Shown: piece after piece, positions 1-64,000 of the stretch
Layout of the letters: each line of letters starts with the position of its first letter
How positions within the stretch are numbered: the first letter of the stretch is position 1
From: a virus
Taxonomy: Duplodnaviria; Caudoviricetes
DNA length: 64,000 nucleotides
Reading direction: 5' to 3' (one strand)
Virus record (IMG/VR): IMGVR_UViG_3300032318_000186
Span: 660-64,659 of that record
Position numbers and translations under genes: made by a program
Notes under the pieces: model-generated
Told to the model about the DNA's origin: nothing
The model's input: the letters and a program-made list of their open reading frames with translations, nothing else
Databases searched by the model: none

Positions 1-2
1 CA

Positions 3-890
3 GGGCGATGGGGCGGTGACGATAAGATTAACCTACAAAACTTACCTAGTCGTGGGCAAAACGGTGGCAAGCTAAAGAAAGCTATTATTCCCCCTGAAGG
101 GTATGTAATGATTGATTGCGACTCGTCTCAGATTGAGGCTCGTATTGTGGCATGGATGGCGGGGCAGACTGACTTAGTAGATGCGTTTGAGAAAGGTGAA
201 GATGTATATAAAATCATGGCTTCGGCTATCTATCAAAAGGATGTTGCAAAAGTCTCGGCGCACGAAAGGTTCGTCGGCAAGACGACTATTCTTGGAGCAG
301 GGTACGGCATGGGTGCAAAAAAGTTCCAAACCCAACTCAAGACGTTTGGCATGGACATTGAAGAGGGGGAGGCGAGTCGTATTATCAGGGTCTATCGGGA
401 AACGTATCCTCAAATCCCTAACTTATGGCAAGAGGCCGGTAGGTGTTTGGAAGCGATATATACAGGTAGACCTGCCCCATTCGGGTTGGAAGGAGTCGTG
501 TCATTCGATCACATAAAGAAAGGCTTTTTATTACCTAGTGGGTTATGGCAACGTTATGAGACGCTTCACCAAGTAACTGATTCTGAAGGAAAAACTCAGT
601 TTGAGTATAAGACTAGACGGGGCGCAGTCAAGCTGTATGGTGGAAAGGTAGTAGAGAATCTATGTCAAGCACTTGCACGTTGCGTGATTGCGGAACAAAT
701 GGTTAAAATAACCAAGCGTTATAGAGTAGTTTTAACGGTGCATGATGCAGTAGCTTGCATAGCACCAAAAACAGAAGCCGAACAAGCGCAACAATATGTT
801 GAAGAGTGCATGAGGTGGAGACCCAACTGGGCGCATGATTTACCACTTAATTGCGAATCGGGAATTGGAAACAGCTATGGAGAATGCTAG
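3..890 (+). CDS. polA: Family A DNA polymerase, C-terminal part (5'-truncated by window)
   Basis: Frame is open from base 3 (GRWGGDDKINLQNLP). Motif A DSSQIEAR, motif B RFVGKTTILGAGYG, motif C LTVHDAV. Confidence 0.95.
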   Translation, partial: GRWGGDDKINLQNLPSRGQNGGKLKKAIIPPEGYVMIDCDSSQIEARIVAWMAGQTDLVDAFEKGEDVYKIMASAIYQKDVAKVSAHERFVGKTTILGAGYGMGAKKFQTQLKTFGMDIEEGEASRIIRVYRETYPQIPNLWQEAGRCLEAIYTGRPAPFGLEGVVSFDHIKKGFLLPSGLWQRYETLHQVTDSEGKTQFEYKTRRGAVKLYGGKVVENLCQALARCVIAEQMVKITKRYRVVLTVHDAVACIAPKTEAEQAQQYVEECMRWRPNWAHDLPLNCESGIGNSYGEC

Positions 891-897
891 TAGAGGT

Positions 898-1014
898 ATG
901 GGTTTTAAAGTCTATGACGAGAACGGATGGCATATAGCTTGGTTCAATAACATAGACCACGTAATCAAATCAATGCTAGCAAACCCCACACACTCATATC
1001 ACAGGATAAATTAA
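898..1014 (+). CDS. Small hypothetical protein (38 aa, MGFKVYDENGWHIAWF...)
   Basis: Read by hand. GAGG RBS; fills the gap; its stop abuts the next ATG. Confidence 0.55.
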   Translation: MGFKVYDENGWHIAWFNNIDHVIKSMLANPTHSYHRIN

Positions 1015-1188
1015 ATGGTGGACTACGCAGGATTTTTATTAGAAGCAAGAAAGCACTTGAAGTCTTACGAAGAATCTGTTATAAAAAGGAACTTTGCAGA
1101 TGCTCAAGAACACGCATTAAATGCGTTTGCAGAAGTCCGATTACTACTACAAATAGCGAAAGATTCAAAGGATGTCGAAAAGGGATAG
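1015..1188 (+). CDS. Small hypothetical protein (57 aa, MVDYAGFLLEARKHL...)
   Basis: Read by hand. Tightly packed between neighbours. Confidence 0.65.
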   Translation: MVDYAGFLLEARKHLKSYEESVIKRNFADAQEHALNAFAEVRLLLQIAKDSKDVEKG

Positions 1189-1366
1189 ACCGATGCAAGC
1201 CGACATGACCCAACAAGAGGTGGCAGATGCGTTGGGTACAACAAGAGCGGCGGTTGCAGACATCGAGAAACGAGCATTACGTAAGCTACGAAACGAATTA
1301 ACAAAACGTGGCTATACGATGGAAGATTTTTTTACGTGGAAAAAGAAGAGGAACTTAAAAATATGA
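1172..1366 (+). CDS. Sigma70 region-4-like HTH protein
   Basis: MTQQEVADALGTTRAAVADIEKRALRKLR matches the sigma r4 HTH pattern; paralog at 54001. Confidence 0.8.
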   Translation: MSKRDRPMQADMTQQEVADALGTTRAAVADIEKRALRKLRNELTKRGYTMEDFFTWKKKRNLKI

Positions 1367-1677
1367 TTATGCTATCAAACGACCAACGCAACCGTTTAAT
1401 GAATGCGGCAAGTAGATATACAAAAGACGAAAGGGCTATGCTAACATTAGCCGCAAGTCAAGTAATAGCAGACCGTATTAACCAAGTCTTATACGAACTA
1501 CATACGGAAAACCCTGCGGCTTTTGTAACTAATGCTTTACCTTCTTTAGGTGGTATGGAGTTTACCCCTAACTACGCTATGGTAAAACGGCGCAAGTTCT
1601 ATGACGAGCCTAGAAGTCCTGCAGTAAGAGCATCTGAATATGCAAGCTATGTAAAACCCGCTAAGGAAAAACTATGA
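1363..1677 (+). CDS. Hypothetical protein
   Basis: ATGA overlap with the upstream stop favours a start at 1363. Confidence 0.7.
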   Translation: MIMLSNDQRNRLMNAASRYTKDERAMLTLAASQVIADRINQVLYELHTENPAAFVTNALPSLGGMEFTPNYAMVKRRKFYDEPRSPAVRASEYASYVKPAKEKL

Positions 1678-1988
1678 ATATCGAATGGGCAAAACCCCAC
1701 GAGATAGAAGATGGTATTAGTGCGGTATGGGGCATAAAAGATATTGTTGATACGCTTACATGGCGGTATATGGACCACCCTAAACACATGACAGAAGATG
1801 AAATGTGTAACCATTTATTTGCTATATCCACGCTAATAGAACTGCACTGCGAAAAACTAATGGATACGTATTGCAAGGTATACCAACTTAACGAGTACGC
1901 TTCTGATGAGGTTAAAGCTAGAAGGGCAGAGATACTCAAGGGTGTGCTTAGTAAACCTAAACCTAAAGCCAAGGTTAAAAAGAAATGA
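1674..1988 (+). CDS. Hypothetical protein with Lys-rich tail
   Basis: ORF with ATGA overlaps at both ends. Confidence 0.7.
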   Translation: MNIEWAKPHEIEDGISAVWGIKDIVDTLTWRYMDHPKHMTEDEMCNHLFAISTLIELHCEKLMDTYCKVYQLNEYASDEVKARRAEILKGVLSKPKPKAKVKKK

Positions 1989-2851
1989 TTTTGATTGGAA
2001 GCGGTATCGAGCATAAGCGAGTAGAAATACCTCAGCTTACTAGGTACAACGTATGTAATCCGTCTATCGTATCTACCTTACAAGGGTTTGAGTGCACCGT
2101 TCGTGGAGTGAACTATGACCTAGAAAAAACAGATTTAGCATACGAGTTTTTCTATGGCTCATACTCTGTACCTTTTCCTGACACACAAAACTATTATGCG
2201 GTACTCAATAATAACCTAGAGATTCAGAATTATTGGTTCTTAGAGGACAGGCACTTACGGAACAATATATTTTCTTTGGATGGTATTGAGGATTTAAGAT
2301 TGTTTTATTGGAAAAGTGAACGATACGTTATTGGCGGTGCTATTAACTACCCAAGTCAATGCTCTAACATTACTTTGATGAAGTTGGATGGTAACGTTTT
2401 AGAACGTATTGGTATGTTTGGTAGCCCCACAAAAACTACTACTGAAAAAAACTGGATGCCATTCGTACAGGGTAAGGGCTTAAGTTTTCTTTATACCCCA
2501 AATGGTCAGGTGCTTACCTATGGTGAATCTTTAGAATTTACTCACACAGACAGACCAAATGACTTGCCTAACTGGAGTGGTAGTTCATGCGTGATGGAGA
2601 AGGGTGGAAAATACTACGCAATTATCCACAAGCGTGAGAAGTCTATGTATACACACAAGCTAGTCGAGTATGCCTTTGAAGGCAAGCTACTGTGGCAAAG
2701 TAAGGAGTTTAACTTTGAGCAGTTTGGTATTGAGTTCTGTGCGGGCATGGCTTTCAAAGGTGATGACGTAGTGTTGTCTTATGGTGTGATGGATAAGAAA
2801 GCCCTGTTATTGAAAATGAACTTTGACGAGTTCAGAAAGGTTGTGTCATGA
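1985..2851 (+). CDS. Putative 5-bladed beta-propeller glycosidase/phosphorylase-like protein (GH130/GH43-like)
   Basis: NPSI, GIEDLRLF, EKNWMPF, WSGSS and IEFCAG blade motifs. Confidence 0.6.
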   Translation: MILIGSGIEHKRVEIPQLTRYNVCNPSIVSTLQGFECTVRGVNYDLEKTDLAYEFFYGSYSVPFPDTQNYYAVLNNNLEIQNYWFLEDRHLRNNIFSLDGIEDLRLFYWKSERYVIGGAINYPSQCSNITLMKLDGNVLERIGMFGSPTKTTTEKNWMPFVQGKGLSFLYTPNGQVLTYGESLEFTHTDRPNDLPNWSGSSCVMEKGGKYYAIIHKREKSMYTHKLVEYAFEGKLLWQSKEFNFEQFGIEFCAGMAFKGDDVVLSYGVMDKKALLLKMNFDEFRKVVS

Positions 2852-3516
2852 GCTTAGAGCAATACAAAGAAACCTTTGATGCAGTACAGGGTTGGGCAGA
2901 CCCCAAGCTATTCGATACTGTAAAGGTGATGGCTGACTGCGGTATCAATCGTAAGGGCGGTGTAGCCGAGATTGGTGTGCATCATGGCAAGTTCTACATC
3001 CTGCTGAACCAAGTAGTTGAAAGCGGTCAAGTGTCATTTGCTATTGATGTATTTGGTATGCAACATCTTAATATTGGTAAATCAGGCGAAGGTAACAAGT
3101 CTATATTCATGCAGAACCTTACTGACTACGACAAGTTCAAAGGCGAGAACACCATTATCCTAGAAATGGATTCGATGTCACTAACCAGTCAGATACTCGA
3201 TGCTTCATTACGGTTTATATCTATTGATGGTGGACATACAGTTGAGCATACAATCAACGACCTTAAGATTGCAGAACGACTAATCGCTAATGAAGGTGTG
3301 ATTATTCTTGATGACATCATGGGTGTGTATTGGTGCGGTGTTACCGAAGGGTATATTAAATACTCTATGACGCACCCGACTATCGTGCCATTTGCTATGG
3401 GACACAACAAGCTGTATCTTTGTAAGTTATCGCATCACGAGTATTACTTTAATTTATTCAAACCTTTATCTAGTGGGCAGACTAAGTTCACTGGGTATCA
3501 GGTACAAATGGTTTAA
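2848..3516 (+). CDS. Class I SAM-dependent methyltransferase (Methyltransf_24-like)
   Basis: AEIGVHHG, FISIDGGH and GVIILDD motifs. Confidence 0.85.
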   Translation: MSLEQYKETFDAVQGWADPKLFDTVKVMADCGINRKGGVAEIGVHHGKFYILLNQVVESGQVSFAIDVFGMQHLNIGKSGEGNKSIFMQNLTDYDKFKGENTIILEMDSMSLTSQILDASLRFISIDGGHTVEHTINDLKIAERLIANEGVIILDDIMGVYWCGVTEGYIKYSMTHPTIVPFAMGHNKLYLCKLSHHEYYFNLFKPLSSGQTKFTGYQVQMV

Positions 3517-3527
3517 CAGGAAAAGAA

Positions 3528-4271
3528 ATGACAACACAGATAATGATAGCTACCCCGATGTATGGGGGGTTATGTAATGGAACTTACACCGTAGGATTAT
3601 TAACTGCCGTAGGAGTATTTTCCAAGCATGGAATTGCTATGCAGTACGCTCACATGATGAACGAGTCTTTAATTACTAGGGCAAGAAATAGTTTAGCTAA
3701 AGACTTTTTAGCTAGTGAGTGTACGCATTTAATGTTTATTGATGCCGACATTGGTTTTAATCCTGCCGACATTCCTCCAATGGTAGATGCTGATAAAGAT
3801 ATTATATGTGGTATCTATCCCAAGAAAGAAATTAACTGGGTCGATGTATCTAAAGCCGTACAAGCGGGAGTACCCCCACAAGAATTACCAAACTACACAG
3901 GTGCGTTTGTAGTAAATACCGTTAACGATGCCGAGAACTTAGAAGGAAATTTTTACGAACCTTTAGAGATTGCAAATGGTGGCACAGGCTTTATGTTGAT
4001 TAAGCGCAAGGTATTTGAAACCCTGATTGGTAAAGTACCTACATACCACAACGACGTATTCCATGCGGTAGATACAAACCGTACTGTCCAAGTAGTTAAC
4101 GAGTTTTTTGCAACAAGTATTGATAAAGACTCAGGCAACCGACTTCTCTCCGAGGACTATCACTTTTGTAAGATAGCAAGGGAAGCTGGATTTAAAGTTT
4201 GGGCGGCTCCTTGGGCGCAGTTGTCCCATACTGGGACTTATATATTTAATGGACAGTTGCCAAAAGCATGA
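3528..4271 (+). CDS. GT-A fold glycosyltransferase
   Basis: MIATPMYGG, HLMFIDADIGF (DxD), GTGFMLIKR, LSEDYHFC. Confidence 0.85.
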   Translation: MTTQIMIATPMYGGLCNGTYTVGLLTAVGVFSKHGIAMQYAHMMNESLITRARNSLAKDFLASECTHLMFIDADIGFNPADIPPMVDADKDIICGIYPKKEINWVDVSKAVQAGVPPQELPNYTGAFVVNTVNDAENLEGNFYEPLEIANGGTGFMLIKRKVFETLIGKVPTYHNDVFHAVDTNRTVQVVNEFFATSIDKDSGNRLLSEDYHFCKIAREAGFKVWAAPWAQLSHTGTYIFNGQLPKA

Positions 4272-4939
4272 CAGTCAAATACACTTGGTCGTACTCGTCC
4301 TTAAGCCTTTTTAAACAATGCCCACATAAGTATTATCGTCTTAGAATAGTAAAGGATATTGTTGAACCTCCTGCCGAGCACTTAAATTACGGACTAGAAG
4401 TACATAAAGCGGCGGAAGATTACCTTGGAAAAGGCACTCCAATCCCTCAGAAATACATCTTTATTAAAGAACACTTGGATAAGCTAAATCTTATTAAAGG
4501 CGAAAAGCTTTGCGAATATAGGATGGGGCTTACTAACAATCTAGAACCCTGCGGGTTTTTTGATAAAGATGTATGGTGGAGAGGGGTTGCAGACTTGATT
4601 ATTATCAACGGCGATAAAGCGTATGTTATTGATTATAAAACAGGAAAATCCGCTAAGTATGCGGATACTAAGCAATTAGAACTTCTTTCTTGTGCCTTAT
4701 TTAAGCACTTTCCTGACGTCAAAAAGGTCAAAGGTGGGTTATTATTTGTAGTAGCCAACGACCTTGTCAAAGACCATTATGAGGCAGATAATGAAGGGGT
4801 ATATTGGACTAAGTGGTTAGAAGATACCCAACGTTTAGAAGCGGCAATCCAAAATAATGTTTGGAATAAGAAGCCTAACTTCTCGTGCCGTGCATGGTGT
4901 TCTATAACCGACTGCGAACATAACGGAAAGAACCATTGA
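4268..4939 (+). CDS. PD-(D/E)XK exonuclease, Cas4/RecB-like
   Basis: SYSSL..F.QCP, GVADL, IDYKTGK, and C-terminal CRAWCSITDC (1+3 Cys). Confidence 0.85.
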   Translation: MTVKYTWSYSSLSLFKQCPHKYYRLRIVKDIVEPPAEHLNYGLEVHKAAEDYLGKGTPIPQKYIFIKEHLDKLNLIKGEKLCEYRMGLTNNLEPCGFFDKDVWWRGVADLIIINGDKAYVIDYKTGKSAKYADTKQLELLSCALFKHFPDVKKVKGGLLFVVANDLVKDHYEADNEGVYWTKWLEDTQRLEAAIQNNVWNKKPNFSCRAWCSITDCEHNGKNH

Positions 4940-4940
4940 T

Positions 4941-5255
4941 ATGCCTTACACTAAAACACCTAGACCTTATGACCACGAATACGATATGGAAAAGAAGCGT
5001 GGAGAGCATCCCCGCCGTATGGAGCGTCAAAAAGCGAGGCGAGCTATGGACAAGACAGGAAAAGATGCCAACGGAAACGGTAAAGCAGACAAGCGAGAAG
5101 GCAAAGATGTAGCTCACAAAAAAGCTTTAGATAAAGGCGGTAGCAATAAAGATGGAGTAGTAATACAATCTGCGTCTAAGAATCGTAGTTTTAAAAGAGA
5201 TTCAAAAGGTAACTTAATCGGAGAAGTAAGTACCAAAGAACGTAAGAAAAAGTAA
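4941..5255 (+). CDS. HNH-like endonuclease
   Basis: DVAHKKALDKGGSN...KNRS; basic protein. Confidence 0.65.
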   Translation: MPYTKTPRPYDHEYDMEKKRGEHPRRMERQKARRAMDKTGKDANGNGKADKREGKDVAHKKALDKGGSNKDGVVIQSASKNRSFKRDSKGNLIGEVSTKERKKK

Positions 5256-5469
5256 TTTGTAGGTGTTGTATGGTCATGAAGTAAGATACGAGTGCTATTG
5301 ACGGGTTAACTCATTTCCTACATAACCGTATCAGTTGGGGTCGTTAGTTAGATATTTTTCCCTTCACGGGGTATCTTCCCTCCTTGGCGATGACCCAGCC
5401 GATTAACTCCCGTAAGGAGTTGTTTCAATCAAAACGTGTGTTTTGGTCGTATTCCTATTGGAGAAGAGA

Positions 5470-7020
5470 TTGCAAATCATAGATAACAAGGCGTTGCTAC
5501 TTAAAGTACGTGACCCAAACCGCATTACCACAGTAATACCAAAGAGTAGAGTTTTAGAAGACGGCAGAGTGCTAGTTAAGTGGGGGCTAGACGAAGCGCA
5601 AGTATTAAAAAACCTTAAATACAAAGACGTACCGTCTCCAATCCGTGCTAACTATAATTGGCCTGGGTTATATAAACCGTTTGACCACCAGCGTACTACT
5701 TCCGAGTTTCTAACTCTGCATCGTCGGGCATTTTGTTTTAACGAGCAAGGCACAGGCAAGACAGGCTCGGTTATATGGGCGGCAGATTATCTAATGAACA
5801 TTGGAGTTATTAAACGTGTTTTAGTTTTGTGTCCATTATCTATCATGCAATCGGCTTGGCAAAACGACCTATTTAGATTTGCTATGCACAGGACGACAGC
5901 GATAGCCCATAGCTATTCAAGAGAAAAAAGAATCCAAGCAGTTCAAAGTGATGCCGAGTTTGTTATCTGTAACTACGACGGGCTTGGAATTATTAGGGAT
6001 ACTGTAATAGAAGAAGACTTTGATCTAATAGTTATTGACGAAGCTAACGCATATAAGACGGTATCTACAACACGTTGGAAAACCCTTAACTCAATTATTA
6101 AACCTAAGACTTGGCTATGGATGTTAACAGGTACACCAGCTTCACAGTCTCCAACAGATGCGTATGGCTTAGCACGGTTAATTAACCCTCAAGGAGTTCC
6201 AAGATTCTATGGTTCTTTCCGAGACATGGTTATGTATAAGTTGACCCAATTCAAATGGGTTCCAAAACCTAATTCAGAAAAGGTAGTCCACACAGTGTTG
6301 CAACCTGCAATACGTTTTACAAAAGACGAATGCCTAGATTTACCTGAAATGACTTATACCACTAGGGATGTACCGCTAACCGCACAGCAAGAAAAATACT
6401 ACGAAATTATCCGTAAGAATATGTTAGCTGTTGCCGCAGGGGAAGAAATTACAACCGTAAATGCCGCCGCAAACTTGAATAAATTACTCCAGCTTTCATG
6501 TGGCGCAGTCTATTCGGATAGTGGAGAGGTAGTTGAATTTGATGCCTCTAATAGAATCAATGCGTTAAAAGAAGTGATTGACGAGGCTAGTCACAAGGTG
6601 TTAATATTTGTACCCTACCGCCATGCTATTGAGATTGTTACAGAAGAATTGAAAAGATCAGGGTACACCGCAGAAATTATAAATGGCTCAGTCTCAGCAG
6701 GTAATCGCACAGACATCTTTGCTCGTTTCCAAAACGACACCAACCCTAAAGTTCTTGTAATCCAACCACAAGCCGCCGCACACGGAGTCACACTAACTGC
6801 GGCTAATGTAGTGGTATGGTTTTCCCCTATTACTTCAGTTGAAACCTATCTGCAAGCTAATGCTAGGGTACATAGAGCAGGACAACACAACCCTTGCACC
6901 GTAGTTCACTTACAGGGGTCCCCCGTTGAAAAGAAAATGTATAAGATGTTGCAAGGAAAGGTAGACATACATACAAAAATGATTGACCTTTATAAAAATA
7001 TAATTGAAGATGACTCTTGA
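5470..7020 (+). CDS. SNF2-family helicase
   Basis: QGTGKT, DEAN (Walker B), LTGTP, HGVTLT, QANARVHRAGQ. Probable TTG start after GGAG at 5460. Confidence 0.9.
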   Translation: MQIIDNKALLLKVRDPNRITTVIPKSRVLEDGRVLVKWGLDEAQVLKNLKYKDVPSPIRANYNWPGLYKPFDHQRTTSEFLTLHRRAFCFNEQGTGKTGSVIWAADYLMNIGVIKRVLVLCPLSIMQSAWQNDLFRFAMHRTTAIAHSYSREKRIQAVQSDAEFVICNYDGLGIIRDTVIEEDFDLIVIDEANAYKTVSTTRWKTLNSIIKPKTWLWMLTGTPASQSPTDAYGLARLINPQGVPRFYGSFRDMVMYKLTQFKWVPKPNSEKVVHTVLQPAIRFTKDECLDLPEMTYTTRDVPLTAQQEKYYEIIRKNMLAVAAGEEITTVNAAANLNKLLQLSCGAVYSDSGEVVEFDASNRINALKEVIDEASHKVLIFVPYRHAIEIVTEELKRSGYTAEIINGSVSAGNRTDIFARFQNDTNPKVLVIQPQAAAHGVTLTAANVVVWFSPITSVETYLQANARVHRAGQHNPCTVVHLQGSPVEKKMYKMLQGKVDIHTKMIDLYKNIIEDDS

Positions 7021-7045
7021 CAATGTCAATGTTTGGTACTACATT
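7017..7045 (+). promoter_or_regulatory. Sigma70 promoter TTGACA-17-TACATT
   Basis: Consensus -35 with a 17-bp spacer, upstream of the 7072 RBS. Confidence 0.75.
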
Positions 7046-7071
7046 ATAGGTATAGATAAGAAGGAGAAGAG

Positions 7072-7461
7072 ATGAGTATAGAAGCATCAGCAGACAAGCT
7101 AGTAAAAATCTATGTAAAAATTCGTGATGAACGTTATGCCCTTGAAAAACAAGTCAGAGAACTTGAAGAACAAGAGGAAATAATTAAAAGCGAATTAGCA
7201 AACATTTGCAAAGAAGTAGGTACTGATGGATTAAAAACTTCATTTGGTACGGTTAGTAGGACATTAAAGAAACGTTATTGGACAAGTGATTGGCAATCTT
7301 TTTATGAGTTTATTAAAGAGCATGATGCCTTTCACTTTTTACACCAAAGGATTTCAGATACTAATGTGCAAACATTTTTAGAAGAGAACCCCGATTTGCA
7401 CCCGCCGGGGCTTCAAGCGGATGCGGCTTATACAGTACGAGTAACACGATCTAGAAAATAG
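7072..7461 (+). CDS. Conserved phage replication-module protein, N-terminal coiled coil
   Basis: Strong RBS; KTSFGTV...WTSDWQSFY. Confidence 0.75.
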   Translation: MSIEASADKLVKIYVKIRDERYALEKQVRELEEQEEIIKSELANICKEVGTDGLKTSFGTVSRTLKKRYWTSDWQSFYEFIKEHDAFHFLHQRISDTNVQTFLEENPDLHPPGLQADAAYTVRVTRSRK

Positions 7462-7467
7462 GAGAAG

Positions 7468-8349
7468 ATGATGAGCAAAGAACTTGCTATGTTGGACATG
7501 AGTTTACCAGCGCACTTACAATCGCTGGAGTTGGACGATACTACTAAAGCCCTTATGGGTAGTGGTGGTGGCGGTAGCAAACGTATTTCTATCGAGGGCG
7601 GTGTATGGCGCTTGTTAGTAAACGGTAAAGAAATTGCGCAGAAAGAAGAACGCAATCTTAATGTGGTTGTTGTAGCGGCTTCCTCAAAAGTTGCTCGTAC
7701 CTACTACGCTGGGACATATAAGAAGGGCGTATCTGCACCTCCTGATTGTTGGTCTGCTAACGGCGATTATCCTGATAAATCTGTTGAAGCACCACAGGCT
7801 ACTGGATGCGCTAACTGCCCACAGAACGTCAAAGGTTCAGGTCAAGGCGACGGTCGTGCTTGCCGATTCAGCCAACGTATTGCAGTAGTTTTGGATAATG
7901 ATATTGGTGGGGATGTATTCCAATTAGTTCTTCCTTCTACATCAATCTTTGGTGAAGGTGAAGCTGGTAAATGGCCCTTGCAGATGTACGCCAAGATGAT
8001 TGGTGCTAAGGGCGTTCCGATTACTGCAGTTGTAACTGAGATGCGTTTTGATACTGCAAGTTCTACACCTAAGATTACTTTTAAGCCAGTACGTTTCTTA
8101 GAGTCTAATGAGATTTCTACGGCTATTGACCAAGGTAAAAGCACTGAAGCTATTAAGGCAATTACTATGACTGTTGCCAAGGTAGATAAAGATGCGCCTA
8201 AGTTGGAAGCCCCCGTTGCCAAAAAAGCAACGCCCGTAGCCGAAGAAGCAACAGAAGCTGAACCTACTAAACGTACTGCCAAGAAAGAAGAACCCACTGC
8301 CAAGAAAGATTTAAGCAAGATTCTTTCTGACTGGGATGACGAGGAGTAA
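7468..8349 (+). CDS. Probable ssDNA-binding/annealing protein
   Basis: Lies between helicase and primase; CANCP motif; acidic C-terminal tail DWDDEE typical of phage SSBs. Confidence 0.65.
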   Translation: MMSKELAMLDMSLPAHLQSLELDDTTKALMGSGGGGSKRISIEGGVWRLLVNGKEIAQKEERNLNVVVVAASSKVARTYYAGTYKKGVSAPPDCWSANGDYPDKSVEAPQATGCANCPQNVKGSGQGDGRACRFSQRIAVVLDNDIGGDVFQLVLPSTSIFGEGEAGKWPLQMYAKMIGAKGVPITAVVTEMRFDTASSTPKITFKPVRFLESNEISTAIDQGKSTEAIKAITMTVAKVDKDAPKLEAPVAKKATPVAEEATEAEPTKRTAKKEEPTAKKDLSKILSDWDDEE

Positions 8350-8351
8350 CC

Positions 8352-8582
8352 ATGTCTAAAGGATATGCGAGTAGCTTTATCAATGAGGTAAATGCTTCGG
8401 ACAAATCCAAGATAGGGGTGCAGCTAGGACTTGCTTGCACTAAACGGGACATTCCTGTAACTGATGTGTCTGAGTTCTTTGATGTATCCCGCATGACGGT
8501 TTACTCTTGGTTTCGTGGTAGAACTAATGTCCCTGAGAAGCATTGGGGCAAAATGAAAAAGCTTGTTGATAAATTGAAATAG
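8352..8582 (+). CDS. XRE-like HTH DNA-binding protein
   Basis: VTDVSEFFDVSRMTVYSWFRG. Confidence 0.8.
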   Translation: MSKGYASSFINEVNASDKSKIGVQLGLACTKRDIPVTDVSEFFDVSRMTVYSWFRGRTNVPEKHWGKMKKLVDKLK

Positions 8583-8672
8583 TTGTGTGGGGGGCTAGGT
8601 TAGCTACCGAAGAGGATATACCGCCGTCATATCCCTGCCCATCCCTTTTTATAATGACGGTTAAAGGCGGCT

Positions 8673-11528
8673 ATGCTAAATACAAATGATTTTCTATCCG
8701 TACTACTTCCTGATACAGGGTCGTATTGCGTGGTGGGATTAAAAAAAGATGAAAGCCCAAGACAAAAGTTTGTGGGAAGTATTGAGGAAGTATGTAAGTT
8801 ATCGGAGCAGTTAGTTAATGATGGATATAACTCTTATTTTGCTTTAGCTTCGTTTACTAATCCGAAAGAAGGTAGAACTGCCAAGAACGCACAAGCGTTA
8901 AAGTCTTTCTTTATTGATATTGATTGTGGTATGGGTAAACCCTATGCCGACCAAGCCGAGGGTATGGATGCCCTTAAAGCATTCATTAAAGCTACAAAAC
9001 TACCCAAGCCTACGATAGTTAATTCAGGCAACGGTATCCACGCATATTGGGGGTTACAAGCGGCTTTGCCGAGCGAAGAATGGAAGCCCTTAGCCGAGAA
9101 ATTAAAAGCCCTATGCGCTCAGCATAAGCTTGCGGCAGATGCATCCGTTACTGCGGATACAGCACGGGTACTACGTATTCCAAACACCCTTAACTTTAAA
9201 GACCCACAAAACCCAGTTCCAGTAGAAATGTTACTTACCGGTAGCCTGGTCGATAAAAGTGTTATAGAAGATGTTTTAAATACAGTCGAGCAAGACATCT
9301 TTGCTGGTATGTCGGGTAAACCCTTTATCCCTCGTGAGATGGATGCTATGACCCTAGCTTTAATGGGTAGCACTCAGTCTCGCTTTAAGACTATATTTAC
9401 AAAGTCGATGGATGGCACGGGATGCCAACAAATGAAGATTGCTTATGATGAGCAAGCAACGTTACCCGAACCGCTTTGGAGGGCTTCATTAAGTATTATT
9501 AGTAGATGCGTAGATAGTGAAAAGTCCATTAAAGTTATGGGTGGTAAACATCCCGACTACAATCTTCAGACTTCTCTTAATAAAGCTAGTACCACAAAAG
9601 GTCCTTATACCTGCTCATGGTACAAAAACAATTCGCCTGAAGGATGCAGGGGTTGTCAGCTTAATATTACTTCCCCTATTCAATTAGGTAAGGAGTTTGC
9701 AGAAGCTACCGAAGCAGATAATACAGTTGAAGTTCCTGCCGAAGAAGGCGAAGCACCTACCATCTATCAGATTCCTAAATACCCATTCCCATACACACGG
9801 GGAGCCGCTGGTGGTATTTATACAAAGATGAAGAACGAAGATGGTGATGAAGAGATGATGTTGATTTACCCATACGACTTCTATGCAGTTAAGCGTATGC
9901 ACGACCCCGACAGAGGAGAAAGCATTTTATTACGCTTGCATTTACCGAAGGACGGAGTTAAAGAATTTATCATGCCTTTGGTTGACGTACTGGCTATGGA
10001 AAGATTTAGAGATACCGTTGGCAAACACGGAGTAGCGATACTAGGTAAGAAAGTAAACGTACTTATGGCATACATAACTAGATGGGTGGAAGAACTGCAA
10101 GCATCCACAGAAGCAGAACTAGCACGCAAACAATTTGGTTGGCTACCTGACGACTCAGGTTTTATTATTGGTGATAAAGAAATTACGGCTACTGAAGTTA
10201 AGTATAGCCCCCCTACCGCTACTACCATTGAACTTGTACCGATGTTTAGAGAGAAAGGCGATTTCCATGTTTGGAAAGATGTTATCAATGCGTATGCTAG
10301 AGATGACATGGAAGCTAAAGCTTTTGCTTTCTTTATGGGTTTTGGCAACGTACTGTTAAAGTTTACTAACTTAAAGGGTTATTTACTTAGCCTTAAATCA
10401 CAGGGTTCAGGATCAGGAAAAACTACGGTACTGCACACGATTGGTAGTATTTACGGACACCCCGAAGATAGCTTTATGCGGGTTAAGGATACATACAATC
10501 AGAAGCTACAACGTATCGGTACATTCCAAAACATCCCCATTTTGTTTGATGAGATGACAAACATGGACCCCCAGCAGAAGTCTAATTTGGCTTACGATAT
10601 TACTGAAGGTCGTGCTAAGAATCGTATGCAGTCTCAAAACAATGCCGAGCGCCTTAACCATACCAAGTGGGCAACAGGGTTAATTACAACATCTAACCGC
10701 TCCTTGCGTGATGACCTGCTTTCTATCAAGGCTTTTCCTGAAGGCGAACTAATGCGTATGATGGAGTTGCATATCTTTAATGATGTTAATGACGACCCTA
10801 TATGGGCAAGGCAACACTTTAGCCGTCTACATACTAACTACGGACACGCCATATTTCCATTCATGCAATACGTAGTTTCACATCTACCCGAGGTTATTAA
10901 GTTCTTAGGCGACATACAGGTAAAGATTGAGAATGCGGCTGAGATTAAATCCCAAGAACGGTATTGGTCAGCTATGTCGGCTATTGCCATAACTGGGGGA
11001 ATCATTGCTAAGAATTTAGGACTGCACAACATTGACCACAAACCTGTAATGGCTTATATCATTAAGCATATCAAAGAATCTAGGGCGCAGAACAAACAGA
11101 TGGTATCTGAGAATAGCGACTTCCTTAGCGGCTTTATACAGCGTAAGTTCCATGAGGTGCTGGTTATTAACGGCAAGAAAGACCACAAGACAGGCTTGGA
11201 GACAGGTCCGATTAGAGAGCCAAGGGGTGCATTAACCGCACGCTACGAACCCGATACAAAGCTTCTATATGTGGTTGCTAAGGAATACCGTGCCGAGTGT
11301 AATAAATCCCAGCTAAACTTTGATGAGTCGTTGGCTATGCACAAGAAGAGCGGGGCTTTCCTAGGTCAGAAACGTAAGCGTATGACTTCAGGCACTATTG
11401 TAGATACCAATCTAAACGCACCAGCCCTAGTGTTTGATGCTACCAAGCTGGAGTTCTTTAGGGAGGAAGCTTTACTAAATGTTGAAAATATTAAATCAGA
11501 TATTCTTAATCCCCTGGAAACGCCTTGA
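8673..11528 (+). CDS. Primase-helicase fusion (RepB'/AEP-like primase plus DUF927-type NTPase)
   Basis: FFIDIDCG, NSGNGIHAYW, RVLRIP; C-terminal GSGKTT and ILFDEMT. Confidence 0.85.
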   Translation: MLNTNDFLSVLLPDTGSYCVVGLKKDESPRQKFVGSIEEVCKLSEQLVNDGYNSYFALASFTNPKEGRTAKNAQALKSFFIDIDCGMGKPYADQAEGMDALKAFIKATKLPKPTIVNSGNGIHAYWGLQAALPSEEWKPLAEKLKALCAQHKLAADASVTADTARVLRIPNTLNFKDPQNPVPVEMLLTGSLVDKSVIEDVLNTVEQDIFAGMSGKPFIPREMDAMTLALMGSTQSRFKTIFTKSMDGTGCQQMKIAYDEQATLPEPLWRASLSIISRCVDSEKSIKVMGGKHPDYNLQTSLNKASTTKGPYTCSWYKNNSPEGCRGCQLNITSPIQLGKEFAEATEADNTVEVPAEEGEAPTIYQIPKYPFPYTRGAAGGIYTKMKNEDGDEEMMLIYPYDFYAVKRMHDPDRGESILLRLHLPKDGVKEFIMPLVDVLAMERFRDTVGKHGVAILGKKVNVLMAYITRWVEELQASTEAELARKQFGWLPDDSGFIIGDKEITATEVKYSPPTATTIELVPMFREKGDFHVWKDVINAYARDDMEAKAFAFFMGFGNVLLKFTNLKGYLLSLKSQGSGSGKTTVLHTIGSIYGHPEDSFMRVKDTYNQKLQRIGTFQNIPILFDEMTNMDPQQKSNLAYDITEGRAKNRMQSQNNAERLNHTKWATGLITTSNRSLRDDLLSIKAFPEGELMRMMELHIFNDVNDDPIWARQHFSRLHTNYGHAIFPFMQYVVSHLPEVIKFLGDIQVKIENAAEIKSQERYWSAMSAIAITGGIIAKNLGLHNIDHKPVMAYIIKHIKESRAQNKQMVSENSDFLSGFIQRKFHEVLVINGKKDHKTGLETGPIREPRGALTARYEPDTKLLYVVAKEYRAECNKSQLNFDESLAMHKKSGAFLGQKRKRMTSGTIVDTNLNAPALVFDATKLEFFREEALLNVENIKSDILNPLETP

Positions 11529-11679
11529 ACCTGAGCAGTCTATATTTATCCCTTGCTTAGACCGTAAGGCGCATGAAAAAGACCTACTGGAGGAAGCAGA
11601 AAGGCTAGGAATTGAGGTTAAATGCAAACAAGTTGTGGAAAATGGAAAATTTGGCTTGCGCTTATGGAGAGTTAAGTGA
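11479..11679 (+). CDS. Small hypothetical protein
   Basis: GGAGG RBS; overlaps the primase end. Confidence 0.7.
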   Translation: MLKILNQIFLIPWKRLEPEQSIFIPCLDRKAHEKDLLEEAERLGIEVKCKQVVENGKFGLRLWRVK

Positions 11680-11685
11680 TATAGT
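11656..11685 (+). promoter_or_regulatory. Candidate extended -10 promoter TTGCGC-18-TGaTATAGT for a short RNA
   Basis: TGn-TATAGT; no ORF between it and the terminator. Confidence 0.45.
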
Positions 11686-11723
11686 TACCTCACTCTTCTC
11701 CTCGACCCCACATTGAGGACTTA

Positions 11724-11748
11724 ATCCCGCTTCGGCGGGATCCTTTTT
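11724..11748. terminator. Intrinsic terminator between convergent blocks
   Basis: ATCCCGC-TTCG-GCGGGAT followed by a T-run. Confidence 0.85.
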
Positions 11749-14700
11749 AGTAGCCAGCCATCCGTCTTAATTGGTTTACATTGCCAAGCATTTTCTTTTC
11801 CATCTGACGGATACGCTCAATCTCTTGACCTTTTTTCTCAGCATCCATTCTAGACTCAGGTGCTTCAATAACATCTCTCTCATACGCACGTAGCTCAGAT
11901 AACTGCCTATTGATATTATTTACTTGATCTTTTACCTTAAGAAGGTCTACTCGTTTACCTTCAAATTCTCGGTATTCTTCTATTGTGCCGTGTTTCTCAA
12001 TATCGTTTAAAGTATTAACAGCTTTAGAAACTTCATCTCTAAGTTCATAATAATCATTCTTATCCGCATTGCCATACTCTCTAGCAACAAACGCACTTAA
12101 ACCAGGGGTAGTAGCAATTGCATCTTGCCAGCTCTTTTCAGGTCTAGGCTGGTCACTAACACCATTTACCAATCCGTTTGTAAACTGTAGAATTAAACCT
12201 CCAGTAGTACCTGTAACTCCTTTAATTATATGATCTACGTTTACTGGGGCAATCAACCCCGAACTACCAATAAATTTACCTAATTCGGAAGTGCTAGTTG
12301 TGTATTGTTTTTCAGTTTCTAAACCTGCTAAATGCTGACCAATAATAGACCGACCTGTGAAGAAGTTATAGTTTGTGCCTACCTCTAAGAAAGGTTTAAA
12401 TACTTGCGGTACAACAGTAGGGCTAAGTACTGCTTCGGCTAATGCACTACTCATAGCACGGCGAATCTTTTTACCGTCGGTAAATGCGTTATCAGTCATA
12501 CCCAAATAGGTATATTCAGCAATAAGTTTAGGCATTAAAGTTAAATCACTACGCAAAGGCAACATAAAAGCTGTACCTGGAATCAATAAGTGGCGGTCAC
12601 GAATGCTTGGATCCATCTTCTGATAGTCTTCATCATCCGCACTTAAAGCGGCATACATAAATGCCAAAGCACCAATCTTCAATGCGTTAGAAGCAAGAAT
12701 ACGGCGGGCTTCTTTTTTCTGTTGTGGCGCAATACCTTTACCTGATAGGGTCTTATATATTACGTTTTGAGCTTGTAAATACGCACCAAAAAACGGTATT
12801 ACCTGACGTAACATCTGAATATTGCCTGATGCCCCTGAACGCTTAAAGTTAATAATCTCAAACGCACGCTCAACTGCCAGTGCTTTATCGCCTGTTTCTT
12901 TCATGGTCATGTTGTAAACAGCCTGACGTACAGCGTTATCCGAAGCCATAGCAAAATTTTCAAGCGCCCGCATAAATGCACCTGACTTAGTATCTTTCTT
13001 TAAGCCAGCCATAATCTCAGCGTTTTCCCTAATAAACGTAGCCGAGTAATCACGCACCCCAACCGCACCATACTTAGTTAATTCAATAGCAGCCGCACTT
13101 CTACCTCGTAAGGTTTTAGTAAACTCTTTAGCTACTTCTAAAGGTAGCAACCAAGGATGCTTTAGTCCTGATGTAAGCATTGCACCAAATGAATCTTGGG
13201 AAAGCTGGCTAATAGAGAACAAAGGCATTAACACAATGTTCTTACGTAAAATATTTGCGGCAGCCGAACCAAAACCAAAATGAGGAATGGCGGCGGATTC
13301 TATACCTGTGAAGGCATAAACAAACAATGGGTCTTTAAACTCTACCTTTTGGCGTTGCCCATCTACCCATAAGTCAATAGTATTTTGCTCACGATGCACA
13401 GTCTCGTCTTGACGTAAATCTTTAACTTCGTCAGGGAATAACTTTTTAGCGGTATCGTATAGGTTTAATGCGCTACGGTTCTTCACGGCACGGGCTACGG
13501 TATAGCTAGTCCAACGTTCCATGTTATCAAAGATGTTGGCAACTTCTTGCTCGCTACCTTTAATTTTAAAACCTTTAGCAAAGTCAATCAAACCACGACC
13601 ATATTCTTTAGGGCCTGCTCTTTGTGCTAATTGTTCAACACGGTAGAACGGTACATAGTCCATGATATCTAACAACTCTTTTGCTTGGTCTTTGCTATAT
13701 AGTCCGCTTTGAACTGCTATGTCCATTGTGTTTTTACGAACGGCGTTCCAACTTTTTTGCACGTCACGTAATTCAGGGAGCATTTCAAAAAACTTAAGAC
13801 CAGCTTCAATTTGCTCGGGAGTCATGTGGCTATATATATCTTTGTCGGCTTTAGATAGTCCTTTTAAACGCTCTGCAACAAACGCTTGTTGTGCGTAGTT
13901 AGTAACTTTTTCTGTAGATAAACCGTTCTTTTTAGCAACATCTGCTAATTTACTAACAATACCTGACCAACTATCGTCGCCTTTTTCAGCTCTCCACTTA
14001 TAGGCTTTAGGGTCATACTTAAGAGAGCCATGCTGTAAGAACTGCATTGCAACTGCATCTGCGTGGGTAGCTTGAGACGTACTTACCTCAAACATCATCT
14101 GTTTAACAGTTTCCCAATCAGTTTTATTGCTTTCTAATTCTTTACGAATAGCATTATTCAACGCAGCATCTGCGGAAAATAGCATTGTTTCTGCGGTGTT
14201 TAAAAACTTATTAACTGCAGACTTAGCGGCTTGCGTACTCTTTGTAGAGTCTTTAATGGTTTGGAAAGCCCCTGTTTCTTCAGTAGGCTTAGCACGTCTA
14301 TTCGCTCCAGTAGTTTCGTAAAGTGCATCTAAGTCAGCTTCTCTAGCTACTTTTGCAATAGGCATTGTTTCTTTGCCTGTTACCGTATCTTCTTGAATCT
14401 TACGACCTGTTGCTAAAGACTGCTCAGCCGCCATCAAGCCGGATGCTAGAGCGCTAAGTTTTTGAGTAGGTGATAACCCTAATGCGTTTAATACTGCACG
14501 AATAAACGCAGTAAACAAGCTTTGGTTTTCTGCACGATAAGGAATGTTTTTAAGTTCTTCTTGGAACTCACGATTAGACATTAGCTCAGATGCAAACTCT
14601 GTAAGATTCTCCATACCATAACGACTAGAAAGTTCGGGGTGGTTTTCTTGTATAAAGTCATATAGGCGTTTTAAATCGGCAATACCTTTATTGCTTATAC

Positions 14701-17488
14701 CGCCCTCAAACTTTTGAATCAGTGAATGTAGGAAGCCGTGAACCGTTTCATGTAACACAGTATGCGAATCAACTTCGCCTTCATTAATTTGAACGGTATC
14801 TGTAAACGCATTGTATTGCGCCGCACCGTCTTTAATAGTTCCAGCAGGAACAATCTCAACTTTAGGTAGGGTGCCTTTGTTTGCGAGAAGCCGATTTGAA
14901 ATTAGTTTTTCTAAGATATTAAAAGTATTAGACGTGTCTTTTGCAATTGCGTTTAAGGCGCCAGCTATGTCGCCCCGCTGCACAGCTGCTAGTAAAGCTT
15001 CGGTTGTTTGCCCTTTAAATTCACGACGAACTTTTGGAAGTTGTTCTTCTAAAGCTTTGATACGGTCATCTAAAGTATTTAATTTTTTAAGTAGGCGAGA
15101 GGCTTCTTTTTCGTTGCCTTCATCTTTAGCTGTATCTATTGCATCTCTAATGTCTAGACGGTCTAAACCTAATTCAGTAAGTTTTTCACGAATGTTACCT
15201 AAACCTTGGGCTTCTGCAGTTTGTTGTTGGGTCTCTCTTATTGCATCAAGGCGGTCTATTTCTGCATTAGTTTTATTTTCTACGCTTTCAAGACGAGAAA
15301 TTTCATCTGCAACATATGCTTTAGCCGCTTCGGGTAAACCACGATGGAATCGTTTGGCTTCTTTAAGGTTTTCACCACTAGACAAATCAGCCGCTAACAT
15401 TTGAAGCGCTATTTCTTGTGGGTCTCCTTTTGGTTTACCACGTTTTTCGTCTAGCTTTGCAGTTCGTTCGTCAACTGCACCAGTAAAATACTTATCTCTT
15501 GCCTCATCAAATTCTTTAATTTGGCGTTTATTTAAATTTCCACTAGCTTTTAATGTACGCTGGACTGGTGCTTCTCTTCCAATAAGTTGTCCAACATCAT
15601 TCCCAACAGGAACCATTCCTCGTCGTTCAGGTTGTTCAATTCCTCTGGTGGTTCCAAGTCCGTCGCTAGGCACTCGAACGCTTGGCTCACTTGGTCCGCT
15701 GATAGCTGTAGGAGTCTCCCCAGCACTTTGCTGTTCAAGAGCTGTTTGTTCATCTTGTAACTCCTGTTGAATTAAATCTTGTTCTTCTTGAGATAATACC
15801 TCTTTTGCCGTAGGTTTTAAAGGTTTCATTCTACGTTTAGGTGCAGGGGCTACTACTTCTTGCGTTACCGCTTCCGGTGCTAATTGTTGTTCTACAACAG
15901 CTTTTGGTTTTCTTTCACGTTTCTTAGGCTCAGGAATACTAAACTCAGGACGTTCTAAAAAGCTAGTAACACCTTCAATAATTTTAACGCCACGATCTCC
16001 ACCAGCGTAGTCTTCTAAAATAGTTTTAACTTCTTTTGCTACTTTAGGATTACTTAAATCTTTGCCTAGTAACTGGTCTCTTAATTTTTTGTTGGTAGCC
16101 CCAATGTTCATGGCTTTAAAATCGGTTTCAGTAATAGGACGGCTAGGCTCTATTATTCCTTCAGCATTAGGTTCAACATAAGAAAACGCAGATTCTCGAG
16201 CTTTTAACTCGTCTTGACGTGCAATAGCGGCTTCTTGTTTAGATACGGCAGCTTGTGCAGATTGTTCTGCTTTGGCTTTTAAAGCTTCAACATCTGTTAA
16301 TAATTCATTGTATGCGTCAGACTGAGTAAATCTATCCCCAAGTCTTTCACGCATGATGCGCATTTCTGTATCTTTTTGTTCAGTTTCATAGGCATCACGA
16401 CGTGCTTGGTCTATCGCTGCTACCGCATCTTCTTGCGCTTTAATTGTATCTTGCTTAAACTGTTCAATGTCAGCTATAGCTTGAAGTCTTTGGTCTTCTC
16501 TACTACCTGTAACTGCGCCGGATATACCGCCAAACAAGCCACCACCCAATGCACCCATACCTGCTGCCGCACCAACACCTTTAGTTAAGCTAAGTTCAGG
16601 GTTAATTTCTTGCAAGCCTACGTTAGATATAAACTTACCACCACCTTCTTCTAATCCTTCAGATGCTGCTTCGCCTACAAAACCTCTAGTAAACCCACCA
16701 ACACCAGGCATACCTTTACCAGCAAGAGCACGTTCAATAGTCGCACCACCAGGAAGTCTAGCTGCGCCTAAAGAAAGAAAAGATGCTTCAATAGCGGCAA
16801 CACGTCCTTTAGCTAAGGCAATACCTGTAGCTTCTTCGTCGGGCATATCAGGGTTTTGTTTTTTAAGTTCTTTAAATGCGGCTACATAAGTATCTGAACC
16901 AACATCGGCACCTTGCATTGCAGCGCCCGTACTAATAGCGCCACGAACACCAGCTTTACCAAGGGCTTCTTCTGTAGCACCAACCATTAATGCTTTAGTA
17001 GTACCACGAGCAATTAAACCACCGCCCCACGAACCAAGCAAATTAGGTACTTGTTCTGCAAAAAACGATGTCAACAAAGCTGGGTCTTTAACCGTTTCTT
17101 TAATGGCTGTACCAAATTCAGCTAATATCCCATCAGCTTTTTCAATCTTTTGGGCACGGACGGTTTCTTTACCTCTAAGAATAGGTGATTTAGATTCTTG
17201 TCCAAACTGTTCTATTTGCTTACCAATACCCTGCAGCCCCGTATCGGAATCTTCAGCTTTAGTTATGCCGGCTAATTGAGAAATCTGTCCGGGTATTTGT
17301 GCTAGTTGTCCAACACCACTAACTAAACTTGCACCGACGTCAGTAATAGCTTCGCCAAAACCACGTTTTTGTGTAGCGGCTAAATCAGGAAAAGCTTCTA
17401 GGATTCGTTTTTTCGCATCTAATTGAGATACGTCGTCTGGAATACCTTCAACAATTCTTCCATCAGGAAGTTGAACGTTATACGGCAT
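11747..17488 (-). CDS. Large internal virion/ejection protein (1913 aa) with HExxH metallopeptidase-like region and LPD38-like C-terminus
   Basis: VLHETVHG...EFASE; helical/coiled-coil composition; last gene of the virion operon. Confidence 0.7.
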   Translation of the reverse strand: MPYNVQLPDGRIVEGIPDDVSQLDAKKRILEAFPDLAATQKRGFGEAITDVGASLVSGVGQLAQIPGQISQLAGITKAEDSDTGLQGIGKQIEQFGQESKSPILRGKETVRAQKIEKADGILAEFGTAIKETVKDPALLTSFFAEQVPNLLGSWGGGLIARGTTKALMVGATEEALGKAGVRGAISTGAAMQGADVGSDTYVAAFKELKKQNPDMPDEEATGIALAKGRVAAIEASFLSLGAARLPGGATIERALAGKGMPGVGGFTRGFVGEAASEGLEEGGGKFISNVGLQEINPELSLTKGVGAAAGMGALGGGLFGGISGAVTGSREDQRLQAIADIEQFKQDTIKAQEDAVAAIDQARRDAYETEQKDTEMRIMRERLGDRFTQSDAYNELLTDVEALKAKAEQSAQAAVSKQEAAIARQDELKARESAFSYVEPNAEGIIEPSRPITETDFKAMNIGATNKKLRDQLLGKDLSNPKVAKEVKTILEDYAGGDRGVKIIEGVTSFLERPEFSIPEPKKRERKPKAVVEQQLAPEAVTQEVVAPAPKRRMKPLKPTAKEVLSQEEQDLIQQELQDEQTALEQQSAGETPTAISGPSEPSVRVPSDGLGTTRGIEQPERRGMVPVGNDVGQLIGREAPVQRTLKASGNLNKRQIKEFDEARDKYFTGAVDERTAKLDEKRGKPKGDPQEIALQMLAADLSSGENLKEAKRFHRGLPEAAKAYVADEISRLESVENKTNAEIDRLDAIRETQQQTAEAQGLGNIREKLTELGLDRLDIRDAIDTAKDEGNEKEASRLLKKLNTLDDRIKALEEQLPKVRREFKGQTTEALLAAVQRGDIAGALNAIAKDTSNTFNILEKLISNRLLANKGTLPKVEIVPAGTIKDGAAQYNAFTDTVQINEGEVDSHTVLHETVHGFLHSLIQKFEGGISNKGIADLKRLYDFIQENHPELSSRYGMENLTEFASELMSNREFQEELKNIPYRAENQSLFTAFIRAVLNALGLSPTQKLSALASGLMAAEQSLATGRKIQEDTVTGKETMPIAKVAREADLDALYETTGANRRAKPTEETGAFQTIKDSTKSTQAAKSAVNKFLNTAETMLFSADAALNNAIRKELESNKTDWETVKQMMFEVSTSQATHADAVAMQFLQHGSLKYDPKAYKWRAEKGDDSWSGIVSKLADVAKKNGLSTEKVTNYAQQAFVAERLKGLSKADKDIYSHMTPEQIEAGLKFFEMLPELRDVQKSWNAVRKNTMDIAVQSGLYSKDQAKELLDIMDYVPFYRVEQLAQRAGPKEYGRGLIDFAKGFKIKGSEQEVANIFDNMERWTSYTVARAVKNRSALNLYDTAKKLFPDEVKDLRQDETVHREQNTIDLWVDGQRQKVEFKDPLFVYAFTGIESAAIPHFGFGSAAANILRKNIVLMPLFSISQLSQDSFGAMLTSGLKHPWLLPLEVAKEFTKTLRGRSAAAIELTKYGAVGVRDYSATFIRENAEIMAGLKKDTKSGAFMRALENFAMASDNAVRQAVYNMTMKETGDKALAVERAFEIINFKRSGASGNIQMLRQVIPFFGAYLQAQNVIYKTLSGKGIAPQQKKEARRILASNALKIGALAFMYAALSADDEDYQKMDPSIRDRHLLIPGTAFMLPLRSDLTLMPKLIAEYTYLGMTDNAFTDGKKIRRAMSSALAEAVLSPTVVPQVFKPFLEVGTNYNFFTGRSIIGQHLAGLETEKQYTTSTSELGKFIGSSGLIAPVNVDHIIKGVTGTTGGLILQFTNGLVNGVSDQPRPEKSWQDAIATTPGLSAFVAREYGNADKNDYYELRDEVSKAVNTLNDIEKHGTIEEYREFEGKRVDLLKVKDQVNNINRQLSELRAYERDVIEAPESRMDAEKKGQEIERIRQMEKKMLGNVNQLRRMAGY

Positions 17489-17497
17489 TACAATTCC

Positions 17498-19048
17498 TTA
17501 TGATTTTGGAGGTACACCTAAAGCATTAAACTGATAAACAGTAGGTGCAGGAGGACCACCGCCACCACCTAAAACCAAACCTTGCGCTAATTGCCATAAC
17601 TCTTCTGCAGATTTTCCGTAGTATTGACTACCCATCTTACCAGCTTCTTTTAATAGCCCTGCGTGTATTTTACCAACAGCAGCTAGATTTGCTTTGTTCA
17701 TAGCAGTATCGCCAGCCGCACCAATATTAGCGCCTTTTGACTTAAGAAAATCTGCATAGGCACCGTAATATTCGCCTTTGCCTTCAGCTTCTTTTCTCAT
17801 GATTGCAAGTTTTTCAGTTTCACGAGCAGCATCTTCTTTCTTCATGCCAAGACCCATGAGTTCTTTAATATTGTCACGGTCTTCTTTTCTATATCCAGCT
17901 TTATCTTGTGCGTACCCTTTAGCGGCACCCATAGCACCTTGACCAATATTAGTAAGTGCGTATGGAGAAGTACCGCCCATAATGCCAAGACCCGCTTCAA
18001 GTAAACGCATATACTTATCTTGTTTACGAGCTTCTTTACTTTCTGCTGCTTGACCTTTAAACATTTCTTCGTACTTAGCGTACATATCTTCTTTAGTCGC
18101 ACCACTAGCGTCACGGTCTGCTTCTGTTGTTGCAGCCATTCTTCCTTTTTCACCAACGGTAGGCAAAGTCCTATTACCTGTTTCTTCGCCTATCTTTTTA
18201 GCAAGTGATTCTGCTTTAAATAATTTTTCTTCGTCCCCTTTAATTTCTTCAGGCGGCATCATTTTTTTAACTTGCTCAGCGGATGTTGGGATTGAGGCTT
18301 TTCGTCTTGCTTCTTCTACAGCTGCGGCATCACGAGCAGTATCTTCAGGACGGTTAACAAACATTGGACGCTGACCTGTACGGGCTTCAGAAGCTGCTCT
18401 AAATCCAACCGCTTGTTCTCCAGGAGACTGCCTTATAAACCTATTAAAAGGATCCATAATGCCTTGTTTAACTAGTCTATAACTACTTTGCACTGGATCA
18501 TAGTTTCTAAGTTTTGCTAATTCACCTAAACCAAAATCACCAGACACGGCTTCTTGGTTGCGTAAAACACGTTGCATGTATTCGTTGTTAGCATATGGGT
18601 CTTCTACGTCTTGTCCGTTTTTAAACGCAACAATACCACCACCAGCGTATTGCATTTCTTCGTTTACATAACCACCATCATCAAATGCAACAATACCACC
18701 ACCTGCAAGAGATTGTTCATCCATACCGCTAGGTAAAGCGGCTACGCCTTGAGGACGTTGCATAGCTTGTAAACCAGCCATTTGTTGTGGCATTTGCGGC
18801 ATCTGTTGCATAGGTTGAGGCGTTGCTGCCCGTACTAAGTCTTCTTGAACTGTAGTTTGTGCAGGTGCTGGACTATGTTGGTTTAAAGTTTGACGACGTT
18901 TGATTTCTGCCAAAGCTAAAAATTCAGGCACCGCCGGGTTTTGACCCTGTGCATATCTAGCTAACACATTTAATTTAATTGCAGGATTTTCTAACTGTTT
19001 AGCAACTTGGGCATATTTGCCCATAGGATTATCAATTGTGTTTCTCAT
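17498..19048 (-). CDS. Putative ejection/internal virion protein
   Basis: Q/A-rich; repeated AGGGIVAF; position in operon. Confidence 0.6.
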   Translation of the reverse strand: MRNTIDNPMGKYAQVAKQLENPAIKLNVLARYAQGQNPAVPEFLALAEIKRRQTLNQHSPAPAQTTVQEDLVRAATPQPMQQMPQMPQQMAGLQAMQRPQGVAALPSGMDEQSLAGGGIVAFDDGGYVNEEMQYAGGGIVAFKNGQDVEDPYANNEYMQRVLRNQEAVSGDFGLGELAKLRNYDPVQSSYRLVKQGIMDPFNRFIRQSPGEQAVGFRAASEARTGQRPMFVNRPEDTARDAAAVEEARRKASIPTSAEQVKKMMPPEEIKGDEEKLFKAESLAKKIGEETGNRTLPTVGEKGRMAATTEADRDASGATKEDMYAKYEEMFKGQAAESKEARKQDKYMRLLEAGLGIMGGTSPYALTNIGQGAMGAAKGYAQDKAGYRKEDRDNIKELMGLGMKKEDAARETEKLAIMRKEAEGKGEYYGAYADFLKSKGANIGAAGDTAMNKANLAAVGKIHAGLLKEAGKMGSQYYGKSAEELWQLAQGLVLGGGGGPPAPTVYQFNALGVPPKS

Positions 19049-21018
19049 GATTTTTTACCCATTAATCTGTCAAGTTCAAGTGCGGCTAGACCGCTACCTT
19101 TTTTCTCTTCAATCTTACCGCCCTTTTTCTTAGCCATACCATACATAGCTGCGCCGGTTAAACCAAGACCTGATAGTTGAGATAGTTGGTTTGGAGCCGC
19201 TTGATATTGCTGAGTAGTAGCTTGTTGTAATGGAAGACCACGCAACATAGCATTCATCATACCCAACTGCATAAACGGATATTGCTGAGCCGTAGCATAA
19301 TCTTGAATGGCTTGGTTAATTTTCTGTTGCTCTTGTTGTTGCATTGCGGCGCCCATTTGAGACTGAGTACCAATAATGCCTTGTTGCGCTTGTTGCTCAG
19401 CAGTACCTAATTGACCTAAAGTACCAGCCGCTTGATTAGCTAAGCCGTAACCTTGTAAACCGTATTGTCCAGCACCTAATGCGCCTTGAACACCTTGTAA
19501 GCCTACACCAGCACCTTGCATACCAGCTTGAGCACCTTGAATACCTTGCGCCGTACCTTGAAGACCTAATTGACCAGCACCAAGCTGTTGACCAATTCCA
19601 GACAAACCAGTGTTGTAGCCTGCCAATGCTCCAGACACACCTTGCATACCAGTTTGTGCGCCTTGCATACCCGCCTGATAGCCTTGTAAACCTTGTGCTG
19701 AACCTGACAACGCACCTTGTAAACCTGACAAACCAACTCCAGCACCTTGCATACCTTGACCATACAACGAACCAGCACCTTGAACACCTTGAAGCCCAGC
19801 TTGCTGTCCTTGCATAGCAGTACCAATACCTGATAAACCAACTCCAGCACCTTGCATACCCATGCCTGTACCTTGATAGCCAGCTTGTAAACCTTGTAAA
19901 TTTAAATTAGCGCCAAACTGTTGTTGTTTTTGAGCGTCTTCAAAAGCTTTTTGTGCTCCAGTAGCTTCAATACCTTGCAATTGAGAATTTAAATTACGTT
20001 GTGCTTCTGCACGTTCAATAGCTTGACGGCTACCACCAAAAGCGCCAGCGCCAACAGCTTGTTTAGCCCGCATTGGTTCAGCAATTTGATAGTCACGTAA
20101 TGCGGATTGCTTTTGATAGTCAACCACATTTTGCATATAAGGCGACATGTATGCTTGTGTAGCCATTGGATTTGTAGCTTGAGCAGCGTATTGAGCGCCA
20201 GCGCCATAACCTTGTTGAGCTTGTTGAGCAGCTTGGGAACCATAACCAGCACCCATTGCACCAAAACCTAAACCACCCATACCAATATCAGCAGCGCCTT
20301 GACCATACGCTTGTGCTTGCGGAGCTAAACCAGCAGCAGCTTGCCCATATCCAGCACCTTGAGCACCGTAACCTAAACCTTGTTGAGCTGCCATATCTGC
20401 GGCAGATAAACCTAATTGAGCGGCGCCTTGACCATAGCCTGCGCCTTGAGCGCCATATCCTAATGCCTGTTGACCTGTTCGAACTGCGCCCATCCCTAAA
20501 CGTTGAGCTTGCATCTGCGCCATTTGGGCAGCATTTTGTGCATTTTGTGCGCCTTGCGCACCGTATGTTTGGCCTACATCCCCATAAGTTTGCCCAGCAG
20601 CACCATATCCAAGAGCTTGATTACCAAGCATACCTGCTTGACTTGCAGAACTTAAACCGCCCATACCTGCCATACCAGCTAATCCAGAACCAGCACCAAA
20701 CTGACCAGGTATTTGCATGTTATATGCTTGTTGTTGAGCAGACGTTTGTAATGGTGAAAATCCTGCTACATAATCATTTGGATCCGAACTATATGCTTGG
20801 TACGGACGGAAAGAAGTCATGTCATCGTTATAAATCTGCGTTTGAGCAGACTGCAACATGTTTTCTACGTAAGGACGTGCATATTCAGGAACGTTAGAGG
20901 AATATGAAGTTGTAGTAGTTGGGCCGGGAGAACCACCACCGCTAGATCCGCCAAATGGGGTGCGTTTACCGTGGACGTCGTATCCGTGGTGTTTATTTAA
21001 ATGTCTTAATATACTCAT
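19045..21018 (-). CDS. Gly/Gln/Ala-rich putative DNA-transfer (ejection) protein
   Basis: Low-complexity GLQG/GMQG repeats; position. Confidence 0.6.
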   Translation of the reverse strand: MSILRHLNKHHGYDVHGKRTPFGGSSGGGSPGPTTTTSYSSNVPEYARPYVENMLQSAQTQIYNDDMTSFRPYQAYSSDPNDYVAGFSPLQTSAQQQAYNMQIPGQFGAGSGLAGMAGMGGLSSASQAGMLGNQALGYGAAGQTYGDVGQTYGAQGAQNAQNAAQMAQMQAQRLGMGAVRTGQQALGYGAQGAGYGQGAAQLGLSAADMAAQQGLGYGAQGAGYGQAAAGLAPQAQAYGQGAADIGMGGLGFGAMGAGYGSQAAQQAQQGYGAGAQYAAQATNPMATQAYMSPYMQNVVDYQKQSALRDYQIAEPMRAKQAVGAGAFGGSRQAIERAEAQRNLNSQLQGIEATGAQKAFEDAQKQQQFGANLNLQGLQAGYQGTGMGMQGAGVGLSGIGTAMQGQQAGLQGVQGAGSLYGQGMQGAGVGLSGLQGALSGSAQGLQGYQAGMQGAQTGMQGVSGALAGYNTGLSGIGQQLGAGQLGLQGTAQGIQGAQAGMQGAGVGLQGVQGALGAGQYGLQGYGLANQAAGTLGQLGTAEQQAQQGIIGTQSQMGAAMQQQEQQKINQAIQDYATAQQYPFMQLGMMNAMLRGLPLQQATTQQYQAAPNQLSQLSGLGLTGAAMYGMAKKKGGKIEEKKGSGLAALELDRLMGKKS

Positions 21019-21428
21019 ATCTTAGCCTCTACAATCCTGTAGCGTTCTTTAAACCCATATCTAGTCCACAAACGTGCAATAGATTCTCTAGCGGCACCTT
21101 GAATCTTGGTAGCGCCATATCCTTTTAACAAAGCAGTAAACTGCTCGTATGTATCTTTACTACTAATTAACTTACCACCAATAGCAACAACAAAAGCAAC
21201 TCTATCGTTAGGCATATTATTAAAATTAACTGCTGTTGCACCATGTATTTTATTTTCTTCGTCTACTGCAACTAAAAGTAACCAATCACCTCTAGCTAAA
21301 TAAGTTTTAGCTTGCTCAACTGTATAGTCATCTTCACCCCATTTTAACGCATCTGTTAAAAAATGTTCTACCAAAGGCCAAGTCTGGTGAAAATAATTAG
21401 CGCTTACAGATTTAATAGTTAAATTCAA
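21015..21428 (-). CDS. Putative GNAT-fold acetyltransferase-like protein
   Basis: Size, helix/strand pattern and location beside ejection genes. Confidence 0.5.
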   Translation of the reverse strand: MNLTIKSVSANYFHQTWPLVEHFLTDALKWGEDDYTVEQAKTYLARGDWLLLVAVDEENKIHGATAVNFNNMPNDRVAFVVAIGGKLISSKDTYEQFTALLKGYGATKIQGAARESIARLWTRYGFKERYRIVEAKI

Positions 21429-21956
21429 TTATCCTCCAGGCTGATCGTAAGTATACGTAGGTGAAGGAGGAGCATTTGCAGCTTCTTCTGCAAGTCTTTT
21501 TGCTTCTGCTTCAGCTGCTTGACGCTGTTGTAAAACTACGCTTGGGGCCACTCTATTTAAATTAGAAGTAATTCCTGACATATTTGGTCTGTAATTTAAT
21601 GCTTGGCTTTGGTATGTAGGCATTTGCCGTCCTTGTTGCATAGGGCCTTGATAAAACTGATCCATTGGATTTTGTTGTTGGGATATAGGAGCAAACTGAC
21701 TAGCCATGCTTTGATAAAGCGCTTCTAACCCCATATTCTGTAGGTTTTGTTGTGGAGTTTGTTGCATTGGAGATTGTTGCATTGAAGATTGTTGCATTGA
21801 AGATTGTTGCATTGGAGCGTAAGTAGGAGTGTAACGATTTGCGGTTGGACTAACTGTTTTATACCCATAAGCCGGCATTCCGCTTTGAGCTTGGTTATTT
21901 GTTGCCCCTGCTTTACTTATTGCCGCCCCTAACATTCCTCCGCCACCCCCGCTCAT
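21429..21956 (-). CDS. Gln/Met-rich low-complexity protein with MQQSS repeats
   Basis: 15-bp tandem repeats at about 21766-21813. Confidence 0.65.
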   Translation of the reverse strand: MSGGGGGMLGAAISKAGATNNQAQSGMPAYGYKTVSPTANRYTPTYAPMQQSSMQQSSMQQSPMQQTPQQNLQNMGLEALYQSMASQFAPISQQQNPMDQFYQGPMQQGRQMPTYQSQALNYRPNMSGITSNLNRVAPSVVLQQRQAAEAEAKRLAEEAANAPPSPTYTYDQPGG

Positions 21957-23377
21957 ACTGGTAAGTCCTTAGCTGCTTTAGAGTTAACTGCAAATTTACC
22001 TTTTCCCATAGATTTCTTACGTTTAGCTTGTACTCGTTCCATCATGGCATAAAGACGTTTAGCTCCTGCATCTGTAGAGCCATTACCTAACTCGGACACA
22101 ATGCGAGCGGGTACTACAAACTCACCATCAGCAAGGCGTGCAGGTTGATGACCACCTATAGTAGCAGGAATATTATCTGATACACCATCACCGGGACCTT
22201 TAAGTAAACGACCGCCATCTGAATAACTACCTAAATCTGCAATACCACCAGCACCCATCATAACTCCACCTTTAGCCGCATAGGTTGGATACTGAGCACG
22301 ATAATATGGGTTTGGACGAATTGGTTCTTGAGCACGGAAGTTAGGAGAAATACGTTTTAAATAGTCTCCATCATCAGAAGTATCGTCTACAGGCAATCCT
22401 GTTTGTTGGGGATTCATAGCAGCTAAAATACCTGCGCCCGCTGTTGTATACCCAGCTTTTTCCAATGGGGTTTGTTTAGACCACCAGCTAGAATTAGGGT
22501 CTGCTTTTGCTGCAGCTACAGCATCTGCCTGTTGCTTAAGGATTTTATCCCCAGCGTTCATTGGAGTATTGGGTGTTCCAGGACCAGTAAGGCTAGGTTC
22601 AAGTTGCATACCAGGGGTAGTTAAGCTTTGTCCAGGTAATGCGCTATTAACATAATTAGCCGTTGGAGTCAAAGTACTTGTAGGTACATTAGGGCCAGGC
22701 ACAGCTTGAGGTCCAGTTAAACCAGAGTAGCCACCAACAGGTACTTTAGGAAGAGGCCCACTAGGAGCGCCAGGCCCAGGAGCGCCAGGAGTACCAGCAC
22801 CCATCAACGGGTCAATAGGGGCACCAGTAGATGGGTTAAGAGATATTGGAGTAGTTCCGACTGTAGTAGCTTGACTTAATGCAAGATTAGGGTCAACGGG
22901 AGCGGCGCCAGCACTAATACCAAAATCACCACCAGAACCTGTACCTCCAGCAATTGCAGTTTCTCCGCCGCCTAGGCTACTAAGTCCACCACCAATACCA
23001 CCAGCCACACCGCCCATAAGAGCTGCTTTACCCACGTCACCGCCTTGAATAGCTGCGCTACCACCCGAAATAAGAGCGCCAGCACCAGCACCAGCAAGGA
23101 TACCAGCAGAGGTAGCCCCCATACCAGCACTCATTAGCATAGGTGCCGCTGCACCCGCCGTAAAGTAAGTAGCAGCCGCCATAGCCACAATAGGCAAGAC
23201 CTGCTCTAGAAAACCAGCTTCATATAATCCTGTTTCTGGGTTACGAGTTAAACTACCACCATGTGCTTTAGCTAAGGCTTGAAGACCGCCAACCTCACGG
23301 GGGGTCATATGCACTAGGACGGAGTCTTTACCCCGACCTCTATTTTCTAAGTTTTTTGCTATGTGGTGTAGGCTCAT
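21953..23377 (-). CDS. Putative ejection protein
   Basis: N-terminal VHMTPREV/RNPETGLYEA, a Gly/Ala hydrophobic segment, C-terminal GPGDGVSD...RLADGEFVV. Confidence 0.6.
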   Translation of the reverse strand: MSLHHIAKNLENRGRGKDSVLVHMTPREVGGLQALAKAHGGSLTRNPETGLYEAGFLEQVLPIVAMAAATYFTAGAAAPMLMSAGMGATSAGILAGAGAGALISGGSAAIQGGDVGKAALMGGVAGGIGGGLSSLGGGETAIAGGTGSGGDFGISAGAAPVDPNLALSQATTVGTTPISLNPSTGAPIDPLMGAGTPGAPGPGAPSGPLPKVPVGGYSGLTGPQAVPGPNVPTSTLTPTANYVNSALPGQSLTTPGMQLEPSLTGPGTPNTPMNAGDKILKQQADAVAAAKADPNSSWWSKQTPLEKAGYTTAGAGILAAMNPQQTGLPVDDTSDDGDYLKRISPNFRAQEPIRPNPYYRAQYPTYAAKGGVMMGAGGIADLGSYSDGGRLLKGPGDGVSDNIPATIGGHQPARLADGEFVVPARIVSELGNGSTDAGAKRLYAMMERVQAKRKKSMGKGKFAVNSKAAKDLPV

Positions 23378-23416
23378 ACGTGCCCCTTAAGGGATAGATT
23401 GGTTGATTTTATCATA

Positions 23417-23716
23417 CTAGACAGTTGTTCCGTCGGCTTTTTTCCATACAGTACCGTTCCACCAAATAGGTCTGTCCAAAGTAGTGTCGTAATAATATTG
23501 CCCTATGGGTAATGGCGCTTGTACAGTACTTACAGGTCTTTCTGCAGTAGTTCCATAAAGAGGAATAGTGGCTGCTTGGGTAAAGTTATCTATCTGGTTA
23601 AAGTACAGACGAAGCACGTTGGAATACTGGTCAAAGTAATTGGTGTTATACCCTTCTCGTGGAGCATTAGGTAAGTTAGGCGCTTTTGGCGCACGTAGTG
23701 GAGCGTTATATGCCAT
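23417..23716 (-). CDS. Small tail-associated protein
   Basis: GQYYYDTTLDRPIWWNG motif. Confidence 0.6.
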   Translation of the reverse strand: MAYNAPLRAPKAPNLPNAPREGYNTNYFDQYSNVLRLYFNQIDNFTQAATIPLYGTTAERPVSTVQAPLPIGQYYYDTTLDRPIWWNGTVWKKADGTTV

Positions 23717-25950
23717 TATCTACGTCCGTCTGGTCTTATATCAATACGTGCATAGCCCATTTGCCAAGCAACCCCTAACCCAGTAGACTCAATCCTATAT
23801 GCCATCTGCCTACCTCTAATGCGGGTGTATACCTGCCCAGTAAATTGTTGCACTGCATAGGTACGTTGTGCTGTATAGTTTTGCGCACTTGGTACTCTTG
23901 GGCTATTAGGCGCTCCATAAGCTGTTCCTGAGTTAACCCTTGGAAGCACGGTCATCGTTACTTCTGGCAAGTTTGCATTAGATCCGTTAAAAGTTAAGTC
24001 TGGTAGTATGCGCCACACAAACCCAAAATTATGCCCGTCGCCAATGTCAAAGTCAGACGATTGAATGTATGCAGTAATAGGTACTGGGGTTAATCCTGAT
24101 ACGTCATCGTTACCGTTTTCATGGTAGAGAATTCTATAGTTAACAGTGTCGGCACCCATTGGATATGTACGTAAACCAGAATCTAACCAAGCAGTGCGGC
24201 TCATAGTTCCGTAAGCCCAAACATCATCTAAATAGTCGTAAATAACATAGCGGTCAATAACATTACTGTCAGCAGAACAGTAGAACCACCAAATCTCGTT
24301 ATATCCTTCGATAGACCCAGCAAATACTTGGAAATTTTGGTCTTGGTTAATATCTTGGTAAACGTATTGACGCAATGAACACGGCAAAGTTTCTACACGA
24401 CCAGTATAGCGATAGAATTTATCCGTACCCATCCAATAGGTTACGTTATTAACCGTGATAGACGCATTAGGCCCCATAATAGAAATGTTGTCTTGTAACA
24501 ACTGGAAACCCCAAATGTAAGGAGGTCCAAGGTACTGCATAGAGTAAAGCGCCGCATCAGACCAAACCAAGATTTCCTGACGGGTTGAACGAGCACAAAC
24601 AATAAATGAACCAATATTAAGACGATATTCACCGGATTGGTTTGTTGCAGCTGGCACCCATTCGTAAGGATTTTCTTGGTCAGACCAACGCACTAACAGC
24701 GGATCAAAAGCAGTATTAGCATCTGTAGGGTCGTAAGGATTTGCACCAAAAGCAATAACAAAACGTTGAATTGCCGAGCCAATAATTTGATTTGTGCTGT
24801 TAGGTACAAATTGCCCTGAATATCCCGCCGCTGTTGACTCTGCAGATAAAAGTTGCGCTCTAGTTGCAAGCCCGCCTACAGCGCCGCTTGGGTATGTTTG
24901 ACCTGCTGGTATCCAGTAATAAATTTCACCGCCACGAGGAGCAAGAACTAAGTCTTGTCCAAAATTGTCATTAGTCCATAGGCGTAACTGCTGCCCAATA
25001 CCAATAGTAGCCGCTGCGCCCCAACCACGAACTGGAGCTACCGGAGTATTAATAATTACAGTGCCGCCAGAAGCTGCGGTAGAAGTTGTTGTATAGGTAT
25101 TAGAGCCTATAACTGTAGATATTGTAAATGTATTAGCCCCAGTACTAGTTATTGGAAACGCCTTTTGTAATACCAGTCGGTTTATACCGCAAGCATCTGC
25201 AGAAATACTAGAAAAATACACATAGTCACCCGTTGTTAAGCCGTGCGCTGTTTTAGTAACGGTAAGAACAGAAACTCCAGCACTAGCGGCTGTAAACGGG
25301 TTAGTAAGGGTTGTATCAACATAAGAAGGCCAAGTACCTGCGCCCCATCCAGTACCCGCAATCTCAACGTCCAAACCGGTGTTAATCTGAAATGCCGCAG
25401 TAATAGCAGTACCACCGCCAGCAGCCACGGTAGATGTAGCAGAAGTTGTTGTGGTAAACGTAAATTGAGTGGTGGATACGTATGTTATCTGCTGTTCAGC
25501 ATTTAATTCTGCGGCGGGAATACCGCCAACTGCAGTAGCCCCAGAAATAGTAACGAAATCATTATTAATCCCGCCGTAGCTAGCAAGCGTTACAGTAACA
25601 AGATTAGAGCCGCTTGTCGTAGAAAACATGTTGTCAGTGCTAGGGCTTGTAATACTAGTATAAGTAGCTCTAAGAGGGGTTACGTCGTTATATTCCCCGC
25701 CCTGCTCAATATAGTATTTAAGGTTAGTGCCAACACCTAGTAAATTGGAACCATTTAACGTGCCCCAGTTCCAAAGCGCTCGGCATACGCCTTGGTAGAA
25801 ATCATTAGATAGACGGGTCCAACCACCTATTTTTTCAGCATTGCCAGAACGAAAACGAATCTTGTCGCAGTCAAACCAACCCCCTTCATTGGTGTAGTTT
25901 GTACCTTCTTTGTTTATACCCGGCTTAAAAATTAGTTTTTGTATTGGCAT
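23716..25950 (-). CDS. Tail nozzle/stabilisation protein (P22 gp10-like beta-propeller with inserted Thr-rich domains)
   Basis: IRFRSG.AEKIGGW, VRWSDQE, EIWWFY, YDY...W.YG; 744 aa. Confidence 0.7.
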   Translation of the reverse strand: MPIQKLIFKPGINKEGTNYTNEGGWFDCDKIRFRSGNAEKIGGWTRLSNDFYQGVCRALWNWGTLNGSNLLGVGTNLKYYIEQGGEYNDVTPLRATYTSITSPSTDNMFSTTSGSNLVTVTLASYGGINNDFVTISGATAVGGIPAAELNAEQQITYVSTTQFTFTTTTSATSTVAAGGGTAITAAFQINTGLDVEIAGTGWGAGTWPSYVDTTLTNPFTAASAGVSVLTVTKTAHGLTTGDYVYFSSISADACGINRLVLQKAFPITSTGANTFTISTVIGSNTYTTTSTAASGGTVIINTPVAPVRGWGAAATIGIGQQLRLWTNDNFGQDLVLAPRGGEIYYWIPAGQTYPSGAVGGLATRAQLLSAESTAAGYSGQFVPNSTNQIIGSAIQRFVIAFGANPYDPTDANTAFDPLLVRWSDQENPYEWVPAATNQSGEYRLNIGSFIVCARSTRQEILVWSDAALYSMQYLGPPYIWGFQLLQDNISIMGPNASITVNNVTYWMGTDKFYRYTGRVETLPCSLRQYVYQDINQDQNFQVFAGSIEGYNEIWWFYCSADSNVIDRYVIYDYLDDVWAYGTMSRTAWLDSGLRTYPMGADTVNYRILYHENGNDDVSGLTPVPITAYIQSSDFDIGDGHNFGFVWRILPDLTFNGSNANLPEVTMTVLPRVNSGTAYGAPNSPRVPSAQNYTAQRTYAVQQFTGQVYTRIRGRQMAYRIESTGLGVAWQMGYARIDIRPDGRR

Positions 25951-25953
25951 AAG

Positions 25954-26544
25954 TTATCCTAGTGCTGCAAGGGCTTTAGTTGTTTTTTGCAGTCTGTCAT
26001 CTAAACCATGGGTTCCGCCGTTAATGCGTTTAGTTAGCATACCGTGTTCTTGTTGGTCAGCAAGCTCATTTAACCCTTTTTTGTTCCAAAACCACCCTGC
26101 ACTTAGAGCCGCATATTTAGGATTAAGTAACCTAGCAGGATCACCGATAAAATCCACACCCAAACTAGATCCGCATCGCTCATAATTTTCACGTCCTGTT
26201 AATTGTATCAAACCCCTACCGTGGAAGTTCCACCCATCATTTTCTTGGGTATTCCCAAGGCGTCCAGCATAAACTTTATTAGCAATCATTTCTGGGTGGT
26301 AAGCATACTTTTTAGCAGTCTCTAAATCAGGAAACCGACTAGGCCAAACACGCATTAATGCCTGGGTGCTGTAGTTAAGGTTTTCTTCAAGCTGAGTAAA
26401 ATTACCCGATTCATGAGCACACTGACCGATAAACGCTGCTTGACGCTTAGGCGTATTAATTTCATACTTATTAAAAGTAGCCAGCAAAGGCTCCTCCCAT
26501 TTTGGGTCAATGCCAAGAGCTTGAAGTGCGTTACTTAGACTCAT
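25954..26544 (-). CDS. Glycoside hydrolase family 19 endolysin
   Basis: FIGQCAHES, FHGRGLIQLTGRENY, SAGWFW, TKRINGG. Confidence 0.9.
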   Translation of the reverse strand: MSLSNALQALGIDPKWEEPLLATFNKYEINTPKRQAAFIGQCAHESGNFTQLEENLNYSTQALMRVWPSRFPDLETAKKYAYHPEMIANKVYAGRLGNTQENDGWNFHGRGLIQLTGRENYERCGSSLGVDFIGDPARLLNPKYAALSAGWFWNKKGLNELADQQEHGMLTKRINGGTHGLDDRLQKTTKALAALG

Positions 26545-26755
26545 TGTCGTCGTGCCCTAATTTAATGCCCGTAATTAAACCAATAAAACCGCCAATAATA
26601 GTTTGGAAAGCGGGGGTAATAGCCTCAAATATTTTGTCGTTGTTTATATTGGTGTCAAAAAGACCAATAAGCATTGCGCCTACCATGCCGACAACTACGA
26701 TACATAAAGTAATTGTGACCGCCATAGTTACCCAACTTCCCAATTCTTGTTTCAT
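26531..26755 (-). CDS. Two-TM holin-like membrane protein
   Basis: Two hydrophobic helices; adjacent to the endolysin. Confidence 0.55.
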   Translation of the reverse strand: MKQELGSWVTMAVTITLCIVVVGMVGAMLIGLFDTNINNDKIFEAITPAFQTIIGGFIGLITGIKLGHDDNESK

Positions 26756-27156
26756 TCTTTAGCCTTTGTGCGCATATCAATAATTTTTTCAAGAGTGCGC
26801 CCGCCAAAGTAAAAACTCATAATAAGCATGCCCCATTGACCTAGAAGTTCAACATAAGCTTTATTAGTATCTATATCAAAAGCACTCATCATGGCAAAGG
26901 TAAAATACCCAGTTAAAATTGCAATTAGAGTCATTGGGCGAATGTTTTTAGATAACCATGAATCAGAAAGCATGTCGGCTTGTTGGCGTTTTGTAAGCTC
27001 TTGCTGTTCTACAACATCTGCTTGGATGTCCGCAAGTTTGCCTTCTTGTGCTAGTTTAGCTAAGTCCAGCTGTGCTTTAGCTTTTGCCTCTGGGTCAGGA
27101 ATTAGCTTATCTACTAGCTTCATTCCTACCGATACGATGTCATCTATCCCAAACAT
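26752..27156 (-). CDS. Holin, GTA 3TM-like
   Basis: DKLIPDP.AKAKA, WLSKNIRP, FYFGGR. Confidence 0.75.
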   Translation of the reverse strand: MFGIDDIVSVGMKLVDKLIPDPEAKAKAQLDLAKLAQEGKLADIQADVVEQQELTKRQQADMLSDSWLSKNIRPMTLIAILTGYFTFAMMSAFDIDTNKAYVELLGQWGMLIMSFYFGGRTLEKIIDMRTKAKE

Positions 27157-27362
27157 TATTTAGCCTTTTTTGCAGCTGGTTTGCGTGTAGTGGCTTTCTT
27201 TACAGTCGGTTTCTTTTTAGCAGGTCTATCCACACCAAAAAAATCTTTATCTTCCTTAGAAGCAGGGAAAGGCCATGCCGTTTGTATATTAACTTTGCCG
27301 ACTTCCATATCAATTTTTGGCATATAGCCAAGTTTGTCAAACATCCAAGTAATAATAAACAT
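27156..27362 (-). CDS. Small protein with histone-like Lys-rich tail
   Basis: PAKKKPTVKKATTRKPAAKKAK. Confidence 0.6.
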   Translation of the reverse strand: MFIITWMFDKLGYMPKIDMEVGKVNIQTAWPFPASKEDKDFFGVDRPAKKKPTVKKATTRKPAAKKAK

Positions 27363-27371
27363 AAGTTTTCC

Positions 27372-29108
27372 TTAAGTCTTGATAATAAAGTTAATACCAA
27401 GGTATGGTGAAATTGTTGTTGCTGCAGTGCCAGAACCTGTTGCATCAGTTGCGGTAATACCTGTTGTTGCAGTTGCTGTGCTTGCTGAACTTGCAGTATC
27501 CCCTAGAGAAACGCCGCTATTACTCATACCGCCACCAGAACCAGCAGTTCCACCGTTATATTGCTCTACGTGAGCATGCCCCGGATCCGTAATAGAGTGG
27601 GTATGTGACGGCAAATTAGCAGTAATTAAGGTTGTGGTTGCAGAACCGCCTGTGGTTCCAACAGTAGTGCCGTAAGGCATACGGTTTGTGTAATTTGGTA
27701 AATTAAATGTAGTTGAACCATCTCCTACACCAAAGGTTGTACCAATTATTGCAAAAAGAGCAGAATATGTAGACCGACTAACCGCAGCTCCAGCACATAA
27801 TAGCCAACCAGTAGGGGCAGTACCAGTACCCCACATCATAATTCCACCTGTAGGAGCGCCGTTAGTTAGTACAAAAGCTGTTGTAGCTACAGTTGTATTG
27901 TTTGTACCTGCAGCTTGTGTTGTTGCTGTTACGTTACTTGCAATCGTTCCCCCTGATACTACATTGGTAGCATTGGTAGCATTGGTAGCAGCGCCAGCAG
28001 TAAGAGATGTGGCAGTTCCACTTAAACCTGTGCCCGGACCAGAAAATTGAGTTGATGCCGTAATTGTTGTGCCAGATACTGTACCAACAGTAATATTTGG
28101 AGTGCCCGTTAAACCGCCAGCAGTACCCGTTGTATTTTGGTTTAGTGTTGGGAAAGTGCAGTTAGTAAGTGTTCCAGAAGTAGGCGTTCCTAATATTGGA
28201 GTTACTAAAGTTGGGCTTGTGCTTAATACAACGTTGCCCGTGCCGGTTGAAGTTGTTACCCCCGTTCCGCCTGACAGAACTGGAAGAGCTGCAGTAAAAG
28301 AAGCGGAAGCCGCTGATAAAGCGCCTGTAAACGTACCAGTAGTACCCCTAACACTTGCGGCTGTAGTAGCACCAAGAGTTGTGCCATTAATAGTCCCGCC
28401 AGTAATAGCTACGTTATTGGCATTTTGGGTAGCCATCGTGCCTAAACCTAAAGCCGTTGTAGCAGCTTGCACAAAAGCAGTTGTAGCTAACTGAGTAGTG
28501 TTAGTACCGGCTGTTGCAGTGGGCGCTAATGGAGCGCCAGTAAGAGTTGGAGAAGCGGACAATACCATGCTACCTGTACCTGTTACAGAGTTAGATAAAG
28601 CCACTCCGCCATAAGTTAAAGCGCTAGACATCGTTGTAGCGCCGGTAAGGGTGGTAGTGCCCGTTACAGTAAGGTTGCCATTGATTGTTTGGTTGCCTAC
28701 CGTGTTTACTTCGGCAGAATAAAAGTTGGTGCCGTCGCAATAAACAGACGCAGTTACGCCATTAGGGATAGTTACACCCAAACCACTAGAGCCAATAATT
28801 TGTATGCCAAAACCACCAGTAGTGCTATTTTTAACAATATAAGTTTTTTCAACTAGCGGAGCAACAACGTTGCGCACTGCAGTATTTGTGCCAGTAACTA
28901 CTAAAACTTGGTTTCTAGCTTCATCCGTTACACCGTTAAAGTTAGACAGGGTGTAAGTAGCGTTAACCATAGTAATGGTAACAACCCCCGATATAGCTTG
29001 TTCTATTAACGACCCTAAGTTATTGTTAGTGGTTTGCCCCCAGATACCAGATTGGTCTCCGTCCCCGATAAGTTCAATCCGAAGTGATGGTGAATAAGTA
29101 GATGCCAT
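27372..29108 (-). CDS. Tail fibre with C-terminal tail-collar domain
   Basis: GWLLCAGAAVSRSTYSALFAIIGTTFG.GDGSTTFNLP; Thr/Gly-rich shaft. Confidence 0.85.
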   Translation of the reverse strand: MASTYSPSLRIELIGDGDQSGIWGQTTNNNLGSLIEQAISGVVTITMVNATYTLSNFNGVTDEARNQVLVVTGTNTAVRNVVAPLVEKTYIVKNSTTGGFGIQIIGSSGLGVTIPNGVTASVYCDGTNFYSAEVNTVGNQTINGNLTVTGTTTLTGATTMSSALTYGGVALSNSVTGTGSMVLSASPTLTGAPLAPTATAGTNTTQLATTAFVQAATTALGLGTMATQNANNVAITGGTINGTTLGATTAASVRGTTGTFTGALSAASASFTAALPVLSGGTGVTTSTGTGNVVLSTSPTLVTPILGTPTSGTLTNCTFPTLNQNTTGTAGGLTGTPNITVGTVSGTTITASTQFSGPGTGLSGTATSLTAGAATNATNATNVVSGGTIASNVTATTQAAGTNNTTVATTAFVLTNGAPTGGIMMWGTGTAPTGWLLCAGAAVSRSTYSALFAIIGTTFGVGDGSTTFNLPNYTNRMPYGTTVGTTGGSATTTLITANLPSHTHSITDPGHAHVEQYNGGTAGSGGGMSNSGVSLGDTASSASTATATTGITATDATGSGTAATTISPYLGINFIIKT

Positions 29109-29120
29109 ATTAGTCTTTCA

Positions 29121-30092
29121 TTAACATTGCTTTGTGTCGATTGGTGCCCAGTTTGGGGTTTGGTCGTCTCCAATATCTGTCCAAGTTGCGGTATTGCTAT
29201 TATTTAATGCTGTCCAAGTTACTGTTTGGCTATTACCAATATCTGCCCAAGTTACGGTATTACTATTATTTGCTGTATTCCATGTAACTGTCTGGTCATC
29301 GTTGATTTTAAACCATCCAAGTACACAAGCCAAGTCTAGTATTGTAAAGGTTTCAACGATAGATTGTAGGAAATTAGACTGTTGGGTGCTTAAATCTGCC
29401 AAATCAACGTTTTCTACAAGGGTAGCAGCAAATTGAGCGGTAATAGCCCGTGTATCATCAACGCTAAAGTTTTCGCTAATTGAGAAGGAAAAGATTGAAA
29501 TTATGGTTGCTGCGTCTGCAACAGTAATAGGCTCAGTATGAGATGCCGCAAATTGAGCAGCTATAGAAATAACGTCTTCAACTGTAAGGTTTTCAGTAAT
29601 GCTAGAGGCAAACTGGGCGGTTATTGCCAGTATGTCATTTTCTGTTGTATTTTCAGTAATGCTTTGCAGAAAAGCGTTTTGTTGGGTATTTGAATCCCCT
29701 AAGTTACTATTTTCTGAACGGGTCTGTAAAGACGCAAAATACTGTACGCTAAAATCATCAGGGTTAAAATTCTCTGCTCTACTTACAGCAAATTGAGCAG
29801 CGATTGTAGGGGTGTCTGCAGGAGTAAAGTTTTCAGCTAAACTTTGTAAAAAAGCGCTTTGTTGGGTGCTTGAGTCATCAAGGGTAATTGCTTCTGTAGC
29901 GCTGCCAAAATAGTTAACCCCTGCATTATTTTCTACTTCTGCCACCCTAATTGATTCAGTTATAGACTGTAAAAACGTACAGATTTGGCTACTTGAATCT
30001 TCAGGGTTAAGATTTTCTGAAATAGACAAAGCAAACGCATTTGGACCTAAACTAGCAAACGATACTTGGGAAAAGGTGGATATACCAAACAT
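29121..30092 (-). CDS. Acidic repeat-containing tail/fibre-associated protein
   Basis: Alternating FLQSITEN / AAQF...EN repeats and TVTW repeats. Confidence 0.6.
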   Translation of the reverse strand: MFGISTFSQVSFASLGPNAFALSISENLNPEDSSSQICTFLQSITESIRVAEVENNAGVNYFGSATEAITLDDSSTQQSAFLQSLAENFTPADTPTIAAQFAVSRAENFNPDDFSVQYFASLQTRSENSNLGDSNTQQNAFLQSITENTTENDILAITAQFASSITENLTVEDVISIAAQFAASHTEPITVADAATIISIFSFSISENFSVDDTRAITAQFAATLVENVDLADLSTQQSNFLQSIVETFTILDLACVLGWFKINDDQTVTWNTANNSNTVTWADIGNSQTVTWTALNNSNTATWTDIGDDQTPNWAPIDTKQC

Positions 30093-30095
30093 TTA

Positions 30096-30443
30096 TTAAA
30101 TAGCCAATTCTTTCCAAGAAAGCGTTGCTTCATCCCAATCATATTGTTTGCCGTCATTTGGATAAGGTTTGGGGGCGTTCCAAAGCCATGTAGATTGATC
30201 TAAAACCCAACTTGGGTAAGGTTTTGGCGCATAAAACACATCATTTGCTTGGTCATAGGTATAACCAATACCAGCAAAATTACCCCTTAATGGTGTGTTA
30301 TTTGGATGTTTATTGCCGTAAGTGTTATAAGAAGTTTGAAGCCAAGTGCCAGGAGAAGTATCAATAAAAGTATTAAAAAATTCAGGTTCAGCAACAATAA
30401 CCTGCACCACTTTTCCATCTAAAACTTTTGCAAAATGTCCCAT
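30096..30443 (-). CDS. Conserved fibre-associated protein (possible chaperone)
   Basis: QTSYNT..RGNFAGIGYTYD..PKPYPSW; follows a Gly-rich fibre gene. Confidence 0.65.
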   Translation of the reverse strand: MGHFAKVLDGKVVQVIVAEPEFFNTFIDTSPGTWLQTSYNTYGNKHPNNTPLRGNFAGIGYTYDQANDVFYAPKPYPSWVLDQSTWLWNAPKPYPNDGKQYDWDEATLSWKELAI

Positions 30444-30452
30444 AATGATTCC

Positions 30453-33400
30453 TTATGCTGTGTATGTGCCTGAAGTTGTAAATGTGTGGTAAGTGTAGCC
30501 ACCTGCTGAAGTTACAGTACCGCCAGTACCTTTTTGCGATCCAAGATAGCGAATAATTACCCTTCCTGAACCACCTGCACCGCCAGTACCAGCAGCAGTC
30601 GCTCCACCACCTCCACCACCGCCAGTATTTACTGTTCCAGCAGTACCGCTTGAAACTCCTGAACCGCCATTTCCACCGCCACCTGAACCACCAGTACCAG
30701 CAGTACCTAAACCACCACCGCCACCACCTCCTGCATAAAATGTTCCAAGAGATTGCCAATTGCCTCCATTGCCGCCTGCGCCACCGCTTGTGCTTGTTCC
30801 AGCAATACCTGCATTTAATGCGCCACCACCTCCACCACCGCCATAAGAAGGTGCGCTTGCGTTACCATTAGCACCAGTTTGTCCTTGACCTGAAGTTCCA
30901 GAAGCACCAGAAGAAGTGTTATAAGTTCCACCACCACCTGAACCGCCTGAATTTGCATTTCCACCATCAAAGTTTGCTGAATAACCGCCACCTAAAGCTG
31001 TGTTTAGAGATCCAAATACGCTGTTAGTGCCGTTAGTGCCTGTAGCCCCTGCTACGCCAGCAGCACCAGCACCGCCAGCACCAATAGTAATAGCAAAAGA
31101 ATCTCCGCCTTGTAATACATTATAAGAGTTTACTGCGATGTAGCCACCTGCACCACCACCGCCACCGCCAATACCACCATAACCTGAAGCACCGCCACCG
31201 CCACCAGCTACTACTAAATAATCAATTAGGTAACCAACAACATATTGCACCCACCCACCATTTTGATAAACTTCAAATTGATTTAAAGATGTGTTATATC
31301 TAGTCATACCATCAGCTGGAGATGCTGGGCGTTGAGCCGTAGTACCTACTGGCAAATCAAAATACCCTGTTGATGTATTGTTTTGGTCAGATACAGCAGC
31401 AGGAGTTGGAGTTGCCCAAGAAGGTATACCACCAGCAACAGTTAATACTTGACCAGTAGTACCAATAGCTAATCTAGCCGCTATTGAACCAGAAGTTCTA
31501 TACTCCATATCGCCAGTAGTAGTCATTGGACTTAATGCGTTGTATGCGGCATTAGCTGCTGTTTGCCCTGTGCCGCCATTTGCTATTGCTACTGTTCCTG
31601 TTACATTGGCTGCGTTGCCAGCAATATTTGTTGTCCAAGTTGGACTGCCAGCAGCACCTGATACTAATACTTGCCCTGATGTTCCAGCAGCAGTATATCC
31701 TTGAGCAGAAGTAGATGCACCATAAACAACAGAACCTGCTGTTGGGGCTGTTGTTGTACCTGTACCACCTGAACCTACTACTAATGTTGCAGATAAACCA
31801 GCAGCAGTTCCAGCAGTTGCCGCATTTAAGTTAGCTACTTGAGTAGTAGAAGCTACTGTAAATGGTGCAGTACCAGTAGCTACAGTTGAAGTAACAGTTG
31901 TAAAGCGACCAGTAGAAGCAGTAGTAGCACCAATAGAAGTGTTATTGATCGTGCTTGCAGCAGTTGGGTTAATGGTTAATGCACCAACAGGGCTAATTGT
32001 TACTGTACCTGTACCTGAAGGACTAATTGCTACCGCTAAGTTTGCTGGGCTTAATGTAACTGCGCCAGTTGCGCTAAGAGTAGTAAATGCGCCTGTTGTG
32101 GCTGTTGTAGCACCTACAGTACCGTTAATGTTAATTGACGCAGTACCAGTTAAGTTTGTTACTGTTCCGCTTGATGGTGTTCCTAATGCTGGGGAAACAA
32201 GAGTAGGGCTAGTAGCACGAACTACTGAGCCTGTACCTGTTTCTGTAGCAAATCCATCAATGTCAAAGTCCCAAGAAGCAGCAGTAGTTCCAGTAATTGC
32301 AACGCAAACTACGCTAGCAGTAGTTCCAGCAGTAAGTGTTGCAATCGTGTTAAGGCCTGAAGATTGAATTGTTAAACTGCCTGTACTGTTATTAATTATT
32401 TCAAAAGCCCAGCCTAAAGCTAGTGTGCTTGTAACAGGCAACACTACAGTTTGTGCAAGAGTTCCTGTAAATTCTTGTTGAGTTGTGCTTGTATTGGTAA
32501 GGGTAGTTGTACCAGCCGCAGTAGCAGTAGTAGTCCAACCTCTTAAGTTAGTTAATGCCGCTGGTGCTGTAGTAGCATTTGTACCACCGTTAGCTAATGG
32601 AAGTGTGCCAGAAACGTGAGTAGTTAAACCTACTTTGCCGTAGCTTGGAGCAACACCAACACCACCAGAAATAATTACGTTACCTGTGGCAACATCGGCT
32701 AAAGAAGATAATACGCCAGCAGCAGAAGCATAAAGAATATCACCTACTGTATATGAAGTAATGTTTGTACCACCATTAGCTACAGGTAAAGTGCCACTTA
32801 CATGGGTAGTTAAACCAATCTTGCCATAACTAGGTGCAACACCTACACCGCCAGAAATTAAAGCATTTCCTGTAGCAACGTCAGCTAGTTTAGAAAGGGC
32901 AGTAGTTGTACTTGCGTATAGTAAATCACCAACAGCATAAGAAGATTGTCCTGTGCCGCCATTAGCCGCAACCAAAGTACCAGCAACAGTAATAGCGCCA
33001 GTAGTGGCGGTAGCTGGAGTCAGTCCAGTAGTACCAAAGTTTAATGATGTTACAGCTGCAGTAGTCGGCACAGAACCCCAAGAAGGAGCGCCACTAGTTG
33101 TTGCAATAAGAACTTGACCTGTAGTACCAGCAGCAGTTACTCCTAAAGCGCTTGTGCTATTACCATAAATAACGCCATTTGCTGTAAATGTTGTAGCCGC
33201 AGTACCGCCAGCGGCAATAGGTAAAGTACCAGCCGCTAAAGCAGAGGCAGATGTGGAATAGAGGGCATTATTAGCCGCAGTAAACGTAGTTAAACCTGTA
33301 CCACCATAGCCAGACTGAATTGTGCCGCCCTGCCAAGTACCACCAGATATAACAGTAGAAGCTAAAGCAAGACTGTTTGTACCCCAGTTAGCTGCAGCTG

Positions 33401-34160
33401 GAATAAAAGAATAAGCTCCCCATGTACCAGCAGAAGTTGCAATACTTGTTGCAGCTAATTGAGTAACACCGCCAGATGGAACTAATTCAACCGTAGCCGA
33501 AGCGTTGTCTGTAACAGTTAAAACACCAGAAGAGTTGTTAACAAAAATAAAACTTTGCCCAAGAACTAGTGTTGTGGCGTTAGGTAACTGAAATGTTTGG
33601 GCTAAAGAGCCAATAAGAATTTGTGTTCTTGCAGAAGCTGCCGTTAATGTTGTAGTTCCAGCAGCTGAGGTGACTGCTATAGCGTTAGCGGTAAAGTTGT
33701 TAAAAGTTACGTTTTGATTTGCGTCTCTTAGAACTACAGAGCTTGCGCCAGATGACGTAGTTACGCCCGTTCCACCATAAGCAACACCGATAGTTGTGCC
33801 GTTCCAAACACCAGAAGCAATCGTGCCTAATGGACCTACATTTCCAGAAGCATCAAGGTTTACTGACTTACCTGCAGGGTATGTAACAAATACGTTTGAA
33901 GCGCCAACTAAAGTAATTGGCGATGTGTTTCCACTGGAGTTTGAAAGAACCGTAGTTCTAGCTAATGTAGTTCCAGAAGAGGTGTACGTGCCAATACCTA
34001 CTTCCCACGCAGAGCCATTAACTATGCAATAGAAAGTAGTATTTCCGTTACCTACAACGGCAAACGATTGGTAGCCAGCTACAGCCCCACCTAGGGTTAT
34101 TGTCCCAGTACCAGTGGTAGCTGTAGTTTCCTGAACTCGGTCATAAACTACAAGAGCCAT
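30453..34160 (-). CDS. Long tail fibre with Gly-rich C-terminal domain
   Basis: P[IV]ANGGT repeats; DYLVVAGGGGG...GGSGRVIIRY. Confidence 0.85.
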   Translation of the reverse strand: MALVVYDRVQETTATTGTGTITLGGAVAGYQSFAVVGNGNTTFYCIVNGSAWEVGIGTYTSSGTTLARTTVLSNSSGNTSPITLVGASNVFVTYPAGKSVNLDASGNVGPLGTIASGVWNGTTIGVAYGGTGVTTSSGASSVVLRDANQNVTFNNFTANAIAVTSAAGTTTLTAASARTQILIGSLAQTFQLPNATTLVLGQSFIFVNNSSGVLTVTDNASATVELVPSGGVTQLAATSIATSAGTWGAYSFIPAAANWGTNSLALASTVISGGTWQGGTIQSGYGGTGLTTFTAANNALYSTSASALAAGTLPIAAGGTAATTFTANGVIYGNSTSALGVTAAGTTGQVLIATTSGAPSWGSVPTTAAVTSLNFGTTGLTPATATTGAITVAGTLVAANGGTGQSSYAVGDLLYASTTTALSKLADVATGNALISGGVGVAPSYGKIGLTTHVSGTLPVANGGTNITSYTVGDILYASAAGVLSSLADVATGNVIISGGVGVAPSYGKVGLTTHVSGTLPLANGGTNATTAPAALTNLRGWTTTATAAGTTTLTNTSTTQQEFTGTLAQTVVLPVTSTLALGWAFEIINNSTGSLTIQSSGLNTIATLTAGTTASVVCVAITGTTAASWDFDIDGFATETGTGSVVRATSPTLVSPALGTPSSGTVTNLTGTASININGTVGATTATTGAFTTLSATGAVTLSPANLAVAISPSGTGTVTISPVGALTINPTAASTINNTSIGATTASTGRFTTVTSTVATGTAPFTVASTTQVANLNAATAGTAAGLSATLVVGSGGTGTTTAPTAGSVVYGASTSAQGYTAAGTSGQVLVSGAAGSPTWTTNIAGNAANVTGTVAIANGGTGQTAANAAYNALSPMTTTGDMEYRTSGSIAARLAIGTTGQVLTVAGGIPSWATPTPAAVSDQNNTSTGYFDLPVGTTAQRPASPADGMTRYNTSLNQFEVYQNGGWVQYVVGYLIDYLVVAGGGGGASGYGGIGGGGGGAGGYIAVNSYNVLQGGDSFAITIGAGGAGAAGVAGATGTNGTNSVFGSLNTALGGGYSANFDGGNANSGGSGGGGTYNTSSGASGTSGQGQTGANGNASAPSYGGGGGGGALNAGIAGTSTSGGAGGNGGNWQSLGTFYAGGGGGGGLGTAGTGGSGGGGNGGSGVSSGTAGTVNTGGGGGGGATAAGTGGAGGSGRVIIRYLGSQKGTGGTVTSAGGYTYHTFTTSGTYTA

Positions 34161-34170
34161 TTAGGACTCC

Positions 34171-34782
34171 TTAAGATGTTGCAGTTGTGCTATATGTAAC
34201 GCTTACTGTGTCACCCGCAGTTGTAGTTTTAGCTGTAGTAAAGTTGCCTTCAGAATACAAAACACCAGCCGTGGAGCTTTGTGTACTAACAGCACCAGAA
34301 CCTGTAACCAAGAAACAACCATAAACAGTACCGCCAGCACCAGTAATAGTGTAGGTAATTGCAGTTGCTGTTGAAGTAGTTACGTTAGATGGTGTTGTAC
34401 CAGACGATGAAGAAGCGGCAAATACGGCTGTACCACGAACTGCAGAACCGCCAACTGTGTAGTTAGTAAACTCAGCAGCATTAGTAGTTACCAAAGTAGT
34501 CATGGTATCTGTAGCGGCAGGGGTTAAACTAACCTTAGTAAGACCTAAGAATGGTCCAACAGTAGTGTATGTGCCAGATGTGCGCAATAAGGTATCAAGC
34601 AATAGCTGCTTACCTACGGCAACAACTAGGTTGGGGACTTCTTCAGTCCACTTTAAATTACCCTGTGCGTCACGGCATTCAACGTGGTAATAACCTTCAA
34701 CGCCCATACCTTCGGGAATGTTTACATTGGCTTGTAGTGTGGCTACAGCGTAATCGCCACAGCTTCCTGTTTCTTTGTGCAT
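34171..34782 (-). CDS. Virion structural protein (tail)
   Basis: G.YHVECRD..GNLKW, NLVV..GK, GDTVSVTY. Confidence 0.6.
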   Translation of the reverse strand: MHKETGSCGDYAVATLQANVNIPEGMGVEGYYHVECRDAQGNLKWTEEVPNLVVAVGKQLLLDTLLRTSGTYTTVGPFLGLTKVSLTPAATDTMTTLVTTNAAEFTNYTVGGSAVRGTAVFAASSSSGTTPSNVTTSTATAITYTITGAGGTVYGCFLVTGSGAVSTQSSTAGVLYSEGNFTTAKTTTAGDTVSVTYSTTATS

Positions 34783-34791
34783 AATTGCTCC

Positions 34792-35214
34792 TTAATTAGA
34801 AAAACGAATAATGGCGTCTGATGCAGTATTCGTTGGAAAAGTTATTGTAAATGTGTTTGTTGCTGTTTTATCAGACCCAAAATCTAAAACTGCTACTGCC
34901 GCATTAGTTGTACTATTATAGATTAAAGCCCCTCTAGCAGTAAAACTTGCTGGATTCCAAGTTGTTGTAGCAAAAGACAAATAGGCCGTATAGTCACTAG
35001 TTTGTGGGGGAATGATAGTAAGGGTATTACCACCTACCGTATATCCAGCGCCTGTAATCTCGTTAGTAGTTGTATAAGTTAAGGTTGCGTAAGATAAATC
35101 AGCGTTTGCTGTATAGAGGGCTATCTTGTAAGTATATGGAGTTCCAACAGCAAAGTTTTCTAAAGCACTTAAGCAGTTCTTTTTAAAAATGGTGCATTGT
35201 CCTTGCTGGATCAT
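34792..35214 (-). CDS. Virion structural protein (tail)
   Basis: KIALYT...TARGALIYN...VLDFGSDK. Confidence 0.6.
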   Translation of the reverse strand: MIQQGQCTIFKKNCLSALENFAVGTPYTYKIALYTANADLSYATLTYTTTNEITGAGYTVGGNTLTIIPPQTSDYTAYLSFATTTWNPASFTARGALIYNSTTNAAVAVLDFGSDKTATNTFTITFPTNTASDAIIRFSN

Positions 35215-36140
35215 GGATTAACCTTAATCTTAGCTTGCCCATCACGGTACGCATCGCCACGTTCCAGCCCAGTACCAAGGCGATTGAGCTGCATAAGGGC
35301 TTCGGTATACCTGTCTTCATAGTACTTAACAAGGTCTTGCTCCCCTTTCATAAAAAGCATAGCTTCACGCATAGCGCCATAGAATAAAACCGGGTCGTAG
35401 TTATCGCCAAGCCAGCTAGTGCCAGCAGTGTTATTAACAGCGGCTACAGTTACAGAAAAACCAGCGCCAGTACCACCAATATAAGATGAATCTGTAGTTA
35501 AGCTATCTCCAACAGCATAGAAATTACCGCCATTATTAAGCGTAACCGCAGATACAACTCCTCCCGCTACAGTAATGGTTGCTGTAGCCCCAGTACCCTG
35601 TCCGCCTGTTAGTGGAACGTTAGGGTAAACCCCAGCAGTGTATGATGAACCGCCAGTAGGAGAATTAAACCCAGAAATAGCGCTTTGTACAATAGATACT
35701 GGGTAATAAAAGTAATGAAGCTCTACACTATAACTGGTATCAGGGGTTGGCCCAACAATAAAAGATAACTCATTAGCATTGCTATATTGAGAACCAAATA
35801 ATGCGTAGTATTTAGGTAGCCCGGTAGACGTTGGTTTTGGAAAAGATTCACGAATAAAGTTTACATCTTTATTTAGCAGATAAGTATATGTCTCTGTTGC
35901 TGTACCGTAATCTTCAATAACCGCCATTGAGTAAGTAGATAAATAGTCATCCGGGCAAGATAAATACTTATTACTAGCCGTTAGCGCACCCGTTACGTTT
36001 TTGCGTAACGATGGAATTTGAACCGAGTTATATACACGATCTTCAGCTTCTTGAACAAAGCGTGGAATATTAGATACAAATAATGACTCTGTATTCTCAG
36101 AATAGTCCTGTATTGCTTGGTACAGTTGTACGTAGTTCAT
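35211..36140 (-). CDS. Neck/tail adaptor-like protein with inserted Gly/Thr-rich domain
   Basis: MNYVQL..AIQDY, G.PKYYA, GPTPD.SY.VELHY. Confidence 0.6.
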   Translation of the reverse strand: MNYVQLYQAIQDYSENTESLFVSNIPRFVQEAEDRVYNSVQIPSLRKNVTGALTASNKYLSCPDDYLSTYSMAVIEDYGTATETYTYLLNKDVNFIRESFPKPTSTGLPKYYALFGSQYSNANELSFIVGPTPDTSYSVELHYFYYPVSIVQSAISGFNSPTGGSSYTAGVYPNVPLTGGQGTGATATITVAGGVVSAVTLNNGGNFYAVGDSLTTDSSYIGGTGAGFSVTVAAVNNTAGTSWLGDNYDPVLFYGAMREAMLFMKGEQDLVKYYEDRYTEALMQLNRLGTGLERGDAYRDGQAKIKVNP

Positions 36141-36337
36141 TATGCAGGTTTAATATCTTCTGGTTTAACGTCTTCTACCGGCGCTTCTTCTTGAGGAATC
36201 TGCACCTGTGCTTGACCACGAATCTTAGCCATTAACATAAAAGCATTAGTTTTGGTAGGCAATTCGCCAAGAGCAGCTAGGATGCCTTCTATTTCTTCTA
36301 GTGTTAATGCTAAATTAATAGGTAGTTGTGGGTTCAT
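36140..36337 (-). CDS. Small acidic protein
   Basis: ORF with overlapping start/stop. Confidence 0.65.
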   Translation of the reverse strand: MNPQLPINLALTLEEIEGILAALGELPTKTNAFMLMAKIRGQAQVQIPQEEAPVEDVKPEDIKPA

Positions 36338-36342
36338 GTAAT

Positions 36343-36636
36343 TTATCCCATTTTCCCACTAATTTTACGACCTTTAGTAGCAGCACCATAGCCACGCATT
36401 ACACCAACACCATATGGGTTTACGCTTTTGTAGTTACCTTTGCTAATACCGCCAACAGACATATTTAATACATCCGTTTGTGGACCGTTAACTTTTGGGT
36501 TTTTAGTTACTGCAGCTTCCATAGCAGCTACGCCCGTACCGTTTTTAACGTAGGCACTAGCATCTTTGTTTTCTTTAGCATTACCTAAAGGGTACTTGCC
36601 AGCTGGAGTTACTTTAACTTTTTTCTCGATAGCCAT
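36343..36636 (-). CDS. Small basic protein
   Basis: RGYGAATKG C-terminus. Confidence 0.65.
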   Translation of the reverse strand: MAIEKKVKVTPAGKYPLGNAKENKDASAYVKNGTGVAAMEAAVTKNPKVNGPQTDVLNMSVGGISKGNYKSVNPYGVGVMRGYGAATKGRKISGKMG

Positions 36637-36644
36637 AATTAACC

Positions 36645-36824
36645 TTATTTTTGGTTGTTAGCACGAGCCATATTGCGTCCTACTGCACGCATAGCTTTGC
36701 CTGTTACGCCCAAAGTCTTTTTGCCGCCGCTTTGTACGCCGGCTGTTGGGCCTGAATCACCAAGGTTCTTACCCTTAGTTTTACCTTTTTTCTCAATGCC
36801 GCTAGCACCTGATTTAAATGACAT
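36645..36824 (-). CDS. Small basic protein (59 aa, MSFKSGASGIEKKGKTKGKNLG...)
   Basis: Read by hand. AGGAG RBS; fills the gap and is absent from the ORF track. Confidence 0.7.
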   Translation of the reverse strand: MSFKSGASGIEKKGKTKGKNLGDSGPTAGVQSGGKKTLGVTGKAMRAVGRNMARANNQK

Positions 36825-36833
36825 AATTTACTC

Positions 36834-37262
36834 CTAAGTTGTTGATATTGTTACTGTACCTACTTGCCCTACTGCAATCAAATAATTTGGCGTTAATACC
36901 GTGTCAAAAGAACTTGCTCCACCAACAGGCTGCCAGCCCCATTGAAACACTCTACTACCACCCTCGGGGTATCCAAACTGATTTATAGCGTTACCATTAG
37001 TATCAACAGTTTGCAAACCACTATTACCAGACATTTGATAGCTTACATCAGGTCTTGGTTCCCGTACAGCTTGAGGGTCGTTTACTGGATATAAACCAAG
37101 AGACAACTGCGGTTGATCTGGATCCCAGCAAGCCGGACATACCTTAATCTGATACAACTTAGTCTTAATGACTTCCTTCTTTAATTGCTTAAGCATGTAC
37201 CGCTGAGCACATCTATCACACTCTGCAATTGCATATTTACCCGAAGCATATTTACTAGGCAT
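36834..37262 (-). CDS. Zn-finger protein (CxxC...CxxC)
   Basis: ECDRCAQRY...VCPACWDPDQPQL. Confidence 0.7.
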   Translation of the reverse strand: MPSKYASGKYAIAECDRCAQRYMLKQLKKEVIKTKLYQIKVCPACWDPDQPQLSLGLYPVNDPQAVREPRPDVSYQMSGNSGLQTVDTNGNAINQFGYPEGGSRVFQWGWQPVGGASSFDTVLTPNYLIAVGQVGTVTISTT

Positions 37263-37270
37263 AATTTACC

Positions 37271-38218
37271 TTAATAAAACAACTGTCGTGGCACAAATCT
37301 AGAAGCCGCTTTCTCTCTATCCTCATCAGCGGCTAATTGCCATTGTTGTTCGTATTCTGCTTTTAACATTGGAATACGATTAGGGTCTACATCTGGTATT
37401 TTAATGCTTAGATTATAAGCTAATCCAGCTACTAAAGCAGTTACAAGCCGGAATGGAATGTCTTGTATATTCATACCATCACCAGCGTCTTGAAGGCGGC
37501 GTAAGCGATAGTACACAAAGGTGTATTGGCTGCCAGGGGAATTAGGGGTAGGCCAAACGTTAATGCAAGGTAAATTATTTGCATATACTGAATCCCCAGC
37601 GCTATGTAAAGCGGCAACTGTACCATTCTGCCCACGCCAAGCATTAAGGATTTGATTTCCTACAATGTTTTGATACCCAATAGTCTCAAGCACACCACTT
37701 GTGGTGATATTTACAAAACCTTGGGTAGGTAGAGTTGAGGCGTTTGTAAGCGTTATAGTTGTATCTGTAGCGGATATGGGGTATCCAACAGCAATAGTAG
37801 TATTTGCAACCTCGGCGGTATTCCCCGTTTGGCGGTTTATATATACCTGAATAGGGCGCCCATTAGCGTTTTTGTTAGGAATAGAGAGATAAGTAGGCTC
37901 TGCAATACGGGTAATATTAATGTCAATCTGGTTGTTGCCTTGACCATTATTAGTACGAATTACGTGGTCTAACAAGTCAATAGTATCTACAGGCAGAGGG
38001 TAGATAGCCTGTTCTGTATTCATTAGAATTTGGCCTTGTTCTACACACCATAGATTAATACCTCTATTAGCCCACTCAATAGAAAGCAGGTTGAGACTTC
38101 GCCGCGCCGTGCGCAAGTCATAACCAGTACGTAGCTCTTTTCCGCAACGCTCAAATGCCTCTTCAACTAAGTCGTTAAGGTCTAGGTTAAATTGACTTAA
38201 TCCTGATGTACTAGCCAT
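37271..38218 (-). CDS. Head-tail adaptor (P22 gp4 / T7 gp11-like)
   Basis: EEAFERCG, ARRSLNLL..EWANRG.NLW, WP.P, ALVAGLAY. Confidence 0.65.
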   Translation of the reverse strand: MASTSGLSQFNLDLNDLVEEAFERCGKELRTGYDLRTARRSLNLLSIEWANRGINLWCVEQGQILMNTEQAIYPLPVDTIDLLDHVIRTNNGQGNNQIDINITRIAEPTYLSIPNKNANGRPIQVYINRQTGNTAEVANTTIAVGYPISATDTTITLTNASTLPTQGFVNITTSGVLETIGYQNIVGNQILNAWRGQNGTVAALHSAGDSVYANNLPCINVWPTPNSPGSQYTFVYYRLRRLQDAGDGMNIQDIPFRLVTALVAGLAYNLSIKIPDVDPNRIPMLKAEYEQQWQLAADEDREKAASRFVPRQLFY

Positions 38219-38351
38219 TTGGCTCCCACGCTATTCCAAGTCTTACGATTAATAAATCTATAACAAAAAAATTACTCTCGCCGTCTTCTACTATCTCAAA
38301 TCCAAGACTAAAGCCTTTAATTAAATGTAGAAATACTGCCCAATTACTCAC
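38211..38351 (-). CDS. Small hydrophobic protein (46 aa, GTG start)
   Basis: Read by hand; overlaps both neighbours and fills the gap. Confidence 0.55.
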   Translation of the reverse strand: MSNWAVFLHLIKGFSLGFEIVEDGESNFFVIDLLIVRLGIAWEPNG

Positions 38352-38602
38352 TTACCAGCCTCTCGATAAGGTTTTACTTTTTGTTTAATACTTTTAGGCT
38401 GCGCTACAAACTGCTTACCAGCCGCCTTACCTGCTCTTTTTGCTCTTGTAGTAGCAGCATACTCCTGTGGGCTTAAGGCTTTAATTGCCTTCTCTGGCAG
38501 ATATCGCTCACCTGTTTCAGAAGATTTCTTACCTGATTTGGTTGTCCACTTTTGGTCGCCCCAAGCTTTTAAAGATTGCTGTGACTTTGCCAACCCACTC
38601 AT
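38348..38602 (-). CDS. Small basic protein, DUF5872 C-half-like
   Basis: QKWTTKSG...GERYLPEKAIKALS. Confidence 0.65.
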   Translation of the reverse strand: MSGLAKSQQSLKAWGDQKWTTKSGKKSSETGERYLPEKAIKALSPQEYAATTRAKRAGKAAGKQFVAQPKSIKQKVKPYREAGK

Positions 38603-38871
38603 TTATACCCACCGCCAGCTGCTTTGTACTTCTTAGCTACTAGCTGCGCTTTACGTGCTGACCATTGACCTGCGCCAGTACCATGTGTTGCAGCAGATTT
38701 AACTTGAGAGACAATCTTCTTACGCAAAGTAGGTTTTGTGTAGTTACCCGCAGCATTAACTTTACCCCCATCAGCATACTGAGTAAAATCAGTATCATCC
38801 CTACGAGGCTTTTTAACCCCTTTAGGCATTTTAGAAGGAGCTATATTGCCCATACCCCGGCTGCCTCTCAT
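38599..38871 (-). CDS. Small basic protein, DUF5872 N-half-like
   Basis: NYTKPTLRKKI...GQWSARKAQLVAKKYKAAGGGY. Confidence 0.7.
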   Translation of the reverse strand: MRGSRGMGNIAPSKMPKGVKKPRRDDTDFTQYADGGKVNAAGNYTKPTLRKKIVSQVKSAATHGTGAGQWSARKAQLVAKKYKAAGGGYK

Positions 38872-39140
38872 GCTCTTGTCTTTCCACGAATAGCACAGCC
38901 ATCAGCACGGGCAGAAGCAGAAGAAACTTTACCGCCAGACTTCATACCCAGCATTTTTAGCCCTTTACTCATATTGTCAAGCATTTTTTCTTTAGTGTTA
39001 GGCTCTTTATCCTTAGCTTTCATTTCTTCTTGGCGTTTTTTAAGGTCGGCTTCATAGTTAGCGTAACCTTTTTGATTCTCTTTGGTTACGGCATCATTCA
39101 TAATGTTGCCTTCTGAGTCTTGTTGAAGTGGCTTAGCCAT
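38868..39140 (-). CDS. Small basic protein
   Basis: MKSGGKV...RADGCAIRGKT. Confidence 0.65.
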   Translation of the reverse strand: MAKPLQQDSEGNIMNDAVTKENQKGYANYEADLKKRQEEMKAKDKEPNTKEKMLDNMSKGLKMLGMKSGGKVSSASARADGCAIRGKTRA

Positions 39141-39143
39141 GAT

Positions 39144-39476
39144 TTAGCACATCCCGCCAGACTTCATAGAAATCATCTTACCTTTAGTATGGCCTTTCAT
39201 AACACAACCATCGGCACGAGTTACGCCGCCTTTAGCCATTCCGTGCATTTTCTTTTCGTGACCTTTAACAGCCTCGCCAGCAACTTTTTTCATCATTGGC
39301 ATGTCTTTTTTGATATCTTCGTGTTTCATAATTCCACCTTTTTGAAATTTTTTGCCTTTATCGGCGTTGTTAAACTCTTTACCCACAGATTGCGGGATTC
39401 CTACCTTCTTTGCAAATCCAGGGTTATGCGCAATTGCAGCCATGAAGTTGTGTTGTTTTTTACTTGTTGATGGCAT
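39144..39476 (-). CDS. Small basic protein with three xxGG motifs
   Basis: MPSTSKKQHNFMAA; FQKGG, MAKGG, MKSGG. Confidence 0.7.
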   Translation of the reverse strand: MPSTSKKQHNFMAAIAHNPGFAKKVGIPQSVGKEFNNADKGKKFQKGGIMKHEDIKKDMPMMKKVAGEAVKGHEKKMHGMAKGGVTRADGCVMKGHTKGKMISMKSGGMC

Positions 39477-39672
39477 CTGATTTTCCTAACCAACGTTGAA
39501 CAGTCTTAGTTTCGTAAATGCGGATAGCCGTCCAGACTATAGTAAATACAGCGGCAATAGCTGGTAACATATCTGCAAGGGTTCCTAGTACAGTTAAAAT
39601 AGAAGCAAAATCAATAATATGTTTGCTTGCTTCATCCATGTTCATAAACGGGTCTTTCATCAGCACTTCCAC
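39460..39672 (-). CDS. Small membrane protein
   Basis: Hydrophobic helix followed by IRIYETKTVQ. Confidence 0.6.
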   Translation of the reverse strand: MEVLMKDPFMNMDEASKHIIDFASILTVLGTLADMLPAIAAVFTIVWTAIRIYETKTVQRWLGKSDAINK

Positions 39673-39932
39673 CTTGCTAAACTTGCTGCCTTACGAGTAG
39701 GGCGACCTTTTTCATCTTTCATAGGACCGGGCATACCAGACATCCTAGCGCAAAAAGACTTACGACGACCAGCATCAGCTTTAGTCTTCGGATTTGGAGC
39801 TGGAGCTTTGAGATTTGATCCAGTAGCAGCATTATACTTAGCCCGTCCTTTTGCAGTAAGACCAGCTCCCTGAGAAACGGGAAGCTTCTCGCCTCTACCA
39901 ATAGCTAGAGAGGGACCTTTTTTCTTAGCCAT
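39660..39932 (-). CDS. Small basic protein, DUF6321-like
   Basis: GLTAKGRAKYN...RRKSFCARMSG...SLARWKC. Confidence 0.65.
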   Translation of the reverse strand: MAKKKGPSLAIGRGEKLPVSQGAGLTAKGRAKYNAATGSNLKAPAPNPKTKADAGRRKSFCARMSGMPGPMKDEKGRPTRKAASLARWKC

Positions 39933-40437
39933 AGTAAATATTTGCTGCAGTCAAATTAGTCATATAAGCGTAAACACCAGTAATGGCTCTTACACCTTCG
40001 CCTGGAATAAATGGAGCATTATTATAAGTGTCTCCAGCGGCTATGTCGTATGTAGCTAGCCATTTTCCTGTGGAATAAACCATTGTTGCACCAGCAGTGA
40101 TGCTTCCAGAGTTAATATCAGTTACAGTAAAAGACCCTGAAGTAAGAACCGTAACGGCATAGTTTCCATTAGTACCAGCTCCACCAGTACCGACAGCAAA
40201 GTCAATACCAATAACTTGTCCATTAGTTAAACCGTGAGCCGCTTGTGTAACAGTTACCAAAGTTCCTGCACGAGCATAAGTAGCTGTAGTTACAGGTGCG
40301 GTTACAGTATCAAATAAACTAAGCGTCCCAGCAGTAGCGCTTCCAGTTAATGAAAGCCCTTTAATGCGGGTACCAAATGGTACCAAAATACCGCTTTGGT
40401 TTAAATGCGCTTGTTTTACATCATATTGCATTGCCAT
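39925..40437 (-). CDS. Virion structural protein
   Basis: Thr/Gly/Ala-rich beta protein in the head cluster. Confidence 0.6.
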   Translation of the reverse strand: MAMQYDVKQAHLNQSGILVPFGTRIKGLSLTGSATAGTLSLFDTVTAPVTTATYARAGTLVTVTQAAHGLTNGQVIGIDFAVGTGGAGTNGNYAVTVLTSGSFTVTDINSGSITAGATMVYSTGKWLATYDIAAGDTYNNAPFIPGEGVRAITGVYAYMTNLTAANIYYG

Positions 40438-40487
40438 AATTAATCTCCTAAAGATTTAAGTGGGGGACAAATCCCCCGTAAGATTAA

Positions 40488-40979
40488 TTAAACGTCTTGT
40501 GATTCGTTTGTAGCAACGAAGTAAGTTAATACTCCAGAAACGTTACCAGCAGCACCAGTATTAGCTGTGCTTACAACGACTGTCAAATTAGTTGCATTAG
40601 CAATGTTGCCTAAAGAAGCGCCACCACCTGTACCACCAACTTGCACGTTTACACGGCTAGTAGATGTAGCATTAGCTAAAAAGCCTTGTGGAACTTTAGT
40701 ACCTAAAGTGGTAGTTTGACCAGGACCTACACCGATCAATGGGGTAAACCCTAAGTCGATTGAGCCTGTTGAGCCTTTAGTAATAGAAACAGCGGTAACA
40801 ACGGCATTAGCTGGAAGAATGACTGTAGAAGAATCAGTAGCAGATACAGTAATGTTTGCGGTTGCAGCGATGTTAGCGATATAAAACGGCAGGCTCATTT
40901 GCATAGAACCAGCGGAAGCTGTGCGTGTGGAATCACCACCTGTTGAGCGCCATACGGCTGAGGTTGTTGCGTTTGTCAT
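40488..40979 (-). CDS. Virion structural (decoration-like) protein
   Basis: ILPANAVVTAVSI motif; directly downstream of the capsid gene. Confidence 0.6.
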   Translation of the reverse strand: MTNATTSAVWRSTGGDSTRTASAGSMQMSLPFYIANIAATANITVSATDSSTVILPANAVVTAVSITKGSTGSIDLGFTPLIGVGPGQTTTLGTKVPQGFLANATSTSRVNVQVGGTGGGASLGNIANATNLTVVVSTANTGAAGNVSGVLTYFVATNESQDV

Positions 40980-41069
40980 GATAAATTGTCCTTACATACA
41001 AGATAAAGCCTATTAATCGGTATGTCGTCTGCCGGGACAGTTTAATAGGCCGGCTTCCCGGTTTAATTG

Positions 41070-41098
41070 ATATTACTACAAATACAAATAAATGCAAG
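41070..41098 (-). promoter_or_regulatory. Sigma70-like promoter TTGCAT-17-TAATAT
   Basis: Located downstream of the capsid terminator, ahead of the next gene. Confidence 0.55.
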
Positions 41099-41107
41099 TA
41101 AATAAAG

Positions 41108-41132
41108 AAAAACCCCGCCTTTTGAGCGGGGT
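41108..41132 (-). terminator. Intrinsic terminator after major capsid gene
   Basis: ACCCCGC-TCAAAAG-GCGGGGT followed by TTTT on the - strand. Confidence 0.85.
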
Positions 41133-41155
41133 CTAAAGTCGTGGACTTTAAAGTA

Positions 41156-42064
41156 TTAGGCTCCAGCGGAACCGTACATACCGAGGGGATCAGACCAACC
41201 AAATGAATAACGCTCACGAGACTTGTAACGAACGTTACCTGTATCGAAATCGCCGTCCATAGACTGGCTGAGTGGGGAACGAACAAAGTGTTTCATTCCG
41301 TTTGGAACATCAGTTGTCAAGAACCAAGCATTGGTGTCGGTCAAGAAGTGGTTAACAGTGTAACCTTCTGAAACAGAACCGTTGTTCTTAATTGCGTTGA
41401 TGTCGTTGTCGTTTGTACCAACACGTAGTTCTGTTTCTAGCAAACGAGTTGCAACGAACTGTAGTGAAGGAGGAACAACTAACTTCTTAGGTCTAGCAGC
41501 GATCAACAAGCCACGCTCATCTGTCCACAAGGAGATTTGAATAACAGCGTTTTCCAACGAAGTTTCATTCAAGTCAGCTGCAGTAGATGGAATGTTGCTG
41601 TTTGTGCCACCAGAGACTAATGGATGGGCAGCGGAGAACAAAGGCTGACCGTCACCACCAGTGTAGCTAGTGCTGAAACCGTTGTTTAGGACGGCAGCAG
41701 CTTTAACTTGCTTGGTGTAAGCCATAGCACGAGCTAATGCCTTGGTGTAACGAGCGGATAACGAGTCATACAAGTTATCTTCGATAGCTTCTTCAGTCAA
41801 ACTGAAGCCCAAAGCGATTGTTTCGTGGTTGTAGCGAGCAGTCCATGCTTCTTGTGCATTGTCATAAGCGATGGCAGAACCTTCGTTTTTAACAGGTGCA
41901 GCAGAGAAACCAGAAAGCTTTGTTTCTTCTTCGAATGAACGCTCAGAAGTCTCAGTATCGTAGATTTCTTTGTGTTCTTGACCGTAAGTAGCATACTCAA
42001 GACCGAACAATGCGTTCAAACCTGGGAGCAACTCTTTCAGTAGTTGTGCGCGTGAAATAGCCAT
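41156..42064 (-). CDS. Major capsid protein (Mu gpT-like)
   Basis: MAISRAQL.KEL.PGLNALFG.EY, S.RSFEE, RYKSRERYSFG.SDP; strong terminator follows. Confidence 0.9.
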   Translation of the reverse strand: MAISRAQLLKELLPGLNALFGLEYATYGQEHKEIYDTETSERSFEEETKLSGFSAAPVKNEGSAIAYDNAQEAWTARYNHETIALGFSLTEEAIEDNLYDSLSARYTKALARAMAYTKQVKAAAVLNNGFSTSYTGGDGQPLFSAAHPLVSGGTNSNIPSTAADLNETSLENAVIQISLWTDERGLLIAARPKKLVVPPSLQFVATRLLETELRVGTNDNDINAIKNNGSVSEGYTVNHFLTDTNAWFLTTDVPNGMKHFVRSPLSQSMDGDFDTGNVRYKSRERYSFGWSDPLGMYGSAGA

Positions 42065-42074
42065 TTATAGCTCC

Positions 42075-42692
42075 TTAAGCGGTATAGTCAACGCCGGTAA
42101 GGGCTGTTAACTGTGGATTGTTGATCTTAACGATAACTTCTGGATAAAACAATGTGCCTGTTGAATTGGCATATGCTGTATCTGGAACTACCGCTACTAC
42201 ACGGAAAGGCAAGGTTGTTGCGTTACCAAGGGCATTTGCTGGCAATACTACAGAAGAGCCAGAATCACCAGTGGTTGTAGAGCCTGCACCGTATGCTGTT
42301 GCTACGTTTGTACCAACGATAGTAATGTTAGCGCCTGTTACTACGCTTGTATTACCTGTTGTTGTCACAGCGACTTTGAAAGCAGCTGTTGGGTCTACTA
42401 CGATGTAACCGATTGGATTAGTTACACCAGAACCTGGGTAGTATTGTGCCTGAACAGTTTGACCTGAAGAGTTAACATACTGACAACCGACAAAAGTACC
42501 AATAATAGTACCAGAGGTAGTTGCACCAGATAAAGAGATTGTGCCCCCCGCGACGATTTTAACTGTATCGCCGTTATAAATTGCTGTACCTGTTGTAAGT
42601 GGATATTGAAGCGTCGCACCTGCATATGGTAAGCCGTCTACACGGTTTACAGCTTTAAAGCCGTAGGGAGAATTGATGGTTGGATAAGCCAT
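42075..42692 (-). CDS. Capsid cement/decoration protein
   Basis: PYGFKAV, GTAIYNGD.V, G.FVGCQY; directly upstream of the capsid gene. Confidence 0.65.
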   Translation of the reverse strand: MAYPTINSPYGFKAVNRVDGLPYAGATLQYPLTTGTAIYNGDTVKIVAGGTISLSGATTSGTIIGTFVGCQYVNSSGQTVQAQYYPGSGVTNPIGYIVVDPTAAFKVAVTTTGNTSVVTGANITIVGTNVATAYGAGSTTTGDSGSSVVLPANALGNATTLPFRVVAVVPDTAYANSTGTLFYPEVIVKINNPQLTALTGVDYTA

Positions 42693-42713
42693 TATAAAAC
42701 TCCTAAATTAAAT

Positions 42714-43169
42714 TTAATTACCTTTACCAAAGGAACTTGAGGACTTACGCTCTTGGAAGAGTGGCATCCGTGGGTCGCTTTGGCGCATTAAATTATTGTC
42801 TACAGCCTCTGTTTGAGCTTGTGTTTGCTTGGCATAATGATCGTTACGCTGCTGCACAAATTCAATTGGAGTCTTGCAAAGCAATAATCCACCGATCTCA
42901 ATGTTGTCTTTATAACGACTATTGGGGTCGATTAACAGTTGGAATTTTGGTTGTTCTTCAATCCTTACTGCTTCCCAACCTTCTCGCAATTTAGCGGATA
43001 AGTTGCGTGGATCAGCATTATTTAGGGTTGAGACACGAATCCAACGATAAGCATAGCCAGCCTCTTTGTCAGGCTCAGGGAGTAACTCAGCGGGTGCCCA
43101 CTGTTTAGGGCGCTCTTGGGTTTCACGGCTTTCCAGCTCACGTTTAAGTCTATTCTTTACTTCAGCCAT
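42714..43169 (-). CDS. Conserved head-module protein
   Basis: YRWIR, KLREGWE, GGLLLCK; start after GGAGG at 43169. Confidence 0.7.
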   Translation of the reverse strand: MAEVKNRLKRELESRETQERPKQWAPAELLPEPDKEAGYAYRWIRVSTLNNADPRNLSAKLREGWEAVRIEEQPKFQLLIDPNSRYKDNIEIGGLLLCKTPIEFVQQRNDHYAKQTQAQTEAVDNNLMRQSDPRMPLFQERKSSSSFGKGN

Positions 43170-44145
43170 TCTGGGCCTCCAGTTTTGTAAGTTCACGGGC
43201 GTACTGCTCAGGTGTTAGTCCTAGTTTTTTGGCTAGGGCAACTTGCGTACTACTTAACCTAATCTTTCTAGGCGAAGTACTGCGCGATGCTGGCGCTACA
43301 ACCGTACTTGCTTTAGGTTTTGAAGTTTTCTGTGGTTCTTCTGCCCTAACTTTTTCAGTTCCATAATCTTGATCGTTTTCAAAATTTTCAGGAAACCGAC
43401 GACGCATTGTTTTATCAATATTGTCGTAATACTCATCCGAACCGATTGTTACACCGTTCCGTTTTAACTTCTCATGCAATCCTAGAGCAAGCGAGGTCAT
43501 TTCTTCGTCTTGACCAAACCACTCATTCCTTTGTTGCCAGTCGACAGCTTTATTGTCGGGACGAGGAATAGATTGCTCTTGGGAGATTTGTACCTCATTC
43601 TGCTCATCTTCGACAGGTTTTCTGTAAATTGGGTTGTAATTGTCCAATTTATCGACTTTAATCTTTGCCATTGTCAAACGTTCTTGTGCTTCAACTAGCT
43701 TTTCGGAATCCCCTGCGTCATAAGCATCACGGTATTCTTTTTTAGCAGCTGATAGTTCCTGAACGGCTGAGTGTCTAGCAACACCTACATACTCCTCTTC
43801 ACCACTAGAAAGCTTGGATTTGAGTTGTTTATTCTCATCAGCCAGCCTTTGAGCGATCCGAATAGCTTCTTGGCGTTCCCTATCGGCAGATTCTTTAGCA
43901 CGACGTTCATCATGCCAAACTTTTTTCATCTTAATAAGCTTGTCTTTGGCCTCAACGCTGTACTGATCTAGCTCATCAGCATCTAGTTTAAGGTTTTTGA
44001 CTTCTTCTTCAGATACAGGTTGGCGGTTACGATCCTTTGGTGGGGTGTCGTCTTCGATCTCAATTTCAATTTCTTGTTCTTTTTCGAGTTCTACCGAAAT
44101 ATCGGGTTCTTTCTCGTCGGGAAACTTAAATTCATCTTTGTCCAT
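43162..44145 (-). CDS. Capsid scaffolding protein
   Basis: Acidic coiled coil; N.WFG.D; C-terminal AKKLGLTPEQYA. Confidence 0.75.
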   Translation of the reverse strand: MDKDEFKFPDEKEPDISVELEKEQEIEIEIEDDTPPKDRNRQPVSEEEVKNLKLDADELDQYSVEAKDKLIKMKKVWHDERRAKESADRERQEAIRIAQRLADENKQLKSKLSSGEEEYVGVARHSAVQELSAAKKEYRDAYDAGDSEKLVEAQERLTMAKIKVDKLDNYNPIYRKPVEDEQNEVQISQEQSIPRPDNKAVDWQQRNEWFGQDEEMTSLALGLHEKLKRNGVTIGSDEYYDNIDKTMRRRFPENFENDQDYGTEKVRAEEPQKTSKPKASTVVAPASRSTSPRKIRLSSTQVALAKKLGLTPEQYARELTKLEAQNG

Positions 44146-44155
44146 TAGCTACTCC

Positions 44156-44566
44156 TTAAATGTATTTTCGACTGATGCCACGAGGATCCTGAACTACGGC
44201 CTCTACGGAGTCATCATTGATAATGCGGAATTCACGACCATGAATAATCAGACGTGTACCTGCATTAGGACGGGTTAAAATGAAATCGCCTTGTTTACAC
44301 CAGGCCCCGGTTGGAAAACGGCTAGGGTCTTTAAAACAATCTGGACCCATTGCAACCACAAAAAGCACGGTTGTTAAGAGTTCGTCATGTCGGCGTGTTT
44401 CATCAGATTTGATAATGCCGCTATCGTAGGCCTCGTCGGATTCCGGAATAGCGCATAACATTCTGTATCCCGTTGGTTCTGGGAGTTGCTTTGCTTTGTC
44501 TTCTGCTGCTTTGTGCATAATCGCACTTAAATCTACTGCTTGTGATAAGTCTATAGAGCTATTCAT
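44156..44566 (-). CDS. groES: GroES-like co-chaperonin
   Basis: PTGYRML, VVAMGPD, CKQGDFI, RIINDDSVEAVV. Confidence 0.85.
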   Translation of the reverse strand: MNSSIDLSQAVDLSAIMHKAAEDKAKQLPEPTGYRMLCAIPESDEAYDSGIIKSDETRRHDELLTTVLFVVAMGPDCFKDPSRFPTGAWCKQGDFILTRPNAGTRLIIHGREFRIINDDSVEAVVQDPRGISRKYI

Positions 44567-44759
44567 CGTCAGAATGTTCCAAGTTTTTTCTTAGGTCTAA
44601 TATATTAAGACGTGCGGTTAGCAGACCTTGTATCTCACCACACTTCTTTTGGTAATCAGCGTAGTCAGTTGCTGCGCCTTTTCCTAGAGACTCCTGTAAA
44701 ATCTCCACCTTCTCATCTATTTGTCGTAATAGATGATTTAGTCCTTTTTCAAGCATCAT
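44559..44759 (-). CDS. Small coiled-coil protein
   Basis: DYADYQKKCGEIQGL. Confidence 0.7.
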   Translation of the reverse strand: MMLEKGLNHLLRQIDEKVEILQESLGKGAATDYADYQKKCGEIQGLLTARLNILDLRKNLEHSDDE

Positions 44760-47206
44760 TCACCTTTCATGCTCATTTCTTTTGCAATTTGCATGCCCAT
44801 TCTTACGCCTTCCATCTCTTGTTCAGAAGTACGGTTTTTATCATCCGTCTGAACTTTAATAGAGGCGTTAAGTCCGGCAATACGTTCTTGCGAAGTAATA
44901 CGATCTCGCTCAATCTGGAGTCGGTCAGCTTTCTCTGCCGTATCCGCCATGAGCTTTTTCTCTTTTAGCTCAAGCTCTTTAGCCTGTAACTGTAACTCTT
45001 GTTGTTGCATTTGAATCACTGGATCTTGCTGTGCCTGTTGTGCTTGCTGAGCTGCAATTTCAGTCTTATTGCGTTGTAACAACTTCATTGAAGCATCGGC
45101 AGCCAAACGAGAAAGCTGTAGTTCAACTTCTGGTGGCAACTTAGCATCGTCTTCCTCACTATAAGGAATTGGCGCACCAATCATTTCTTCAATCTGTTGA
45201 CGGTATGCGTAACCTAAATGCTCATTAATATGGGCTAACATAGCGGCTTGCAATTGTGGGGCAGCTGGATTCATTTGTAGAATCTGTTGAATCTTAGGGT
45301 CTTGCATAGCGCTCATGTGAACCTTGATATGAGCTTCATGGTCTTGGTAGATAAACGCTTTAAGTGGTTTACCTCTTAGGACATTCATGTTTTCCGTAAC
45401 CGGGTCAGTTGGCTTCTGGTCATCTTCCATCGGCACGAGCTTTGACGCATTCTTAATCCCCAGTACGTCGAGCATCTGCCTGTGTAAGAGTGGGAGGTTA
45501 TAAAGTTGGGGTGCTCCCTGGGCCAATTGAAGTACTGCTTGGTACTGGACAATCTTTTGTGCCATCGTCGCCGCATTGGGATCCGACACTGGAATAACTT
45601 CGCAATTATCATAGTCAGACTTCTTAGCCTTGGGCGAGCCTTCAACCGGTTCGTACGAATACTCATCTGGTGTGTACTCCGCAATGATTTTCTTTAAGAG
45701 TTTAAACTCTTGTTTCATTGAATAGTGAATACGGGCTTGAATAGCCGACATCACTTTTAGTGTGCGCTCCAAAATCGCCAAAGTTGTTCCAACAGGAGCG
45801 TTAGCGCTCATATCAGATACTTTCATATCACTTGCAGAAGCAAATGAACGACCTTCGGCAATAATCTTATCTAACAACCCAGCCAGAACCAGTGAAGGTT
45901 CTTTGTACGGCAGGGTCATAATGTTGTCTTTCATTGTTCCAGACGGTACATCTACGTCACGGAACTCACCCGGTGCTATCGGCGTGTCGTCGCCTTTGGT
46001 GCGCAATCCACGGGTCTTAAAGCCACCTGGCAAGTTGCTAAGCGATCCAGCATCAACCAATTGGCGGAGGATGGAAGTGCCTGATTTAGCAAATGCACCG
46101 ATAAGATGAATAAGACCAAAGCAGTAGAAGCCAAAGCCGGGTATATAACCATAGTGAACAAAGTGTTGACGCTTTTGATGAGTTTCATCGTCCGGCTCCC
46201 AATTTCGTCTAATCGAAAGAACGGTCATACTACCTTTTTCGATAGTCACTACGTATGGCAAAGCTATGCCCGTAGGTTCCCCGTCCTCATCCTTATGCTC
46301 GTAACCACGTAAATCTAAGTTAACGTGCATCTCAAGAACCTTAAAACGATCGTCGCTAGTGGCTCTAAATCCGAGTTTCTCGGCAATCTTTTTCTCAACG
46401 TCATCTAGTACGTTGTCTGGTGTACCTAAGTCTACATCACGATAAAAACCCGCTACTTGCAAACGACGAAGTTCATTTTCTGTCTTTCGCATTGTGTGGG
46501 TTACACGCTCTGAAGTCTCTAAACTAGACGCACCGTATGGAACTACGATGTCTTCAGCCGGTACAAACATACTGACCTGACGATCTAACGCTGGATCAAT
46601 GTAAACCTTTTTAAACGCATTACCAGCAAGACCCAAGCCCCATAACATACGCTCATGCTCAGGGCGGTACTCTTGCATACGGTCAGTTAACTGATAGTTC
46701 ATATCGTCTTGGACACGCTCAGCAGATTCTTTTTTTGCTGGTGTTTCTTTACCGATAATTTGTGTCTTAACTGGACCTGCAGCGGGAAACGTAGCCATCA
46801 TTGTTTCTGATTGAAACTTAACAAGGGCCTCACTTAAGATAGGGTGATATACACCACAAGCGCCGGGCCAAGGCTCCATACGCTCTTCAATTTTCATACC
46901 AAGAAGCTCAAGTCCGTCTACATACGTCTGTATCCAATCTTTACGAGAAGCAATGTCAGAATCAAAATCTTCAATCAGGTCGCCAACTATTTCAGTTAAG
47001 TCGCCATCACTCATGTACTCGGCTAAGTTTGCGTCAAAGTCTTCGTCGCTTGGTTCTTCTTTTTCTAGGTTTATTTCTAAACCATCCATGTCAATGCTAA
47101 CTGACTCTGGGTCTTCAATCTCAATCTCAATGTCTGGTTCCGCAGCTGCTAGAGCTTCAAGTCCTTCTGGTGCTTCGTATAAACCTTTGTCGATGTTTGT
47201 CGCCAT
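44756..47206 (-). CDS. Portal protein
   Basis: HPILSEAL.KFQ..FPA.GPVK, G.AFKKVY, PVGTTLA; 816 aa; follows the terminase. Confidence 0.9.
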   Translation of the reverse strand: MATNIDKGLYEAPEGLEALAAAEPDIEIEIEDPESVSIDMDGLEINLEKEEPSDEDFDANLAEYMSDGDLTEIVGDLIEDFDSDIASRKDWIQTYVDGLELLGMKIEERMEPWPGACGVYHPILSEALVKFQSETMMATFPAAGPVKTQIIGKETPAKKESAERVQDDMNYQLTDRMQEYRPEHERMLWGLGLAGNAFKKVYIDPALDRQVSMFVPAEDIVVPYGASSLETSERVTHTMRKTENELRRLQVAGFYRDVDLGTPDNVLDDVEKKIAEKLGFRATSDDRFKVLEMHVNLDLRGYEHKDEDGEPTGIALPYVVTIEKGSMTVLSIRRNWEPDDETHQKRQHFVHYGYIPGFGFYCFGLIHLIGAFAKSGTSILRQLVDAGSLSNLPGGFKTRGLRTKGDDTPIAPGEFRDVDVPSGTMKDNIMTLPYKEPSLVLAGLLDKIIAEGRSFASASDMKVSDMSANAPVGTTLAILERTLKVMSAIQARIHYSMKQEFKLLKKIIAEYTPDEYSYEPVEGSPKAKKSDYDNCEVIPVSDPNAATMAQKIVQYQAVLQLAQGAPQLYNLPLLHRQMLDVLGIKNASKLVPMEDDQKPTDPVTENMNVLRGKPLKAFIYQDHEAHIKVHMSAMQDPKIQQILQMNPAAPQLQAAMLAHINEHLGYAYRQQIEEMIGAPIPYSEEDDAKLPPEVELQLSRLAADASMKLLQRNKTEIAAQQAQQAQQDPVIQMQQQELQLQAKELELKEKKLMADTAEKADRLQIERDRITSQERIAGLNASIKVQTDDKNRTSEQEMEGVRMGMQIAKEMSMKGE

Positions 47207-47207
47207 A

Positions 47208-47474
47208 TTATTTATTCCTAAATGTTGCTCTATTAGTTTTTGGGTCGTACTTAAAATTCTTTGCCGCCTCGCCAGTACGTTTTGTTGCTCTATCTATTGC
47301 ACGTTCCTCAGCCGTCATTGAGTCTCGTTTTTTACCTTCAAGAGTTAATGTTTTACCATCAGCTTTTAAATGTCCACGTTTCTGTAAAATCCCAATAGCG
47401 GTATTTTTATTGCCTACTTGAGCTGCCAAGCGGTCAATCAGTTGGTTTTTACCCATAAACTTTTGTGTAGTCAT
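47208..47474 (-). CDS. Small basic protein
   Basis: ORF between terminase and portal. Confidence 0.65.
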   Translation of the reverse strand: MTTQKFMGKNQLIDRLAAQVGNKNTAIGILQKRGHLKADGKTLTLEGKKRDSMTAEERAIDRATKRTGEAAKNFKYDPKTNRATFRNK

Positions 47475-48997
47475 ACGTTGTAATATCCTCTATTACGTCT
47501 GCTTTTAAACTGTAAAACTTCGTCTTCTTCATCTGAAGCTAGACGTATAAACCCACCTTTACGGTAACGAAGTAGGGCCTGAGACATACTATCTACCAAG
47601 TCATCATGCTCTCCCGAAGGAAACGAAGCTACTTCTTCTACAAGTTCTTCCGCCCAATGGGTATTAGGAACCCAGACGTGCCCACTTGCAAATATATCAG
47701 CAACGGCGTTAAGTCGCGCTATTTTATCATTTCCTCTGCTAGGAGTATACTCTTGTACCGGAATTCCCATAGCTCTTAACTCAAATACAAGTGGAGCACC
47801 TGAAGCTTTAGCTTCTACAATGAGTGCATCTGGCTCCCATTCTTTATATTCTTGAAACGCCCGCTGTTTTAACTCAGGAAACTCCATGCGCTGTTTAAAG
47901 CAATTGAGAAGTATGATGTTAGCTTGCTCTCTTCCCGTAGAATCGGGTCTATAGAACACTCCCCATGTAGTACAGGCTGAGTAATCGCTGCGCTCCGTCT
48001 TTAAAAACGCTGTATCCCAGCTTTGAATCATAAATTCACAGTATGGCGGGTCTTCATGCTCCCAAACCTTCCACCATTCGCGTTTTATTATGGCGTTTAC
48101 GTCCGATGTAGGCTGCTGCATATACTGAGCCATCCATTTTCCGTTAGGAAGTTCAGCATGTAGCGCTTCTAGTTCAAGTTTTGACCAAAATTCGGGCCAT
48201 AAGGGTTTACCCGAAGGCAAAAGTGCAGGAAATTCAATAACTTCCCAGTCTTCTCCGCTTCTTTGGGCTGCAGATTTGAGTACTTGGCCCGTTAAATCAC
48301 GTTTTGACCACCGTGTCATCACAATTACGATGGCTCCGCCGGGTTGTAGACGCTGCCTAGGGCCTGATGTGTACCATTCGTGGGTTTTATCGTAGACTTC
48401 TGGGTTAGTTTCGGCTATCGTTGCCTCTTGTTCGGAGTGAGGATCGTCAATAATAAGCAAATCTGCGCCTTTACCCGTAACCGCACCGCCGACACCAATA
48501 GCAAAATAGTCTCCGCCCTTGTTAGTAGCCCAGCGACCCGCAGCTTTTGAATCAGACTGGAGCGCAACGTCTGGAAAAATATCTTTGTATACATCTGAAT
48601 CGACAAGGTTACGTACCTTTCGACCAAAACCCACAGCAAGCTCAGCCGTATGTGAAGTCTGAATAACTTTCTTGCCAGGGAATTTTCCGAGGAACCAAGC
48701 AGGTAGGAGATAACTTGCAAATTCGGATTTTGTGTGACGAGGCGGCATATTGATAATAAGTCTTTTACATGTGCCATTAGCTACCCTTTCAAACGCTTCT
48801 GCCATTTTGACGTGATGTCGCCCGTGGATAAAGTTAGGCCATACGTAATTAACGTAGGTCATAAAGTCGTCTTTAGCTTCTTCTTGTGCAGCAATATCAG
48901 TACGTTCTTCCAATAGCTTACCTATCTTTGCCCGTATTTCTGGGGGAAGTTTGTCTTTGTTTGCTTGTAAGAGCTTTAGTTTATCAGAGCTTATCAA
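47471..48997 (-). CDS. terL: Terminase large subunit
   Basis: MPPRHTKSE, LLIIDDPH, MTRW, QSWDTAF, HDDLVDS. Confidence 0.95.
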   Translation of the reverse strand: MISSDKLKLLQANKDKLPPEIRAKIGKLLEERTDIAAQEEAKDDFMTYVNYVWPNFIHGRHHVKMAEAFERVANGTCKRLIINMPPRHTKSEFASYLLPAWFLGKFPGKKVIQTSHTAELAVGFGRKVRNLVDSDVYKDIFPDVALQSDSKAAGRWATNKGGDYFAIGVGGAVTGKGADLLIIDDPHSEQEATIAETNPEVYDKTHEWYTSGPRQRLQPGGAIVIVMTRWSKRDLTGQVLKSAAQRSGEDWEVIEFPALLPSGKPLWPEFWSKLELEALHAELPNGKWMAQYMQQPTSDVNAIIKREWWKVWEHEDPPYCEFMIQSWDTAFLKTERSDYSACTTWGVFYRPDSTGREQANIILLNCFKQRMEFPELKQRAFQEYKEWEPDALIVEAKASGAPLVFELRAMGIPVQEYTPSRGNDKIARLNAVADIFASGHVWVPNTHWAEELVEEVASFPSGEHDDLVDSMSQALLRYRKGGFIRLASDEEDEVLQFKSRRNRGYYNV

Positions 48998-49634
48998 AGT
49001 CTTCGACTCTTTCTAGCTGATCTGGGGTTATGGTGTTTTCTTTTGCTTCGGGGTCTGGTAGTCCTAACTCCGCATCGCTCATCTCTAACAAGCTTCTTTC
49101 TTTAATCACTTCATCTAGCTCGTTGTCTATTTCGGCTGGAACTACGTCCCCCAAATACTTTTCCAAAATCGAACTTAACTCTGCGTCTACGTCTTCAATA
49201 TTTCTGTGCTTTACATCTACTTCAATTCGTTCTGCAAAGAGTCCAACTGATCCAACCTTACCAAGTAACTCAAGCGCCTTTAAACGGATGCGTGCATCTT
49301 CGTCAATGGTTTCTACTAAGAGTTTGTTGGTGACATAGGAGCGGAGGCGACTAGAGACGTTTAACAAGTCCCTATCATATTCGGAGAGTATCGCTTCTAA
49401 ATGTACTAGCGCTCCCGCATTCTTTTCCGTAACTTTAAGGGGAGCGTTGCTCGCTGCCGCACCTCGGGCCTTTACCCTGTCGTCTTCGGTAATTTCTACT
49501 TCGCCGCCAAGGGCAACGATTTCTTTAATTGTCTCTACTGCAGCTTTTGCCCGTTCTCTGAACTGCTCAATCTCTTCCGGTGTTGTATTGAAAGGGAAAG
49601 GTATTCCAGATTCTGGCTCAATCACTATAGGCAT
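48984..49634 (-). CDS. terS: Probable terminase small subunit
   Basis: RLKALELLGK motif; directly upstream of terL. Confidence 0.65.
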   Translation of the reverse strand: MPIVIEPESGIPFPFNTTPEEIEQFRERAKAAVETIKEIVALGGEVEITEDDRVKARGAAASNAPLKVTEKNAGALVHLEAILSEYDRDLLNVSSRLRSYVTNKLLVETIDEDARIRLKALELLGKVGSVGLFAERIEVDVKHRNIEDVDAELSSILEKYLGDVVPAEIDNELDEVIKERSLLEMSDAELGLPDPEAKENTITPDQLERVEDFDKL

Positions 49635-49654
49635 TCGTTAGCCCCGTATAGTTT

Positions 49655-50011
49655 TCATTGGAGAGAGTTTAGCATCTTTTCGTTGTAGTGATGTACTCGG
49701 TGACAATTAGCACATAACACTATGCATTTCTTTAGTTCTTTTTTTAGTTTGTCGTATTGCCCGTTAGATAACAGACGATGGATATTTGCTTCTTTTTTTG
49801 TTGGGTCTTCGTGGTGAAAGTCTAATGCCGCTGGGTGTGAAAAGCCGCATTTAGTACAGGATAGGGTAGCTTTATATTCCTGCCACTCCGCCCTAAATTC
49901 TTTCTTTTTATCTCCGGCTTTCTTTATTATTTCTTTTCGATTAGCCTCATAGTGCTTGCGGCTTTGTTCTTTATGGTACGCTTTGCGAACTTCTAGGTCT
50001 TTATATGGCAT
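49655..50011 (-). CDS. HNH endonuclease
   Basis: CTKCG..ALDFHH...CIVLCANCHR. Confidence 0.85.
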   Translation of the reverse strand: MPYKDLEVRKAYHKEQSRKHYEANRKEIIKKAGDKKKEFRAEWQEYKATLSCTKCGFSHPAALDFHHEDPTKKEANIHRLLSNGQYDKLKKELKKCIVLCANCHRVHHYNEKMLNSLQ

Positions 50012-50432
50012 CGTCTAACTTATAGGTTTTGATTGGTCCACTGCTATTTGCATCGACATTACAGGCCCACTCTACGCCCTCTTCGGCAGTAAGGCCCATC
50101 CGTAAACATACTTCGGCAGCCATGCTCCCAGAGCCAATAGCCATGAAGGTTCGAACCCTTTCCCACTCTAGGTCATCACCACAAGAAAAAAGCCCATCTT
50201 TAGTTAACTTTAAGAATGAGCTGTCAGATTTTAGCTTGGGTTTGGTTTTGTTTTTCTTACTTAGATAGTCTATGACCTTTTCGCAGTCGCTCCAATTTCC
50301 AGCAACACCTAACCAACCGCCATCTATGGGAACAATTTTATCTTCGAAGTATTTAATCCCAGTATCGGAATCAGTAAACTGGCTATCGGAAACCAAGATT
50401 TTTCTTCTCCAGTCGCCAATGATTGTAGTCAT
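50001..50432 (-). CDS. Ntn-hydrolase (HslV/proteasome beta-like) peptidase
   Basis: N-terminal MTTI, SDSQ, EDKI, GVAG, AIGSGS.AA, DANSSG. Confidence 0.75.
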   Translation of the reverse strand: MTTIIGDWRRKILVSDSQFTDSDTGIKYFEDKIVPIDGGWLGVAGNWSDCEKVIDYLSKKNKTKPKLKSDSSFLKLTKDGLFSCGDDLEWERVRTFMAIGSGSMAAEVCLRMGLTAEEGVEWACNVDANSSGPIKTYKLDDAI

Positions 50433-50575
50433 TTGGTAGCCATCATATACAGACCCACATTAGCGCCAGCATAGCAAGCGTAACAAATACACATAGGCAA
50501 GTTACCTTTGAATCCTTGTTCTGCTGCGATGTACGCATAAATTAACCCTGTAACAATAATAAGCCAAGAACTCAT
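50429..50575 (-). CDS. Small membrane protein (48 aa, MSSWLIIVTGLIYAYIA...)
   Basis: Read by hand. GGAGG RBS; ATGA overlap. Confidence 0.7.
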   Translation of the reverse strand: MSSWLIIVTGLIYAYIAAEQGFKGNLPMCICYACYAGANVGLYMMATK

Positions 50576-50678
50576 CACTCCTCCGTTTTACAGAGTTTAC
50601 TAGATGGTTTGGGCTTTGTCTAGTGCTTTATGAGCCGAGACGGGGTAAGCAGTTTCTACCTACCCCTAGGGTTTACCC

Positions 50679-50825
50679 TTATTTCTTCTTGTTAGCGCTG
50701 TACAAGTCTTTCCAAGTATCCATTACGCAGTTATACCAAAACTCATACGCTTGCTTAGTCTGGCTGGTGATAACTTCAAACTTCTCAATTGCTTCTTTGT
50801 ATTGCTTTTCAAAATCTGAATACAT
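50679..50825 (-). CDS. Small helical protein (48 aa), possibly phasin-like
   Basis: AAGGAG RBS and its own promoter. Confidence 0.6.
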   Translation of the reverse strand: MYSDFEKQYKEAIEKFEVITSQTKQAYEFWYNCVMDTWKDLYSANKKK

Positions 50826-50886
50826 ATAAAACTCCTTTTTCTTTACATTAATGTTTCCCAAACTTTACAATCTGGGGGTTTTGTGT

Positions 50887-50915
50887 AGTATACGATACAT
50901 TTTGTTGCGGTGCAA
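50887..50915 (-). promoter_or_regulatory. Promoter TTGCAC-17-TATACT overlapping a TGC-N3-GCA box
   Basis: Hexamers and spacer read from the sequence. Confidence 0.65.
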
Positions 50916-51402
50916 TATATGTTTAGATTTTGCAGTTTTTTATACATATGGGTATCAATATGTATACGCAATTAACACTTATAGGTATCAGTTTTATTAA
51001 AGTTTCATGCACTTACGTCACATGTTTGCACGAGTTTCTTTTTTAAAATCATAGGGTTATAGCGTTATTTTTTAGAGGCTGGTTTTGTGTTTCTAATTTA
51101 TAAAGATGTTGTAGGACACACTTAAGTCCAAAATTCTCTACAAAACAAAATCAAAAAATATATACCCCCCGGGGGTGTTTGCACGGAAACATAAGGGGGC
51201 CTAATCCTAGGAAAAACCCTAGTCCCAAGATGGGATAAAAAATATACCCCCCCCCTCTTAAAATTTTAAAAAATCATAATCGTTTGAGCACAATACAGCA
51301 CAAGGTGCGAGCGGGTCCCATCAGCGTCAAATGTGGTCATGGGGGGTCAAAGAATCGGCGGATATAAAAAAGCCATACTGTCAGACATTATTCAAATATC
51401 TA

Positions 51403-51431
51403 TTGACATAGCGCCATGTTAAGTTCATAAT
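51403..51431 (+). promoter_or_regulatory. Early promoter TTGACA-17-CATAAT
   Basis: Near-consensus; palindrome copy just upstream of the -35. Confidence 0.8.
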
Positions 51432-51489
51432 GGATTCATCAGTTCAGCAGGCGTTTGACTTGTTGCTGATTCCTACTAGGAGATTTAAA

Positions 51490-51972
51490 ATGACTTTAAA
51501 ATTATCTAATCAAGAGCAGTTGGCAGTTGAAGTTGCGAATGGTATCGTTGCAGTTGGTACGGCTCAGGCTAGTATTGACAAGGCTTGCCAAGCAATTAAA
51601 AAGGCTCGCAAGGGTAAGCCACTTGGTACAGTTGCAAAGGGTTGTGCAGTAATGATTCGCTTTACTGAAGTATTGTTGAAAGCTGGTAAATCGGAGCAGA
51701 CTGTTAAGAACTATGCGACAGCGTTCCGCAAAGCAGTAAATGATGGTGTTCCATTCAGCATGAATGCTTATCGTGCTAAGGCTTCTAAGGGTAGTCAAGC
51801 TGGCAAAACCAGCAACACTACTGGAGTGAAGTTCAAAGGTGATGCAAAGCTGGAAGATATCGTTAAGGGTTTGCGTACCATGTTTAACAAGTTCAAAGAA
51901 AACGATAAGACAGCGAGTTTAGCGTCTTACCTGATTGATGCGCTTGATGATTTCGAAGGCGATATCAAGTAA
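51490..51972 (+). CDS. First early gene, basic hypothetical protein
   Basis: AGGAG RBS; own promoter and terminator. Confidence 0.75.
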   Translation: MTLKLSNQEQLAVEVANGIVAVGTAQASIDKACQAIKKARKGKPLGTVAKGCAVMIRFTEVLLKAGKSEQTVKNYATAFRKAVNDGVPFSMNAYRAKASKGSQAGKTSNTTGVKFKGDAKLEDIVKGLRTMFNKFKENDKTASLASYLIDALDDFEGDIK

Positions 51973-51993
51973 TACCAGCATCACCAGCACAGA

Positions 51994-52021
51994 ACCCCAC
52001 TCAAAAGGTGGGGTTTTTTTT
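51994..52021 (+). terminator. Intrinsic terminator
   Basis: ACCCCAC-TCAAAAG-GTGGGGT followed by a T-run. Confidence 0.9.
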
Positions 52022-52189
52022 CGCCCATTTTTTGGGAACTGGTGTCATCTAGGTCGGCGAAGCCGACGGGTTTAAATTCTTTTTGCTCTTGCTTTTTCTG
52101 TCCGAAGGGCGTGATGAGTGGCGGTCAGCGAGGCACAAGATAGGTTGGCGAAGCCAATGAAATACTGTCAGACAGTACGAAACGAGCAA

Positions 52190-52615
52190 TGTTCACTCTG
52201 TTCACTCATGTTCACTCAGCAGTGAACAAACTTTTGTTGCGTTGCACACCTCGCAAACCCTTGTTTTGTATACCTTTTCTTTCTTTCTTTCTATAATAAT
52301 AATACTAATGTTCACTTGTTCACTCTATTTTAAAATGTATGTCGGGGTAAATTTTCCTAACTTGACAATGTAAAGTTTTAATACTGTCAGACAGTACGAG
52401 AAAGTTCTTTTTCTTAGGTGTCATACTTTTGGTTTTGAGTGAACATTCGGGCGCTAAATGCTGTAACCTATTGAACCAATTAGGAAATACCTTGTTCGTT
52501 GATGAGTGAACATTGCTGAACTTAGTGAACATTTGAGTGAACAAAGCCTACAAGACTTGACAGAGTAAAGGTAGATGGGAAATAGAAAAAGATGTTGTGA
52601 GAATGTGAGTGAACA
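52190..52615. repeat. Iteron-like (G)AGTGAACA array, 11 copies in two inverted arms; candidate replication origin
   Basis: Reverse copies at 52190, 52199, 52209, 52309, 52317; forward copies at 52221, 52437, 52504, 52524, 52535, 52607. Confidence 0.75.
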
Positions 52616-52693
52616 AACCCAATACTGTCAGACAGTATTCCACCCCGAAGTTGAAACCAGTTTTCTGAAGAACCCCAAGCGAGGTCTAGCCTA

Positions 52694-52722
52694 TTGACAC
52701 AGGGTTATAATAGTGTTATAAT
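52694..52722 (+). promoter_or_regulatory. Perfect sigma70 promoter TTGACA-17-TATAAT with extended TG
   Basis: Exact consensus. Confidence 0.9.
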
Positions 52723-52728
52723 AGAGAG

Positions 52729-53290
52729 GTAGAGTCGAGGAATGGTCGTGTTCGAACCAAACCGAAACCAAATACTGTCAGACAGTACCGATAGTATCGT
52801 TCTTTAAAAACTTGTTAAATGCCACGCACAAGCGTGGTGCAGAGTAGGCGTAGGGTGCAGTTATTTCCAAGCTAAGGTTGTGGGAATACAAACCACTATA
52901 AGTAAAAAGCACAGCGTAATGGTTGAAGGGCTAGATACTTAGCCCGAGGTAATCGAGTAGTGTGAAGTGATTGATAGCGCAAGGCGAAGTGCCGACTAAT
53001 CATGATGAACCATAAAAAGAGCAAGCGTGTTAGAACCAACAAACTAAAATAGCGAATCCCGAGCAGTACCTCTGTGGTAGTAGATTGATGTGGAATAGGT
53101 TAGGGTTTATTAACTTAACTGGGCGAAATACTGTCAGACAGTATCAGAGCCTTCAAAACCCCAAGCCGTTCGACCACACGCATCAATACCTACCCATGCC
53201 CGAACCCCCCACAGGAACTGCGACAAACTAGCAGAGGGCAAACAAACAAATAGAAGATTCATAGGTCAGGTTGATCTCGGTCAGCCTGCC
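52729..53290 (+). ncRNA. Candidate large structured non-coding RNA
   Basis: No credible ORF; many nested helices; closing hairpin at 53267-53288. Confidence 0.55.
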
Positions 53291-53323
53291 CGCTTGAGTT
53301 TTTTAACCACGAAAGGAGAAGTT

Positions 53324-53500
53324 GTGAATGTAATTAAACTGTATCGAAACCCTAATAAGCCCGAGTTCATGGCTTTGATTTGTCAGGTTGGTGACGAAAT
53401 ATTGGTCAATTACCCGATAGATATTAGGTATGGTAAACGCACCGCAAGGTGGTTCAATGTCAACGAAGTTTATATAGATTGGATAAGGGAGTTTAAATGA
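53324..53500 (+). CDS. Small hypothetical protein
   Basis: GTG start after AAGGAG. Confidence 0.65.
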   Translation: MNVIKLYRNPNKPEFMALICQVGDEILVNYPIDIRYGKRTARWFNVNEVYIDWIREFK

Positions 53501-53598
53501 AAGAGTTAATGGAAATAGTAGTTTGGTCGGTCATAGGTGTTTTCACCTATGTATTTATTATTGCGTTAAATCATACTATTTGGGAGGTATTGAAATGA
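53497..53598 (+). CDS. 33-aa single-TM peptide
   Basis: Read by hand; ATGA overlaps at both ends. Confidence 0.55.
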   Translation: MKELMEIVVWSVIGVFTYVFIIALNHTIWEVLK

Positions 53599-53801
53599 GA
53601 AAAGGAAACAGTAACAAGGCACTATTTAAAAAGATGTTGGGGGATTCAATAGACCAAGCGTTTGTGATTAGTGCTATCGAGTCATACTGTCAGACAGTAT
53701 TGGAAGACGATACTGATTGGGGAAAAACCCTAATAAACAAGGAGTTATGGCAAGTGATTGCTACACGAAACCTAAAAACCATAGAGGAGCATTACAAATG
53801 A
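53595..53801 (+). CDS. Small hypothetical protein
   Basis: GGAGG RBS. Confidence 0.7.
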   Translation: MRKGNSNKALFKKMLGDSIDQAFVISAIESYCQTVLEDDTDWGKTLINKELWQVIATRNLKTIEEHYK

Positions 53802-54004
53802 AGAATATATGTAGATGTTGCGGAGACGAGTACCCCGAGGGGAGGTGGAAGCTAGGCTATAAGTTTTGCCTAGATTGTGGGGTAGACATAGCCGAGGCAG
53901 TAACCAAGGGCTTTACAGTAGCCATACCATTCAACAAGGGTGCGTATCAGTATATCCATAACCCAAAAGAGTTAGCGACAACCAACCCCAAGAGGACAAC
54001 ATGA
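53798..54004 (+). CDS. DksA/TraR-like C4 zinc-finger protein
   Basis: CRCCGDEYPEGRWKLGYKFCLDC. Confidence 0.6.
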   Translation: MKNICRCCGDEYPEGRWKLGYKFCLDCGVDIAEAVTKGFTVAIPFNKGAYQYIHNPKELATTNPKRTT

Positions 54005-54279
54005 GAAATCCATACCAACATAGGGCTGAGATTAAAGACCCTTACATGACCTTGCAGGAAATTGCCGACATGATGGGCATGAGTCGGGAGAGGGTCAGAC
54101 AGATTGAGGTACGGGCGCTGGGTAAGGTTAAGCAAGAACTATTTAAGCGAGGGATAACGGCTGAGGATTTTTTCTCTACCCTTAAATACATGAAGCCGAT
54201 TAAGCGTAACCCTAACGAAATACTGTCAGACAGTACGGACTACGAACTAATTGAACCTGAAAGGAATGAAGATGAATGA
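54001..54279 (+). CDS. Sigma70 region-4-like HTH protein
   Basis: MTLQEIADMMGMSRERVRQIEVRALGKVK. Confidence 0.85.
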   Translation: MRNPYQHRAEIKDPYMTLQEIADMMGMSRERVRQIEVRALGKVKQELFKRGITAEDFFSTLKYMKPIKRNPNEILSDSTDYELIEPERNEDE

Positions 54280-54451
54280 GTGCTATGTTTTTGTTTTGTG
54301 CGATACCTTTACAGGTATGGAGTTTATGAGGACAGAAGTAGACGAGCCTAAACCTCAAATAGACGCTGAGTTTTGGGATAGGTTTATGCAAGGTGATTGC
54401 CTGATGGAATATAGGGGCAAGGTATATGACGAGGAGGAAGAAAATGATTAA
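54272..54451 (+). CDS. Small acidic protein
   Basis: Coupled ORF. Confidence 0.6.
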   Translation: MNECYVFVLCDTFTGMEFMRTEVDEPKPQIDAEFWDRFMQGDCLMEYRGKVYDEEEEND

Positions 54452-54698
54452 GTGTACCGAGTATCGCATGGGTAAACCCCGAACAATGAGGGACAAACCT
54501 CTCAAAATGCCACGAGCCAATGACCCAGTATATCTAGGAGCTAAGCTAATAAAGGCTAACTCTACGCAGGAAAGACGGCAACTGGTCTCAATCGCAATGG
54601 GCGACATTTTTTATGCGTTTGGGGTAGTCAGGAAGCCTTGGAAAGATTGGCTAACCTATGAAGAAAACATGAACGAACCAAATGGAGAAAGAGCATGA
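54444..54698 (+). CDS. Small hypothetical protein
   Basis: GGAGG RBS. Confidence 0.65.
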   Translation: MIKCTEYRMGKPRTMRDKPLKMPRANDPVYLGAKLIKANSTQERRQLVSIAMGDIFYAFGVVRKPWKDWLTYEENMNEPNGERA

Positions 54699-54904
54699 GA
54701 ACACCAATGGAGAAAAACTTACAACCAATCCCTAGAACCTTATCAGAGGCGAACCGAGATGCAAAGTACGCTTGTGCTATTCAGACTTTTAGAAGTGATG
54801 TAAAGCTGACATGGGATTTTTTATGTAATGCCTTTTTAGGTGCGTTATGGGTAACAGTAGCAATAGGTGGTATAGCAGGTGTAGTTTATATGTTTTTTAA
54901 ATAA
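54695..54904 (+). CDS. Small protein with C-terminal TM helix
   Basis: ATGA overlap; hydrophobic tail. Confidence 0.65.
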   Translation: MRTPMEKNLQPIPRTLSEANRDAKYACAIQTFRSDVKLTWDFLCNAFLGALWVTVAIGGIAGVVYMFFK

Positions 54905-54947
54905 CCAATACTGTCAGACAGTATTACAACATCTTTAGGAGAATCAA

Positions 54948-55901
54948 ATGAGTTTAGAAAAGTTCGAGCATTTCAAGCAACGCTTTATCAACACCGCACC
55001 CATCCGTGGTCGGGCAGTAGAGTGCAGACCAATCGGGCAAAGGCGCAGAGATTGGGAACAGATAGTCAAGCGTTACATTGTGGAAGAGGGCGCACTAGAT
55101 GTGGAGGGTGGAGAGGCATACGGCGCACACTTGTACCAAACTGACTGCGTTATGTATCTATCTGATGGGGCTATCCATGTAGCGACTGATGGGTATGAAA
55201 CACCAACAACGGCTGAGTTTATCGGGAGATACTTACCTCGGACAATGCGTTGTTATAAGAAATACAACAAGATATGGGTCGAATACAAAGGTCAGTCGTA
55301 TGTATTGGACAACAAGAAACCAACAGTATTTCGCTATGTCAAATCAGACGATGCCTACTATATTGAGAACCCGATCAAGTTAGAGCAAAAGGTAATCGAC
55401 AGAACCAAGATGAAAACGGCTAGGGAAAAGCTAACACCATTCCGTAACTATGCCAAGATCATGCTCAAACTATCTGATGGGTGGCTGAGTAATGAGTTAG
55501 TAGACCAACACGCAACAGGCGAGGCTGATTACTATGGTCGCAAGTCTTATGAGTTTGATGGTACGACATATGACAGATGGGCGCTTACAGGTTCGGTTAG
55601 TGCAAAGATTGCAGGCGAGTTGTACGAGGCTATGTGTAACGCAACGGAAGAACAATTCCCAAAACTTCTTTGCATAATCTGTGCGAGTAGTAGCTATAAA
55701 GAGAGTCGCATCTGTAAAACGGAACAGGTAGAACGCACCGACTATCAAGGCAACAAACATATGGAACAAGTAAACATTCGTGAGCATCAGTATGACTACA
55801 AGAGTGTGGACAATCGCATTAACTATTTCATTAAGCAAGTAGCTGATGTGCATACAACAAGAGAAGTAGCGTTAGGTGTAGTTGCTACGAATTGCTTGTA
55901 A
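54948..55901 (+). CDS. Hypothetical early protein (317 aa)
   Basis: AGGAG RBS; long ORF. Confidence 0.8.
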   Translation: MSLEKFEHFKQRFINTAPIRGRAVECRPIGQRRRDWEQIVKRYIVEEGALDVEGGEAYGAHLYQTDCVMYLSDGAIHVATDGYETPTTAEFIGRYLPRTMRCYKKYNKIWVEYKGQSYVLDNKKPTVFRYVKSDDAYYIENPIKLEQKVIDRTKMKTAREKLTPFRNYAKIMLKLSDGWLSNELVDQHATGEADYYGRKSYEFDGTTYDRWALTGSVSAKIAGELYEAMCNATEEQFPKLLCIICASSSYKESRICKTEQVERTDYQGNKHMEQVNIREHQYDYKSVDNRINYFIKQVADVHTTREVALGVVATNCL

Positions 55902-55912
55902 GTGTTGGGGTA

Positions 55913-55941
55913 TTGACACAGAGGTAGTATAGCGGTATAAT
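55913..55941 (+). promoter_or_regulatory. Perfect sigma70 promoter TTGACA-17-TATAAT
   Basis: Exact consensus; palindrome at 55980 in the leader. Confidence 0.9.
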
Positions 55942-56029
55942 AGAGGTATAAGTAGTAGAAGTATGTAGTCGTAGCCTAATACTGTCAGACAGTATTGGGT
56001 TTTTTTAATTTTAAATCAAGGAGAAGTAT

Positions 56030-57148
56030 ATGAGTATCAAGTTCGGTAGTTCTTTAACTCTCAACGAGTTTGCAAATGCAATATCAGTAGTGGGTTCAGA
56101 TGTAACCATCATTGGTCAGGGTGAGCCAGGAATTGGCAAGAGTTCTATGCTCAAGGCAGTAGCCAAGCGTTACCCCGACTATGAGGTAGCCTACATTGAT
56201 TGCACCCTGTTAGACCTAGGTGACTTTGCGCTTCCGTATACGGAGGAGGTGGTTCTTGAGAAACTGGCATCAACTCTCAAAGTAACTAAGTTCGCACCAA
56301 ACGCAAGGTTTAAATTCCAATCGGGTAAGCCTGTAATCGTTATGCTTGACGAGATAGGCAAGGCAATGAAAGCGGTTAAGAATGTGTTGCTCACGCTGAT
56401 GTTAGAAAAGCGTATCGGTGATATGTCTTTGCCCGAGGGTTCGATTGTGTTCGGTACAACTAACCTTGCTACTGATGGGGTTGGTGATTCACTCGAGGCT
56501 CATGCTCGTAATCGTGTTTGCTTTGTGACTGTGCGTAAACCACACGCAGGCTTCCAAGCTGACGGCTCTATTGACTCTGACTCTTGGGGTGCGTGGGCTG
56601 TGGAGAATGATATTGCTCCCGAGGTATTGGCATGGGTTAAGCAATTTCCTCATGCTTTGGAGTCTTATACCGACCCTGCTCAAAAAGATAATCTATACAT
56701 CTTTAACCCAACTCGGGCAGGACAGTCAGCGTTCGTTACCCCTCGTTCACTCGAGAAGGCTAGTCATATTGCTAGAAAGCGTGCAGACTTAGGCGATGGT
56801 GTAACTATCTCGGCATTGGCAGGCACAATCGGTGAGAGTGCGGCTCGTGATATGCAAGCGTTCTTTACTGTGGTGGACAAGCTACCTACATGGGAGGCTA
56901 TATGTAATTCACCTAGTACGGCTAAAGTACCTGATGATGCGGTAGCTAAATGTATCTTGACTTTCTCAGCTATTACTCGGGTTGACAAGGACACGCTACC
57001 TAAGTGGCTCAAGTACGCAGACCGATTGGATAAAGAATTACAAGCGTTGTTTGCCCGTTCAATCGTGAAGTCTAGTACCAAGCAAGCTATGGCGGTATCT
57101 AACAAGGAGTTTGTCAAATGGGCGACAGACAATCAGTGGTTGTTTTAA
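56030..57148 (+). CDS. MoxR-like AAA+ ATPase
   Basis: GEPGIGKS, MLDEIGKA, GTTN, ARNR, TPRS. Confidence 0.85.
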   Translation: MSIKFGSSLTLNEFANAISVVGSDVTIIGQGEPGIGKSSMLKAVAKRYPDYEVAYIDCTLLDLGDFALPYTEEVVLEKLASTLKVTKFAPNARFKFQSGKPVIVMLDEIGKAMKAVKNVLLTLMLEKRIGDMSLPEGSIVFGTTNLATDGVGDSLEAHARNRVCFVTVRKPHAGFQADGSIDSDSWGAWAVENDIAPEVLAWVKQFPHALESYTDPAQKDNLYIFNPTRAGQSAFVTPRSLEKASHIARKRADLGDGVTISALAGTIGESAARDMQAFFTVVDKLPTWEAICNSPSTAKVPDDAVAKCILTFSAITRVDKDTLPKWLKYADRLDKELQALFARSIVKSSTKQAMAVSNKEFVKWATDNQWLF

Positions 57149-57175
57149 ATACTGTCAGACAGTATTGGGGGATAT

Positions 57176-57376
57176 ATGAAACTTAAATGGGTAGAACTAC
57201 ATGGAATGAAATATGTAGAGGACTATGAAGATGACTATACCCATTGTGCTAGGTGTGCATTTTATGACGATGAGTTTAATTCGTATTGCAAACAAGTCTC
57301 ATGTGCAAATCATGTTTATGTCCCCCTCGAACCACAACATATACCAAACTTAAGAAAGGTAGGTAGAAAATTATGA
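57176..57376 (+). CDS. Small Cys-containing protein
   Basis: HCARCAFY...YCKQVSC. Confidence 0.65.
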   Translation: MKLKWVELHGMKYVEDYEDDYTHCARCAFYDDEFNSYCKQVSCANHVYVPLEPQHIPNLRKVGRKL

Positions 57377-58554
57377 CTAGATTAACAGCAGAACAACGAG
57401 TGCAGAAGTCTCATGTGGCATTGATGAATGACCCTAAATACTGCCTTTACTCGGGTATCTTCATGCTAGGTAAGACCGAGGTGAGTGATGAGATTCCTAC
57501 TGCCTGTACCGATGGGCGTAACACTTACTATGGTCGTAAGTTTGTAGACAAGCTAAAAGATTCTGATTTGAAGGGCTTGATACTTCATGAGAATCTACAC
57601 AAGGCTTTCCGTCATACAACTGTATGGAAACATCTTTACAAACAGAACCCACAACTAGCGAACATGGCTTGTGACTTTGTTATTAACTTAATGATTCACG
57701 ACTCAGACCCACAAGGCGCAATGGTATCTCTACCTGAAGGTGGTTGCTTAGATGAGAAGTATCGTGGCATGGATGCAGGCGAGGTATTTCGTTTACTTAA
57801 ACAAGAGGGGGGTAAAGGTGGAAAAGGCAATGGTAGTGGCGAGGATGAACAAGAGGGTGGGCAGGGCTTTGACGAGCATGATTGGGAAAGTGCCGATGCC
57901 TTGTCAGAAGATGAGAAACAAGCATTGGCTCGTGAAGTCGATCAAGCCTTAAGACAGGGCGCACTACTGGCAGGCAAACTCAACGGCAATGTCCCTCGTG
58001 AGATTACTGAGGCTATGGAAGCTAAGGTTAATTGGAAAGAAGTATTGAGAGACTTTGTAAACGCTATCTGCAATGACAAGGACAACTCTACATGGCGCAG
58101 ACCAAATCGTAGGTGGGTAGATCAGAATGTCTATATGCCTAGCGCAATCGGTGAGGCAGTAGGTCGTATTGTGGTGGCTATTGATACATCAGGCTCTATT
58201 GGTGATGAGCAGATCGGGCAGTTCTTAGGCGAGTTAGTGTCTATCTGTAATCATGTTCAGCCCGAGGGTATTGACTTGATGTATTGGGATACCGAGATAT
58301 GCGCTCATGAGAAGTATGACCGAGGAGACTATGAGGCTATCTTGTCATCTACTAAACCTGCGGGGGGTGGTGGTACGAGTGCCGAATGTATTCCTATATA
58401 CATTGCAGAACACAAGCTAAACCCTGAGTGTGTGATTGTTCTAACTGACGGCTACATTGGCGGTTGGGGCGATTGGAAGCACCCAGTATTTTGGGGTATT
58501 ACAACTAACCAAGTCGCACCATGTGGTGTGTCTGTAAAAATTGAGGAGAATTAA
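57373..58554 (+). CDS. HExxH metallopeptidase-like plus VWA domain protein (DUF2201-like)
   Basis: TACTDG, LHENLH; MIDAS IDTSGS, GGGT, LTDG. Confidence 0.85.
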   Translation: MTRLTAEQRVQKSHVALMNDPKYCLYSGIFMLGKTEVSDEIPTACTDGRNTYYGRKFVDKLKDSDLKGLILHENLHKAFRHTTVWKHLYKQNPQLANMACDFVINLMIHDSDPQGAMVSLPEGGCLDEKYRGMDAGEVFRLLKQEGGKGGKGNGSGEDEQEGGQGFDEHDWESADALSEDEKQALAREVDQALRQGALLAGKLNGNVPREITEAMEAKVNWKEVLRDFVNAICNDKDNSTWRRPNRRWVDQNVYMPSAIGEAVGRIVVAIDTSGSIGDEQIGQFLGELVSICNHVQPEGIDLMYWDTEICAHEKYDRGDYEAILSSTKPAGGGGTSAECIPIYIAEHKLNPECVIVLTDGYIGGWGDWKHPVFWGITTNQVAPCGVSVKIEEN

Positions 58555-58555
58555 G

Positions 58556-58762
58556 ATGGCGATAGCTAGAGGATTTGAAACGCTGATGTTAAAGACAGAA
58601 GCAAAAAAGAAGTTTTTAGATGCAAAGAAGAAGATGGAATCGCAGTTAGGTGTAACTCTTACGCACTCAAATGCTATGGAGGTGATGGCTGACCAAATAC
58701 TGTCAGACAGTACGAAGTTACGATTAAGGATTGTCCCACTAACACAAGGAGAAGAATCATGA
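58556..58762 (+). CDS. Small putative DNA-binding protein
   Basis: Coupled ORF; RHH-like helical pattern. Confidence 0.6.
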   Translation: MAIARGFETLMLKTEAKKKFLDAKKKMESQLGVTLTHSNAMEVMADQILSDSTKLRLRIVPLTQGEES

Positions 58763-59598
58763 TTGGAAGCAACGCTATGCTAGTAGACCTAAACATTTCT
58801 ATGTGGACAGGTCGTAAGATGGATAAAAAAGTATCCGAGGAGATTGATGTAAGCAAGAGCACCAAGGCTCGGGCAGGCAACTACCACAAGAAGTTATTGG
58901 CAGGCTCGGACAAGCTAGAGAAGGTGCAGAAGATTGCTACTGCGGTGCGTGCATGGAACTATCAACATACCTTACCTTGGTCTGATGGTGGCTCACGCTT
59001 ACTACCTATGAAGTCTTTCTTTGATTACAAGGCTACGCTAGGCAACTACGAGGCGCAATACACGCAGGCGGTGGATGACTTTCTTGTAGAGTATCCGCAA
59101 CTGGTTTCAGGTTCTGCGTTTACGCTTGGTGCTTTGTTTGACCGAGGAGAGTATCCCGATGTTGAGGAATTGCGCAACAAGTTTCGTTTTAAATATGTGT
59201 TCTGTCCTGTGCCCGATGCAGGGGATTTCAGAATAGATGTTGAGGAACAGGCTAAGAACGAACTACAACAGCAATACAAAGAGTATTACGACGGCAAGTT
59301 AGCTGATGCTATGAAAGACGCATGGGATAGGTTGCATGAAACCCTTACTCATTTGAGTGATCGTATGGACTACACAGACGAGAATAAAAAGAAGTTTTGG
59401 GATTCTACTATCACCAATGCCTCTGACCTGTGTGGGTTGCTGACAAGCCTTAATATAACTAACGACCCTAAGCTAGAGACTATGCGCCAGCAACTTGAGA
59501 AAGCGTTGAATGGTGTGGATGCCTCAGACATTCGTGAAAGCGAAGCAATCCGTAGTTCGGTGAAGTCTAAGGTAGATCAAATTCTAAACATGTTTTAA
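58759..59598 (+). CDS. DUF3150-like helical protein
   Basis: LVDLNISMWTGRK.D, TLPWSDGG.RLLP, PVPDAGDFR. Confidence 0.65.
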   Translation: MIGSNAMLVDLNISMWTGRKMDKKVSEEIDVSKSTKARAGNYHKKLLAGSDKLEKVQKIATAVRAWNYQHTLPWSDGGSRLLPMKSFFDYKATLGNYEAQYTQAVDDFLVEYPQLVSGSAFTLGALFDRGEYPDVEELRNKFRFKYVFCPVPDAGDFRIDVEEQAKNELQQQYKEYYDGKLADAMKDAWDRLHETLTHLSDRMDYTDENKKKFWDSTITNASDLCGLLTSLNITNDPKLETMRQQLEKALNGVDASDIRESEAIRSSVKSKVDQILNMF

Positions 59599-59607
59599 GG
59601 AGGGTGT

Positions 59608-60024
59608 ATGGGATATCGAAGCGAGGTAGGGTTTTTTATTGAGTTTACAAAAGACCCCGAGGAGTTTATTGCCCTGATGAAAGTAGATGGGCGAGATATA
59701 TTTAAAGACTTCTTGCGGTTTATGTATGTAGAGAATTACCCCGAACCGATACTAGAAGAAGATGCGCCTGTTGGTGGGGTTCACTTTTTCCATAACCATT
59801 GGAAGTGGTACGAGGATTCTAAAAACGGCTTTATGGATTTGCTTAACATGGCTGAAAACTATGATGAGAACTTCAAAGCTAAGTTTGTTAGGACAGGGGA
59901 AGAGTCTGATGACAATGAAGAAGAGTGGTTTAACGACGACGACTATGCCTTAGAGTACCCCTATATGGTACGCAGGGTAGATACAGGAATGGACTTAAGT
60001 AAACTAAAGAAAGTGGAGGAGTAA
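59608..60024 (+). CDS. Acidic hypothetical protein
   Basis: MGYRSEV, W.KWYE, FVRTGEE.DD. Confidence 0.75.
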   Translation: MGYRSEVGFFIEFTKDPEEFIALMKVDGRDIFKDFLRFMYVENYPEPILEEDAPVGGVHFFHNHWKWYEDSKNGFMDLLNMAENYDENFKAKFVRTGEESDDNEEEWFNDDDYALEYPYMVRRVDTGMDLSKLKKVEE

Positions 60025-60025
60025 A

Positions 60026-60829
60026 ATGCTACAACTTAAAGATATAGATAAGACACAGTTAAGCGAGCCTGTGGTTGCGTTCTTAGATGCAATGGAACTT
60101 AAGCACGCTAAGAATCCGTACTGTCTGACAGTATCGGCGCATCAAAGCCAATACAAACCTGAGTTTTGGCAACTGCGCTTTCACGACGCTAGGTTCGAGG
60201 AAAACGAAGTAGAACTTGCAGGGGTGGTGGAGTGGGTCTACGGTAGCCGTAATGACAAGGAATACAAGATTACCTCACGCAAGATTCAGAACGATAGGTT
60301 CGGTCATTGGGGTAACGAGCACTCGTCTCGCAGAACTAAGGACATGAAGAAAGCCTTGAAGATTGCTATGGATACTATTGACCCCTTCCAATGGCATGAG
60401 ATATCTAATAAGGGTAGACGTAAGGCAGAGCAAGCGCATGAACAATGGAGTAATCAAGACAACAAGTTTGTATTCCCATTTAGAATCAGCCACGAGGATA
60501 TATACGAAGAAGTAAAGCATCTTGTGGAAATGGGTGTTCAGTTCAAGACCGAAGCTTTTAAAAAGTCAGCAGCAGGAATTCCAAACTACGAAGAAATGAT
60601 ACGCAAGGCGAGCATTAAACCTAAGTTCGATACTGTTATTGTGCGCCCTGACAAAACTATCTTTATCCCCGATGGTCGTGCATTAAACCCACAAGAATTT
60701 AACGACGCAGACTTACTACCTGAACAAGCCAGAAACGGTATCGCTCTTTTAAAACTTGTTGAGAAAGACACGCTACTGCCCGAGGTAGGCTATCGTGGTG
60801 GGGAAAACACCTACTTTATTTTAGTGTGA
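60026..60829 (+). CDS. Hypothetical protein
   Basis: GGAG RBS; long ORF. Confidence 0.75.
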   Translation: MLQLKDIDKTQLSEPVVAFLDAMELKHAKNPYCLTVSAHQSQYKPEFWQLRFHDARFEENEVELAGVVEWVYGSRNDKEYKITSRKIQNDRFGHWGNEHSSRRTKDMKKALKIAMDTIDPFQWHEISNKGRRKAEQAHEQWSNQDNKFVFPFRISHEDIYEEVKHLVEMGVQFKTEAFKKSAAGIPNYEEMIRKASIKPKFDTVIVRPDKTIFIPDGRALNPQEFNDADLLPEQARNGIALLKLVEKDTLLPEVGYRGGENTYFILV

Positions 60830-60834
60830 TGCTA

Positions 60835-60863
60835 TTGACTAGTAAGTGAGCAGTCTTTACAAT
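60835..60863 (+). promoter_or_regulatory. Promoter TTGACT-17-TACAAT
   Basis: Near-consensus. Confidence 0.75.
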
Positions 60864-60891
60864 GTATAGATAAACCCTAATAAGGAAGAGT

Positions 60892-61221
60892 ATGAAAGAT
60901 GAAGATGGCTTTATAAAAGCTATGGATGACCTGTTCGATAAGTTTAGAGAAAGGTTAGCCCCTGTGCGTGTTGAGTTTATGGATGGAAGGATTGTTATGT
61001 CTACCCAAATAGAAATACGAGCAGGCAAACTATTTGAACCGAAGTATCACCAATGCGATTATGGAGAGCTACCTAGCTTTATTGCTGACAAGATAGCCCT
61101 ACTACGAACGGCAGGTAAAGGTATAGAGGTAGATGGCATGGGCAAGTGGCGAGGCGACAAACTCTACTATGTGCAAGTATCCCCTAAGCAATGGAATCAG
61201 TACCATGAGGCAAGAGTATGA
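60892..61221 (+). CDS. Hypothetical protein
   Basis: ORF downstream of the promoter. Confidence 0.7.
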   Translation: MKDEDGFIKAMDDLFDKFRERLAPVRVEFMDGRIVMSTQIEIRAGKLFEPKYHQCDYGELPSFIADKIALLRTAGKGIEVDGMGKWRGDKLYYVQVSPKQWNQYHEARV

Positions 61222-61421
61222 ACGAGAACGACTTTAAAGACGTAGCGGCGATGTTTGCTATGCACGCTATGATGTCGGTAGGGTATTGGAATTGGAAAGA
61301 ACCTGATGAAGATGCCCGTAGATGTTACGCACAAGCAGATGCCTTATTCGACGCAAGAAATAAACCTAGAGAAATAGAAGAAGGGATTGTCGCAGTTAAA
61401 CCTAAAAGGAGAACGAAGTGA
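61218..61421 (+). CDS. Small hypothetical protein
   Basis: ARRCYAQADAL motif. Confidence 0.7.
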   Translation: MNENDFKDVAAMFAMHAMMSVGYWNWKEPDEDARRCYAQADALFDARNKPREIEEGIVAVKPKRRTK

Positions 61422-61591
61422 TACCGATACCGTTTTTAGGGTGGTTAGTGGATGACGAAGAAGATACTCAGCAGATGTTAAGAGATCAAATTCATACACA
61501 ACAGCACCGCATCAGAGAGTTAGAAAGACAAGTAATGATGTTGCAGGGCGAATGTAGTGCCTTAATTAAACAAATAGGAGAAATACAATGA
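61418..61591 (+). CDS. Small coiled-coil protein (57 aa, GTG start)
   Basis: Read by hand; GTGA/ATGA coupling. Confidence 0.65.
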   Translation: MIPIPFLGWLVDDEEDTQQMLRDQIHTQQHRIRELERQVMMLQGECSALIKQIGEIQ

Positions 61592-61731
61592 AGAAATTAT
61601 TTATCGTCGTAGCCTTAGCAGTTCTGTCTTTAAATTCATACGCTTATATTAAGTGTGCGCCTAGCCCGATGGGTGGGTCATGCTGTTGGGATACTGACCG
61701 AGATGGTCCTTTTAAGCCTATTGGGTGCTAA
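61588..61731 (+). CDS. Secreted 4-Cys mini-protein (47 aa)
   Basis: MKKLFIVVALAVLSLNSYA signal followed by YIKCAPSPMGGSCCWDTDRDGPFKPIGC; AGGAG RBS. Confidence 0.75.
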   Translation: MKKLFIVVALAVLSLNSYAYIKCAPSPMGGSCCWDTDRDGPFKPIGC

Positions 61732-62073
61732 ATGACAACCCCCGAGAAGAAAGTCAAGGACAAAGTCAAAAAGATATTGGCAGAGTTCGGTGCTTACTAC
61801 TTCATGCCTGCTACTGGGGGGTATGGTAAGTCAGGTGTGCCTGACCTTGTGGCTTGTCTTAAAGGAAGGTTTATTGGTATTGAGTGCAAAGCAAATGGCG
61901 GTGTACCAACAGCACTACAAGAAAAGAACCTAACTGAGATTATGAATGTAGGTGGTATAGCGGTGATAGTAGATGAGACGGGTATTGAAGATTTAAAACG
62001 AGTATTACAATACGCACCCTTAGTAAAAGCAGGGGTTTTATTTGAATTTATAAAAGTAAAGGAAACAAAATGA
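61732..62073 (+). CDS. VRR-NUC / Holliday-junction resolvase-like nuclease
   Basis: TPEKKVK, GVPDL, GIECKA, LQEKN. Confidence 0.85.
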   Translation: MTTPEKKVKDKVKKILAEFGAYYFMPATGGYGKSGVPDLVACLKGRFIGIECKANGGVPTALQEKNLTEIMNVGGIAVIVDETGIEDLKRVLQYAPLVKAGVLFEFIKVKETK

Positions 62074-62312
62074 ATGAAGAACAACAAGAAAAAGTGCGTC
62101 AATTAGTAGAGGTGTTAGACCATGCGTTATCTTCAGCAGGGTGCGGTGTATTAGAAGCACTCAATGCGGTATCTGTAATGTCTACTTCCCTAGCCCATAG
62201 TTTGGGTCTAACCAAAGACGAATACATAGGTAACTTAGGAATGATGTTTGATATGACTAACCAACAAAAACAAATGGAGACCGAAGATGGACTTGGGACT
62301 GACGGTAACTAA
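62070..62312 (+). CDS. Small hypothetical protein
   Basis: Coupled ORF. Confidence 0.65.
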   Translation: MNEEQQEKVRQLVEVLDHALSSAGCGVLEALNAVSVMSTSLAHSLGLTKDEYIGNLGMMFDMTNQQKQMETEDGLGTDGN

Positions 62313-62505
62313 AGAACACAAGGATGGTTCAGCCGATGCGATTGTTCGGTTTGATAAAGAAATGATGGAAGTCTTGGTGCAAGAGGGTGTGTTAAGGATT
62401 CTAGAAAGATATATTGAACAAGAAAAGAACGCTAAAGAAGGAATCAAACTACGCAAGAAGTTAGCGAAGAAAGAAAAAGAACTTGATATGGATGGGAGAT
62501 GCTGA
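62287..62505 (+). CDS. Small hypothetical protein
   Basis: EHKDGSADA motif. Confidence 0.65.
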   Translation: MDLGLTVTKEHKDGSADAIVRFDKEMMEVLVQEGVLRILERYIEQEKNAKEGIKLRKKLAKKEKELDMDGRC

Positions 62506-62654
62506 TGTTTGAATCTTTAATTAAACCACAACCCCTAGATAACGACGTAGCAGTGATGAAAATTATTCATTTGTTAGGTCAGTTAACCCCGAACGATATT
62601 CAATACGTATTACAAATAGTAGCTGAGGTCAACAAGGCGGTAGAGAATGAGTGA
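62505..62654 (+). CDS. Small hypothetical protein (49 aa)
   Basis: Read by hand; TGATG coupling. Confidence 0.6.
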   Translation: MFESLIKPQPLDNDVAVMKIIHLLGQLTPNDIQYVLQIVAEVNKAVENE

Positions 62655-62928
62655 TATGAACGTATTAAAAGAAGCTAATGCGGTTATATATGGCGATAGA
62701 GAGAAGACTTACGGACATCCTAGTAAGAACCTAAAAACTATTGCTGTCATGTGGAACGCTTATCTTAACGCTAAGATGGGAGGGGATGACGTCAACGCTA
62801 AAGATGTTGCCGCTTTAATGATGTTGGTTAAGGTAGCTAGGTTTGCAAACGACCCAAGCCATAGAGATAACTTAGTAGACATTTGCGGGTATGCGGCTCT
62901 AGTAGAACGGTGCGATGAGACGGAATAA
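62647..62928 (+). CDS. DUF6378-like all-alpha protein (dNTP diphosphohydrolase-related)
   Basis: DREKTYG.P, IA.MWNAYL, KVAR, DNLVDICGYAAL. Confidence 0.7.
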   Translation: MSDMNVLKEANAVIYGDREKTYGHPSKNLKTIAVMWNAYLNAKMGGDDVNAKDVAALMMLVKVARFANDPSHRDNLVDICGYAALVERCDETE

Positions 62929-63115
62929 AGAGTTTCGTTCGGCGCAAGTGATGCACCATCTGCAAGGCAATCCAAGAACTATAAAAGAGATTGCCAAGTA
63001 TATGAAGGTACATTACGATACGGCTCGTAAGTATTTAGTGGAGTTACTAATAGAAAACAAAATAGAAGTTCACGAACAATACACAAAGCCGATAAGGTAC
63101 AGGAGGAAGAAATGA
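62915..63115 (+). CDS. Winged-HTH protein
   Basis: TIKEIAKYMKVHYDTARKYLVEL. Confidence 0.7.
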   Translation: MRRNKEFRSAQVMHHLQGNPRTIKEIAKYMKVHYDTARKYLVELLIENKIEVHEQYTKPIRYRRKK

Positions 63116-63603
63116 ATGAAGGTGTAAAGATATTGTTAGAACGGATGAAGACTAACCCCGAGGAGTTTGATGTGGGATATAGCACCAAGTGGCAACAACT
63201 TATTATCGCTTATAGAGAAATCCTTGAGCCTGAAGATAAGAAAGCCCTTGACGATGCGTTAAATAAATTACTCCAACAAACCTTTACCGAGAAGGTAATG
63301 AAAGAACTTCTTGCTCCCGAGGAGGATGACAATTTGGGAAAGTGGTTTACAAAGCGTCCGAACGCTACGCTTTCGGCTGGAGTGACCCCCGCAGTATCTT
63401 CAATAACGCTTAATACTAACGCCAATACGGTTTATAACGGCGGTGCGGTAACAGGAACAATAGGTGCTAACTCTTTAACGTTAGGTAACACAACAATAAA
63501 CGAAGAAACATTAAAACATATACAAGCCCATAAAACATACCTAGACGCACAAAAACAAAAACCACACAAAACTTTATTCGGAAAACTATTTAACTATTCA
63601 TGA
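63112..63603 (+). CDS. Hypothetical protein
   Basis: ILLERMKTNPEEF motif. Confidence 0.7.
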   Translation: MNEGVKILLERMKTNPEEFDVGYSTKWQQLIIAYREILEPEDKKALDDALNKLLQQTFTEKVMKELLAPEEDDNLGKWFTKRPNATLSAGVTPAVSSITLNTNANTVYNGGAVTGTIGANSLTLGNTTINEETLKHIQAHKTYLDAQKQKPHKTLFGKLFNYS

Positions 63604-64000
63604 ACATAATTACATTGGACTTTGAAACATACTATGCTAAAGACTTCTCGCTCACGAAACTCACTACCGAGGAATATATCCGTGATGATAGGTTTGAAGT
63701 CATTGGGGTTGCGGTCAAGGAAAACGACAAAGAAACCAAATGGTTTACTGGTACTCACGGCGAAATTAGTGACTTTCTTCATACATACGATTGGAGTAAT
63801 AGCGCAATGCTTGCTCACAATAATTCTTTTGATGGTGCTATCCTTAGTTGGAACTTTGGCATACGTCCTAAAGCGTTGTTTGACACCTTGTGCATGGCGA
63901 GAGCGATTCATGGATTGGATGCAGGTGGCAGTCTTTCGGCTTTGGTGGAACGCTATAGTTTGGGTCGTAAGGGTACAGAAGTATTGGACGCTCTAGGCAA
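63600..64000 (+). CDS. polA: Family A DNA polymerase, N-terminal 3'-5' exonuclease domain (3'-truncated)
   Basis: MNIITLDFETYY (ExoI), AHNNSFDG (ExoII), DTLCMAR; frame runs off the window. Confidence 0.9.
   Translation, partial: MNIITLDFETYYAKDFSLTKLTTEEYIRDDRFEVIGVAVKENDKETKWFTGTHGEISDFLHTYDWSNSAMLAHNNSFDGAILSWNFGIRPKALFDTLCMARAIHGLDAGGSLSALVERYSLGRKGTEVLDALG

Follow-up and report, generated by a model that had tools for sequence, protein, structure and literature searches.

Palindromes at the early gene boundaries of a phage as candidate operators of a lineage-specific regulon

In the Streptomyces phage phiC31, 17-bp repressor sites (CIRs) recur in the intergenic early region, and in the IncP KorB/KorA system the 13-bp OB palindrome occurs 12 times, adjacent to promoters, tens to hundreds of base pairs away, or within genes. 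Cro, the first product of the lambda early rightward operon, lowers early transcription. The hairpins of lambda boxB and of the N4 promoters are polar, have conserved loop bases, number two or three per genome, and require N and the virion RNA polymerase, respectively. In Cluster A mycobacteriophages such as L5 and Bxb1, stoperators are repressor sites distributed genome-wide that halt transcription elongation, and their motifs co-evolve with the repressor (PMC9283540, PMC6550527).

The window analyzed here, a 64,000-nt stretch covering positions 660 to 64,659 of virus record IMGVR_UViG_3300032318_000186 (whose terminal repeat is located inside the DNA polymerase gene), derives from an uncultured phage that appears to be lytic. 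As with stoperators, it carries many near-identical short sites, mostly in short intergenic gaps, both near promoters and away from them.

Distribution of the palindrome in the early region

The palindrome TACTGTCWGACAGTA (TACTGTC-N-GACAGTA) occurs in 12 exact copies and one copy with a single mismatch (51376, arm GACATTA), all within 51376-60133, compared to 0.00 exact copies and 0.13 copies with two or fewer mismatches expected from dinucleotide shuffles. No further copy was found beyond this interval in the whole 64,659-bp virus record; the identical palindromes define a single 8.8-kb domain, as parS or matS sites would, and the other 55 kb are devoid of them. The shuffles and the scan bear out a first-pass annotation, which had counted 13 copies restricted to 51.4-60.1 kb, and the widening gaps that it listed (356, 556, 536, 688, 1071, 1170, 1548, and 1421 bp) hold as given, within an overall spacing range of 0.15-1.5 kb. 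The density gradient drawn from them recurs in relatives but splits into two components: a dense cluster, with five copies in a 1.3-kb segment that contains iterons but no ORFs, and a sparse part with about one copy per gene boundary, the genes lengthening along the region (Table 1).

Table 1. Palindrome copies and associated features of the early region, in window coordinates
Feature	Position	Strand	Context
Copy 1, imperfect (TACTGTCAGACATTA)	51376..51390	.	12 nt before the -35 box of the first early promoter
Sigma-70 promoter driving the first early gene (TTGACA-17-CATAAT)	51403..51431	+	
gp51490, first early gene, 160 aa, pI 9.7	51490..51972	+	
Terminator-like hairpin and T-run ending the gp51490 transcription unit	52007..52025	+	
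Copy 2, left edge of iteron array	52163..52177	.	
Iterons: TGTTCACTC x5, then opposite-orientation GAGTGAACA-type copies	52190..52620	.	
Copy 3, centre of iteron array	52382..52396	.	
Copy 4, right edge of iteron array	52623..52637	.	
Perfect sigma-70 promoter, 12/12 positions, with TG	52694..52722	+	
Copy 5, about +51 from the transcript start of the 52694 promoter	52773..52787	.	
Copy 6, ORF-free leader	53129..53143	.	
Copy 7, within small CDS 53595-53801 (YCQTV)	53685..53699	.	113 nt before TraR-like zinc-ribbon gene
Copy 8, 3' end of sigma-70-region-4-only gene 54001-54279 (ILSDS)	54221..54235	.	
Copy 9, intergenic	54909..54923	.	25 nt before start of 54948 gene
Perfect sigma-70 promoter upstream of MoxR / VWA / DUF3150 genes	55913..55941	+	
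Copy 10 (55980-55994), tip of a 13-bp hairpin, then T-run	55973..56010	+	
Copy 11, 2 nt past MoxR stop, immediately before next ribosome-binding site	57150..57164	.	
Copy 12, within small gene 58556-58762 (ILSDS)	58698..58712	.	61 nt before DUF3150 gene
Copy 13, central T, inside gene 60026-60829 (YCLTV), 93 nt from its start, last of the domain	60119..60133	.	
Promoter-like site TTGACT-17-TACAAT, start of next transcription unit, end of palindrome domain	60835..60863	+	

Palindromes mark nearly every boundary between early-region genes. All 13 lie near gene boundaries and within the rightward-transcribed early block, nine of them outside coding sequences, and start codons are nearer to the sites than by chance (P about 0.001-0.002). 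The four copies inside coding sequences use two frames, as annotated initially (YCQTV, ILSDS twice, and YCLTV), and the strong promoters reported near several copies were recovered as consensus sigma-70 promoters at 51403, 52694, and 55913. Sites are located at about -55 to -62 with respect to one promoter and at +39 to +51 with respect to others, and none overlaps a -35 or -10 element.

Parts of this arrangement were also observed in relatives. In G001-G003 and L201, the palindrome is followed after 9-19 nt by TTGACA, and consensus promoters occupy the place equivalent to 60835 in G001 and G002. The origin-like iteron region of the window is bracketed and bisected by copies 2-4, and GTTCAC-type iterons are likewise found between palindromes in L201 and L196. 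The central T of copy 13 is retained in many relatives with the same motif (type 1), e.g., G002/L149, L144-L148, and L154-L156, and a lineage-specific palindrome stands in its place in L173. At the position of copy 8, G002 has no palindrome.

Conservation and lineage-specific replacement

Between the window and G002, 153 of the 154 arm positions of the palindromes are identical, the 60-nt flanks are 70% identical, and the centre base is the same at 7 of 11 sites. Distinct type-1 copies in relatives comprise about 190 perfect and 10 imperfect ones; all 10 imperfect copies occupy a single position, ahead of the -35 element of the gp51490 promoter, and a G-U pair is retained in one of them. The arms and the positions of the sites are under strong purifying selection, and the centre is unconstrained. 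Confinement of imperfect copies to the first promoter suits a tuning of operator affinity, not an RNA stem.

The first-pass annotation had drawn attention to a central A on the sense strand, which is indeed present on the plus strand in 12 of the 13 copies here. It is not a conserved feature, since the centre base varies freely: orthologous copies in relatives have T, G, or C, and 163 distinct type-1 copies are mixed (A 101, T 44, G 9, C 9). In a sister lineage, 15 copies have T, 2 have A, 2 have C, and 1 has G; type 2 has mostly T, type 6 has C or G, and all three central bases of type 3 are variable. Such variation is what spacers of dimer-binding sites show, but it is unusual in the loops of RNA hairpins bound by proteins. 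Taken together, invariant arms, a free centre, and the scarcity of wobble-compatible variants favor a double-stranded DNA site, probably for a symmetric phage protein.

Relatives have sites at equivalent gene boundaries, and the layout persists from one motif type to another. The replacement palindromes are based on TAATGTC (L165/L166), TACTAC-N3-GTAGTA (L173 and L204), TACTGRC (L197), TAACGTC (L199), TACCGTC (L159), TTCTAAC (L201, whose MoxR is 86% identical to that of the window), and TTCACAC (L206), with dyad symmetry maintained in all eight motif types. Within each lineage the switch is genome-wide, with all copies changing together, including those internal to coding sequences, which calls for a co-evolving trans-acting factor. 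The same codons encode ILSDS, IMSDI, IPSDG, or LLPSS, depending on the palindrome of the lineage; the peptide thus follows the motif, and the original proposal that selection acts on the nucleic acid rather than on the protein is upheld. Flank pairs 2-7 lack pairing covariation, indicating that a longer stem is generally not selected. Copies therefore evolve in concert between lineages and are tied to promoters and gene starts. This retention of sites in relatives, combined with the exchange of palindromes, suggests binding sites for a fast-evolving phage regulator.

Operators for a phage-encoded regulator and alternative readings

The best explanation, to which a probability of about 0.5 is assigned, is that the palindromes are operators in double-stranded DNA for a symmetric DNA-binding protein that is encoded by the phage and co-evolves rapidly with them, together forming an early shut-off regulon; we infer all three of its elements, namely a protein ligand, action at the DNA level, and repression. 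Each operator would span about 17 bp, with two 7-bp half-sites flanking the free centre base, and one regulon would cover the early region transcribed by the host RNA polymerase. Its layout would consist of a weak site immediately ahead of the first early promoter, three sites at the origin-like iterons, one site 40-50 nt past each strong internal promoter, and about one site just 5' of each conserved early gene. Once accumulated, the protein would block or insulate transcription through the early units, in a Cro-like or stoperator-like shut-off, and when bound it may also protect the origin from read-through transcription. A phage without its own RNA polymerase cannot simply switch off the host enzyme. 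The positions relative to promoters are unlike those of classic operators, however, and many sites directly adjoin ribosome-binding sites, which a role at the mRNA level could explain equally well.

The leading candidate for the binder, and the most speculative part of the proposal, is gp51490, a member of a new basic protein family with a basic N-terminal domain (+8 to +11) and an acidic tail. It was found in all palindrome-bearing genomes tested, and no other early gene combines universal presence with constant adjacency to a palindrome; across seven lineage types, its start codon is preceded at a distance of about 100-120 nt by a palindrome, and often another one stands directly 3' of the gene. 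This constant linkage makes it the best candidate among those that the first-pass annotation had named, and its N-terminal half diverges fastest (e.g., 39% identity in L166, compared to 85% for MoxR). Residue covariation does not add to the case: the family alignment has no column specific to type-1 proteins, the type-1 palindrome is spread over three divergent clades, and sister proteins have different motifs. The fold is uninformative, with no known DNA-binding fold in gp51490 (best structural match, Z 6.3) and no similarity found to Cro or any HTH fold. L203, the most distant homolog checked, has no palindrome of this sort.

Pfam and PHROG scans covered 54 distinct predicted proteins and part of the small ORFs. 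Among the scanned proteins, no ParB/Srx, integrase, or repressor family was found, and RNA polymerase families were absent from the large virion proteins and early genes scanned. KorA yielded weak, sub-threshold matches (E 0.001-0.008) to two small, non-universal sigma-region-4-like proteins, leaving no ParB or KorA match above threshold. The HTH proteins nominated earlier (1172, 8352, 54001, and 62915) are each absent from at least one palindrome-bearing relative and were set aside as binders. The suggestion of a parS/ParB- or matS/MatP-like loading system likewise gained no support, with no cognate ParB among the scanned proteins and the 19-mer at chance level (5 single matches) across the genomes of 185,579 bacterial and archaeal species. 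The sites have symmetric flanks and are accompanied neither by a -10 element at a fixed distance nor by any other signal downstream; together with the lack of a phage RNA polymerase gene among the scanned proteins, this indicates that the sites are not promoters, and the same lack leaves N4-type hairpin promoters without their partner enzyme.

Alternatively, the palindromes could punctuate the polycistronic early RNA as hairpins that are read by a phage RNA-binding protein or endoribonuclease, or that serve as pause, termination, or stability elements, such that cistrons are individually processed or stabilized, or their translation is tuned. The closest parallel is the RNase III sites between the T7 early genes. 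This reading is considered unlikely, although it accommodates the location of all sites in a rightward-transcribed block, the placement of sites just 5' of ribosome-binding sites and start codons, the dyad symmetry of every motif type, and the T-runs that often follow type-2 copies. It also accommodates copy 10, a probable terminator or attenuator at about +39 in the MoxR leader, where the hairpin (-15.5 kcal/mol, z -6.3) has a lower stem that varies in relatives with pairing kept (CCTAA/TTGGG, CCAAA/TTTGG); at least there, transcript structure is under selection. Intrinsic-terminator features are restricted to this copy, the other 12 lacking a T-run or a stable stem. Most of the hairpins fold weakly (-4 to -6.6 kcal/mol), and invariant stems with a free loop centre are the reverse of how hairpin-binding proteins usually read RNA. 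Compensatory variation within the genome is absent, wobble compatibility is seen in 1 of the 10 imperfect copies, flank pairs 2-7 add no pairing, and no Rfam match was obtained in 50400-61000 at E up to 1. Furthermore, copy 1 precedes its promoter, copies 2-4 are found past a terminator in the ORF-free iteron region, and cleavage at intragenic copies would destroy those messages. The more specific idea of a boxB-like RNA fits the same evidence poorly, because the loop centre is the sole variable position, the stems are invariant and weak, and the imperfect copies break pairing instead of wobbling.

A role in replication is distinctly improbable. Either single-stranded DNA hairpins would act as priming or helicase-loading signals for the DUF927 primase-helicase, as do the ssi signals of RSF1010, or duplex sites would organize the origin. 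The three copies bracketing and bisecting the iterons, with relatives' iterons also lying between palindromes, would fit, as would the identical hairpin that the palindrome forms on both strands, the free base at the hairpin-loop centre, and spacings of 0.15-1.5 kb, comparable in size to Okazaki fragments. However, the sites are limited to 9 kb, all to one side of the origin, leaving the remaining 55 kb without any, and their placement tracks gene boundaries and promoters. Primase-helicase identity does not track the motif (64% for type 2, 71% for type 3, and 55-82% within type 1), and the weak copy at the first promoter is left unexplained.

Sites for a host protein, or recombination linkers that shuffle early-gene modules like the promoter/stem-loop cassettes of T4-type phages, are less probable still. 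Short repeats of identical sequence do stand at gene boundaries, and gene content between palindromes differs among relatives; type-2 and type-6 lineages, for instance, have a 144-168-aa HTH-like gene in place of the ORF-free stretch of the window. A host factor, one of the binders named at the outset, is unlikely given the chance-level occurrence of the 19-mer in species genomes and the difference in motif between close relatives: phages with 85-86% identical MoxR have different palindromes, and host regulators would need very different specificities. Recombination, in turn, needs neither a perfect dyad, nor conserved positions, nor a specifically weakened copy 1.

Least probable of all is a protein-free mechanism in which self-complementary sense transcripts pair with each other, leading to cleavage or silencing, with the 55913 promoter and terminator yielding a plentiful, palindrome-bearing RNA, about 55 nt long, able to pair with every other copy in the early messages. 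Mutual complementarity alone would account for concerted evolution without an identifiable protein partner, the perfect promoter followed about 25 nt on by a palindrome-bearing hairpin and T-run is conserved in relatives, and a second perfect promoter (52694) drives an ORF-free RNA bearing two copies. Nevertheless, the intramolecular hairpin would compete strongly, RNase III would have only a short duplex of 15-17 bp, with an A opposite A mismatch at its centre, copy 1 and copies 2-4 (probably untranscribed DNA) are unexplained, and to our knowledge no precedent for such pairing of palindromes exists.

Comparison with known systems

The hairpin systems share with the palindromes described here a short stem, a small loop, and a location in early leaders; in contrast to boxB and the N4 promoters, the palindromes have a free loop centre and symmetric flanks, and neither N nor a virion polymerase was found among the scanned proteins. 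The CIRs of phiC31 are similar in being highly conserved palindromic copies between early genes, some of them near promoters, but phiC31 is temperate and its sites bind a known repressor, neither of which applies to this phage. The KorB regulon also uses one perfect palindrome at promoter-proximal, promoter-distal, and intragenic positions adjoining replication functions; KorB, however, belongs to the ParB family, for which, as for KorA, no above-threshold match was obtained. As with Cro, a small early protein would lower early transcription by the host polymerase through palindromes with a free centre during lytic growth, although Cro acts at six operators overlapping two promoters, whereas the 13 sites here are mostly within transcription units.

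Stoperators are 13-bp asymmetric sites oriented with transcription and spread over the whole genome, whereas the present sites are perfect 7-1-7 palindromes, asymmetric only at the free centre, and confined to the early region. They bind a monomeric immunity repressor of temperate phages, while no repressor or integrase homolog was found among the scanned proteins of this apparently lytic phage, and we know of no stoperator-type system in lytic phages. Both systems, on the other hand, have a lineage-specific motif of which all copies change together. The initial statement that the palindromes do not fit a simple repressor operator set was too strong, as multi-site operator regulons such as stoperators do fit.

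Palindromic sites in the early region

An exact scan recovered 12 occurrences of TACTGTCWGACAGTA in the window, and allowing mismatches added a single further copy, numbered copy 1 in the left-to-right order of 13. No additional copies were present across the full 64,659-bp record, of which the window covers bases 660-64659, and dinucleotide-preserving shuffles gave chance expectations of 0.00 for exact copies and 0.13 when two or fewer mismatches are allowed. The palindrome set is genuine and conserved, and greatly exceeds chance; many IMG/VR contigs from 63-65 kb phages contain the exact 15-mer, several of them in 7-14 copies. The coordinates of the sites and of neighboring features are collected in the table below.

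Features of the window and their positions
Feature	Position	Description
Leftward structural genes	50.5 to 11.7 kb	terminase, portal, capsid, SU10-type adaptor, tail fibre, 1913-aa LPD38 protein
Rightward genes	51.4 kb through record end to 11.5 kb	small genes; then MoxR-type AAA ATPase, DUF2201 VWA/metallopeptidase protein, DUF3150 protein; further on, Hjc-like resolvase, family A DNA polymerase, PD-(D/E)XK nuclease; SNF2 helicase, DUF927 primase-helicase
G/C palindrome TATACCCCCCGGGGGT	51162-51177	conserved, non-coding, upstream of first early promoter
Block AATACAGCACAAGGTGCGAGCGGGTCCCATCA	about 51292-51323	~33 nt; conserved, non-coding, upstream of first early promoter
Palindrome copies 1-13	51376-60133	copy 1, TACTGTCAGACATTA, at 51376
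Consensus sigma-70 promoters	51403, 52694, 55913	
Weaker sigma-70 promoter	60835	just beyond last palindrome copy
First early gene	51490-51972 (+)	gp51490, 160 aa
Iteron array	52190-52620	TGTTCACTC five times, then inverted GAGTGAACA-type copies; ORF-free stretch
ORF-free leader	52790-53290	500 nt, behind perfect promoter
Zinc-ribbon gene	53798-54004	68 aa
Sigma-70 region 4-like genes	54001-54279; 1172-1366	92 aa, Pfam E 3.5e-12; 64 aa, Pfam E 1.3e-8
Other helix-turn-helix genes	8352; 62915	
Further conserved genes with a site	54948; 60026	
Promoter-hairpin unit	55913-56010	perfect sigma-70 promoter, ~25 nt, then strong hairpin and T-run
Gene with 3′ palindrome	58556-58762	68 aa
Basic-protein gene	4941-5255	104 aa; rich in K, R, G and D

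Between the window and the related genome G002, the arms of 11 orthologous copies are identical at 153 of 154 positions, while the 60-nt flanks are 70% identical and a common centre base is seen at just 7 of the 11 sites. In a one-mismatch scan of five genomes, the centre was the sole differing position in every variant. On the sense strand, the G002 centres read T T T G A A A A A A T in order, and all distinct copies of this palindrome together have A at 101, T at 44, G at 9, and C at 9. Because the centre is mixed in relatives, the strand asymmetry that the first-pass annotation had read from a central A is not conserved. Directly beside the arms the sequence is symmetric, rich in A on the left and in T on the right, with no signal farther out.

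The phage has no close cultured relative and no nucleotide match among cultured phages. Pfam and PHROG scans of 54 distinct predicted proteins turned up no integrase, repressor family, or RNA polymerase, nor any ParB, the last speaking against an earlier parS reading of the sites; the phage looks lytic and reliant on host RNA polymerase. In a related genome of 65,090 bp (G001), two extra copies lie outside the early block, at 12424 and 8297, one after the Hjc-like gene and the other before the SNF2 helicase gene, so that a predicted palindrome regulon can reach into replication genes.

Lineage-specific rewriting of the sites

Loci for comparison across lineages were anchored on the DUF3150 protein and the first early protein. 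Relatives with the same gene order have another perfect palindrome at the same places, and were sorted into types by half-site.

Palindrome types among related phage genomes and metagenomic loci
Type	Half-site or palindrome	Members
1	TACTGTC	window, G001-G004, L200, L207
2	TAATGTC	L165, L166 and others
3	TACTAC-N3-GTAGTA	L173, L176, L204
4	TACTGRC	L197, L198
5	TAACGTC	L199
6	TTCTAAC	L201 (seven copies)
7	TTCACAC	L206
8	TACCGTC	L159

The MoxR protein of the type-6 locus L201 is 86% identical to that of the window, yet all palindromes of this locus differ. As the first-pass annotation had stated, four copies lie in coding sequence and use two frames, and its proposal that selection acts on the nucleic acid is borne out by the gene at 58556-58762, the 3′ end of which always bears the palindrome of its lineage: the same codons specify ILSDS, IMSDI, IPSDG, or LLPSS to match. 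Since the intragenic copies switch with the lineage, all copies within a genome evolve in concert under selection on the nucleic acid, which would in turn call for a co-changing recognition partner. The ILSDS and YCQTV peptide motifs in four genes are dictated by the DNA site rather than by protein function, and call for caution in annotation.

The layout of the sites is kept across types 1, 2, and 6. One copy is positioned 9-19 nt upstream of the -35 element of the first early promoter, a terminator-like hairpin follows the first early gene, two or three copies bracket and bisect the ORF-free iteron array, and a perfect promoter has a copy at approximately +51. The remaining sites number about one per conserved gene, shortly upstream (the zinc-ribbon gene, 54948, MoxR, VWA, DUF3150, and 60026). 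The sites as a set are closer to start codons than expected by chance (P about 0.001-0.002). The density gradient described in the first-pass annotation is real and is seen again in relatives; it consists of a dense cluster in the ORF-free stretch plus one site per boundary of ever longer genes.

GTTCAC-type iterons occur at the same place in L201 and in another related locus, L196, and the iteron is therefore more conserved than the palindrome. The array is likely the replication origin; its octamer is similar to TGTTCACC, the iteron to which the alpha primase-helicase of satellite phage P4 binds. In addition, TATACCCCCCGGGGGT and AATACAGCACAAGGTGCGAGCGGGTCCCATCA between them recur in G001, G002, L189, L199, and L201, across motif types, and may represent a packaging, terminus, or late-promoter control signal where the early and late blocks diverge.

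Recognition as DNA or RNA

Several properties of the sites favour a putative symmetric protein that would read duplex DNA. Within each genome the arm sequences are invariant and the centre varies freely (over three bases in type 3); most palindromes would form weak RNA hairpins (-4 to -6.6 kcal/mol); copy 1 precedes its promoter, and copies 2-4 follow the terminator-like hairpin in the ORF-free stretch; flank pairs 2-7 show no pairing above base-composition expectation; and the palindrome has no Rfam match. Imperfect copies number 10 versus approximately 190 perfect ones, and each of the ten is the site that precedes the first promoter. Mismatch positions vary among them, and a G-U pair would be kept in just one of the ten, which looks like affinity tuning of one operator rather than drift of an RNA stem.

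The alternative, recognition of an RNA hairpin by a phage-encoded RNA-binding protein or nuclease, is rather unlikely; copy 10 and the many copies that abut ribosome-binding sites speak for it. Copy 10 is a clear exception: some 39 nt beyond the perfect 55913 promoter, it caps a 13-bp hairpin (-15.5 kcal/mol, z -6.3) that leads into a T-run. The lower stem varies in relatives with pairing kept (CCTAA/TTGGG, CCAAA/TTTGG), and by this criterion transcript structure is under selection at copy 10. Elsewhere, the free centres, invariant arms, and weak hairpins argue against RNA recognition, including the boxB-like form proposed in the first pass, as does the scarcity of G-U-compatible mismatches. 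The promoter-hairpin unit itself is conserved in type-1 relatives, and would either release an abundant ~55-nt leader RNA or attenuate the MoxR/VWA/DUF3150 operon.

Other functions for the sites were also considered. A promoter element was rejected, as 169 aligned copies are without a conserved -10 or other fixed-distance signal and at one site a start codon lies 11 nt downstream; neither a phage RNA polymerase nor an N4-like system was found among the large virion proteins or early genes. A nick site like the TACT/RTGMC sites of Pseudomonas phages was likewise rejected: the palindrome is unlike these in sequence and would be cut on both strands. Elements for single-strand priming or origin function are distinctly improbable. 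A host protein is an unlikely recognition partner, because close relatives carry different motifs and the 19-mer extension yielded five single matches in 596 Gb (185,579 species genomes), which is the chance level and also argues against a host regulon or prophage copies; host factors and recombination linkers together receive very little weight. Pairing of self-complementary copies with the abundant leader RNA, with no protein involved, is the most improbable explanation. A literature search with the motif matched unrelated primers only, and nothing was found on perfect palindromes in phage early regions.

Candidate binder and possible early shut-off

The first early gene, already listed as a candidate in the first-pass annotation, stands alone among early genes in both occurring in every palindrome-bearing genome tested and always adjoining a palindrome. 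This linkage extends over seven lineage types and still holds for homologues just 25-35% identical, encoded on short metagenomic contigs; the family comprises 66 clusters at 50% identity. In its product, gp51490, a Lys-rich linker connects a basic, helical N-terminal domain to an acidic tail that is conserved. It has no Pfam family, no homologue in 50,697 phage records, and no match in a profile search against solved structures; searches with the predicted fold of the whole protein and of its N-terminal domain gave nothing informative (best Z 6.3), and only unnamed viral clusters resembled it in the atlas, with DUF3102 as a weak lead. No residue or column of the family alignment is type-1-specific, motif types are scattered over its clades, and, of the members checked, the most distant one lacks a palindrome. 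Assignment of gp51490 as the binder is tentative and less probable than not.

Other proteins were rejected for this role. The four helix-turn-helix proteins (54001, 1172, 8352, and 62915) are each absent from some palindrome-bearing genome, as judged by tblastn, a weak test for such short proteins. Those encoded at 54001-54279 and 1172-1366 consist of little beyond the sigma-70 region 4 helix-turn-helix, and only some relatives have them. A helix-turn-helix-like protein of 144-168 aa in type-2 and type-6 lineages (motif TLREWCQ..NYLTVRMRY; L196 4035-4469, L201 2350-2856) left no trace in type-1 genomes; the ORF-free leader is its counterpart in the window. The product of 58556-58762 is ribbon-helix-helix-like by eye (short strand, helix, G-x-T-x-T-H-S turn, helix), with no Pfam or other family support, and its N-terminal strand is identical in types 1 and 3. 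The zinc-ribbon protein, with a TraR/DksA-like Cys pattern by eye and a conserved NPKRTT tail, matches Pfam zf-dskA_traR at E 0.28 only and is found in all lineages with a recovered early region except G004 (not detected by tblastn); if TraR/DksA-like, its target would be RNA polymerase rather than DNA, and it may bind that enzyme. A separate observation concerns the extremely basic, probably disordered protein encoded at 4941-5255, which is 61-88% identical among relatives, unusually high for such a sequence.

A phage dependent on host RNA polymerase throughout could not stop its early genes by inhibiting that enzyme. A site-specific protein made early could instead bind past the strong early promoters and ahead of every early gene, acting as a roadblock or insulator that shuts these genes off, and could also keep transcription out of the origin. 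The boldest reading, with a probability of about 0.3, is that gp51490 founds a novel family of early proteins that bind DNA in a sequence-specific way, through which lytic podophages on host RNA polymerase silence their early region via palindromic roadblocks, with specificity re-coded at least seven times. If so, roadblock sites would precede all early genes and surround the origin, re-coded among close relatives, and would constitute an immunity-like specificity system in non-lysogenising phages, possibly excluding related superinfecting phages.

To our knowledge, early shut-off in lytic phages without their own RNA polymerase is known for few model phages only. Here, a whole uncultured phage group has a clean, conserved layout, with a site before early genes, around the putative origin, and beside strong promoters. 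Wholesale rewriting in sister lineages provides at least seven naturally occurring orthogonal site variants, useful for finding the binder, possibly a new DNA-binding fold, and for reading its recognition code; the regulon is directly testable.

In Cluster A mycobacteriophages, stoperator motifs co-evolve with their repressor (PMC9283540, PMC6550527). The proposed early shut-off would work in a similar way to these stoperators, with motif-partner co-evolution in both, and to lambda Cro. Unlike in those systems, the sites described here are palindromic rather than polar and belong to the early region only, and no related protein was found. The palindromes are therefore best filed as a putative variant of the multi-operator regulon in an uncultured group of lytic phages, with a candidate binder that is possibly novel.

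Follow-up and report, generated by a model that had tools for sequence, protein, structure and literature searches.

A family of large structured RNAs with a boxA-like element at the head of a phage early operon

The locus and its surroundings

The DNA analysed here (the window, 64,000 nucleotides) covers nearly the whole of a virus record of 64,659 bp with direct terminal repeats at its ends. Structural genes occupy the − strand from 11.7 to 49.6 kb, and from 51.4 kb onward, over the ends of the record and up to 11.5 kb, the + strand is used exclusively. The large + strand ORFs include those for a family A DNA polymerase, a DUF927 primase-helicase-like protein, an SNF2 helicase and a PD-(D/E)XK nuclease. 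The large ORFs yielded no phage RNA polymerase, so the long + strand block must be read by the host polymerase. The large terminase is approximately 50–56% identical to those of the Pelagibacter phages HTVC023P and HTVC027P and of phage DSL-LC04. For the 160-aa protein encoded upstream of the region studied, and for a 317-aa protein, protein-atlas look-ups returned no function.

A preliminary description of this DNA, made from the sequence alone, had reported a perfect promoter, TTGACA-17-TGnTATAAT, followed by about 600 nt free of credible ORFs. Both observations were confirmed. The promoter agrees with the consensus at 12/12 positions and has a 17-nt spacer and an extended −10 element (TG 52714–52715); transcription is predicted to start near 52729. 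The stretch of about 595 nt from there to the GTG at 53324 has no conserved ORF. Each frame contains 12–14 stop codons, and the longest ORF (48 aa, with a TTG start, no Shine–Dalgarno (SD) sequence and lying over the rod, Table 1) is not credible as a gene.

The order in the window is promoter, C-rich untranslated RNA, terminator-like hairpin and then genes, with 7 nt between the T-run and the SD sequence. Two other consensus-grade + strand promoters were found in the scanned stretch, at 51403 (11/12) and 55913 (12/12). Between the early promoter and 55913 the sole other + strand promoter-like site is intragenic (9/12), and the promoter scan showed no good sigma70-type promoter belonging to the genes at 53324–55901 themselves. 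As the RNA continues to the SD sequence of the first early gene with no promoter intervening, it is by position a leader.

Table 1 Features of the leader region in the window
Feature	Position	Strand	Details
Early sigma70 promoter	52694–52722	+	−35 TTGACA 52694–52699; −10 TATAAT 52717–52722
5' hairpin of transcript	52743–52759	+	Present in minimum-free-energy and centroid folds
Palindrome copy 1	52771–52789	+	AATACTGTCAGACAGTA; at about +43, just 5' of boxA; conserved in the near lineage
boxA-like element	52798–52810	+	CGTTCTTTAAAAA = CGUUCUUUAAAAA; about 70 nt into the transcript
P2 hairpin	52821–52838	+	GCCACGC, loop ACAA, GCGTGGT; abuts M1
Core motif M1	52837–52853	+	GTGCAGAGTAGGCGTAG (family form GCAGAGUAGGCGUAG); identical in all members
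Variable central domain	52854–53060	+	Closed by P3: GGG 52854–52856/CCC 53058–53060 and GUUAUUU/AAAUAGC
Core motif M2	53061–53077	+	GAGCAGTACCTCTGTGG (family form GAGCAGUAUCUCUGCGG); nearly invariant in 35 sequences
Rod	53076–53194	+	Base GGTAG/CTACC, then ATTGATGTGG/CCACACGCATCAAT, then GGGTTT/AAACCC
Palindrome copy 2	53127–53144	+	Rod apex in the window
C-rich 3' core (M3)	53195–53240	+	TGCCC 53197–53201 pairs with GGGCA 53236–53240
Long interrupted terminal hairpin	53257–53304	+	Inner stem 53267–53275/53280–53288; outer GATTCA/TGAGTT; T6 53299–53304
SD and first early gene	53312–53500	+	SD AAAGGAG 53312–53318; start GTG 53324; 58 aa

An RNA family and its fold

The first relatives were recruited among viral contigs by means of the upstream 160-aa protein and a palindrome that recurs in this part of the window. 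At least 10 of them carry the non-coding stretch at 76–87% DNA identity, in blocks: the promoter, a 5' block, the 3' half and the terminal hairpin are conserved and the middle is rich in indels. Scanning with the 17-mer M1 brought in further viral and metagenome contigs that have the full layout in common and are without the palindrome of the window. A scan with exact M2, which is independent of M1, gave 23 true members, and M1 was unchanged in 23/23; its invariance is therefore not an artefact of the search. Four extra matches from the M2 scan were due to chance, and 11 exact matches to the M1 17-mer in species-representative genomes were also taken as chance since the other motifs were absent from all of them. 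After removal of duplicates and chance matches the family comprises about 35 non-redundant members from viral and metagenome contigs.

In the distant members the upstream protein is 34–38% identical to that of the window and the 317-aa protein 29–39%, while the MoxR ATPase (about 70%) and the VWA and DUF3150 proteins (57–60%) are better conserved (57–74% for the trio overall). The distant members belong to the same broad phage group as the window. M1 and M2 are identical across lineages whose flanking proteins are only about 30–70% identical.

The shared order is consensus promoter, 5' hairpin, boxA, AAAUGC entering P2, M1, central domain, M2, rod, a C-rich strand with a 3-bp mini-hairpin, M3, one or two hairpins and finally an SD sequence and start codon. 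Throughout, variation falls in the interiors or tips of helices, and it is the strands joined by these helices that are invariant. A −35/−10 pair of the same kind is found in 31/31 members that have upstream sequence, with a spacer of varying length, and the position of the 5' hairpin is occupied in all lineages by differing sequences (read by eye). The SD sequence and start codon lie 60–120 nt 3' of M3 in all but one of 35 members examined. The identity of the downstream gene changes from lineage to lineage and the RNA remains constant.

The preliminary description did not recognise the RNA as a known family, and the searches agreed with this. Rfam gave no match for the whole window at the gathering score, for the region at E ≤ 5 or for eight related loci at the gathering score; GOLLD, ROOL, HEARO, OLE, raiA and other large Rfam RNAs were likewise not matched in the window or at the eight related loci. 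Among the GenBank phages (50,697 records) blastn found no homologue of the window region, of two distant members or of two core pieces; its only matches were short and either due to chance or limited to boxA. The RNA family was not described in any of the literature searched. These sequences form a well-supported, undescribed family of large RNAs, structured and standing at the start of an early operon in phages.

Covariation was examined in a set of 17 near relatives (A3). The pairings listed in the preliminary description were all complementary in the window, and taken as a complete model they were paired in 89% of cells with 19 pairs changed on both sides; 0/500 shuffles reached this and slid partners gave 33–41%. 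The consensus structure from A3 reached 96.7% paired with 27 pairs changed on both sides, against about 40% and no more than 11 such pairs for slid partners. It puts the base of the rod at GGUAG/CUACC and adds a CCC/GGG helix around the mini-hairpin.

The individual helices fared differently. In the rod, the proposed GTAG/CTAC and ATTGATGT/GCATCAAT pairings had 8/12 pairs changed on both sides (91% of cells paired) and GGGTTT/AAACCC had four covarying pairs out of six; for the whole base stem of the rod the figures were 12/15 pairs and 94.5% of cells. The palindrome hairpin had two covarying pairs. The final hairpin, as first drawn at 53267–53288, was 100% paired with five covarying pairs in A3, and in the consensus structure 6/9 pairs of the inner stem covary and the outer stem has one compensated pair. 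In contrast CTGTGG/CCACAG, paired in 56% of cells and complete in only 2/17 sequences, is not a conserved helix, and the proposed closure of a multiloop by ATGGTT/AACCAT is broken in the closest relative, which has AAGGCA against AACCAT. GCAGT/ACTGC is complementary but never varies, so that it is uninformative, and it competes with local GCAG/CUGC hairpins.

In the 5' half, the suggested hairpin at 52821–52838 turned out to be the P2 stem, which is present family-wide with 13 distinct arm sequences and with 4–100 nt in its loop; relatives have insertions of 30–100 nt there. Those at 52862–52888 and 52928–52945 are kept with compensating changes, but only in the closest relative. They lie in the central domain, whose length ranges from 14 to 230 nt across the family; between the window and the closest relative it has 39 consensus pairs, five of them changed on both sides and none broken. 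As MAFFT put the arms of P2 in different columns, a covariance model of the 5' core was replaced by anchored duplex energies, in which true and swapped partners were compared over the whole family. For P2 the energy was −9.4 kcal/mol with its own partner and −3.7 with swapped partners, and for P3 (17 variants) −10.4 and −5.7 kcal/mol; in both cases 0/2000 permutations reached the true value.

M3 consists of ACUGC, a short spacer and GCAGAGGG. Its TGCCC/GGGCA pairing encloses the mini-hairpin (approximately 53207–53215), in which 3/3 pairs covary (CGU/ACG, UCU/AGA, CAU/AUG, CCU/AGG), and CTGC (53218–53221)/GCAG (53231–53234). M2 can form a local GCAG/CUGU hairpin. Altogether five GCAG/CUGC elements in M1–M3 permit several mutually exclusive or pseudoknotted pairings, between which comparison cannot choose because the elements never vary.

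G·U cells outnumber A·C cells by 88 to 9, which identifies the + strand as the one that is folded. The fold z-scores against shuffled sequences were −2.1 for the + strand, −0.2 for the − strand and −2.9 for the rod alone.

These data bear on the possibility that the region has no function at the RNA level and is either regulatory DNA (operators and promoter) or a set of small unannotated genes. Palindromes of a protein-binding type and iterons are indeed densely packed here, the 48-aa ORF covers the rod and some relatives have similar peptides that can be read. However, about 50 pairs are held intact through compensatory changes, and the bias towards G·U assigns them to one strand. The 48-aa ORF was rejected as coding: the one frame that recurs is displaced in the relatives with respect to the window by a 1-nt indel, and the covarying changes in the mini-hairpin are non-synonymous. 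The longest ORFs of the family (25–87 aa) differ between members in frame and place, and 69 of the 84 pairwise indels are not multiples of three. The absence of an RNA function is therefore extremely improbable. It is almost certain that this is a real, conserved, structured RNA of the + strand, and the proposal of a structured non-coding RNA from a consensus early promoter was borne out by covariation, fold and promoter alike.

The palindromes require separate consideration. The palindrome TACTGTCAGACAGTA occurs in 13 copies between 51.4 and 60.1 kb, and other lineages have palindromes of their own (CAAGTCnGACTTG, ATAGTCnGACTAT, TCACACnGTGTGA and ATACTAC..GTAGTAT). In all lineages they occupy corresponding places: 5' of the promoter, within the leader and between early genes. 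Within the RNA they are always at helix tips, which in the near lineage are those 5' of boxA and at the rod apex, and in the distant lineages those of the P2 insert and the last hairpin. The statement that the palindrome sits at the tip of the rod is therefore true of the window, but in more distant lineages the rod is without it. The centre base on the sense strand of the near lineage is A in 93 cases, T in 15, C in 5 and G in 8, and in the distant lineages it is mixed. An orientation-specific RNA hairpin was accordingly dropped as a rule for the family, the bias towards a central A being absent from the distant lineages. Lineage-specific palindromes at differing tips with an unconstrained centre are consistent with operator sites in the DNA, and from sequence we read the palindromes as sites for a lineage-specific dimeric regulator, put where a hairpin can be accommodated in the RNA. 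A candidate for the protein that binds them in the window is the 92-aa sigma70-region-4 protein encoded at 54001–54279. They may have an additional role in the RNA. Since the palindrome is lineage-specific and outside the conserved core, the rod apex is not the heart of the RNA.

The preliminary description had suggested a decoy or scaffold for the palindrome-binding protein, or a mimic of 6S RNA that sequesters sigma70 RNA polymerase. The window does encode a bulged rod whose tip is formed by a protein-site palindrome, and the RNA has two copies of the palindrome. Against a decoy, an apical palindrome is found in the near lineage only, and the palindromes of the other lineages are at other helix tips and have a free centre base. 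Against a 6S-like RNA, there was no match to any 6S model at E ≤ 5, and the rod, whose start is the last GG of M2, is between 60 and 155 nt long, with an unconserved interior and no conserved central bubble; its apex and upper part are missing from the medium and short classes. In addition, the conserved motifs lie outside the rod. Both suggestions now seem very improbable.

Proposed function of the leader

The boxA-like element is the sole match to GYTCWTTRAMAA in the 64-kb window. As 0.45 matches to the loose pattern would be expected by chance in each window, its weight rests on conservation: the block is found at the same place in 34/35 members, with 9/13 positions invariant over 35 sequences and variable flanks. 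In distant lineages it has the form CGCUCUUUAACAA or CGCTCTTTAACAA and lies about 40–60 nt from the start. Hairpins adjoin it; the covarying P2 begins about 10 nt to the 3' side and others lie to the 5' side in all lineages. No boxB consensus or N-like protein was identified. The preliminary description mentioned neither boxA nor the run-on to the SD sequence of the first early gene. BoxA binds NusB/S10 and shields long untranslated transcripts from Rho. In E. coli the rrn boxA is UGCUCUUUA, followed by ACAA, and the lambda boxA is CGCUCUUA (PMC2724277). The boxA of the distant lineages is exactly the E. coli rrn boxA with its ACAA spacer, while that of the window (GUUCUUUAAAAA) differs from the E. 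coli 13-mer at 3/13 positions (2/12 from the G onward).

On balance we lean towards the view that the RNA is a cis-acting, structured leader of the early operon which loads Nus factors and resists Rho. Host sigma70 RNA polymerase would start at about 52729 and make a non-coding leader of approximately 575–595 nt at the head of the main early operon. About 70 nt in, the hairpin-flanked boxA would recruit host NusB/S10, together with NusA and NusG, to the elongating polymerase, by analogy with rRNA operons, the nut sites of lambda and the early leader of T7. The polymerase modified in this way would resist Rho on the long untranslated, C-rich RNA (53149–53208 is 47% C and 12% G) and would pass the terminator-like hairpin into the early genes. 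The near-invariant M1–M3 would be held together by four helices, namely P2, the domain closed by P3, the rod and the hairpin at the end; as the variable helices separate these motifs in sequence, they would be neighbours in the fold.

The terminal hairpin with its T6 looks like an intrinsic terminator, and a simple terminator scan was silent on it, since its T-run begins only after a gap of 9 nt from the strong stem. All evaluable members of the near lineage have a T-run that closes the tail, 2–10 nt 5' of the SD sequence. Distant lineages keep the hairpin with no clear T-run, which makes a leader more economical, family-wide, than a discrete terminated RNA. A canonical terminator directly after the fold, as found in the near lineage, fits a discrete RNA product equally well. 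Furthermore, rrn-type Nus complexes act mainly on Rho-dependent terminators and not on intrinsic ones, so boxA alone may not explain passage through a hairpin followed by U6.

The possibility must then be weighed that this is a stand-alone, abundant early non-coding RNA, terminated at 53257–53304, with a target in the host or the phage on which it acts in trans. Only leak-through would reach the early genes, and boxA would guard the synthesis and folding of the RNA itself, as in rRNA. The hairpin and T-run that directly follow the fold in every evaluable near-lineage member are as this predicts, an invariant core with variable peripheral helices resembles RNAs that have a binding or catalytic centre, and the RNA stays constant while the downstream gene changes. 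On the other hand, the distant lineages retain the core with no clear T-run after the last hairpin, the downstream genes are without a promoter of their own and no target or partner was identified. We regard a trans-acting RNA as rather unlikely.

The cis-acting leader also leaves something unexplained, namely 0.4–0.6 kb of structure and three invariant motifs, where T7 and lambda use far less RNA. A Nus site would require far less conservation than the M1–M3 core has. The 15–17-nt motifs, invariant despite proteins diverged to 30–40% identity, point to a conserved molecular partner. The core would probably bind a universal one: the polymerase itself (as put does), a host factor or a conserved phage factor. 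Such a partner would either improve antitermination or provide the leader, once released, with a further function. We consider it a tentative possibility, on the low side, that the core represents a new class of large phage RNAs and has its own activity. It might be an RNA-only device, put-like but far larger, that reprogrammes host RNA polymerase to read through intrinsic terminators over the early/middle block of about 24 kb, or it might be released as a ribonucleoprotein and capture a universal host factor. With an activity of this kind boxA would, by analogy with rRNA, only ensure that the RNA is synthesised and folded.

A role in replication was also considered, either as origin activation by transcription or as a primer like ColE1 RNA II or the origin transcripts of T4 and T7. 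An inverted iteron array with an AT-rich centre (52190–52615), which looks origin-like, lies directly upstream, with the start of the RNA about 60 bp away; GAACA-core repeats precede the promoter in distant lineages too, and the size of the RNA and its conserved sequence blocks recall RNA II. However, the iterons lie 5' of the promoter and transcription heads away from them, and their own role is a presumption from sequence. A primer of the RNA II type ends at the replication start or hybridises to it, and has a G-rich segment that makes a persistent hybrid. The conserved 3' part here is C-rich, not G-rich, which from the rules of R-loop formation does not favour a persistent RNA–DNA hybrid. 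Finally, boxA and the SD sequence and gene straight after the RNA are features of an mRNA leader. A replication transcript is for these reasons improbable.

Comparison with known systems

Should the core of the leader prove to act on host machinery, whether RNA polymerase or another, it would represent a new takeover device based on RNA. Otherwise the RNA is still a well-supported new family worthy of Rfam and a clean model for Nus-dependent leaders beyond the phages of E. coli.

GOLLD and ROOL are large phage-associated RNAs of unknown function (PMC12286853). The present RNA is like them in being large, ornate, phage-borne and known from comparative analysis alone, but it has a defined promoter, a boxA and the position of a leader, and matches no Rfam family. 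With 6S RNA it shares a rod-like bulged helix and a proposed abundance early in infection. 6S RNA forms a conserved rod, about 180 nt long, whose large central bubble resembles an open promoter, whereas the rod here is variable, has no conserved central bubble, leaves the core outside it and matches no 6S model. The gene-free region of phiEco32 has nothing but its boxA copies in common with this family; nhmmer with A1, A2 and A3, as well as motif searches, found none of M1–M3 there, and homology was rejected as boxA alone is common to both.

The put RNA of HK022 acts in cis to make RNA polymerase resistant to terminators without protein factors; it is about 70 nt long, with two stem-loops and no boxA. 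Like put, the leader lies just 3' of an early promoter and may act in cis on the polymerase that transcribes it. An action of this sort could explain both why the RNA core is invariant and how an intrinsic terminator is passed, though the resemblance is no more than a functional speculation.

The early region of T7 (promoters A1–A3, boxA, RNase III site R0.3 and gene 0.3) is similar in several respects. In both cases host-type promoters of high strength head the early genes, an untranslated leader of several hundred nucleotides contains a boxA, and a long hairpin lies just 5' of the first early SD sequence. The differences are that here there is a single promoter with boxA near the 5' end, and that boxA is followed by 0.4–0.5 kb of covarying structure with three invariant motifs. 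Moreover, there is no sequence similarity to any GenBank phage and no phage RNA polymerase was found for a later takeover, so that these phages appear to be reliant on the host polymerase throughout. According to the account of T7 given in PMC3709561 (citing Savalia 2010), the boxA behind the early host promoters has been genetically defined.

The rrn leader (boxB hairpin, boxA and boxC, with Nus/SuhB) and the nutL and nutR sites of lambda have the same boxA core, which the distant lineages reproduce exactly as GCUCUUUA with ACAA. Hairpins lie directly 5' and 3' of boxA in these systems as here, and boxA precedes a long, structured, untranslated RNA, the setting in which it counters Rho. They differ in that the boxA of the window is a variant and is accompanied by no identified N-like protein or boxB consensus; unlike in rrn, the structured RNA is something other than rRNA, without a match to any family, and a terminator-like hairpin lies inside the unit. 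In lytic phages boxA-driven antitermination is documented for T7 and, with N, for the lambdoid phages. In the present group of uncultivated phages this host signal is followed by a folded RNA that is deeply conserved and much larger. The layout of strong promoter, boxA and large structured RNA suggests that the phage copies that of an rRNA operon, a design that has not previously been described as such.

Iterons and neighbouring transcription units

The features around the RNA are collected in the table. Repeats comparable to those directly 5' of its promoter are also found in the distant lineages, where GGAACA(A)/AGAACAA repeats lie at the equivalent position, 5' of the promoters, in three related loci (L078, 3541-3750; L081; L092), together with a conserved CCCCCAAAGTAAA block. 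As both occupy the same place as the window iterons, the iteron-promoter-RNA module is syntenic family-wide. The array may be an origin or a regulator array.

Features in the window around the RNA
Feature	Position	Remarks
Small upstream unit	51403-52025	separate; promoter, 160-aa gene and terminator
Promoter of this unit	51403	near-consensus
160-aa protein	51490-51972	function unassigned
Terminator of this unit	52007-52025	clean
Inverted (GA)GTGAACA iteron arrays	52190-52615	around AT-rich centre; directly 5' of RNA promoter
92-aa protein	54001-54279	little beyond sigma70 region 4 helix-turn-helix (Pfam, E = 3.5e-12)
Second sigma70 promoter, with palindrome	55913-55994	promoter perfect (12/12); 5' of MoxR-VWA-DUF3150 block

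The synteny of the 160-aa protein is kept family-wide at 34-82% identity, and the protein atlas gave a weak DUF3102 lead and nothing more. The second perfect promoter has a palindrome at about +32 and no boxA downstream of it.

Lineage palindromes and a candidate binder

The palindromes are lineage-specific and occupy corresponding positions (window 51376-60133 and related loci), each lineage having its own version: TACTGTCnGACAGTA, CAAGTCnGACTTG, ATAGTCnGACTAT, TCACACnGTGTGA or ATACTAC..GTAGTAT. Of 121 near-lineage sites, 93 have A as the centre base when read on the sense strand. Three near-lineage sequences (the window and the related loci L114 and L068) share a reversed (T) copy approximately 6.2-7.3 kb 3' of M1, a core motif of the RNA; this copy possibly marks the end of the early unit.

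The palindrome halves are similar to inverted -35 cores (TGTCnGACA). The 92-aa sigma70 region 4 protein, whose own gene contains a palindrome copy at 54221, was found in near-lineage relatives and was not detected in distant lineages that use other palindromes. The protein is a candidate palindrome binder.

Pairing, composition and boxA of the RNA

In the central domain of the RNA, GUUAUUU (52860-52866) could pair either with the local GGGAAUA, both lying within 52860-52888, or with the distant AAAUAGC (53046-53053). The closest relative has an A-to-G substitution in GUUAUUU and a compensating change is present in both partners. This comparison of just two sequences gives a hint that the RNA may adopt either of two conformations. 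In 53149-53210, which covers the rod's 3' strand and the segment following it, C makes up 47% of the bases and G 12%; this strong C-richness and scarcity of G resembles the composition of a Rho-utilisation site, here within untranslated RNA.

In the T5-like Serratia phage Slocum (MN095770.1), positions 6642-6660, inside the annotated terminal repeat, match 19 nt of the boxA region from one of the distant family members exactly. Other lytic phages may also have boxA in their first-transcribed region.
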